Source: a virus | Lineage: Duplodnaviria; Heunggongvirae; Uroviricota; Caudoviricetes | Length of the DNA stretch: 11,692 nt | Virus record (IMG/VR): IMGVR_UViG_2778261223_000024 | Coordinates: 1 to 11,692 of that record | Direction: 5' to 3' (one strand) | Shown here: one piece after another, positions 1 to 11,692 of the stretch | Layout: every line of letters starts with the position of its first letter | Numbering within the stretch: the stretch's first letter is position 1 | The notes under the pieces: generated by a model | Databases searched by the model: none | The model's input: the letters and a program-made list of their open reading frames with translations, nothing else | What the model was told of the DNA's origin: nothing | Translations under genes and position numbers: made by a program

Positions 1-1362
1 ATGTTTAAACCGGAACTCCTTTCCCCGGCGGGAACGCTGAAAAATATGCGTTACGCTTTCGCTTATGGCGCAGATGCTGTTTATGCGGGCCAGCCGCGTT
101 ACTCCCTGCGTGTGCGCAACAACGAATTCAACCACGAAAATCTTCAGCTCGGCATTAATGAAGCCCATGCGCTGGGGAAAAAGTTTTATGTCGTGGTCAA
201 CATTGCACCGCACAACGCCAAGCTGAAAACCTTTATCCGTGACCTGAAACCGGTGGTGGAAATGGGGCCGGATGCGCTGATTATGTCTGATCCAGGGCTG
301 ATTATGCTGGTGCGTGAGCACTTCCCTGAAATGCCGATCCACCTCTCGGTGCAGGCTAACGCCGTGAACTGGGCGACGGTGAAATTCTGGCAGCAAATGG
401 GACTGACCCGCGTGATCCTCTCTCGCGAGCTGTCGCTGGAAGAGATTGAAGAGATTCGTAATCAGGTGCCGGATATGGAGATCGAGATCTTCGTTCACGG
501 CGCGCTGTGCATGGCCTACTCCGGTCGCTGCCTGCTCTCTGGCTATATCAACAAGCGCGACCCGAACCAGGGCACCTGCACCAACGCCTGCCGCTGGGAG
601 TACAACGTCCAGGAAGGGAAAGAAGATGACGTTGGCAACATCGTACACAAGTACGAGCCGATTCCGGTGCAAAATGTTGAGCCGACGCTGGGTATCGGCG
701 CACCAACTGACAAAGTGTTTATGATCGAAGAAGCCCAGCGTCCGGGCGAGTATATGACCGCGTTTGAAGATGAGCACGGCACTTACATCATGAACTCGAA
801 AGATCTGCGCGCCATCGCCCATGTAGAACGCCTGACCAAAATGGGCGTGCATTCGCTGAAAATCGAAGGCCGTACCAAATCTTTCTACTATTGCGCACGC
901 ACCGCACAGGTTTATCGTAAAGCTATCGATGATGCCGCTGCGGGCAAACCGTTCGATACCAGCCTGCTGGAAACGCTGGAAGGTCTGGCGCATCGTGGCT
1001 ATACCGAAGGTTTCCTGCGTCGTCATACTCACGACGATTATCAGAACTACGAATACGGTTATTCAGTTTCTGACCGCCAGCAGTTTGTTGGTGAGTTTAC
1101 CGGTGAGCGCAAGGGCGACCTCGCGGCGGTAGCGGTGAAAAATAAATTCTCCGTTGGCGACAGCCTTGAGCTGATGACGCCGCAAGGCAACATTAACTTT
1201 ACCCTTGAGCACATGGAAAACGCCAAAGGTGAAGCTATGCCGGTCGCACCAGGCGATGGTTATACTGTGTGGCTCCCGGTCCCGCAGGATCTTGAGCTAA
1301 ATTACGCGCTCCTGATGCGTAATTTCTCCGGGGAAACCACGCGTAACCCCCACGGTAAGTGA
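1..1362 (+). CDS. yegQ: U32-family peptidase-like protein YegQ/TrhP (tRNA U34 hydroxylation), complete 453 aa
   Basis: ATG at 1..3, stop TGA at 1360..1362, uninterrupted 453-codon frame. The protein reads as the E. coli YegQ/TrhP U32-family protein (recall, not searched), and it sits directly upstream of cyaR as in E. coli K-12. Confidence 0.9.
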   Translation: MFKPELLSPAGTLKNMRYAFAYGADAVYAGQPRYSLRVRNNEFNHENLQLGINEAHALGKKFYVVVNIAPHNAKLKTFIRDLKPVVEMGPDALIMSDPGLIMLVREHFPEMPIHLSVQANAVNWATVKFWQQMGLTRVILSRELSLEEIEEIRNQVPDMEIEIFVHGALCMAYSGRCLLSGYINKRDPNQGTCTNACRWEYNVQEGKEDDVGNIVHKYEPIPVQNVEPTLGIGAPTDKVFMIEEAQRPGEYMTAFEDEHGTYIMNSKDLRAIAHVERLTKMGVHSLKIEGRTKSFYYCARTAQVYRKAIDDAAAGKPFDTSLLETLEGLAHRGYTEGFLRRHTHDDYQNYEYGYSVSDRQQFVGEFTGERKGDLAAVAVKNKFSVGDSLELMTPQGNINFTLEHMENAKGEAMPVAPGDGYTVWLPVPQDLELNYALLMRNFSGETTRNPHGK

Positions 1363-1393
1363 TTAATTTCGATTATTTTTCCCGGATGGAAAA

Positions 1394-1415
1394 TTCTTAG
1401 AAACCGATCACATAC
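1394..1415 (+). promoter_or_regulatory. Candidate CRP-cAMP site of the cyaR promoter
   Basis: TTAGA-N6-TCACA at 1397..1412 (one perfect half-site) centred about 42 bp upstream of the predicted CyaR 5' end, with a TATCAT -10-like hexamer at 1434..1439. CyaR is known to be CRP-activated. Confidence 0.4.
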
Positions 1416-1446
1416 AGCTGCATTTATTAAGGTTATCATCCGTTTC

Positions 1447-1533
1447 GCTGAAAAACATAACCCATAAAATGCTAGCTGTACCAGGAACCACCTCCTTAGC
1501 CTGTGTAATCTCCCTTACACGGGCTTATTTTTT
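1447..1533 (+). ncRNA. cyaR: CyaR (RyeE) Hfq-binding small RNA, about 87 nt
   Basis: The sequence GCTGAAAAACATAACCCATAAAATGCTAGCTGTACCAGGAACCACCTCCTTAGCC...CCCTTACACGGGCTTATTTTTT matches CyaR as I recall it. It contains the CCTCCT anti-Shine-Dalgarno motif and ends in a GC stem plus T-run terminator (about 1509..1533). Placement between yegQ and ogr is as in K-12. Confidence 0.85.
1507..1533. other. P2-type attachment-site core (prophage/host junction) overlapping the CyaR terminator
   Basis: The reverse complement of 1507..1533 is AAAAAATAAGCCCGTGTAAGGGAGATT, which matches the 27-bp P2 att core as I recall it. It sits where host DNA meets the ogr-proximal prophage end. Confidence 0.55.
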
Positions 1534-1596
1534 ACGTACAACAAATTGAAATAAAAGGATTTATTTCTGGTCACGTCCACACATTGACCACATCGA

Positions 1597-1633
1597 CAAA
1601 AAAAGCCCCTCGACTGAGGGGCTTCCTGTTTCT
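1597..1633 (-). terminator. Rho-independent terminator downstream of ogr (possibly bidirectional)
   Basis: Perfect 8-bp stem AGCCCCTC/GAGGGGCT (1604..1611 and 1616..1623) with loop GACT. On the minus strand it is followed by an 8-T run (the complement of the A-run at 1597..1604). It lies immediately 3' of the ogr stop. Confidence 0.6.
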
Positions 1634-1635
1634 AA

Positions 1636-1854
1636 TTACATCCACATAATTTGCTGCCCTGACGGCAACGGGTGCGGCCTTACGGCGTGGACTTCTCCCG
1701 GCTTCACGATGTATCGCTGTACCGACTCATAAGTGATGAACGTGGCGCTGCAATTCACGTTCTGACACTGGTGATAACGCTCTTTTGTCGTGTCAGTGAT
1801 ATAGCGACTTGTACGCGCATGTGCGGCATGCTGGCATAAAGGACAATGAAACAT
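1636..1854 (-). CDS. ogr: Ogr, zinc-finger late-gene transcription activator (72 aa)
   Basis: The internal ATG at 1854..1852 gives MFHCPLCQHAAHARTSRYITDTTKERYHQCQNVNCSATF..., a Cys4 zinc-finger protein matching P2 Ogr as recalled. There is a GAGGTG Shine-Dalgarno upstream. The 93-aa track ORF begins at an upstream TTG and is probably an over-extension. Confidence 0.9.
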   Translation of the reverse strand: MFHCPLCQHAAHARTSRYITDTTKERYHQCQNVNCSATFITYESVQRYIVKPGEVHAVRPHPLPSGQQIMWM

Positions 1855-1888
1855 CGCGAGCACCTCTTCCGGTTTTGTTGATGGTGCC

Positions 1889-1917
1889 ATTTTAGTTAAT
1901 TTACCCTTATAAAACAA
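1889..1917 (-). promoter_or_regulatory. Candidate sigma70 promoter for ogr
   Basis: On the minus strand, TTGTTT (-35, 1917..1912), a 17-nt spacer and TAAAAT (-10, 1894..1889), about 35 nt upstream of the ogr ATG. Read by eye only. Confidence 0.3.
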
Positions 1918-1935
1918 ACAGATAAAAACAAAGCA

Positions 1936-3099
1936 TCACTCATCATCTTCTGTTTCGTACTCCACATCAGAAAGCCTGACCTCAAGCTCTAAGGACGTCG
2001 TGAAGCCGCTATTATTCAGAAAATGTGTCACCTTAGTGATTGTCCAGTCCTGCTCGTCTATGACGCGCTTAAAGCCTGATACTTTGACCGGCGTTTCCGT
2101 GTAAATATCTGCCCGACCGGTAGCCAGACTGATGGAAAACTCCGCAACGCCCCGTTGCAGCTTATCCCACTTCGCCTGAGCGGCGCGCATGGCCTGCGCT
2201 TTCGTGGCATATACCGTGGTCAGGGCAAAAACGTTGTCAGCTTCACCGGCCATGTATTCACCTTCGCGCGCTTCCGGTACTTTTGGCGCTTTCTTCTGCG
2301 TGACTGGTTTCGCTTTCGGGTGCTCCAGTGCGCGCAGGTGTTTTTCTTTCTTTTTGCGTTTCAGTTTTACCTTCTGCTTTTGCGGCTTCGGGTCTTTGGT
2401 GTGAAGCCACTTTGCCGTTACGCCGGTATAGGCTCCACGGTCAGCAATCGCAAAATGGTGGCGGTCGCCGTCGCTGCGGGTTATGGTGACCTGCGGGATT
2501 TTTTTACCGCTGGCCGTCACCCCCTGCCCCGCTTTGAGAAACAACAGTTTTCCCATTTTTACCGAGACCTCACCGCCGTTGCGTTCTGCAAGACGGGTCA
2601 GGAATTTCGCATCAGACTCCTGCGACTGGTCGATGTGCGGGATTTTAATTCCGGCCAGTGACGGAGCGACACTGGCTTCCAGCCTGTTACGGGTGGCTAT
2701 CGCCTCAACAATCGCACCGAGCGTGGTGTCATGCCAGGAGCCTTCCCGGCGGGAATTGAGCGTCCCGCGAAAATCTGCACTCCGGGCGCGGATGGTGACC
2801 ACATCCGGTGCGCCCCGGTGTTCAACCTCATCAACGGTAAATTTCCCTTTGCATACCAGGGCAAAACCTTTCCAGCCGATATACACCGTCAGGACAGCGC
2901 CACGAACCGGCAGCCCGACCTGCCCGTCGGCATCGTTCAGTTCAATATCAAGCTGGTCAGCCTCAAAGCCCCGGTTATCCGTCAGGGTCATGCTCATCAG
3001 ACGGTCGCTGATATTGCCGGTAATATCCCTGCTGTCGAGCATCAGCATGTAATCCGGCGTCAGCGTACTGCCTGCATCAAATGTCAGCGCATCCAGCAT
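1936..3099 (-). CDS. D: Tail protein D (late control gene D / Phage_GPD family), 387 aa
   Basis: ATG at 3099..3097 overlaps the U stop (TAATG). Length and position are as in the P2 FETUD operon. It contains a Lys-rich linker. Confidence 0.9.
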   Translation of the reverse strand: MLDALTFDAGSTLTPDYMLMLDSRDITGNISDRLMSMTLTDNRGFEADQLDIELNDADGQVGLPVRGAVLTVYIGWKGFALVCKGKFTVDEVEHRGAPDVVTIRARSADFRGTLNSRREGSWHDTTLGAIVEAIATRNRLEASVAPSLAGIKIPHIDQSQESDAKFLTRLAERNGGEVSVKMGKLLFLKAGQGVTASGKKIPQVTITRSDGDRHHFAIADRGAYTGVTAKWLHTKDPKPQKQKVKLKRKKKEKHLRALEHPKAKPVTQKKAPKVPEAREGEYMAGEADNVFALTTVYATKAQAMRAAQAKWDKLQRGVAEFSISLATGRADIYTETPVKVSGFKRVIDEQDWTITKVTHFLNNSGFTTSLELEVRLSDVEYETEDDE

Positions 3100-3578
3100 T
3101 ATCCCGCCCCCGTCATACCCGTGAATCTGGTCGCCATACTGCCAGCCTTACCGATGAGCGATTCCGCCTGTTTACCGATATCGCCATAAAGCGCGGCCAG
3201 TGATTCATCAACGCGGGTGAGCGACAGCGTAAAATCAATTTTCCGGGGTGTGCCGTCTGCAAAGAAAATACTCCCTGTTTCACTCACTCTGCTGATGACA
3301 TACATGCCGTAAATCATGCCGGTGCCATCCAGCAACGGCCACGCCCGGCCTTCCTCTGCCATCAGCCTGAGCGTGGTCATCGTCAGCTTCCCGCCGGTCA
3401 GTTCGGGATAAAGCACGCCGGCAAGCGTCATGTTTTCCTCACCCACACCGAGAAACTGAAAGGCATCCCGTTTACCGATACGGGAATTTGACGGCCAGCG
3501 ATAATCTGATTCGCGCTGCATGGTCTGGTGTGGCAGTGTCTGGCGCATAAAAACAAACATACCTAACGCGAGCATCAT
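3099..3578 (-). CDS. U: Tail protein U, 159 aa
   Basis: ATG at 3578..3576 preceded by a strong AAGGAGG Shine-Dalgarno that lies inside the 3' end of T. Length and synteny match P2 gpU. Confidence 0.85.
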   Translation of the reverse strand: MMLALGMFVFMRQTLPHQTMQRESDYRWPSNSRIGKRDAFQFLGVGEENMTLAGVLYPELTGGKLTMTTLRLMAEEGRAWPLLDGTGMIYGMYVISRVSETGSIFFADGTPRKIDFTLSLTRVDESLAALYGDIGKQAESLIGKAGSMATRFTGMTGAG

Positions 3579-3592
3579 TTTTCGTCACCTCC

Positions 3593-6040
3593 TTAACCGT
3601 CATGCATCATGCTGGCACGGGCGCGCGCACGTTTATCCCGCTCGTATTTTTCGAGCGCATCCTGTAACTGGCGGTCGAGCTGAGTCCCCGGCGCAGTACC
3701 GCCCGTCAGGCTGATGTGATATTCGTTTTTACTCTGGTCCACATAAGAGCGGCCAGCCGGTGCCGTGACCGGCTGATAAGCCTGATAGCCTGCATAAGAG
3801 CTGGTCGCCGGAATATAACCACCGGTGCCATACGTGGCGGCATTAGTCCTTGCGGCGGTCTGGTCAAGTGTGTCTGACTCTTTGTTGATAACACCGAGTT
3901 TTTCCAGTACCCAGTCAATACCACTGCGCAGTTTGTTGAACGCATTAAGCGGCAGCATCAACGCGTCAGCCAGTGCCTGCCCGAACATGACGCCCGTGTC
4001 ACGGCAACGGTTCAGGGTGTCCTGTGTGGCTTTAACCGGGGCAATCAGGTTTTTAAACCACTGCCACGCGGCCTGTAACTTTTCGCCCAGCCAGTCAAAC
4101 ACCGGCTTAAGTGGCGTGAACAGTTCCCCCACCGGCGCAAATGCCGCTTTCAGCCCTTCAACCACACCGCCGAAGAATGCGCTGACAGGCTCCCAGTATT
4201 TACGGATAAGCAACGCCCCGGCGACAATGGCGGCCACCACGGCCACAACCGGCCAGCTAATCGCACCGATGGCCGTCATAACAGCACTGCCAACCGTCGT
4301 GAAGATTGCCCCCATTGCGCCTGCTGCCGCGATAATAGCATTGATGCCGGTGATAACCGGCCAGGCTACGAGGCCAATGGCACCAATGATGCCAGTCAGC
4401 GCCAGTGCACCACCGGCAATAATGCCGATGGTTGACGCCAGTGATTTGTTTTTCTGGATCCAGCCGTCGAGTTTTAACACATACATTGTGGCCGTCTGCG
4501 TGAGCTTACGCAGTGCGCCTTCCTGCTGGTCAAACAGGTCAGTCCCCACCGCCTCATAAGCGGACTGAAACTCCTTAAAGTCACCGCCGAGATTGTCCTG
4601 CATGATATTTACCAGCTCTGCGGTCTTCCCGTCTGAGACTTTAAACGCAGCGGTCAGTTTGTCCAGCTTTCCGGTTGAGGCGGCAGTCATCAGCACAGCG
4701 GCGGATGAGCTGGCCTCCTCCCCGAAAATGGTTTTCATGTATTCAGCCTGCTGGGCAGTACCGAGCCGGTTTTTCTCAAAACTGGCCTGCATTTCTTTCA
4801 GAATGGTAAATACTGGTCGGGTATTCCCCTTAGTGTCTGAGGTTTTCACGCCAAGCTCTTTGAGTGCATCCCATGCTTTTCCCGTCGGTGCCTGCAGGCG
4901 ACTTAACACGGCACGGCTTCCCGTCCCCGCCATTGAGCCTGTGATTTTTGCATCATGCAGCGCCCCGACCATTGCGGCGGTTTCTTCAATGCTGACACCG
5001 GCATTTTTTGCCACAGGTGCGGCATAGGTCAGCGCATCGCTCATGCCGTCAAAATCGGCGGCAGTTTTGTTCATCGTCATGGAGAGAACATCCCCGATAT
5101 GAGCGACCTTATCGTTTGAAAGCTGAAAGGCGGATTTCATCCCCATCAGCAGGGCGGCGTTTTCTTCCATCGTGCGGCGGTTCGCCAGCGCCATATTCAG
5201 CGTGACCGGCGTTGCCGCCTGAATGGCATCAACATCCCCACCGGCTTTCGCAATGATAATCTGTGCACCGGCTGCATCATCCGCCGAGGCGGCAGTATTG
5301 TCACCGAGCTGGCGCGCCTGCTTGCGGAGTGCGGCCATTTCGGCGGAGTCTTTTGCCACACCGAGCACGGCCTGCAATTCTGAGTTTTTCTGCGCAAACT
5401 CATAACCGGGCATCAGTATCTTAACACCGGCCATCGTTCCCGCCGCCGCAATCCCCACTCCGGCAGCGCCTACTGAGGCCATATTTCCGGCCAGTTCCTT
5501 TCCTGCCTGATAACGCTGTTTGACTGCGTTAAGTTTTGCCTGTTGTGCACTGACACGCGCCAGTGCATCGCGCTGACGGTTAAGTTGTGCGGTGGTTTCA
5601 CTGATACGGTTTTTCAGCCCCTGCTCATCATGTGCAAGATTGCGGGTATTAATTCCCACAGCGGCCAGTTCCCGCTGCTGGCGTTTAACAGAATCCGTCA
5701 GGCGGTTATATTTCGCCTGTAAGTCCTCCGCCGCACGCTTTGCGGATTCCAGCACTTTCGCCTGAGCACGGGTTGGACGTTCGGTATTTTTAAACTGTGT
5801 GGCAAGGGCTTCGGCCTCCTGCCGTGCCTTTTCAAGTGCATGACCAGTCACGGCGAGCTGTGCACTGGTCTTGCGGAATCCCTCAATACGGGATGCGTGA
5901 CCGTTCAGCTCGCGCAGTGATTTTTGTGTTTCCCGGATATCCCCCGACAGCGACTTACTCGCTGTACGGATGGATTTAAACGGGCGGGATGCCTGGTCAA
6001 CAGCCCTGAGCAATACCTGTAATTTTACATTGTTACTCAT
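3593..6040 (-). CDS. T: Tail tape-measure protein T, 815 aa
   Basis: Long Ala/Gln-rich coiled-coil N-terminal half and Gly/Ala/Ile-rich hydrophobic segments, typical of tape-measure proteins. The 815-aa length is that of P2 gpT. The start ATG at 6040..6038 overlaps the E' stop. Confidence 0.9.
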   Translation of the reverse strand: MSNNVKLQVLLRAVDQASRPFKSIRTASKSLSGDIRETQKSLRELNGHASRIEGFRKTSAQLAVTGHALEKARQEAEALATQFKNTERPTRAQAKVLESAKRAAEDLQAKYNRLTDSVKRQQRELAAVGINTRNLAHDEQGLKNRISETTAQLNRQRDALARVSAQQAKLNAVKQRYQAGKELAGNMASVGAAGVGIAAAGTMAGVKILMPGYEFAQKNSELQAVLGVAKDSAEMAALRKQARQLGDNTAASADDAAGAQIIIAKAGGDVDAIQAATPVTLNMALANRRTMEENAALLMGMKSAFQLSNDKVAHIGDVLSMTMNKTAADFDGMSDALTYAAPVAKNAGVSIEETAAMVGALHDAKITGSMAGTGSRAVLSRLQAPTGKAWDALKELGVKTSDTKGNTRPVFTILKEMQASFEKNRLGTAQQAEYMKTIFGEEASSSAAVLMTAASTGKLDKLTAAFKVSDGKTAELVNIMQDNLGGDFKEFQSAYEAVGTDLFDQQEGALRKLTQTATMYVLKLDGWIQKNKSLASTIGIIAGGALALTGIIGAIGLVAWPVITGINAIIAAAGAMGAIFTTVGSAVMTAIGAISWPVVAVVAAIVAGALLIRKYWEPVSAFFGGVVEGLKAAFAPVGELFTPLKPVFDWLGEKLQAAWQWFKNLIAPVKATQDTLNRCRDTGVMFGQALADALMLPLNAFNKLRSGIDWVLEKLGVINKESDTLDQTAARTNAATYGTGGYIPATSSYAGYQAYQPVTAPAGRSYVDQSKNEYHISLTGGTAPGTQLDRQLQDALEKYERDKRARARASMMHDG

Positions 6041-6460
6041 TCGTGTTTCCGCTTCGCCGGAGCGCCTTTTCGCGCCATGTGATGAGTTCGGTCAGGCTCA
6101 TGGGATACAGTTCTGATGGCGGCCAGTGAAATATCACTGCCACATCCGCCATCAGGTCATCGACCGACAGATTTTTCGGAAACGTCACTGCACCGAGTTC
6201 GGCGACAAAAAACCGACCACCTTACCGGCCAGCGCCACAAGGTCAGGCAGTTCCAGCGCGGCGACTTCCTGCTCGGTCAGCATCGGTGCCGTCATGCGCG
6301 GCAGCACCTTAATCAGTGCATCGACTTCAGAGTTCGCGACCGCAGCCAGACTGACACCGCGCAGCGTCCCGGCACTGGGTTTCATCAGCGTGACCTGTTC
6401 GATGACCTGCTCACCACGCTTGACCGGATTGTCCAGGGTAATCACATTTTCTTTGTTCAT
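6033..6460 (-). CDS. E': E+E' tail assembly chaperone made by programmed -1 frameshift (predicted 142 aa)
   Basis: Slippery heptamer T_TTT_TTG (minus strand, 6212..6206) in E frame GGT-TTT-TTG. After the -1 shift the frame stays open for 57 codons (VAELGAVTFPKNL...RRSGNTNE) and stops at TAA 6035..6033, overlapping the T start (ATGAGTAA). The predicted 142-aa total matches P2 E+E' as recalled. Confidence 0.7.
6185..6460 (-). CDS. E: Tail assembly chaperone E, 91 aa (zero-frame product)
   Basis: ATG at 6460..6458, stop TGA at 6187..6185. The protein ends ...GKVVGFLSPNSVQ and carries the slippery site near its 3' end. Confidence 0.85.
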   Translation of the reverse strand: MNKENVITLDNPVKRGEQVIEQVTLMKPSAGTLRGVSLAAVANSEVDALIKVLPRMTAPMLTEQEVAALELPDLVALAGKVVGFLSPNSVQ

Positions 6461-6489
6461 GGTTTTCTCACTTCTTAATCGGGGGTTAA

Positions 6490-6510
6490 CCGGTCAGCCT
6501 GGCTGACCGG
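6490..6510 (-). other. Intercistronic perfect palindrome / RNA hairpin between FII and E
   Basis: CCGGTCAG-CCTGG-CTGACCGG (8-bp stem, extendable to a 10-bp near-perfect palindrome) between the FII stop at 6518 and the E start at 6460. No T-run follows on the transcribed strand, so it is not a classic intrinsic terminator. Confidence 0.5.
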
Positions 6511-6517
6511 ATGAAAA

Positions 6518-7036
6518 TCACAGGCCGATATTGCGGCGGTGTTGCTCCAGCCGGTCGACGCCGTTCACCTTCTCAATCATGTTGATGGTGTCGATTTCGA
6601 CCAGCTCCTTACCGTCCATCGTCAGCCGGAAATAGGTGCAGACCACGGAGATTTTCGACTCGGTGTCTTCTCCCTGTTTACCCTCGCCGGTGTCGATTTC
6701 TTTCTGACGTCCACGCATGACCACTTCGACGGCCACCGTTTCGCCGGTATCGTCGCGCTGGTAAGAGCCTGCAAAACGAATCGGCACGGCATCCACACCG
6801 GTTGAGGCGTAAAGCTCCCAGATAACCGAATCCGGGAAGCCACCGAGCGACCACTCCATTGACAGCGCATCGTCATCAAGGCCGAGGTCTACCGGTGCGC
6901 TGCCGTTCATCCCCGCACCGCGATAGTTTTCGAGCTTACGGGTCAGTTTTGGCAGCGTGACGGACTTTGCAACGCCCTGATAGCTGTAGCCGTTCAGAAA
7001 GACGTTCATTAACTTGAGTTTGCGCGGCATTGCCAT
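6518..7036 (-). CDS. FII: Tail tube protein FII, 172 aa
   Basis: ATG at 7036..7034 with a GGAG Shine-Dalgarno in the 12-nt gap after the FI stop. Length and position match P2 gpFII. Confidence 0.9.
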   Translation of the reverse strand: MAMPRKLKLMNVFLNGYSYQGVAKSVTLPKLTRKLENYRGAGMNGSAPVDLGLDDDALSMEWSLGGFPDSVIWELYASTGVDAVPIRFAGSYQRDDTGETVAVEVVMRGRQKEIDTGEGKQGEDTESKISVVCTYFRLTMDGKELVEIDTINMIEKVNGVDRLEQHRRNIGL

Positions 7037-7048
7037 CGGTCAGGCTCC

Positions 7049-8239
7049 TTAATTGCTGTTAACCGAGGTGACCAGATTTGCCAGGTATTTATCGGTAATA
7101 CGCTGGCGCAGGGTCAGGTTTTCAAGAGGAGGCACCGGAGTATAGTCGTAGTCGATATACAGTTTTCCGGCCTTGAGGGTTTCCGCATCGTTGGATTCTT
7201 CGCTGAACCAGCAGGTCGCATCCACGATATAGCCGTTTGTTTTCAGCTCACGGAATTTGGCATTGATGCCGTCAACGATGTCGCGAATCAGCGTTGCGGT
7301 GATGGGCTTGTCCACCGCCCACATGTGCGCCTCAGCCATCGTGTCGGCCAGCACCTGCGCGGTGCGGGTGTAGTTTTCAAAGAGGAACAGCGGGTCATCA
7401 GAGCAGGTACGGTTACCCCAGAAGCGGAAACCGTCGCGGCGAATCAGCGTAGTGACGCCTGACTCATTAAGCAGGTCAGCATCGGTGCCGGACTCCTGCA
7501 AATCCCAGAATACAGAGGCGCTGATGCCGGTAACACCGTTCACCCCAACGTTGGACAGTGTTTTATGCCAACCCTGCTCCTGGTCGATTTTAGCGCGCAG
7601 ACCCAGCGCACGGGCGGTGGCATACGCGGTGGCGGTGGTACTGGTGACCGTATCCCATGCGAGGAAATCCGGCCAGATGACCATCAACTCACGCTGGCTG
7701 AAATTCTGGCGGTAGGCTTTCACCTCGGAAATGGTCTTACAGCCCCATGCGCTGATATATCCGAAAGCACGCAGCTTCTGACAGACGGATGCCAGTGCAA
7801 CAGCCACCTCTTTGGTATCCAGTCCCGGCACACCGAGAATACGCGGTTTAACACCGGTTACCGACTCCGCCGCCAGCAGGGCTTTCAGTCCGGTGTACTG
7901 ACCGTTTTCGTCGGTGGTGCCGATGATATTGGAAACGGTCTGCGCGAGTTTCGTTTCCTCGTCGTCGCCGGTGCCGTCTTCCACACGCACGACAACGGTG
8001 ACCGGTTTTGACTGGTCGGCGATGGCCTGCAACGATGCCGCCAGCGTGCCTTTTTTACCGGCCTTTGCAATTGCGCTCTGCACATTGGTAATCAGCACCG
8101 GTTTATTGAGGGGGAAGGTTTCCGCATCCGCATCGCTGGCCGTGCAGACCATGCCGACAATGGCCGTGGATACGGTGGAAATGACGCGGGTGCCGTCGTT
8201 AATCTCCAGCACCTGCACGCCGTGATGATAGTCACTCAT
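7049..8239 (-). CDS. FI: Contractile tail sheath protein FI, 396 aa
   Basis: ATG at 8239..8237 with a GGAG Shine-Dalgarno about 8 nt upstream. The 396-aa length and the position as first gene of the F-E-T-U-D operon match P2 gpFI. Confidence 0.9.
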   Translation of the reverse strand: MSDYHHGVQVLEINDGTRVISTVSTAIVGMVCTASDADAETFPLNKPVLITNVQSAIAKAGKKGTLAASLQAIADQSKPVTVVVRVEDGTGDDEETKLAQTVSNIIGTTDENGQYTGLKALLAAESVTGVKPRILGVPGLDTKEVAVALASVCQKLRAFGYISAWGCKTISEVKAYRQNFSQRELMVIWPDFLAWDTVTSTTATAYATARALGLRAKIDQEQGWHKTLSNVGVNGVTGISASVFWDLQESGTDADLLNESGVTTLIRRDGFRFWGNRTCSDDPLFLFENYTRTAQVLADTMAEAHMWAVDKPITATLIRDIVDGINAKFRELKTNGYIVDATCWFSEESNDAETLKAGKLYIDYDYTPVPPLENLTLRQRITDKYLANLVTSVNSN

Positions 8240-8333
8240 CCGTTTAACTCCGTGGTTAATGGGTGCAACTATTTTCCGTTGGGTAGTACATGAGACGCTA
8301 TTTGACCTGGCTGGTCAGTGGATGAAACAACAG
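8240..8333 (-). promoter_or_regulatory. Region expected to hold the Ogr-dependent late promoter (PF-like) for the tail operon
   Basis: About 95-bp leader upstream of FI and downstream of a terminator. It contains the dyad TGACC-N5-GGTCA and an imperfect TGT-N12-CCA element. P2 late promoters are reported to carry a TGT-N12-ACA dyad near -55. The exact site is not resolved by eye. Confidence 0.3.
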
Positions 8334-8363
8334 ATAAAGAAAAGGCGGGCAATCTGCCCGCCT
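8334..8363 (-). terminator. Rho-independent terminator after the 230-aa cargo gene
   Basis: Minus-strand stem AGGCGGGC/GCCCGCCT with loop AGATT followed by TTTTCTTTAT. It separates the cargo transcript from the FI late promoter region. Confidence 0.55.
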
Positions 8364-8498
8364 GTCCTGATTTGTACACACTCATTTTCCGACTGACAAT
8401 TTACATAGCCAAAACGCTATCAAATCTGACAGCCTGTTTTGAGCGAAGAGGAACCTGAGATTGTGGTATGCTAATTTATGGGGAGCAGGTCAATTGTA

Positions 8499-9191
8499 TT
8501 AGTTATCTTTTGGCCTTTCTTTATCCCATTTCTTTACAGTGGTCTGATACCACTCTTCACGTGCTCGTTGTTCCTCTGCTCTGTCACTTGAATTATAGTT
8601 GTCTGTTTTAATTTTTTTGCTTCCCTGGGAAATCGGCCTCCAGTCTTCTCTAATCTTTTTCATCTGCTCAGCTATCTGTGTCATTGGACTCCTTGCACCT
8701 AAGTAGCTAACCCCCTCGAAAGAAGCCATATCATAAGAATACTCATTCCGCTCTCTTTCAGTTGAGCCCGGCTGTTTAGACCAGCTAATACTAACAGAAT
8801 AAACTTGATCTTTAATCTGGTCATACTTACAAAGACTGCTGTTGAGGGAATGGCCGTTTTTCAATACGCTAACCTTGCTAAATGGTATACCTTTATTTTT
8901 TCTATGTTCTGCATTAACCAGTGGGGGATTAAATTCGACTTCAATATCATAGGCTGGGGCATTTCCGGTATTAGCAATATTGATATCAAAATAAAAAGCA
9001 GCCCAAGAATTTGGTTCAAGAGTCACAACGACATGAGGTTGAACTGATGCGTCAACCATCCTTTTTGTCTCGTCTGCTAATAGCCTTGTTACTCTCCACA
9101 AGAAAAATGTAGCAACTGCTGTTAGCAATGCTGCCAAAGCGGAGATAAGTGTACTTACTGTGTTTATATGCTCTGCGATAAATTCGATCAT
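8499..9191 (-). CDS. Hypothetical membrane-anchored protein, 230 aa (cargo gene 1); family not recognised
   Basis: ATG at 9191..9189 with an AAGGA Shine-Dalgarno 6 nt upstream. One hydrophobic helix at residues about 12..33 (TVSTLISALAALLTAVATFFLW), then a roughly 150-aa soluble domain and a highly charged K/E/R-rich C-terminal tail. AT-rich codon usage unlike the adjacent tail genes. Confidence 0.75.
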   Translation of the reverse strand: MIEFIAEHINTVSTLISALAALLTAVATFFLWRVTRLLADETKRMVDASVQPHVVVTLEPNSWAAFYFDINIANTGNAPAYDIEVEFNPPLVNAEHRKNKGIPFSKVSVLKNGHSLNSSLCKYDQIKDQVYSVSISWSKQPGSTERERNEYSYDMASFEGVSYLGARSPMTQIAEQMKKIREDWRPISQGSKKIKTDNYNSSDRAEEQRAREEWYQTTVKKWDKERPKDN

Positions 9192-9612
9192 GAGTTGTCC
9201 TTGGGGGCGTACTAATTGTTTTCAATACTAAAATAGCGCCGGGCTTGAAAAATTGCACACTTATGGTTCGATTTACCTCAACAGTTAAGGCTTCTACTTC
9301 CCCCATGCACCTCACCCAGCCCAAGACTGTATGAGGTCTGACAAAGAACTTCCTGACACTTGAAAACGAGGCAACGGCTAGGGTTTCTCGTAGGGCAAGG
9401 ATTGAATACGAAGCCTGTATATTGCTCCGCAAACGCTGCTGAGGGCAGTTTAAATGTTGGGCGTTTATGTAGCCTTTCACTCACCAGCATGAGTTCAATG
9501 TCTGTGAGTTACCGACAACAATATAAAGGGGGTGGCATCATCATATATCCAAGCTAGAGTCAAATCCTCTAACTGGTTTTATGATCAGTGTCAATTGTTT
9601 GATTATTGAACG

Positions 9613-9641
9613 TTTACGAAGCAGCACGGGAGCCATATAAC
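9613..9641 (+). promoter_or_regulatory. Candidate sigma70 promoter of the two-gene cargo operon
   Basis: TTTACG (-35, 9613..9618), 17-nt spacer, TATAAC (-10, 9636..9641). The predicted start near 9648 leaves a roughly 35-nt leader before the 9683 ATG. Confidence 0.45.
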
Positions 9642-9682
9642 TAATGGGCAGGTATAAGCCTGTATCACGAGGAATCAGTATA

Positions 9683-9862
9683 ATGGCTGATGATAAGACC
9701 AAAATCGGTACCCCTGACAATGATTTAATAAGTATCAAACAGGATTACGAGAGACGTGATTGGGCTGAAAAGTTTGGAGTTAGCGAGGCCAAACTTGTTC
9801 AAGCCGTACAGGCTGTAGGTCATTCGGCTAAGAAAGTACAGGCATGGCTTAAAGACCATTAA
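9683..9862 (+). CDS. DUF3606-like small protein, 59 aa (cargo gene 2)
   Basis: MADDKTKIGTPDNDLISIKQDYERRDWAEKFGVSEAKLVQAVQAVGHSAKKVQAWLKDH resembles the short DUF3606 family as I recall it (N-terminal MxDDKxK and a YExRxWxxKFG core); unverified. GAGGA Shine-Dalgarno 9 nt upstream. An alternative in-frame ATG at 9644 (72 aa) would lie upstream of the predicted transcription start. Confidence 0.7.
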   Translation: MADDKTKIGTPDNDLISIKQDYERRDWAEKFGVSEAKLVQAVQAVGHSAKKVQAWLKDH

Positions 9863-9868
9863 TATATG

Positions 9869-9893
9869 AGCGCCTTTCTAGGCGCTTTTTTCT
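9869..9893 (+). terminator. Intra-operon rho-independent terminator / attenuator
   Basis: Stem AGCGCC/GGCGCT (9869..9874 and 9881..9886) with loop TTTCTA followed by TTTTTTC, lying between the two cargo genes. Confidence 0.55.
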
Positions 9894-9914
9894 TTGTCCT
9901 TTGGGAGATGATTT

Positions 9915-10193
9915 ATGGCTAATAATTTATTTATTACTTACGACCTCATTAAAACGAAAGATTATGCGGCTGTGTATGATGCAATTAAATCTTTAGGAAA
10001 TTGGGCTTTAACAACTGAATCGAACTGGTATGTTAACTGTAGTTACTCTGCCGAGGATGCAGCCAAAATTGTGAGGGCGGTCATGGATAGTGATGATAAG
10101 CTTATTGTTGTAGACGCAACCAATAACTCAGCTTATTGGTACAATCTCTCAGATGAAGTTAGTAACCAAATTCTGACTGAGTGGAACAAGTAA
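9915..10193 (+). CDS. Hypothetical small protein, 92 aa (cargo gene 3); family not recognised
   Basis: ATG at 9915 with a GGGAGA Shine-Dalgarno 6-7 nt upstream, stop TAA at 10191..10193. The residue pattern suggests alternating strands and helices (LFITYDL / YAAVYDAIKSLG / WYVNCSY / AAKIVRAVM / KLIVVDA / AYWYNL), reminiscent of small ferredoxin-like folds; this is inference from primary sequence only. Confidence 0.7.
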   Translation: MANNLFITYDLIKTKDYAAVYDAIKSLGNWALTTESNWYVNCSYSAEDAAKIVRAVMDSDDKLIVVDATNNSAYWYNLSDEVSNQILTEWNK

Positions 10194-10195
10194 TT

Positions 10196-10220
10196 AAAGG
10201 GGGTGGGTAGCCCCCTTTAA
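10196..10220. terminator. Bidirectional terminator hairpin closing the cargo operon and the G transcript
   Basis: Perfect 8-bp stem AAAGGGGG/CCCCCTTT with a 7-nt loop, flanked by A/T-rich sequence on both sides. It sits where the plus-strand cargo operon and the minus-strand G transcript converge. Confidence 0.5.
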
Positions 10221-10396
10221 TTCAGAAACTATCATTACTGGGTTAATTCTTTCATCTTTGCTCCCTTGCTATATGTCCTGAAAGCGTCCTTTTTAGCCTT
10301 CTGCTCAGTATGTCCGGTAATGGCACAGAGCGGACTGCCAGATTAGGCTTTACTCTGTGCCATAGATATGTAATCTCACACCAGAGCTTATACAAC

Positions 10397-10924
10397 TTAT
10401 TGCGGCATTTCCGGCCATTCAGGATTTGCAGGATCCACACGACTGACCAAAACGCTGTAGCGTTCCCAAGCCTCCAGCCGTGTGCGCTCCTCCTCTGTTG
10501 CCATATTCAGCCTGACAGCGCGCTCCAGCGGCAAAATCACGGATTCAGCATCTGCAAGAAGTCTGGCTTTCCGAATTTCTGCCTGCTGTTGTAATTCCTC
10601 TGCCGTATAAATGCGTTTAATCACTTTGCCGTCCTTAAACATCCAGTTCCCTGAAATGTCCGCCCGTCGGTTAGCAGTAATATCCGGCACTTCAACAACA
10701 CTTAATCCATCCGGTCTGATAGCTGTCACATCCTTTTCTACATAGCGGATAATATTATCTTTGTCGTACGCTATTTTTATCGTGTCATCAGCAAAATACT
10801 TTTGTTCTTCGTACCAGTTCTTACCATCTTCTGTAAAAAACCAGACAACATCAAAGTCCTTTGTCAATTGATATTGTTCAACCGTTTTTGGATTACCTGC
10901 CGTTATATTTATCAAATGCTGCAT
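10397..10924 (-). CDS. G: Tail fibre assembly protein G, 175 aa
   Basis: ATG at 10924..10922 three nt after the H stop. The C-terminal ...[38 protein letters not shown] is typical of P2-type tail-fibre assembly chaperones, and the length matches P2 gpG. Confidence 0.85.
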
Positions 10925-10927
10925 AAA

Positions 10928-11692
10928 TTATACCTGCGCCACGTTGTACCATGTCCCGTTAATGTATTTCTGAACCGGTCTGTAATATACGCCACCAATG
11001 TTATCGGCAGAGTTTGAGCCGGTATCCTGAACAATAATGCCGGAATATACACACCCGGACGGTGCCTGATGTGTCCATGTCATGCCATTGTTCGCAGGTT
11101 TGTATGTGGCAGCACCACCAAGCCGGATATCCCGGACATAGCGTGAATCAAAATTACTATAGTTAGATGGTGATACCTGCCCGTTAACAGCAAAAGTGAT
11201 GCTGTTATCTGTATTTCTCTGACTGTAAAAATGCCAGCCTGCATCATCACCTAATTCAGCCACCACCGGACGACTTGCGTTTCCCCACAAATTGAATGCG
11301 GCTTCCTTCGTGGATGTATTGCTGCTGCTGACCGTGAACTTTTTCCCGCTACCGGCACGTACTTTGGTACTTGAGGCAATATCACCAGTAACACTCAGGC
11401 CATGCCCCATTGACACTCCGCCATTAGCGTTATTGATAGTCAGCGGCCTTAAACCGTTCCATGTCCCAAATTTATCACCAGAGGCCGTCAGCATTAAATA
11501 TGTGCTGCCACCATCATTCCTGATAAAGAATCCATAATTGCCATAAGCAATGCGCAGACCATTAGCACTGAGTAGACTGGCCCCCTGAATCTCCAGACAA
11601 CCAGTATCACTTAAATAAGTGATAGTCTTAATACTAGTTTTTAGACTAGTCATTGGAGAACAGATGATTGATGTCTTAGGGCCGGAGAAACG
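10928..11692 (-). CDS. H: Tail fibre protein H, C-terminal part (5' end lies beyond the window)
   Basis: Stop TAA at 10930..10928. The frame is open to the window edge (no stop in the 13 codons upstream of the first in-frame Met), so the gene is truncated by the window. Gly/Ser/Asn/Thr-rich beta-type composition, typical of receptor-binding fibre tips. Confidence 0.8.
   Translation of the reverse strand, partial: RFSGPKTSIICSPMTSLKTSIKTITYLSDTGCLEIQGASLLSANGLRIAYGNYGFFIRNDGGSTYLMLTASGDKFGTWNGLRPLTINNANGGVSMGHGLSVTGDIASSTKVRAGSGKKFTVSSSNTSTKEAAFNLWGNASRPVVAELGDDAGWHFYSQRNTDNSITFAVNGQVSPSNYSNFDSRYVRDIRLGGAATYKPANNGMTWTHQAPSGCVYSGIIVQDTGSNSADNIGGVYYRPVQKYINGTWYNVAQV

Follow-up and report, generated by a model that had tools for sequence, protein, structure and literature searches.

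A mosaic, mobile cargo cassette in the Z/fun slot of a P2-like prophage and its DUF8453 membrane protein, a candidate phage-exclusion gene

Single-pass membrane 'moron' proteins encoded by prophages, such as HK97 gp15 and lactococcal Sie2009, exclude superinfecting phages. In P2, the canonical Z/fun slot between the tail genes G and FI carries fun(Z), a lysogenic-conversion gene for T5 exclusion whose product is one protein of 528 aa. The G/FI junction is, as the original prediction stated, a known hotspot of exchangeable cargo, and the literature describes it as mixed-purpose (PMC13586616; bioRxiv 10.1101/2024.10.15.618418). Two studies of defence cargo at P2/P4 hotspots (Rousset 2022, PMC9122126; Moura de Sousa 2026, PMC13586616) validated systems taken for the most part from P4 and the gpA-gpQ (old/tin) hotspot.

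The window, i.e. the whole 11,692-nt stretch of DNA analysed (IMG/VR record IMGVR_UViG_2778261223_000024), belongs to a P2-like prophage in which FI, the tail-sheath gene, and G, the tail-fibre-assembly gene, bound positions 8240-10396. An AT-rich, three-gene cargo island had been predicted between these tail genes, at the P2 Z/fun position, as a candidate anti-phage system. The insert is real and its coordinates are exact: the ATG of FI lies at 8239 and the stop codon of G ends at 10397, so that 8240-10396 is the entire FI-G interval. Its three genes are intact ORFs and form the two divergent units expected, A on the minus strand and B-C on the plus strand, which diverge out of a 491-nt intergenic region (Table 1). 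The G+C content is 41.7% in the interval and 41.1% in the cassette core (8447-10311), compared to 55.9% from D through FI. The insert is therefore AT-rich as described, but gene T has a G+C content of 54-59%, the hand count of 65% being wrong, and a strong contrast exists only towards FI, since the G/H side has just 45%. The extent of the cargo also had to be revised, since only 8447-10311 is exchangeable, while 8240-8446 (83% identity) and 10312-10396 (77%) are P2 backbone. In the upstream flank, the F-operon transcription start annotated in P2 corresponds to ~8263-8265, and the activator site ends at ~8307. The inverted repeats annotated in the P2-EC53 record AJ512682 map to 8365-8455 and 10312-10424, the backbone at 10312-10396 overlapping the 'left inverted repeat'; their complementarity here reaches a local score of 25 versus 18.5 +/- 3.7, with 61/1000 shuffles scoring at least as high, which does not significantly exceed chance. 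One variant of the cassette (L112) has an additional 312 nt near 9418.

Table 1. Features of the FI-G interval (positions in the window)
Feature	Position	Strand	Description
P2 backbone upstream of FI, pF late-promoter region	8240..8446	-	83% identical to P2 17441-17700; outside the exchangeable cargo
Intrinsic terminator downstream of A, upstream of pF	8343..8363	-	9-bp stem, 7 G-C pairs, TTTTCTTTAT tail
Exchangeable cassette, P2-EC53-type Z region	8447..10311	.	P2 homology stops at 8446 and resumes at 10312
Gene A	8499..9191	-	230 aa, predicted single-pass membrane protein, DUF8453, phrog_11802
Divergent intergenic region	9192..9682	.	B has its conserved upstream region at 9572-9682
Gene B	9683..9862	+	59 aa, DUF3606; alternative start 9644
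Intrinsic terminator between B and C	9868..9887	+	8-bp stem plus T-run
Gene C	9915..10193	+	92 aa, ferredoxin-like, Cas2/VapD-like predicted fold, phrog_1090
G+C-rich hairpin directly past C	10196..10217	.	Candidate bidirectional terminator, serving C and the V-operon (H-G) transcript
Integrase fossil	10238..10324	-	Final 29 codons of a tyrosine integrase of DUF6538 type; stop codons upstream
P2 backbone downstream of G	10312..10396	-	Within a 77%-identical P2 match running through G

The locus resembles the P2 Fun(Z) region in its position between G and FI, in its matching backbone flanks, including pF, and in the orientation of B and C, which is that of fun(Z). The slot is variable, as anticipated, with different occupants in related phages: 186 has none, pro483 an invertase cassette, fiAA91-ss a gene of 368 aa, Wphi-type phages a gene of 299 aa, and P2 the 528-aa Fun(Z). 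The three proteins resemble neither Fun(Z) nor the other occupants compared; in BLASTP against Fun(Z), all E-values exceed 1 and the best is 3.6. Like the defence cargo of P2/P4 hotspots, the cassette is variable between conserved core genes and is swapped fast between near-identical phages.

The cassette itself is already known: a 2003 deposition contains it as the P2-EC53 Z region, and a 2019 description of phage R18C mentions it again. DNA identity across all 2157 nt is 98.3% to the former (AJ512682) and 98.7% to the latter (MN016939), and both regions match in slot, cassette and ORFs, with no substantive difference. The 2003 record annotates ORF1 alone, its DUF3606 region being spread over three reading frames, and the R18C paper counts the cassette ORFs among morons of unknown function (PMC6823313). 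Neither the P2-EC53 record nor the R18C paper describes a function, a mosaic origin or an integrase fossil. No matches to DUF8453, P2-EC53 or the protein accessions turned up in the literature and supplements searched, and no record was found there of this cassette being tested for function. Among 5426 complete E. coli genomes, 99 (~2%) carry the cassette, 93 of them with the P2-side junction. The whole cassette has been transferred among diverged P2-like phages, the neighbouring G alleles of its copies ranging from 38 to 100% identity, and into a lambdoid (Rac-like) prophage, where the unit 8440-10380 is found between hokD and lygF.

The cassette is a mosaic whose pieces, numbering at least two and probably three, circulate independently. 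An enterobacterial integrative element, whose B and C genes converge with an integrase gene, matches the window from 9572 to 10324 with 78% identity; the identity is ~90% over the upstream region and B and then drops to 66-72% over C and the fossil. The fossil aligns with residues 360-388 of the L011 integrase (AITGHTEQKAK..FRTYSKGA; tblastn E = 4.9e-10, 79% identity), and it has been kept in 14/14 P2-slot copies and in 3/5 of the lambdoid copies examined. This remnant shows that B-C was captured from another integrative element. The ~1.9-kb mobile cassette (8447-10311) would thus have been built by recombination in the Z/fun hotspot of P2-like phages out of gene A, encoding a stand-alone inner-membrane protein, of the DUF3606 gene B, which brought along an upstream region and a terminator of its own, and of gene C with the 3' stump of the integrase gene that adjoined it in the donor element.

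The island had also been credited with its own promoter and terminators, and only the second half of this claim is borne out. Three terminator-like hairpins are present, whereas a sigma-70 consensus scan of 8100-10500 gave 0 sites, versus 4.9 expected in shuffles; since no promoter was detected, expression in the lysogen is an assumption. The terminator downstream of A is situated inside the conserved backbone flank. In the integrative element, the B/C terminator has a conserved stem and T-run and a changed loop. The hairpin past C has weak U-tracts on both strands, and P2 has a putative V-operon terminator at the equivalent place, adjoining the 3' end of fun(Z). An Rfam scan of the whole window returned CyaR alone, outside the island, with no match in the 491-nt intergenic region, and the leader of A, folded over 380 nt, scored z = -0.04, which gives no support to a structured RNA there.

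The product of gene A is identical to the P2-EC53 'ORF1 putative lysogenic conversion protein', and a 100%-identical protein (WP_042002648.1) is named 'DUF8453 domain-containing protein' by RefSeq/PGAP; in the Pfam copy searched A was unmatched, the DUF8453 model being apparently absent from that copy. The structural model (pLDDT 85) consists of a helix at residues 2-49, a seven-strand beta-sandwich at 54-154 and two C-terminal helices. There is a single hydrophobic segment (residues 12-30), and the lysines and arginines around it are distributed as 0.2 before and 3.6 after, in 50/50 homologues. The predicted topology comprises a short external N-terminus, a near-invariant transmembrane/juxtamembrane helix and a cytoplasmic beta-sandwich. 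Similarly to HK97 gp15 and Sie2009, A is small and prophage-borne, with one N-terminal membrane helix, a moron slot in the tail region and its own terminator; unlike them, it has a predicted cytoplasmic globular domain, and the likeness is one of description rather than of sequence or fold. Because of this domain, an intracellular sensor or abortive-infection effector fits at least as well as a block of DNA entry.

Homologues of A are lone genes on many mobile elements across Proteobacteria, some adjoining integrases, and DUF8453 identity is ~45-50% from Escherichia to Rhizobium and Sphingomonas. Carriers include P2-like and lambdoid prophages, a P4-like satellite, an ICE and integrase-flanked islands. 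In the satellite, a variant of A adjoins an AbiJ_NTD4 gene and the alpha primase; TIR genes of the CAP12/PCTIR type adjoin homologues or lie close to them in two independent settings only, Rhizobium and an ICE, and methylase and ATPase-Toprim genes are further neighbours. Most of the neighbours sampled are ordinary mobile-element or housekeeping genes, and a PADLOC/Pfam scan of 149 neighbours was too heterogeneous for defence-island enrichment to be claimed. Around 68 A loci, the 622 neighbour ORFs fell into 555 clusters, and A is regarded as a stand-alone gene with no conserved neighbour because no cluster is spread over more than 5 loci. A is a reasonable candidate, as a single gene, for phage exclusion or abortive infection because of its contexts, namely the Z/fun slot, the P4-satellite hotspot beside an AbiJ-family gene, and the TIR-domain neighbours.

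Gene B matches Pfam PF12244 over profile positions 1-54/54 (E = 4e-18, 65.3 bits, gathering cut-off 24.3), and its start at 9683 is the one used by PGAP in a 99.9%-identical copy. Neither the B sequence nor its family profile found a solved relative in the PDB. A 234-aa Yersinia ruckeri gene upstream of a DUF3606 gene was tested as a homologue of A and is not homologous.

Gene C has a predicted ferredoxin-like b-a-b-b-a-b fold, Cas2-like, for which other ferredoxin-like folds (ACT-like and MTH1187-like) score equally. It resembles Cas2 at the fold level only: the match to Pfam CRISPR_Cas2 (E = 0.15, 12.7 bits) is below the 23.8 cut-off, matches to Pfam Cas2 across the family are weak (23/50 members, best E = 0.008), and the family profile recovered no Cas2 from the PDB. 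Cas2, VapD and BPSL1038 are small ferredoxin-fold nucleases (PMC10491678). Residues D10 and S36 of C, invariant among 50 homologues, agree in their placement relative to the predicted strands with the BPSL1038-type motif, which has a conserved Asp where strand b1 ends and a Ser/Thr in the turn between b2 and b3 (PMC10491678). Cas2 proper is associated with cas1 and a CRISPR array, neither of which is near C, the window containing no cas genes or repeat arrays; VapD has its partner vapX, whereas C is without a conserved VapX-like partner. Elsewhere, the neighbours of C are integrases or phage early genes. The original prediction recognised no known defence system in the three proteins, and PADLOC is in accordance, with no match for A among the PADLOC-DB 2.0 models and non-significant best matches for B (PDC-M03B, E = 0.03) and C (Cas2_II, E = 0.019); the sequences of all three, and the family profiles of B and C, likewise returned nothing meaningful from the PDB, and an NCBIfam search gave no matches. 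As judged from codon comparisons, purifying selection acts on all three genes: pN is 0.19 and pS 0.75 between A and a Klebsiella homologue, dN/dS is 0.035 between B and its copy in the integrative element, and in C pN is much lower than pS.

These observations bear on whether A, B and C form one integrated anti-phage system, for instance with A as membrane sensor/effector, C as small nuclease and B as regulator. Such a system would be consistent with the selective constraint on each gene and with the cassette copies in diverged P2-like phages and the lambdoid prophage, which always hold all three; however, the ~2 kb of physical linkage suffices to account for joint transfer. The co-occurrence of the three genes is restricted to this cassette lineage: they are found together in 1/67 species-level A loci, B and C both being absent from 65, while among 44 viral C loci 24 are without A and B and the 19 with all three are all the one cassette. 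C is usually solo in other phages, B accompanies it in close relatives only (C at least 71% identical), and the distant DUF3606 genes examined are without A and C. Moreover, A lacks any conserved neighbour, the integrase stump marks the B-C half as a captured fragment, and the divergent orientation argues against co-regulation, as does the conserved strong terminator between B and C, which are adjacent and co-directional with a 52-nt spacer. The implied three-gene system is accordingly not upheld, and its probability is considered low. An independent case in its favour is Pseudomonas machongensis, where 31 nt separate a C-family gene from an A homologue downstream of it on the same strand (hmmsearch E = 8.5e-14); together with the joint move into a lambdoid phage, this C-A tandem leaves room for a functional link between A and C.

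A different question is whether the cargo is antiviral at all. It could instead provide lysogenic-conversion or selfish-maintenance functions, in which case A would alter the envelope or host physiology, and B-C would be an addiction/stabilisation module or a leftover regulatory pair of the donor element, where both genes adjoin the integrase. This is considered unlikely; it is favoured by the original annotation as a 'putative lysogenic conversion protein', the A homologues in ICE maintenance regions (between DUF736, ParB, DUF932 and RepA/ParA) and among housekeeping genes, the DUF3606 genes in ordinary chromosomal contexts, and the mixed-purpose nature of the Z/fun hotspot (10.1101/2024.10.15.618418). 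Against it, A occurs in several independent contexts that are known defence hotspots or adjoin genes of defence type, and 6/8 randomly chosen unknown cargo loci of P4 satellites gave phage protection (PMC13586616). Furthermore, many phages carry C by itself, with no co-oriented gene next to it as a partner, which is hard to square with a toxin needing an antitoxin; for B-C as a VapXD-like type II toxin-antitoxin pair, the two genes do not show the conserved co-occurrence expected of partners. It is very improbable that C, with or without B, is a counter-defence factor benefitting the phage, possibly a Cas2 mimic hindering spacer acquisition by Cas1-Cas2 or a small nuclease or nucleic-acid binder of early infection; its similarity is confined to a very common fold, and recognisable anti-defence genes are rare in P2-like prophages (28/1511; PMC13586616).

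With moderate confidence, the favoured explanation is a mosaic mobile Z/fun cassette whose genes serve accessory conflict functions, with A acting alone at the membrane. The genes would be expressed from the prophage and would serve conflicts between mobile elements, a defence role being suggested by genomic context. A would function by itself at the inner membrane to exclude phages or abort infection, its conserved membrane helix and cytoplasmic domain serving to sense or block the incoming phage; C may be a small dimeric nuclease-like protein, and B a separately transcribed small partner or regulator. A bolder proposal, regarded as quite doubtful, is that DUF8453 is a hitherto unrecognised and very widespread single-gene anti-phage protein of Proteobacteria, whose near-invariant membrane helix and cytoplasmic beta-sandwich would make up a membrane effector triggered by infection and which in some lineages would work with a stand-alone Cas2-fold nuclease, C, a pairing hinted at by the Pseudomonas tandem and the joint transfer in the cassette.

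A large share of E. coli genomes contain P2-like prophages, whose hotspots have been a repeated source of new immune systems. The cassette fills the less-studied hotspot among the tail genes and has been 'hypothetical' since its deposition in 2003. It is a plausible target for bench work, without being a surprise. A and B-C are best treated as independent modules and not as one system. The integrase fossil and the lambdoid transplant provide a concrete, datable case of how hotspot cargo is assembled and exchanged between unrelated phages. Gene A is a more valuable target than B-C: since DUF8453 is conserved from Escherichia to Rhizobium and Sphingomonas, a phenotype for A would annotate a large family.

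The 8240-10396 insert of the original prediction coincides exactly with the gap between the tail genes FI and G, within a P2-like prophage whose genes run on the minus strand from ogr onward. Alignment with P2 revealed that backbone homology stops at 8446 and restarts at 10312, so the exchangeable part is 8447-10311. The position is a variable hotspot at the Z/fun site, as had been proposed: it holds the 528-aa Fun(Z) in P2, an invertase/tail-fibre cassette in pro483, a 368-aa gene in fiAA91-ss, a 299-aa gene in Wphi-type phages and degenerate remnants in 11W, and is empty in phage 186. None of the three cargo genes A, B and C resembles Fun(Z) or the other slot occupants. The predicted AT-rich contrast was found on one side only, with 41.7% GC in the FI-G interval and 55.9% from D through FI, but merely 45% across the tail-fibre genes G and H (10397-11653); the value of about 65% given for T was an overestimate (computed 54-59%). 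G proteins beside this cassette in different phages (L100-L113) are 38% to 100% identical to that of the window, and therefore receptor-binding genes and cargo reassort independently. At the other end of the prophage, the CyaR/RyeE sRNA is located between the peptidase-U32 gene and ogr, which places the integration immediately adjacent to cyaR.

Features of the window and of the cargo cassette
Feature	Coordinates	Strand	Remarks
Peptidase-U32 gene	1-1362		E. coli chromosome
CyaR/RyeE sRNA	1445-1530	+	Rfam RF00112, 100.7 bits
ogr	1636-1917	-	
D	1936-3099	-	
U	3099-3578	-	
T	3593-6040	-	
E/E'	6033-6460	-	
FII	6518-7036	-	
FI	7049-8239	-	
pF late-promoter region	8240-8446		P2 annotated transcription start maps to ~8264
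Terminator-like hairpin	8343-8363		3' of A
Gene A	8499-9191	-	230 aa, intact ORF
Gene B	9683-9862	+	59 aa, intact ORF
Terminator-like hairpin	9868-9887		3' of B
Gene C	9915-10193	+	92 aa, intact ORF
Terminator-like hairpin	10196-10217		3' of C
G	10397-10924	-	
H	from 10928	-	

The cassette is not new: databases already contain it, and it appears in two papers, labelled "unknown". Along its whole length, the interval shares 98.3% identity with GenBank AJ512682 ("Bacteriophage P2-EC53 proviral Z-region"), in which A bears the annotation "ORF1, putative lysogenic conversion protein". In this 2003 record, the DUF3606 gene (1473-1649) matches in three frames, probably owing to sequencing frameshifts, which would explain why ORF1 alone was annotated. 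Identity to phage R18C is 98.7%; the paper on this phage places the same ORFs at fun(Z) and counts them among the morons without an assigned function (PMC6823313). Of 5426 complete E. coli genomes, 99 contain the cassette core, 93 of them with the P2-side junction. For the tail-gene hotspot, recent surveys describe mixed purposes that include defence (PMC13586616; bioRxiv 10.1101/2024.10.15.618418). The gpA-gpQ hotspot was the only one analysed by Rousset et al. (PMC9122126).

The predicted arrangement in two divergent units was recovered, with A and B-C diverging from a 491-nt spacer. Terminators were likewise found, but a scan for sigma-70 consensus promoters returned 0 sites against 4.9 expected, and the cassette's "own promoter" thus stays an assumption. 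A longer version of B (72 aa, from 9644) has no ribosome-binding site, and PGAP places the start at 9683. About 95 nt 5' of B lies a palindrome, ACTGGT-N6-ACCAGT, which is perfect in a related integrative element (L011, 5655-5672) and imperfect in the window (9573-9590, ACTGGTTTTATGATCAGT); it could be an operator. A cassette variant in IMG/VR (L112, 1242-1553, and L113), whose A is 92% identical to that of the window, has an additional 312 nt in the A-B intergenic region at ~9418, marking another mosaic junction.

The origin of B and C can be traced to an enterobacterial integrative element (L011-L015), to which 9572-10324 is 78% identical and in which B and C are convergent with a DUF6538-type tyrosine integrase. 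Homology extends ~130 nt beyond the stop of C. Read on the minus strand, 10324-10238 specifies AITGHTEQKAKKDAFRTYSKGAKMKELTQ, a peptide that matches the C-terminal residues of the integrase at 79% identity (E = 4.9e-10) and is directly preceded by stop codons. This stump, kept in 14/14 P2-slot copies and in three of the five lambdoid copies examined, identifies B-C as a captured fragment which brought it along. Identity to the donor element (L011, L120) falls from ~90% in the upstream region and B to 66-72% in C and the stump; the drop near 9930-9990 indicates a further breakpoint, so that the histories of B and C differ even within the "pair". The B-C terminator is conserved across elements despite a changed loop.

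Under the original prediction, A, B and C would form one coherent system, to which we assign a low probability. As a complete unit (8440-10380, 95% identity), the cassette did reach a Rac-like lambdoid prophage, where it is flanked by hokD and the lygF/replication region (L114-L118, IMG/VR); these copies include ~70 nt of P2 backbone downstream of G, to ~10380, suggesting transfer from a P2-like phage to the lambdoid one. Furthermore, in Pseudomonas machongensis (L066) a diverged C-family gene (7526-7945; hmmsearch E = 8.5e-14) precedes an A homologue (~7977-8699) on the same strand by 31 nt, near an IS5-like transposase; it is the sole independent A-C adjacency found. Against this stand the captured B-C fragment and the separate occurrence of the genes. 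At species level, one of 67 A loci has B and C (Pantoea, same cassette) and one (Pseudomonas) a diverged C-family gene just 5' of A, while the 622 neighbouring ORFs of A fall into 555 clusters, each reaching five loci at most. This cassette accounts for 19 of the 44 viral C loci; a further one carries B, C and an integrase, in two more C adjoins other integrases, and in the remainder it stands alone, often in temperate-phage early regions. Both A and C are absent beside the distant DUF3606 genes examined. Each gene is therefore distributed independently of the other two, and their combination is a single recent assembly, a mosaic, mobile cargo in the Z/fun hotspot built from independently circulating genes. 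Two further rivals concern function, namely non-antiviral lysogenic-conversion or maintenance roles for the cassette and a counter-defence role for C.

All three genes are under purifying selection, as deduced from dN/dS of 0.035 for B against the donor element and, against diverged homologues, pN 0.19 vs pS 0.75 for A and pN 0.14 vs pS 0.81 for C. No known defence system had been recognised in the three proteins, and PADLOC likewise gave no significant match. B belongs clearly to DUF3606 (E = 4e-18), and no relative with a solved structure was found for it; it would be a small partner or regulator with a terminator of its own. C matches phrog_1090, and its model (pLDDT 94) has a b-a-b-b-a-b-b-a ferredoxin-like fold with invariant D10 (end of b1) and S36 (b2-b3 turn), positions whose equivalents serve the proposed active sites of Cas2, VapD and BPSL1038 (PMC10491678). 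Sequence searches linked C to Cas2 below threshold, and C is therefore best described as a small, possibly nuclease-like protein with a Cas2/VapD-like fold, not as a Cas2.

The sole match of A is phrog_11802, of unknown function, and RefSeq names the identical protein DUF8453. Homologues of ~230 aa (45-50% identity) occur in Xanthomonas, Pseudomonas, Bordetella, Caulobacter, Sphingomonas and Rhizobium, with conservation highest in the N-terminal helix (TAVATFFLWRVT..LA.ETKRM). The AlphaFold model (pLDDT 85) comprises a helix (2-49), a seven-strand beta-sandwich (54-154) and two C-terminal helices; fold searches returned nothing informative. K+R residues flanking the single hydrophobic segment (12-30) number 3.6 after and 0.2 before, with the excess after it in 50/50 aligned homologues, which predicts a cytoplasmic globular domain. 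Most likely, A would work alone at the inner membrane in phage exclusion or abortive infection: the invariance of its membrane helix suggests that it makes a specific membrane interaction or forms an oligomer, and the beta-sandwich is a candidate domain for sensing or interaction.

The settings in which A occurs suggest a part in conflicts among mobile elements. Besides its place in the P2 slot, A adjoins integrases in Klebsiella and Xanthomonas islands and lies in the ICE maintenance region of a Pseudomonas megaplasmid. In Rhizobium it is immediately 5' of a CAP12/PCTIR TIR gene, and the megaplasmid ICE has a relative of this TIR gene near A (50% identity, E = 1e-41). At the Rhizobium brockwellii locus (L006, 5430-7657), the A homologue is flanked on the same strand by this TIR-domain gene and a DUF6680 gene, whose product starts with a membrane helix as in A; the cluster may be a small defence island. 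An IS-truncated variant, 71% identical, resides in a P4-like satellite, where its neighbours are an AbiJ_NTD4 gene and the alpha primase; PMC13586616 lists this position as a P4 defence hotspot. The variant, which is the most frequent relative of A in E. coli (L144-L147, 5001-5573; 190 aa), has no N-terminal membrane helix, follows IS3-family transposase genes and has probably been inactivated. However, 149 neighbours of A scanned in bulk were too heterogeneous to indicate an enrichment of defence genes: some methylases and ATPase-Toprim proteins came up, along with many mobile-element genes and with housekeeping genes.

The original observation is thus correct and its slot assignment right; as a candidate for new defence genes, the cassette is reasonable though unsurprising. 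Because its family is broad, DUF8453 is the best single target.

Follow-up and report, generated by a model that had tools for sequence, protein, structure and literature searches.

The gene at positions 8499–9191 (- strand) of the window, i.e. the whole stretch of 11,692 nucleotides that was analysed, encodes a predicted bitopic membrane protein of 230 amino acids and lies in the cargo region of a P2-like prophage of E. coli. Our analysis shows that this is a horizontally acquired, stand-alone accessory cargo gene, and neither a structural gene of the virion nor a housekeeping gene. It is a catalogued candidate that had been flagged previously, rather than a discovery. An anti-phage role of one kind or another is, on balance, probable for this gene. 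More tentatively, and with less than even confidence, we propose by analogy with described systems that the protein could act by a stand-alone, membrane-anchored abortive-infection mechanism in which an Ig-like sensor is combined with a self-associating helix.

Judged by its sequence features, the ORF at 8499–9191 is a real gene. A chance reading frame is excluded because the translation matches a PHROG profile and has numerous homologues, because the gene is under purifying selection (dN/dS of 0.12 against the Kosakonia orthologue at a dS of 0.41; 0.12–0.23 over the comparisons made), and because the same 693-nt CDS is annotated by RefSeq. The reading frame starts with ATG, and a Shine-Dalgarno sequence, AAGGA, can be read 6 nt 5' of this codon (9198..9202, - strand). 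A terminator scan detected an intrinsic-terminator-like hairpin followed by a T-run on the - strand (8343..8363), with a 9-bp stem containing 7 G-C pairs and the tail TTTCTTTATC. This hairpin, which runs from 8363 to 8343, begins 136 nt past the stop codon of the 230-aa gene, coincides with the inverted repeat I1 and precedes the upstream region of the tail-sheath gene FI. The small-gene operon (9644/9683–9862 and 9915–10193, + strand) is divergent from the 230-aa gene, the two being separated by a gap of 452 bp. The first-pass annotation had proposed a good ribosome-binding site, an own terminator and divergence from the small-gene operon, and all three proposals agree with these features. 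A sigma-70-like promoter was not found in the 452-bp upstream region by a promoter scan, and the search of positions 8200–10500 against Rfam returned no family except one sub-threshold hairpin match. Expression of the gene in the lysogen is therefore putative.

The family could be identified, although it had been considered unassignable at first. The PHROG 11802 profile matches residues 1–230 of 230 with an E-value of 1.9e-145. The protein has the sequence of RefSeq WP_042002648.1, which one RefSeq record names “DUF8453 domain-containing protein”. It is also 98.3% identical to ORF1, a “putative lysogenic conversion protein” encoded in the Z region of P2-EC53 (GenBank AJ512682). By these matches the family is DUF8453 / PHROG 11802, which is already named and catalogued, its function being uncharacterised. 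ORF1 of P2-EC53, the protein of phage R18C and WP_042002648.1 are effectively the same protein, encoded at the same position between genes G and FI, and they are catalogue entries. No mention of DUF8453, of P2-EC53 or of their accessions was found in the full-text literature, and the gene is not listed in the supplements of Vassallo 2022. The local Pfam and NCBIfam collections gave no match, the Pfam copy that was used being one without a DUF8453 model. Known defence models were likewise silent. None of the 5,027 models of PADLOC-DB 2.0 matched the 230-aa protein at E<=1, and none matched at E<=10 when the search comprised the 230-aa protein, its Bacillus phage homologue and five distant members of the family.

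The family is large and widely distributed. It has 233 homologues in a collection clustered at 90% identity and at least 1,682 clusters at 50% identity (E<=1e-3). The best 150 of these 1,682 cluster representatives are mostly 180–250 aa long and match in a single stretch, with no extra domains. Members range from Proteobacteria to a Bacillus phage. Those with 44–50% identity are found in Xanthomonas, Pseudomonas, Bordetella, Caulobacter, Sphingomonas, Rhizobium and others, i.e. in alpha-, beta- and gamma-proteobacteria, and the SPbeta-like Bacillus phages encode a homologue with two membrane helices (hhalign probability of 98%). A tblastn search of 72,556 plasmids with the 230-aa protein and the Bacillus phage homologue matched only 3 records (two from Pseudomonas and one from Bacillus), none of them from Lactococcus.

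The window covers the right end of a P2-like (Peduovirus) E. coli prophage, next to a host gene for a U32 peptidase. Using Pfam, RefSeq annotation and the P2 reference map to assign the flanking genes, we could read on the - strand the order ogr, D, U, tape-measure gene T, E/E', tube gene FII, sheath gene FI, a cargo of 2.1 kb, G and the end of H. The 230-aa gene thus sits between the tail-fibre assembly gene G and the tail-sheath gene FI, a position that corresponds to the Z/fun slot of P2. According to the literature, the cargo of the P2 hotspots, including the G-FI slot, is mixed and often rich in defence genes. The G+C content of the cargo is 39–44% (about 40% for the 230-aa gene) versus 55–59% for the tail genes. 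That the gene is accessory and not structural follows from two observations. A query composed of the cargo plus its flanks matched 1,029 E. coli genomes, of which only 99 contain the whole cargo, and R18C, an isolated and viable phage, carries the cargo as well, with a version of the protein that is 98.7% identical. No homology to a housekeeping or virion protein, which would have spoken against the first-pass annotation, was found. A holin was also considered as a possible identity and set aside, since the window contains tail genes and ogr with no lysis genes nearby, and since the family is also present in non-phage elements. The gene that occupies the same slot in P2 itself, fun(Z), is non-essential. 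In the P2 record Fun(Z) is annotated as a lysogenic conversion protein, and the cloned gene blocks the growth of T5. It differs from the protein studied here in being 528 aa long and encoded opposite to the tail-gene strand, and homology between the two was rejected (best BLASTP E-value of 1.6).

The 230-aa protein has no conserved partner gene and stands alone. When the flanking ORFs of 72 loci from 72 species were clustered, the protein's own family was recovered in 69 loci, and every other family in 6 at most. No Pfam family occurs in more than two of the 130 nearest flanking proteins. An upstream partner gene was examined as a candidate on the basis of a 70-aa ORF that resembles the ORF upstream of the Klebsiella homologue over 11 residues (KLPSAAFAEQY / KSPQAAFAEGY). 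This candidate gained no support, as blastn and tblastx comparisons of the upstream regions of seven loci were empty.

With regard to the protein itself, the architecture described initially, i.e. one N-terminal helix, a soluble domain and a charged tail in an ORF of 230 aa, was recovered by hydropathy, translation and AlphaFold2. Hydropathy analysis gives one hydrophobic segment, at residues 12–32 (Kyte-Doolittle value of 2.05), and no second one. Conservation and the model agree on a single transmembrane helix at codons 12–32 (9096..9158, - strand). The translation of the - strand ORF ends with ...EEQRAREEWYQTTVKKWDKERPKDN, and its last 40 residues (191–230) contain 11 K/R and 9 D/E. The AlphaFold2 model, computed from the family alignment, has a mean pLDDT of 84.5 and consists of a helix at residues 2–49 (pLDDT 91–97), a seven-stranded beta-sandwich at 54–154 and two helices at 169–188 and 201–225. 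On the DNA, the Ig-like sandwich with its seven strands corresponds to codons 54–154 (8730..9032, - strand; motifs PN.W, NTGNA.A and FDPPL, and W137) and is predicted to be cytoplasmic, while the two C-terminal helices, seen in the model and in the alignment, correspond to codons 169–225 (8517..8687, - strand). Between the membrane segment and the sandwich lies a conserved basic juxtamembrane stalk at codons 33–49 (RVTRLLADETKRM...; 9045..9095, - strand), recognised by its K/R count and in the alignment. The residues before the helix include no K/R, and the 12 that follow it include four. From the positive-inside rule we infer an N-out/C-in topology, with the soluble part in the cytoplasm. The Bacillus phage homologue has a basic N-terminus and two helices, consistent with the same orientation.

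Comparison of the model with known structures was of limited specificity. Foldseek found no match in the PDB at E<=1e-3. Its top PDB matches were an archaeal pilin, TRAP subunits and Kir channels, all of the type “helix plus Ig-like sandwich”, and the BFVD matches were uncharacterised phage membrane proteins only. A sequence search of the PDB with the 230-aa protein was empty. The Ig-like sandwich is a generic fold, and there is no specific structural relative among the PDB and BFVD matches. Kir/KirBac channels and archaeal type IV pilins are fold neighbours only, with scores at the generic Ig-like level. In comparison with these proteins, the 230-aa protein is devoid of a selectivity filter, a second helix, a prepilin signal and any sequence similarity. 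As far as the predicted model goes, the likeness to Kir/KirBac channels and pilins is one of architectural analogy and not of homology. In general terms, an Ig-like fold is a module for protein interaction.

An alignment of 31 diverse members revealed a shared architecture made of the N-terminal membrane helix, the sandwich motifs PN.W/NTGNA.A/FDPPL and a C-terminal helix. In these 31 homologues conservation peaks in T24–W32, the cytoplasm-proximal half of the membrane helix, and in the basic stalk (TAVATFFLWRVT..LA.ETKRM). In the helix and directly after it, A25, A27, T28 and L31 are invariant and T24, W32 and R33 are nearly so. In the stalk V34, T35, L38, A39, E41 and T42 are invariant. The first C-terminal helix is conserved as well (KKIREDW, with K178, E182 and W184 near-invariant), and the charged tail is variable. 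Such conservation of the transmembrane and juxtamembrane helix points to a possible role beyond anchoring.

Machine learning had already drawn attention to this gene. In the DefensePredictor study (Science 2026, PMC13092281, Tables S5 and S10), exactly this protein is listed as “Predicted novel defense gene”. Its mean log-odds score, obtained for an E. coli strain of a 69-strain panel, is 6.99 (range 3.49–8.64) for a threshold of 4, and a related cluster member reached 8.24 in a set of 3,000 genomes (PMC13092281). The listing is a prediction only, as the 230-aa gene is absent from the 118 transcription units that were cloned and tested (PMC13092281, Table S6). In that work 42 of 94 predicted units gave protection and over half failed to do so (PMC13092281). 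Defence or exclusion is the best-supported guess for this gene, because of the Z/fun slot, the G+C content of about 40% and the DefensePredictor listing.

Several described proteins provide precedents for a single-gene, membrane-anchored mode of action. Two of them, PdpSau and AbiP, which are encoded by prophages or plasmids, have been demonstrated by experiment to act through abortive infection. PdpSau, the product of a single accessory gene of S. aureus prophages, has 278 aa and acts alone. It is anchored by an N-terminal membrane helix, and its C-terminal part is charged and lies in the cytoplasm; upon infection membrane polarity is lost and the infection is aborted (PMC10127798). An OB-fold-like domain was reported for PdpSau, which structurally resembles AbiP (PMC10127798). 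The likeness to the 230-aa protein thus includes a single prophage gene, an N-terminal helix, a charged C-terminal part and a similar size. The difference lies in the fold, OB-fold-like in PdpSau versus a seven-stranded Ig-like sandwich here, and in the host phylum and the prophage slot. The lactococcal proteins AbiP and AbiC (AbiC/P group) have one and two helices, respectively, and combine an anchor with an extramembrane domain of about 200 aa (PMC13064643). The activity of AbiP needs both the anchor and the soluble domain, and AbiP binds nucleic acids through its OB-like domain (PMC13064643). One versus two helices in AbiP and AbiC is mirrored within the DUF8453 family, which has one-helix members in E. 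coli and two-helix members in Bacillus phages. On the other hand, the 230-aa protein has no PADLOC match that would relate it to the Abi proteins (AbiP, UniProt A2RIX6), and the OB-fold-like soluble domain is a feature that it does not have. By this comparison, the 230-aa protein would resemble AbiP and PdpSau in architecture only, being set apart from them by their published descriptions.

The abortive-type proposal draws on the tendency of the slot to carry defence genes, on the DefensePredictor score, on the unusually conserved membrane segment and on the precedents PdpSau and AbiP/AbiC. The lysogen would make the 230-aa protein, which would act alone against phages as a membrane-anchored protein of the abortive-infection type. 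Its cytoplasmic Ig-like domain and C-terminal helices could recognise a phage product near the inner membrane. Self-association of the conserved transmembrane/juxtamembrane helix might follow, impairing the membrane or the proton-motive force and so halting the infection. A small-residue-rich single helix by itself is no proof of pore formation; the oligomer is hypothetical and the topology predicted. A bolder version of this proposal, built on the model, which we regard as unlikely though worth formulating, is that of a single-gene immune family in which the Ig-like domain would be a cytoplasmic sensor and the helix an effector forming a membrane-permeabilising oligomer. If it were true, the pairing of an Ig-like sensor with a helix effector would be one that is undescribed for any defence system. 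If the gene turned out to protect by itself, the few phage-resistance proteins that consist of one membrane-anchored gene product would be joined by a widespread family, whose small size (230 aa) and simple layout, with one helix and one Ig-like domain, would make it easy to dissect.

The strongest competing explanation is an accessory role outside defence, such as lysogenic conversion or element maintenance at the host membrane, be it by an effect on envelope or stress physiology, by modulating a membrane complex of the host or as an addiction-type toxin. We regard it as rather unlikely, yet deserving of serious attention. “Putative lysogenic conversion protein” is the sole functional name deposited for the protein, which shows no similarity to known defence proteins and whose Ig-like domain is of a kind used for interactions in general. 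The neighbourhoods in other taxa bear on this point in both directions. Seven loci examined individually differ in setting: tyrosine integrases are found in Xanthomonas and Klebsiella, a serine recombinase at another locus and a Mob_Pre/Prim-Pol element in Erythrobacter; in Rhizobium a TIR protein adjoins the gene, and in a sphingomonad the gene is an isolated insert. More generally, integrases, recombinases and mobilisation genes adjoin the family in other taxa, and sometimes TIR, AbiJ-NTD4, methylase, GajB-like or mads genes. Among the 130 nearest flanking proteins, a minority are of defence type, namely methylases, GajB-like helicases and the products of mads and DRT genes. Genes unrelated to defence make up most of the neighbourhood in other genomes; they are largely ordinary or mobile-element genes, as could be expected for a role outside defence. 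However, the repeated siting of the family by integrases at island edges and by TIR/AbiJ-type genes argues against such a role, as do the high DefensePredictor score and the published view that defence cargo abounds in the P2 hotspots. Were the gene not protective, it would serve as a recorded false positive of defence prediction from genomic context, and the conservation of its transmembrane segment would remain to be explained.

Superinfection exclusion at the inner membrane would place the gene in defence by another route, in which genome delivery is blocked and the cell survives, e.g. through interference with the tape-measure/ejection-protein channel or with a conserved inner-membrane factor. 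Known Sie proteins, such as P22 SieA, T4 Imm and HK97 gp15, are small, reside in the membrane and are encoded by prophages or phages. A predicted bitopic inner-membrane protein encoded by a prophage in a lysogenic-conversion slot would be in keeping with this route, and its conserved membrane-embedded and juxtamembrane segment could bind a conserved membrane partner. However, the predicted topology places most of the protein in the cytoplasm, away from periplasmic injection events, and 44–50% identity across alpha-, beta- and gamma-proteobacteria, with homologues in Bacillus phages as well, ill fits an entry factor that is specific to one host or phage. The family-profile and structure searches described above gave no homology to Sie proteins either. 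We consider exclusion improbable for this protein.

The 230-aa protein had also been regarded as a candidate effector in connection with the neighbouring operon. The operon, with the working name RMRT, encodes a DUF3606 protein (WP_001406733.1) and a 92-aa protein (WP_000002748.1), which together constitute DS-46 (PMC13092281). The DS-46 clone comprised the operon together with 200 bp of upstream and 100 bp of downstream sequence. It conferred protection on E. coli MG1655, and it was the sole protecting unit among 24 low-scoring control units (PMC13092281). On the same contig the DS-46 CDS are located at 62985–63495, versus 61801–62493 for the 230-aa gene. The clone cannot hold the 230-aa gene, and therefore the 230-aa protein is not the required effector of DS-46. 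As a candidate effector, the protein may act in defence or exclusion by itself, while a role as effector of the operon is unsupported. That all three genes form one system, with the 230-aa protein as membrane effector or accessory of the DUF3606/92-aa operon, is very improbable. The genes are divergently arranged and travel together in E. coli, where 104 genomes have the 230-aa gene and 102 have the operon, but this co-occurrence is explained by the inheritance of one 2-kb cassette at 99–100% identity. In Pseudomonas machongensis a family member is directly preceded, on its own strand, by a gene for a distant homologue of the 92-aa protein, an arrangement that speaks for a functional connection. 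In contrast, the operon alone was protective, no neighbour family exceeds 6 of the 72 loci, and of 87 loci in other genomes only the Pantoea copy of this P2 cassette has the DUF3606/92-aa pair beside a family member. It is more likely that the cassette holds two independent units. Should the 230-aa gene protect alone, this P2 cassette of 2 kb would contain a pair of independent, adjoining defence units, the validated DS-46 and the 230-aa gene.

Finally, a silent or decaying passenger, functionless in this prophage, is hardly credible, as the lack of a promoter-like site upstream and the existence of damaged copies elsewhere have to be set against a good ribosome-binding site and terminator, dN/dS values of 0.12–0.23 and a reading frame that about 100 E. 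coli genomes and phage R18C retain intact and at 99–100% conservation. The damaged copies are of two kinds. A second E. coli copy, located at the leuX island beside IS elements in about 460 genomes, has no 5' end, and the Pantoea copy stops early, at 200 aa.

Two further observations concern the AJ512682 record of P2-EC53. The inverted repeats annotated in this record are weakly visible in the prophage described here, as scattered short matches in a forced alignment that were missed by a repeat finder. A ribosome-binding site is annotated in AJ512682 at the place equivalent to the AAGGA of the 230-aa gene.

The small-gene operon divergent from the 230-aa gene (window 8499-9191, minus strand) comprises two plus-strand genes, one encoding the DUF3606 protein WP_001406733.1 (window 9683-9862) and the other a 92-aa protein of PHROG 1090, WP_000002748.1 (window 9915-10193), for which a sub-threshold Cas2-like match was obtained. 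These two genes constitute DS-46, a defence system validated by experiment and the sole protecting unit among 24 low-scoring controls (DefensePredictor, PMC13092281). The same P2-type cassette, DS-46 genes included, is found in Pantoea leporis (locus L023), where the 230-aa gene is cut by a premature stop, leaving 200 aa (6001-6603). A homolog of the 92-aa DS-46 protein is also encoded in Pseudomonas machongensis (locus L055, 5526-5945), and the gene that immediately follows it, in the same orientation, encodes a DUF8453 member (~5977-6699); an IS element and an ORF for a 909-aa ATPase-like protein come next. This homolog is distant (29% identity; E-value of 3e-36 after iteration with jackhmmer), and the locus is the only one among 87 in which a 92-aa-like gene and a DUF8453 member co-occur independently. 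The DUF8453 family and the family of the 92-aa DS-46 protein may be functionally linked.

The gap between the two divergent units measures 452 bp (window 9192-9643). Neither a sigma-70-like promoter, searched for by a simple scan, nor an Rfam family was found in this interval. The sole -10 box annotated in AJ512682, the GenBank entry for the P2-EC53 Z region, corresponds to window ~9520-9525 (TATATT); transcription from there would place ~330 nt of untranslated leader ahead of the 230-aa gene. On the other side of the operon, a hairpin (window 10196-10217, minus strand; sub-threshold Rfam match on both strands) sits in the interval bounded by the stops of the 92-aa gene (10193) and of the tail-fibre assembly gene G (10397). 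By analogy with P2, which is so annotated at the equivalent place, this hairpin probably terminates the late V-J-H-G operon, and it could mark the end of the DS-46 operon as well.

A second E. coli copy of the DUF8453 family is located in the leuX tRNA-Leu island, as in strain TB4019 (locus L018, 6908-7480), and is common in this species (~460 genomes). It shares ~75% nucleotide and 71% amino-acid identity with the 230-aa gene. The membrane helix is absent, the annotated products beginning at or near the equivalent of residue M45. This copy, flanked by IS-element genes immediately upstream of its start and by a gene for an "AbiJ-NTD4 domain-containing protein" on the other side, looks like a decayed remnant. 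A homolog with two helices is encoded by the SPbeta-like phages Goe12 and Goe13; in Bacillus phage vB_BsuS-Goe12 (locus L021, 2327-3010) its gene precedes aimR, which encodes the arbitrium receptor, by ~1.5 kb. The DUF8453 family therefore spans from Proteobacteria to phages of Bacillota.

In E. coli TUM1223 (locus L001, 1-802), the annotation marks the tape-measure gene of the prophage as a pseudogene with an internal stop, and the cargo is intact and 99.9% identical to that of the window. The cargo is thus retained in a prophage that is probably defective. In the window itself, the G+C content falls to 37–41% between 10550 and 11000, an interval that covers gene G in its 5' part and the tail-fibre gene H at its 3' end. 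This drop points to exchange of the receptor-binding tip together with its chaperone as one module, in agreement with reports on this hotspot. The prophage-host junction lies within window 1-1917. Since a U32-family peptidase gene (1-1362, plus strand) ends at 1362 and ogr, the phage late activator gene, spans 1636-1917 (minus strand), the attachment-site junction should be found within 1363-1635.

Follow-up and report, generated by a model that had tools for sequence, protein, structure and literature searches.

The window, by which we mean the whole stretch of 11,692 nucleotides analysed here, consists of E. coli chromosome passing into a P2-like prophage. A chromosomal gene that we take to be yegQ and the small RNA CyaR are followed, on the minus strand, by late genes of the P2 type, namely D, U, the tape-measure gene, the tail tube gene and the sheath gene. 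Beyond the sheath gene lies a low-GC insert, the moron, which ends at the tail fibre assembly gene. The features relevant here are:

1-1362: chromosomal gene, presumably yegQ
1445-1530: CyaR small RNA (Rfam, 100.7 bits)
6518-7036, minus strand: tail tube gene
7049-8239, minus strand: sheath gene
roughly 8250-10400: low-GC insert (moron)
8499-9191, minus strand: ORF1 of the ORF list, 230 aa, left flank of the gap
9683-9862, plus strand: DUF3606 gene, 59 aa (Pfam PF12244, E 2e-18), right flank of the gap
9915-10193, plus strand: 92-aa gene (phrog_1090, E 1e-24), partner of the DUF3606 gene in the 'right cargo' slot
10238-10321, minus strand: 3' remnant of a tyrosine integrase gene (residues 366-393; tblastn 86% identity, E 3e-10)
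10397-10924: tail fibre assembly gene, followed by the tail fibre gene

Given its location between the sheath and tail fibre assembly genes, the insert occupies the Z/fun moron slot of P2-like phages, which has the same position, from the tail fibre assembly gene to the sheath gene. Z/fun is described as a variable locus of P2-like phages between the tail genes G and FI (Nilsson et al. 2004, as cited in PMC9122126). Identical or near-identical copies of the island are found in 99 of 5,426 complete E. coli genomes, strain 50579417 (NZ_CP033884) having exactly this island, and the same moron is carried by phage R18C and by the 'P2-EC53 Z-region' (AJ512682). 'Left/right inverted repeats' are annotated in AJ512682; a repeat search with seed 8 and a minimum length of 14 detected no long inverted repeat flanking the moron.

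Of the three moron proteins, ORF1 contains a hydrophobic N-terminal stretch, is named DUF8453 in some RefSeq records and matches phrog_11802 (E 2e-145), a phrog of unknown function; a homologue elsewhere is 70% identical and is devoid of the first 44 residues. Sequence searches with all three proteins in PADLOC, NCBIfam and PDB returned zero significant matches. The gap of 491 bp between ORF1 and the DUF3606 gene (9192-9682) is bounded exactly by the ATGs of these two genes, the latter at 9683, as a preliminary description of the locus had placed it, and identical RefSeq copies carry zero annotated features in it. The same description called the gap free of ORFs, which is right in that it contains no intact gene; a TTG-initiated ORF at 9360-9557, however, terminates in the last 45 codons, stop included in addition, of a gene like that for endonuclease VII (EndoVII) and is thus a gene remnant. 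A sensitive DNA search revealed that the gap as a whole is a mosaic, made up from left to right of the following pieces:

9192-9238, minus strand: leader of ORF1, 47 bp, with matches only within the same island family; 12.8% of columns substituted
9239-9329, plus strand: 91-bp piece from the left end of a satellite core, homologous to DNA upstream of a serine-recombinase gene
9330-9403, no strand assigned: 74-bp stretch without a blastn-short match to any satellite locus
9404-9416, plus strand: last 13 recognisable bases of a satellite 'hyp' gene, GAATACGAAGCCT(G), approximately codons 76-79, directly 5' of a deletion junction
9417-9557, plus strand: remnant of an EndoVII-like gene, codons 98-142 and the stop codon
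9558-9682, plus strand: native 125-bp spacer of the satellite, from the EndoVII stop to the DUF3606 start

The source of the right-hand part of this mosaic is apparent from the satellite-like island of E. coli NCTC11023 (locus L053), situated at 934-943 kb of that genome, in which the genes for the major capsid protein, an HNH endonuclease, two small hypothetical proteins and EndoVII (142 aa) are followed by a 125-bp spacer, the DUF3606 gene, the 92-aa gene and a tyrosine integrase gene. Window positions 9426-10321 align with this island as a single block of 85.5% identity that ends in the integrase remnant. In L053 the spacer (4480-4604) is likewise 125 bp long, with 88% identity over the stretch. 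Both L053 and a further island, L052, have an integrase along with replication- and capsid-related core genes; of the satellite genes and core, the window retains no more than a 91-bp piece from the left end and the codons for 28 integrase and 45 EndoVII residues. Judged as an integrative island, the moron is a remnant and not a functional satellite.

A tblastn search with the intact 142-aa protein of L053 recovered EndoVII residues 98-142 at 9417-9554 of the window with 63% identity (E 4e-13). The intact proteins of L053 and of locus L002 score 27.4 bits against PF02945 (cut-off 23.6) and match phrog_423 with E 9e-16; the window segment is accordingly homologous to residues 98-142 of EndoVII family members that lie above the Pfam cut-off. 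The PF02945 match on the intact protein spans residues 63-108 and includes the DHCH motif at about 86-89. This catalytic and zinc-binding region is absent from the window, which therefore lacks an intact EndoVII domain, and the fragment by itself gives no Pfam match. In contrast to the members of the family, the window has just the C-terminal third of the protein with the DHCH motif deleted, and is a dead remnant rather than a working member.

The 91-bp piece at 9239-9329 is 80% identical to positions 3001-3091 of locus L003 and 82.6% identical to positions 1501-1586 of locus L096, both in the intergenic DNA of satellite-like islands. These two islands differ in their cargo, one having hyp/DUF3800/hyp genes and the other a TIR-domain gene, and their mutual homology begins almost exactly at the start of the 91-bp piece. 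Given that two islands with different cargo become homologous at the equivalent of 9239, the piece represents the left end of the conserved core. A leuX island with the 91-bp piece, that of WP8-S17-ESBL-12, also has an EndoVII gene about 10 kb further on, and both order and orientation are as in the window. The piece shows no codon periodicity; a 29-aa TTG ORF within it was considered as a gene and rejected as non-coding, with substitutions distributed 8:4:6 over the codon positions.

The adjoining segments are marked by traces of the 99-aa 'hyp' gene that precedes the EndoVII gene in the satellites. An anchor string of this gene is present at 9404 of the window and at 4001 of L053, and a four-way alignment was made of the window, L053, L002 and L022, the last being a diverged P2-like contig. 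To the left of 9404 the trace is lost: positions 9378-9403 have a weak, non-significant protein-level likeness to the 3' part of the 'hyp' gene, and a DNA alignment test for a 'hyp' remnant against L053, in a poor scoring scheme, was likewise not significant. The tblastn match of L022 to 'hyp' residues 66-99 (E 8e-12) extends into the equivalent of 9330-9403.

L022 and two further IMG/VR contigs, L023 and L080, are diverged P2-like phages with a sheath protein 78% identical to that of the window, and they carry the island in the same slot. All three have 312 extra bp exactly at window positions 9417-9420. These 312 bp bring back EndoVII residues 1-97, disrupted by an in-frame stop, a small deletion and a frameshift within a run of A, together with the last 34 codons of the preceding 'hyp' gene, which contain two stops. 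As the undeleted form already carries the frameshift and stops, the EndoVII gene was dead before the lineage of the window lost the further 312 bp. By parsimony, the difference would be a deletion in the window and not an insertion in L022. The junction displays GTA microhomology, with L022 reading ...AAGCCTGTA/AGCGGG...(312 bp)...GCGGTA/TATTGC (slashes mark the two break positions), and the intact satellites read AAGCCTGCAAGCGGG at the junction region of the four-way alignment. The undeleted form of the island occurs in none of the complete E. coli genomes; 12 genomes cover most of the L022 query, and among the matches listed all are satellites with the endonuclease gene annotated as intact. 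The integrase remnant of L022 is also longer than that of the window (44 residues) and contains a stop codon. A minus-strand 70-aa ATG ORF (9278-9490) was rejected as a gene, as it runs across the junction and is not preserved in L022.

The deletion bears directly on a 10-nt direct repeat, AAGCCTGTAT, which the preliminary description noted in a region that, it suggested, could contain operator sites. Both plus-strand copies are present exactly where they were reported, at 9411-9420 and 9656-9665, with an additional 9/10 copy at 9323-9332. When the 491 bp were shuffled 2000 times with dinucleotides preserved, 168 of the shuffles (8.4%) contained a direct repeat of at least 10 nt, and among 46 tiles of the same size from the window 12 did so; the repeat is within chance and not notable in itself. 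Copy 1 is composed of nine bases from the 'hyp' side of the junction (AAGCCTGTA) and a T from EndoVII codon 99; the same position reads AAGCCTGTAA in the undeleted L022 and AAGCCTGCAA, within coding sequence, in the intact satellites. Having been assembled by the deletion from what is coding sequence in intact satellites, copy 1 cannot be an inherited operator. Copy 2 lies in the leader of the DUF3606 gene, between a putative -10 element and the Shine-Dalgarno sequence GAGGAA (9669-9674), and is identical in L022, L009, L053, L004 and L029. L008 lacks it, and four loci from other genera (L092-L095), whose downstream gene shares only 37.5% identity, have AAGCTTGTAA in its place; thus, it is not a fixed motif.

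These observations need to be set against the proposal that the gap serves as a dedicated region of divergent control, in which the AAGCCTGTAT copies are operators coordinating ORF1 and the DUF3606 cassette. The two genes do diverge and both need promoters, both copies are exact, and neither is substituted in the deleted form of the island (20 of 22 versions). Yet one copy was created by the junction, the other is altered or missing in some of the other contexts of the cassette, repeats of this length arise in 8.4% of shuffles, and the copies are direct repeats 245 bp apart, with copy 1 about 220 bp from the ORF1 start. We therefore hold an operator pair to be highly improbable; the two copies appear to be a coincidence, with copy 2 probably a part of the inherited leader.

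Substitution patterns across the island are in line with decay. We compared 22 distinct island versions, some from the P2-like Z/fun slot, others from the diverged P2-like phage and from a third context, a prophage site with IS2 and a DUF977 gene as neighbours. These versions are closely related (92-100% identical), which gives the following values limited power for a short conserved element (percentage of columns substituted; substitutions at first, second and third codon positions where applicable):

Whole gap: 13.6%, with sub-segments at 12.0-14.6%
ORF1: 7.8%; 13:13:28
DUF3606 gene: 2.2%; 0:1:3
92-aa gene: 5.7%; 3:3:10
Other non-coding parts: 15-17%
EndoVII remnant: about 14%; 7:6:7
Integrase remnant: about 15%; 6:5:3

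An excess of third-position substitutions, as expected of coding sequence, marks the live genes and is absent in both the EndoVII and the integrase remnants, and the gap varies like other non-coding DNA, in a neutral-like and even manner. This pattern is pertinent to the question of whether the TTG ORF at 9360-9557 could be a live small gene, encoding a C-terminal EndoVII fragment with a new function. Its frame stays open for 65 codons and retains the ancestral stop codon, and a 3-bp length difference in the CATCATCAT run (9536-9538) relative to L009, L022 and the intact genes preserves the reading frame. However, the ORF begins with TTG and has no Shine-Dalgarno sequence, its N-terminal 19 codons come from another gene and were fused to the rest by the deletion, the catalytic motif is absent, there is no Pfam match, and substitutions in its EndoVII-derived part fall about equally on all codon positions. 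We give this reading almost no credence. The preliminary description had itself named findings that would speak against its reading, and in spirit such a finding emerged: 9239-9557 is recognisable gene and island debris except for the 74 bp at 9330-9403, though it holds no intact gene.

A structured non-coding RNA of the moron system, for instance an antitoxin-like or guide-like RNA, had also been suggested for the gap. The untranslated stretch is indeed long for a phage moron, and the minus strand folds slightly better than shuffled sequences (z = -1.31), but this value, like that of the plus strand (z = +0.20), is not unusual for folding energy against shuffles. Rfam 15 gave no match in the gap at E <= 1 when run on the whole window; a search of 9150-9720 yielded matches to eukaryotic families far below their gathering scores, the best with E 1.7 and 15.5 bits against a gathering score of 95. 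ARAGORN detected no tRNA or tmRNA, and no tandem or array-like repeats were found in the repeat search. In the 91-bp piece, RNAalifold recorded compensatory changes for 2 of 20 plus-strand pairs and for 0 of 35 minus-strand pairs, with a covariation term of about zero. Furthermore, the cassette exists elsewhere without 9192-9571, and the variation along the gap is neutral-like and even. An RNA gene is, on this evidence, very improbable.

Comparison of the contexts in which the DUF3606/92-aa cassette occurs points instead to the right end of the gap. In all contexts other than those described above, homology to the window extends only from 9572 rightwards; these comprise L004, L029 and L008, located in E. 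coli or viral contigs, and L092-L095, species representatives from Silvania, two Enterobacter species and a Citrobacter. The block at 9572-9618 is the only one conserved across contexts, including the four loci from other genera, in which the module is about 90% conserved and the downstream DUF3606 homologue only 37.5% identical. Distant homologues of the 92-aa protein in high-GC phages have neither the module nor DUF3606, and are uninformative on the operator. The elements recognised in and around this block are:

9571-9590, no strand assigned: LexA-box-like palindrome AACTGGTTTTATGATCAGTG (CTG-N10-CAG), at the left edge of the conserved module and kept in all 11 contexts
9594-9589, minus strand: perfect -35 hexamer TTGACA adjoining the palindrome, from direct reading and the promoter scan, with a degenerate -10 partner in the window (TAGAGG)
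9613-9641, plus strand: putative sigma-70 promoter of the DUF3606/92-aa cassette, TTTACG (9613-9618), 17 nt, TATAAC (9636-9641)

Both plus-strand hexamers are kept in L008 despite an 18-nt spacer of different sequence between them, and the promoter would give a leader of about 35 nt that contains copy 2 and GAGGAA. The pair scores 6.2 in our own position weight matrix (PWM) scan, below the median best score of 8.9 for shuffled sequences; the best candidates in the gap reach 6.2-8.0, none of them above this median, and a promoter-scanning tool reported 0 sites in 8200-10450. As no sigma-70 candidate exceeds the shuffled background, it is conservation alone that carries the promoter assignments. 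Within the gap, comparative support for a putative regulatory role is confined to the spacer at 9558-9682. Divergent promoters, as first envisaged for the gap, are thereby retained in part: the outward-facing genes must draw their promoters from it, and the 111 bp at 9572-9682 accompany the cassette in other islands, with a conserved palindrome and conserved -35/-10-like hexamers. The idea presumably also applies to some promoter close to ORF1. For the upstream side of ORF1 such comparisons are unavailable, since the distant ORF1 loci (L007, L073 and L074) all lack the 5' end of the gene; in L073 different DNA lies directly upstream of the truncated ORF.

The palindrome follows the pattern (A/T/C)ACTGGTTT(T/G)ATGA(T/C)CAG(T/C)G over its contexts. 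The consensus of LexA operators is TACTGTATATATATACAGTA (PMC13203515, PMC4576408), with which the palindrome shares the CTG-N10-CAG frame and an AT-rich spacer. In a PWM built from E. coli LexA sites, whose scores are a lead and not proof, the copy at 9571-9590 attains 14.5 bits, by far the highest value in the window (6.9 for the second best, with an expectation of about 0.02 per 11.7 kb), and falls within the known-site range of 12.3-27, where satellite palindromes score up to 18.1. Like LexA (SOS) operators, it adjoins a -35 element, namely the perfect one on the minus strand; unlike them, this candidate site stands clear of the plus-strand promoter, with about 22 nt between it and the -35 downstream, and its score is at the low end. 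The minus-strand TTGACA probably belongs to the leftward promoter of an 82-aa gene of the parental satellites; this divergent gene is present in L004, L008, L029 and L092-L095 and absent in the window.

A different role for this hexamer would be to drive ORF1 itself, through a leader of about 380 nt running antisense through the EndoVII remnant, which would render ORF1 DNA-damage-inducible. Such a promoter would have a perfect -35 and a palindrome placed where a repressor would block it, and in AJ512682 (P2-EC53), too, the putative -10 is annotated at a long distance upstream of ORF1 (window 9525-9520). The -10 TAGAGG is nonetheless degenerate and the combined score of 8.0 remains under the shuffle median; in the parental satellites the promoter faces the 82-aa gene that the window lacks; and the -10 of AJ512682 falls in QQYKG codons conserved in intact EndoVII genes, so that coding constraint would explain the match. 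We regard this route to ORF1 as unlikely. A more comprehensive version would have the moron as a miniaturised satellite in which the retained 47-bp module at 9572-9618 acts as a working LexA/SOS operator and bidirectional promoter, making the DUF3606/92-aa cassette DNA-damage-inducible and possibly also ORF1 by way of a long leftward transcript; we mention it as a tentative and rather doubtful possibility suggested by the sequence.

Together the above observations make it very probable that most of the gap derives from the collapsed interior of a phage-satellite-like island residing in the Z/fun slot, and that it has arisen by decay rather than as a dedicated control region or RNA gene. We propose that the two cargo modules of the island, ORF1 on the left and the DUF3606 and 92-aa genes on the right, have survived while the core between them collapsed into the gap, leaving, in order, the 47-bp ORF1 leader, 91 bp of core end, about 74 unmatched bp, 13 bp of 'hyp', the junction, 45 EndoVII codons with their stop, and the 125-bp spacer. 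ORF1 occupies the 'left cargo' position of the collapsed satellite. Of these pieces, only the approximately 110 bp proximal to DUF3606 would work as a regulatory module, comprising the predicted TTTACG-17-TATAAC promoter, the leader with GAGGAA, and the upstream palindrome, which may bind LexA or another dimeric regulator. The ORF1 promoter would be situated somewhere in 9192-9330, and the remainder of the gap would be drifting DNA.

The phenomenon amounts to ordinary gene decay together with a single inherited promoter module. It resembles the pseudogene debris of prophage morons and genomic islands in its truncated, frameshift-bearing EndoVII, 'hyp' and integrase fragments, its neutral-like rates and the existence of a less decayed version in a relative; it differs in that the fragments come from a satellite-like island inside a phage genome and that both cargo modules were kept while a core of about 10 kb was lost. 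The arrangement is also akin to the cargo hotspots of P4-like and PICI-type phage satellites (Rousset et al. 2022, PMC9122126), in which variable accessory genes lie beside the integrase and at the opposite end of the core, and for which the same cargo is likewise seen in a P2-like phage. The donor family, characterised by capsid, HNH, EndoVII, serine recombinase and tyrosine integrase genes, was not matched here to P4, PICI or cf-PICI, and a literature search gave no name for it. As to a defence role of the moron cargo, PADLOC returned no significant match.

A false lead is thereby removed, as the long untranslated stretch and its repeat point to no new RNA or operator system. Follow-up of the moron therefore belongs with its three proteins and the promoter module of about 110 bp, at the edge of which a conserved SOS-box-like palindrome is now flagged. 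A by-product of the analysis is a case of direct transfer of satellite-like island cargo into the P2-like Z/fun slot, together with the wreckage of core genes. Nilsson et al. 2004 aside, an origin of the moron's non-coding DNA from a satellite or an EndoVII pseudogene was not found in the literature and records on this moron; its 'relatively long non-coding regions' had already been remarked upon in phage R18C (PMC6823313).

The entire moron (8440-10336) is collinear with a satellite-like island coding for a capsid protein, an HNH nuclease, EndoVII and an integrase, the roughly 10-kb core of which has been deleted. Near its right end lies a residue of the island integrase:

10238-10321, minus strand: 28 codons from the 3' end of a tyrosine integrase gene, left as a remnant that shares 86% identity with the integrase of the intact island in E. 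coli NCTC11023

The corresponding remnant in L022, a diverged P2-like contig, is longer than that of the window and contains a stop codon. The same segment, 8440-10336, is found as one unit in three contexts:

context 1: the Z/fun slot of P2-like phages
context 2: a diverged P2-like phage (L022, L023 and L080)
context 3: a prophage, adjoining IS2 and a DUF977 gene (L009 and L024-L028)

Across genera (L092-L095; Silvania, two Enterobacter and Citrobacter), conservation is about 90% for the divergent 82-aa gene and for the 47-bp palindrome module, whereas the DUF3606 homologue downstream is only 37.5% identical. This disparity places the cargo-exchange breakpoint in the leader, close to CATAAGCYTGTA. 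The high-GC viral contigs L030-L032 carry solitary homologues of the 92-aa protein, 54-57% identical and unaccompanied by DUF3606. Each is oriented divergently to a 76-aa ORF, which in turn overlaps the beginning of a large ORF bearing motifs like those of DNA methyltransferases. Their solitary occurrence marks the 92-aa gene as a widespread, stand-alone phage accessory gene. ORF1 homologues are widespread in E. coli, at 70% amino-acid identity, and the copies compared (L007 2408-2980, L073 and L074) lack the first ~44 residues, which constitute a hydrophobic N-terminal stretch; the L007 copy is situated amid IS30 and IS3 elements, adjoining an AbiJ-NTD4 gene.

A consensus promoter scan of 8200-10450 recovered 0 sigma-70-like sites, against 5.1 +/- 2.3 in shuffled sequences, and such sites thus appear to be depleted in this AT-rich insert. 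The '-10 signal' TATATT annotated in the P2-EC53 record (L005 913-918; window 9520-9525, minus strand) falls within the codons for QQYKG in the EndoVII remnant. As these codons are also retained in intact EndoVII genes, the match is probably incidental. An exact 12-nt direct repeat, TAAAGGGGGTGG, longer than the 10-mer of the preliminary description, is present at 9524-9535 and 10195-10206, with one copy inside the EndoVII remnant and the other inside a hairpin:

10192-10223: GC-rich hairpin immediately 3' of the 92-aa gene; read on the minus strand, its features are terminator-like

This repeat probably arose by chance. A match of the hairpin to a plastid 3' UTR family in Rfam was sub-threshold and is spurious.

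The GenBank record of phage R18C (MN016939, L006) leaves the DUF3606 gene unannotated, and has inside it what is probably a mis-call:

9725-9859 (L006 3034-3168), minus strand: antisense 44-aa ORF

Between the right end of the P2-like prophage and the chromosomal gene at 1-1362 there is an sRNA gene:

1445-1530, plus strand: gene for the sRNA CyaR/RyeE, present at full length (100.7 bits and E 1e-19 against Rfam RF00112)

Follow-up and report, generated by a model that had tools for sequence, protein, structure and literature searches.

The window, by which we mean the whole 11,692-nucleotide stretch of DNA that was analysed, comes from a P2-like E. coli prophage, and its cargo unit lies in the Z/fun hot spot between tail genes FI (sheath) and G (tail-fibre assembly), with a GC content of 37-46% against 57-59% in the tail genes. 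Read rightward on the plus strand, this cargo holds a conserved upstream block, a gene for a 59-aa DUF3606 protein, an intrinsic terminator, a gene for a 92-aa protein with a predicted Cas2-like fold, and a strong hairpin that abuts the remnant of an integrase gene; a 230-aa gene diverges from the pair on the minus strand. The cargo DNA is 98.3% identical to that of P2-EC53 and 98.7% identical to that of phage R18C, and it is present in about 1.9% of complete E. coli genomes (99-105 of 5426), in R18C and, outside P2, in Pantoea. It shares the FI-G slot with the Z/fun cargo alleles already described (P2 fun(Z), P2-EC53 ORF1 and the R18C morons), and this slot of P2-like phages is a recognised defence-gene hot spot (PMC13586616). 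The main text of the P2 hot-spot literature makes no mention of this cargo allele; neither small gene is annotated in the P2-EC53 record, and both are labelled 'hypothetical' in R18C. DUF3606 itself is scarcely mentioned in the literature, the R18C phage note, where no motif was found, being among the mentions. None of the three cargo proteins (59 aa, 92 aa and 230 aa) has a match in NCBIfam, nor in PADLOC below E=0.01. A 21-nt direct repeat (9515-9535 and 10186-10206) was considered as a recombination scar and rejected as probably due to chance, its exact common core being 11 nt.

The 230-aa gene belongs to the same cargo allele as the pair. It lies at 8499..9191 on the minus strand, encodes a protein with an N-terminal membrane helix (ORF1 of P2-EC53; DUF8453 in RefSeq) that matches phrog_11802 (unknown function) at E=2e-145, and is followed by a terminator of its own (8343..8363, minus strand; nine pairs, seven of them G-C, then a T-run). 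The 230-aa gene is found in 105 E. coli genomes and the DUF3606 and 92-aa pair in 102, with both present in 99, and the gene and the pair also occur together in Pantoea (L016). A 234-aa gene upstream of DUF3606 in Yersinia ruckeri was tested as a relative of the 230-aa gene and proved unrelated.

Homology with L004, an integrase-adjacent module, starts at 9572, and the control block from there to the first small gene (9572..9682, plus strand) is well conserved. The block contains an imperfect palindrome, ACTGGT-N6-ATCAGT (9572-9589), a candidate -35 element TTTACG (9613-9618) and -10 element TATAAC (9636-9641), both on the plus strand, a small 5'-leader hairpin (9648-9663) and, on the plus strand, the Shine-Dalgarno sequence GAGGA of the 59-aa gene (9669-9673). 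The earlier note, made from the letters of this DNA, placed a promoter here, and its proposal survives in part: the two hexamers, 17 nt apart, are the best plus-strand candidate and sit in a conserved block, but a strict sigma-70 scan of 8200-10500 returns no promoter, the match to consensus is 9/12 and the -10 element is without its conserved final T. Both hexamers are retained in two diverged relatives, L004 and L016. The promoter is the weak point of the unit, and its function is putative.

The 59-aa gene (9683..9862, plus strand) is present as first described, with its ATG at 9683 behind the GAGGA. A longer reading of 72 aa from the ATG at 9644 was rejected, since homologues in other genera start at MADDK and RefSeq annotates a 180-nt gene. 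The assignment to DUF3606, made initially without database searches, passes a real profile search (Pfam PF12244, E=2.2e-18, 66.2 bits against a cut-off of 24.3) in a full-length alignment of residues 4-57 with model positions 1-54 of 54, and the gene is under purifying selection (dN/dS 0.035, window against L004). The predicted structure, a model of only moderate confidence with a weak fold match, consists of a disordered N-terminal tail (approximately residues 1-20) and, after it, a UBA-like bundle of three helices; on this model, protein binding seems a likelier role than that of a classic DNA binder. A PDB sequence search with the DUF3606 profile found no significant relative.

An intrinsic terminator on the plus strand (9868..9897) lies between the two genes, 5 nt past the stop codon of DUF3606 and 17 nt short of the following ATG. 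The hairpin with T-run proposed in this gap is borne out, a GC-rich stem (9868-9887; eight pairs, five of them G-C, with a 4-nt loop) leading directly into a U-run (9888-9897; tail TTTTCTTTGT). The region folds at -16.5 kcal/mol (z=-2.7), and the hairpin is among the five sites returned by a terminator scan for which 1.8 were expected. Of 12 enterobacterial loci examined, 11 have a GCGCC/GGCGC stem with changing outer pairs 5-12 nt past the stop codon, whatever the identity of the upstream small gene, and the hairpin is absent only in the enterobacterial locus that has no small ORF. The order of small ORF, hairpin and 92-aa gene is thus kept in 11/12 of these loci, in agreement with the compact bicistronic unit first described. 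The possibility that a second promoter serves the 92-aa gene was considered and rejected, as there are no plausible hexamers and the gap from stem to ATG is only 27 nt; because of this short gap the 92-aa gene has no room for a promoter of its own and would depend on read-through.

In E. coli, the trailing ribosome almost completely represses a terminator that stands a few bp past a stop codon (PMC4824070). Given the short distance from stop codon to hairpin in the cassette, the hairpin should fold less readily while a ribosome completes the small ORF, so that, by extension of the published E. coli data, read-through into the Cas2-like gene probably depends on whether the small ORF is being translated. 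The arrangement resembles ribosome-dependent attenuation, as in the pyrBI leader, and the position effect at tR2, in which a terminator likewise lies a few nucleotides past a translated ORF. It differs from leader-peptide attenuation in that the upstream ORF of the cassette encodes a member of a conserved folded protein family instead of a regulatory leader peptide. The cassette showed no alternative anti-terminator structure, and Rfam returned no RNA family for 8200-10500, with a single sub-threshold hairpin match.

The 92-aa gene is likewise present with its own Shine-Dalgarno sequence (GGGAG, 9903-9907), the coding region extending over 9915-10193 on the plus strand (from 9903 with the Shine-Dalgarno). 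Its product had been set down as unrecognised, a description that can be withdrawn, for the protein is recognisable through its Cas2-like fold, an invariant Asp and the weak though recurrent Cas2 profile matches found within its family of 2388 clusters. The predicted structure is a confident Cas2-like ferredoxin fold (strand-helix-strand-strand-helix-strand), in which D10, invariant in 62 sequences, falls at the end of strand 1 (strand 3-10) and S36, conserved in the family, falls in the turn between strands 2 and 3. Pfam Cas2 is matched by 17 of 97 family members (best E=8.6e-7); the window protein itself matches Pfam Cas2 (PF09827) at E=0.15 and 12.7 bits, below the gathering score of 23.8, and PADLOC Cas2_II at E=0.019. 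PDB sequence searches with profiles of the 92-aa family found no significant relative. The gene is under purifying selection (dN/dS 0.08, window against L009). By its modelled structure, the 92-aa protein belongs with the Cas2/VapD nuclease fold as a stand-alone relative, with a putative nuclease activity. Several family representatives of 200-260 aa contain the domain twice in tandem, an indirect hint at a Cas2-like homodimer with a paired-Asp metal site. A scan of fusion proteins for informative partner domains gave a single hit, a 1507-aa protein with CBM5/12 and Baseplate_J domains.

In its fold, in an invariant Asp that follows strand 1 and in a conserved Ser at the turn from strand 2 to strand 3, the 92-aa protein resembles CRISPR Cas2; unlike CRISPR Cas2, the 92-aa gene has no cas1, CRISPR array or cas operon in the window, and its family is mostly not CRISPR-associated. 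A further comparison is offered by BPSL1038 of Burkholderia pseudomallei (PDB 7VXR), a DNase that is likewise a stand-alone Cas2/VapD-like protein. D10 and S36 may mirror its D11...SST site, although the spacing differs (D10(X25)S36 against D11(X20)SST), the profile match is below significance and the 92-aa model has an extra pair of strands.

Downstream of the 92-aa gene, a hairpin at 10192..10222, readable on either strand, combines an A-tract, a GGGGG/CCCCC core and a U-tract. The strong terminal hairpin of the earlier note is there and is strong, folding at -19 kcal/mol on the plus strand (z=-4.0) and at -17 kcal/mol on the minus strand, but its U-tract is broken on both strands (UUUAAUU); since the terminator scan gave it a minus-strand score, a terminator acting in both directions describes it better than a clean plus-strand one. 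Beyond it, on the minus strand, lie about 35 codons from the 3' end of a tyrosine integrase gene (10222..10330), and their translation, ...CAITGHTEQKAKKDAFRTYSKGAKMKELTQ*, corresponds to the C-terminal end of the L004 integrase, ...GAITGHTEQKAKTEAFRTYSKGAGMRELAE..., and DNA homology with L004 extends to approximately 10324. In the ancestral setting, the hairpin stands between the 92-aa gene and the convergent integrase gene. The origin of the cassette is best explained by its capture from a different enterobacterial integrative element, at the end close to the integrase gene.

The pairing of the two small genes bears directly on the suggestion, made at the outset, that they form a toxin-antitoxin or regulator-effector pair. 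DUF3606 adjoins the 92-aa family only in one enterobacterial cassette lineage (among 46 species-level loci); outside it, a different small gene precedes the 92-aa family gene, or none does, as is the case for many members. A comparison of the window with L004 shows little change in DUF3606 (dS 0.41, dN 0.014) but saturated silent sites in the 92-aa gene (dN 0.16), and tight co-evolution is therefore disfavoured. The suggestion thus has no backing from co-occurrence, the divergence histories of the two genes differ, and no defence or toxin-antitoxin profile gave a match. By analogy, the idea nonetheless has real precedent in the Cas2/VapD fold through VapXD, and so is possible but unproven. The VapX-VapD type II toxin-antitoxin system of Haemophilus, Neisseria and Dichelobacter is the closest known analogue of the cassette, membership being unproven: in both, a small ORF lies directly upstream of a Cas2-like protein of about 90 aa with a ferredoxin fold, and both reside in mobile DNA. 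The VapD fold has reportedly been solved for the Helicobacter pylori protein. VapXD itself combines a small upstream ORF with a Cas2-like toxin, and solitary Cas2-like copies also occur (PMC7180214). In contrast to VapXD, the cassette shows no sequence match to VapD or VapX in Pfam, NCBIfam or PADLOC, so that the likeness holds at the level of fold only; its upstream gene encodes a UBA-like bundle of the DUF3606 family, the two genes have an intrinsic terminator between them, and the 92-aa family as a whole does not keep DUF3606 as its partner.

We tentatively propose, as a reading with a reasonable though far from assured prospect of being correct, that the locus is a mobile two-gene moron cassette in which a terminator limits a Cas2/VapD-like effector, possibly accompanied by a small partner, with a role in conflict between element and host. 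The upstream block would drive rightward transcription, and the first gene would yield an abundant small DUF3606 protein. The terminator 5 nt past its stop codon would then confine synthesis of the Cas2/VapD-like protein to read-through transcripts, at a lower dose, and this read-through would probably be coupled to translation of the small ORF. The most likely role of such a cassette would be in conflict between mobile elements and their host, with the Cas2/VapD-like protein as a dose-limited effector and the abundant small protein as a possible partner, as in VapX-VapD. The genes found beside members of the 92-aa family include integrases, Thoeris ThsA/ThsB, CapP/M78 peptidases, E1-E2 proteins, restriction enzymes and the toxin YhaV.

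A plausible but more doubtful explanation is that the two are unrelated cargo genes that happen to share a transcript, DUF3606 being a hydrophilic protein of the stress type, the 92-aa protein acting alone and the hairpin serving as a leaky terminator of the small gene. This would account for the interchange of the upstream small gene among unrelated families (DUF3606, a 41-aa basic protein, DUF2188 and others), for the missing hairpin where there is no small ORF, for the different divergence histories of the two genes, and for the sampled DUF3606 genes elsewhere, whose neighbours are KGG stress genes, hemerythrin and CinA and nothing Cas2-like. It accounts less readily for the order of a small hydrophilic gene first and a Cas2-like gene second, which recurs in many lineages with gaps sometimes down to 8-21 nt, or for the DUF3606 and 92-aa pair being found united in three differing genomic settings; moreover, the 27 nt past the stem leave the 92-aa gene no alternative promoter.

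Going beyond the dose-limited cassette that we prefer, the succession of small ORF, stop codon, a terminator 5-12 nt further on and a Cas2/VapD-like gene could constitute an undescribed conflict module of prophages and defence islands, gated by translation and with an interchangeable partner, or the protein could be a Cas2 decoy directed against type I-E acquisition; we hold this to be unlikely. Less likely still is that the 92-aa protein is a counter-defence factor or CRISPR modulator that binds Cas1 or regulates type I-E systems, for instance by blocking the acquisition of spacers against the prophage. E. coli has a type I-E CRISPR-Cas system, the gene is phage-borne, the fold and motifs are Cas2-like, and in two genomes a family gene lies between cas3 and cse1 of a type I-E locus. 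These CRISPR-adjacent cases, however, make up only 2/46 loci and are closely related to one another, most family members are in genomes or settings without cas genes nearby, the protein matches no anti-CRISPR family, and a Foldseek search of the predicted viral structures in BFVD returned nothing at E<=0.001.

We give even less credence to the 92-aa protein as an accessory of a DUF6538-type tyrosine integrase, a directionality or maintenance factor that in P2 would have become a passenger after loss of the integrase. The sampled enterobacterial elements do carry the gene tail-to-tail with the integrase around a common terminator, and the window retains the remnant of that integrase, but the convergent orientation is unusual for excisionases, integrases are the nearest neighbours in only 6/122 cases outside Enterobacterales, and the pair is intact, at 99-100% identity, in approximately 100 E. 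coli genomes, none of which has that integrase, and likewise in the viable phage R18C, which also lacks it. Finally, that ORFs and hairpins alike arose by chance in cargo DNA that encodes nothing, as their short length and their absence from the original P2-EC53 annotation might suggest, is refuted by the strong Pfam match, the size of the 92-aa family, dN/dS values far below 1 and the confident structure model.

Many cargo alleles in the hot spots of P2-like prophages, where anti-phage genes concentrate, are still labelled 'hypothetical', and the present allele is carried by about 2% of complete E. coli genomes and also by a viable phage. Should nothing further emerge, the cassette would be another uncharacterised moron. 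If the translation-gated conflict module is real, the output of an effector with a nuclease fold would respond to the translation shut-off of a phage attack. The analysis provides a concrete handle on the allele in the form of a Cas2/VapD-like protein behind a terminator that should sense the position of the ribosome, and, as the 92-aa family is large (2388 clusters) and turns up repeatedly beside integrases, Thoeris, CBASS-type regulators and type I-E cas genes, one functional result would serve to annotate genes by the thousand and would place DUF3606 in a functional context for the first time.

We conclude that the DUF3606 gene and the 92-aa gene form a mobile two-gene cargo in which a conserved terminator, placed close to the first stop codon, would limit expression of a Cas2/VapD-like protein, and this anatomy is solid. 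The window represents the late region of an E. coli prophage of the P2-like (Peduovirus) type; the U32-family peptidase gene at its left end (1-1362), together with the minus-strand Ogr late-gene activator (1636-1917), indicates that it extends over the prophage's right end and into the host gene next to it. Genes D, U, tape measure T, E, tail tube FII and tail sheath FI (FI at 7049-8239) follow on the minus strand, and the tail-fibre assembly gene G (10397-10924) and a partial tail fibre H lie to the right of the cargo. The two-gene unit occupies the FI-G gap, the classical Z/fun cargo slot of P2 and an already recognised hot spot (PMC9122126; PMC13586616), where GC content is 37-46% against 57-59% in the tail genes. 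The entire stretch 8240-10400 is 98.7% identical to the viable phage R18C and 98.3% identical to the 2002 record 'P2-EC53 proviral Z-region', similarity in the remaining P2-like phages being restricted to the flanks. In the set of 5426 complete E. coli genomes it is present in full in 99, the two-gene unit in 102 and the divergent 230-aa cargo gene in 105. RefSeq labels the three cargo genes 'DUF8453 domain-containing', 'DUF3606 domain-containing' and 'hypothetical', and the motif search on morons in the R18C paper gave no result (PMC6823313). The P2-EC53 record annotates the 230-aa ORF (ORF1) as its sole cargo ORF, probably because the DUF3606 frame is split across two frames there (AJ512682, 1487-1653; frameshift or sequencing error). 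The whole three-gene cargo (window 8440-10327) is also found at 93-94% identity outside any P2 prophage in Pantoea leporis (locus L016, 2209-4428), flanked by tyrosine recombinase gene fragments and an acetoin-pathway operon, with an additional ~310 bp insertion at window position 9417-9419.

The two-gene unit described in the earlier note is confirmed, its promoter being plausible at most. The 59-aa ORF (9683-9862) has a Shine-Dalgarno sequence, GAGGA, 9 nt 5′ of its start, and its proposed likeness to DUF3606 holds in a Pfam profile search (PF12244, E=2.2e-18, 66.2 bits against a cut-off of 24.3, entire model covered). A 72-aa reading of this gene from 9644 is not supported, as homologues in other genera start at MADDK. 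The 92-aa ORF (9915-10193) does have a Shine-Dalgarno of its own, GGGAG, 7 nt ahead of its start. As to the promoter, a strict scan of 8200-10500 returned no sigma-70 site and the top plus-strand candidate, TTTACG-17-TATAAC, scores 9/12, the last position of its -10 hexamer not being T, but it lies in an upstream block (9572-9682) that shows good conservation, both hexamers included, among relatives in which the 92-aa protein has diverged by 24%. The 490-bp divergent intergenic region between the 230-aa and DUF3606 genes (9192-9682) matches no Rfam family; it holds a perfect minus-strand TTGACA (9594-9589) that overlaps the palindrome ACTGGT-N6-ATCAGT (9572-9589) and has no good -10 hexamer, and the P2-EC53 record puts the -10 of ORF1 near 9520, giving a leader of ~330 nt. 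A 21-nt direct repeat (9515-9535 and 10186-10206, 81% identical, exact 11-nt core AAAGGGGGTGG) flanks the unit, its second copy being the left arm of the terminal hairpin, and is probably due to chance.

The 92-aa protein, previously taken as unrecognised, can now be placed. Its own full-length match to Pfam CRISPR_Cas2 (E=0.15) and its match to PADLOC Cas2_II (E=0.019) are both sub-threshold, but when 97 diverse family members were scanned individually 17 matched Cas2 (best E=8.6e-7), by far the commonest family match. A profile search of the PDB placed BPSL1038, the stand-alone Cas2/VapD-like DNase of Burkholderia pseudomallei, second (E=0.13), the alignment including the S-x-W-Y turn. Cas2, VapD and BPSL1038 carry a catalytic Asp at the end of strand 1, where the 92-aa family has an invariant D10, and the SST motif in the strand 2-3 turn of BPSL1038 is matched by an invariant S36 at the same turn. 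Several family representatives of 200-260 aa contain two tandem copies of the domain, in agreement with a dimeric working unit; the chains listed as tandem or fusion representatives are P0226, P0241, P0254, P0257, P0281 and P0339. One 1507-aa protein joins two copies to a CBM5/12 and a Baseplate_J domain, and the domain may therefore also be a module of a phage structural protein. The sequence evidence tips the balance to Cas2, and we conclude that the 92-aa protein belongs to the Cas2/VapD superfamily as a stand-alone representative that falls below the formal Pfam threshold and whose activity is putative.

The internal hairpin (9868-9887) has the form of a textbook intrinsic terminator, with 8 pairs and a 4-nt loop followed by TTTTCTTTGT; it was recovered by a terminator scan (5 sites found against 1.8 expected), with a folding energy of -16.5 kcal/mol (z=-2.7) for its region, bearing out the attenuator-like hairpin first proposed. 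In 11 of 12 enterobacterial loci a GCGCC/GGCGC stem with variable outer pairs separates the 92-aa gene from the preceding small ORF, whichever family that ORF belongs to; the stem stands 5-12 nt after the stop codon, is usually followed by a T-run and has the Shine-Dalgarno at most ~20 nt after it. In one locus (L072) pairing is maintained through two wobble pairs, and the hairpin is missing from the only locus that has no small ORF (L080, Yersinia). On this comparison the terminator is the conserved part of the cassette layout. As 27 nt from stem to ATG leave the 92-aa gene of the window no room for a promoter of its own past the terminator, its expression would require read-through, which supports the unequal expression of the two genes originally suggested. 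In E. coli, repression of the terminator tR2 is nearly complete when it stands a few bp past a stop codon, where the trailing ribosome prevents hairpin folding, and tR2 reaches full strength only when more than ~30 bp away (PMC4824070); by analogy the window terminator, 5 nt past the stop, should act mainly when the small ORF is not closely translated. The terminal hairpin (10192-10222) is strong as claimed (-19 kcal/mol, z=-4.0). Its scan score was on the minus strand, and its U-tract is interrupted (UUUAAUU); with the stem preceded by an A-tract and followed by a U-tract, it has the build of a two-way terminator.

Whether the two genes belong together was addressed with 46 species-level loci with a gene of the 92-aa family, spanning Proteobacteria, Acidobacteria, Campylobacterota, Desulfobacterota and a Flavobacterium assembly, searched with the DUF3606 profile. 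Among them DUF3606 adjoins the family in the enterobacterial cassette and nowhere else (the window, R18C, E. coli, Pantoea and the integrase-adjacent loci L004-L008). Most Enterobacterales have in its place an unrelated 41-42-aa protein without a Pfam match, very basic (consensus ...RSAITGQFV...AKRHP.TTV.ETIK...) and about 60-190 nt 5′ of the 92-aa gene (L009, L017-L021, L072, L076), and other lineages have DUF2188, a 68-aa Myb-like protein, an 85-aa repeat protein or none. An 82-aa protein with '..AGS.LSQ..' repeats and no significant Pfam match is encoded on the minus strand of the integrase-adjacent form (L004, 3282-3530), transcribed away from DUF3606, and a similar one lies directly 5′ of a deltaproteobacterial 92-aa homologue (L036, 3733-3990). 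Between the window and L004, DUF3606 has changed little (dS 0.41, dN 0.014) while silent sites of the 92-aa gene have reached saturation (dN 0.16), so that a recombination joint lies between the two genes. Limited adjacency, swapped upstream genes and unequal divergence argue against an obligate, co-evolving pair, and the main rival, that the two are independent morons on a common transcript, is possible if somewhat doubtful. Co-occurrence does not back the toxin-antitoxin or regulator-effector pairing raised earlier, DUF3606 adjacency being confined to the enterobacterial cassette. Two findings nevertheless count towards pairing: the unit is intact in each of three locations (the P2 Z slot, an islet in the Pantoea chromosome and the position beside an integrase), and the layout of a small hydrophilic gene followed by a Cas2-like gene recurs. 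We tentatively favour a conflict-related module, with most of the weight on the anatomy, in which the Cas2/VapD-like protein would act as an effector held to a limited dose, possibly with the abundant small protein as its partner. Among described systems VapX-VapD comes closest, combining a small ORF upstream with a Cas2-like RNase toxin (PMC7180214).

Among 122 nearest large neighbours at about 42 loci, phage integrases (6) and Thoeris ThsA and ThsB (2 loci) recur, as do M78/CapP-type and S24 peptidases and E1-E2/ThiF with DUF6527, and single cases include the toxin YhaV, restriction endonucleases, TniB and a resolvase. This mix marks the family as typical of mobile-element and defence-island DNA, without a fixed partner. 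One homologue lies ~60 nt 5′ of thsB and thsA in a Blastocatellia MAG (L030, 3896-6293), a second locus also having Thoeris close by, and in four gammaproteobacteria nrdAB is directly 5′ of the homologue. In two genomes it sits in the cas3-cse1 interval of a type I-E CRISPR-Cas operon (Flavobacterium sp. assembly and Bacterioplanoides MAG; L025, 4001-4279, and L060, 4001-4282); that the 92-aa protein is a Cas2 decoy acting on CRISPR adaptation is an unlikely, minor rival.

Homology to the integrase-adjacent module runs from 9572 through both genes and the terminal hairpin and ~100 bp beyond, where the module has the 3′ end of its DUF6538-type tyrosine integrase gene. Of this C-terminus the window retains ~35 codons (10222-10330, minus strand; ...CAITGHTEQKAKKDAFRTYSKGAKMKELTQ up to the stop), matching the integrase whose gene converges tail-to-tail on the 92-aa gene in other elements from enterobacteria, so that the cassette was picked up from the integrase-proximal end of a different element. 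The sampled enterobacterial elements share the order capsid-E gene, ~600-aa gene, small ORF, hairpin, 92-aa gene and convergent integrase, and the terminal hairpin was at first the terminator common to the two convergent genes. Elements with the 41-42-aa protein carry a lambda-E-type capsid gene, a ~600-aa gene and a DUF6538-type integrase, and may be satellites or small prophages. That the 92-aa protein is an integrase accessory factor left over in P2 is a very improbable reading. Chance ORFs are excluded; both genes are under purifying selection (dN/dS 0.035 for DUF3606 against L004, 0.08 for the 92-aa gene against L009).

The DNA itself, the slot as a hot spot and the DUF3606 annotation were already known. 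The Cas2/VapD assignment of a 'hypothetical' family, the conserved arrangement in which a terminator stands between a small ORF and a Cas2-like gene, and the integrase remnant that shows the source of the cassette are new. We rate the cassette as not very surprising to specialists, and as a variant on both the small-ORF/Cas2-like bicistron and prophage hot-spot cargo.
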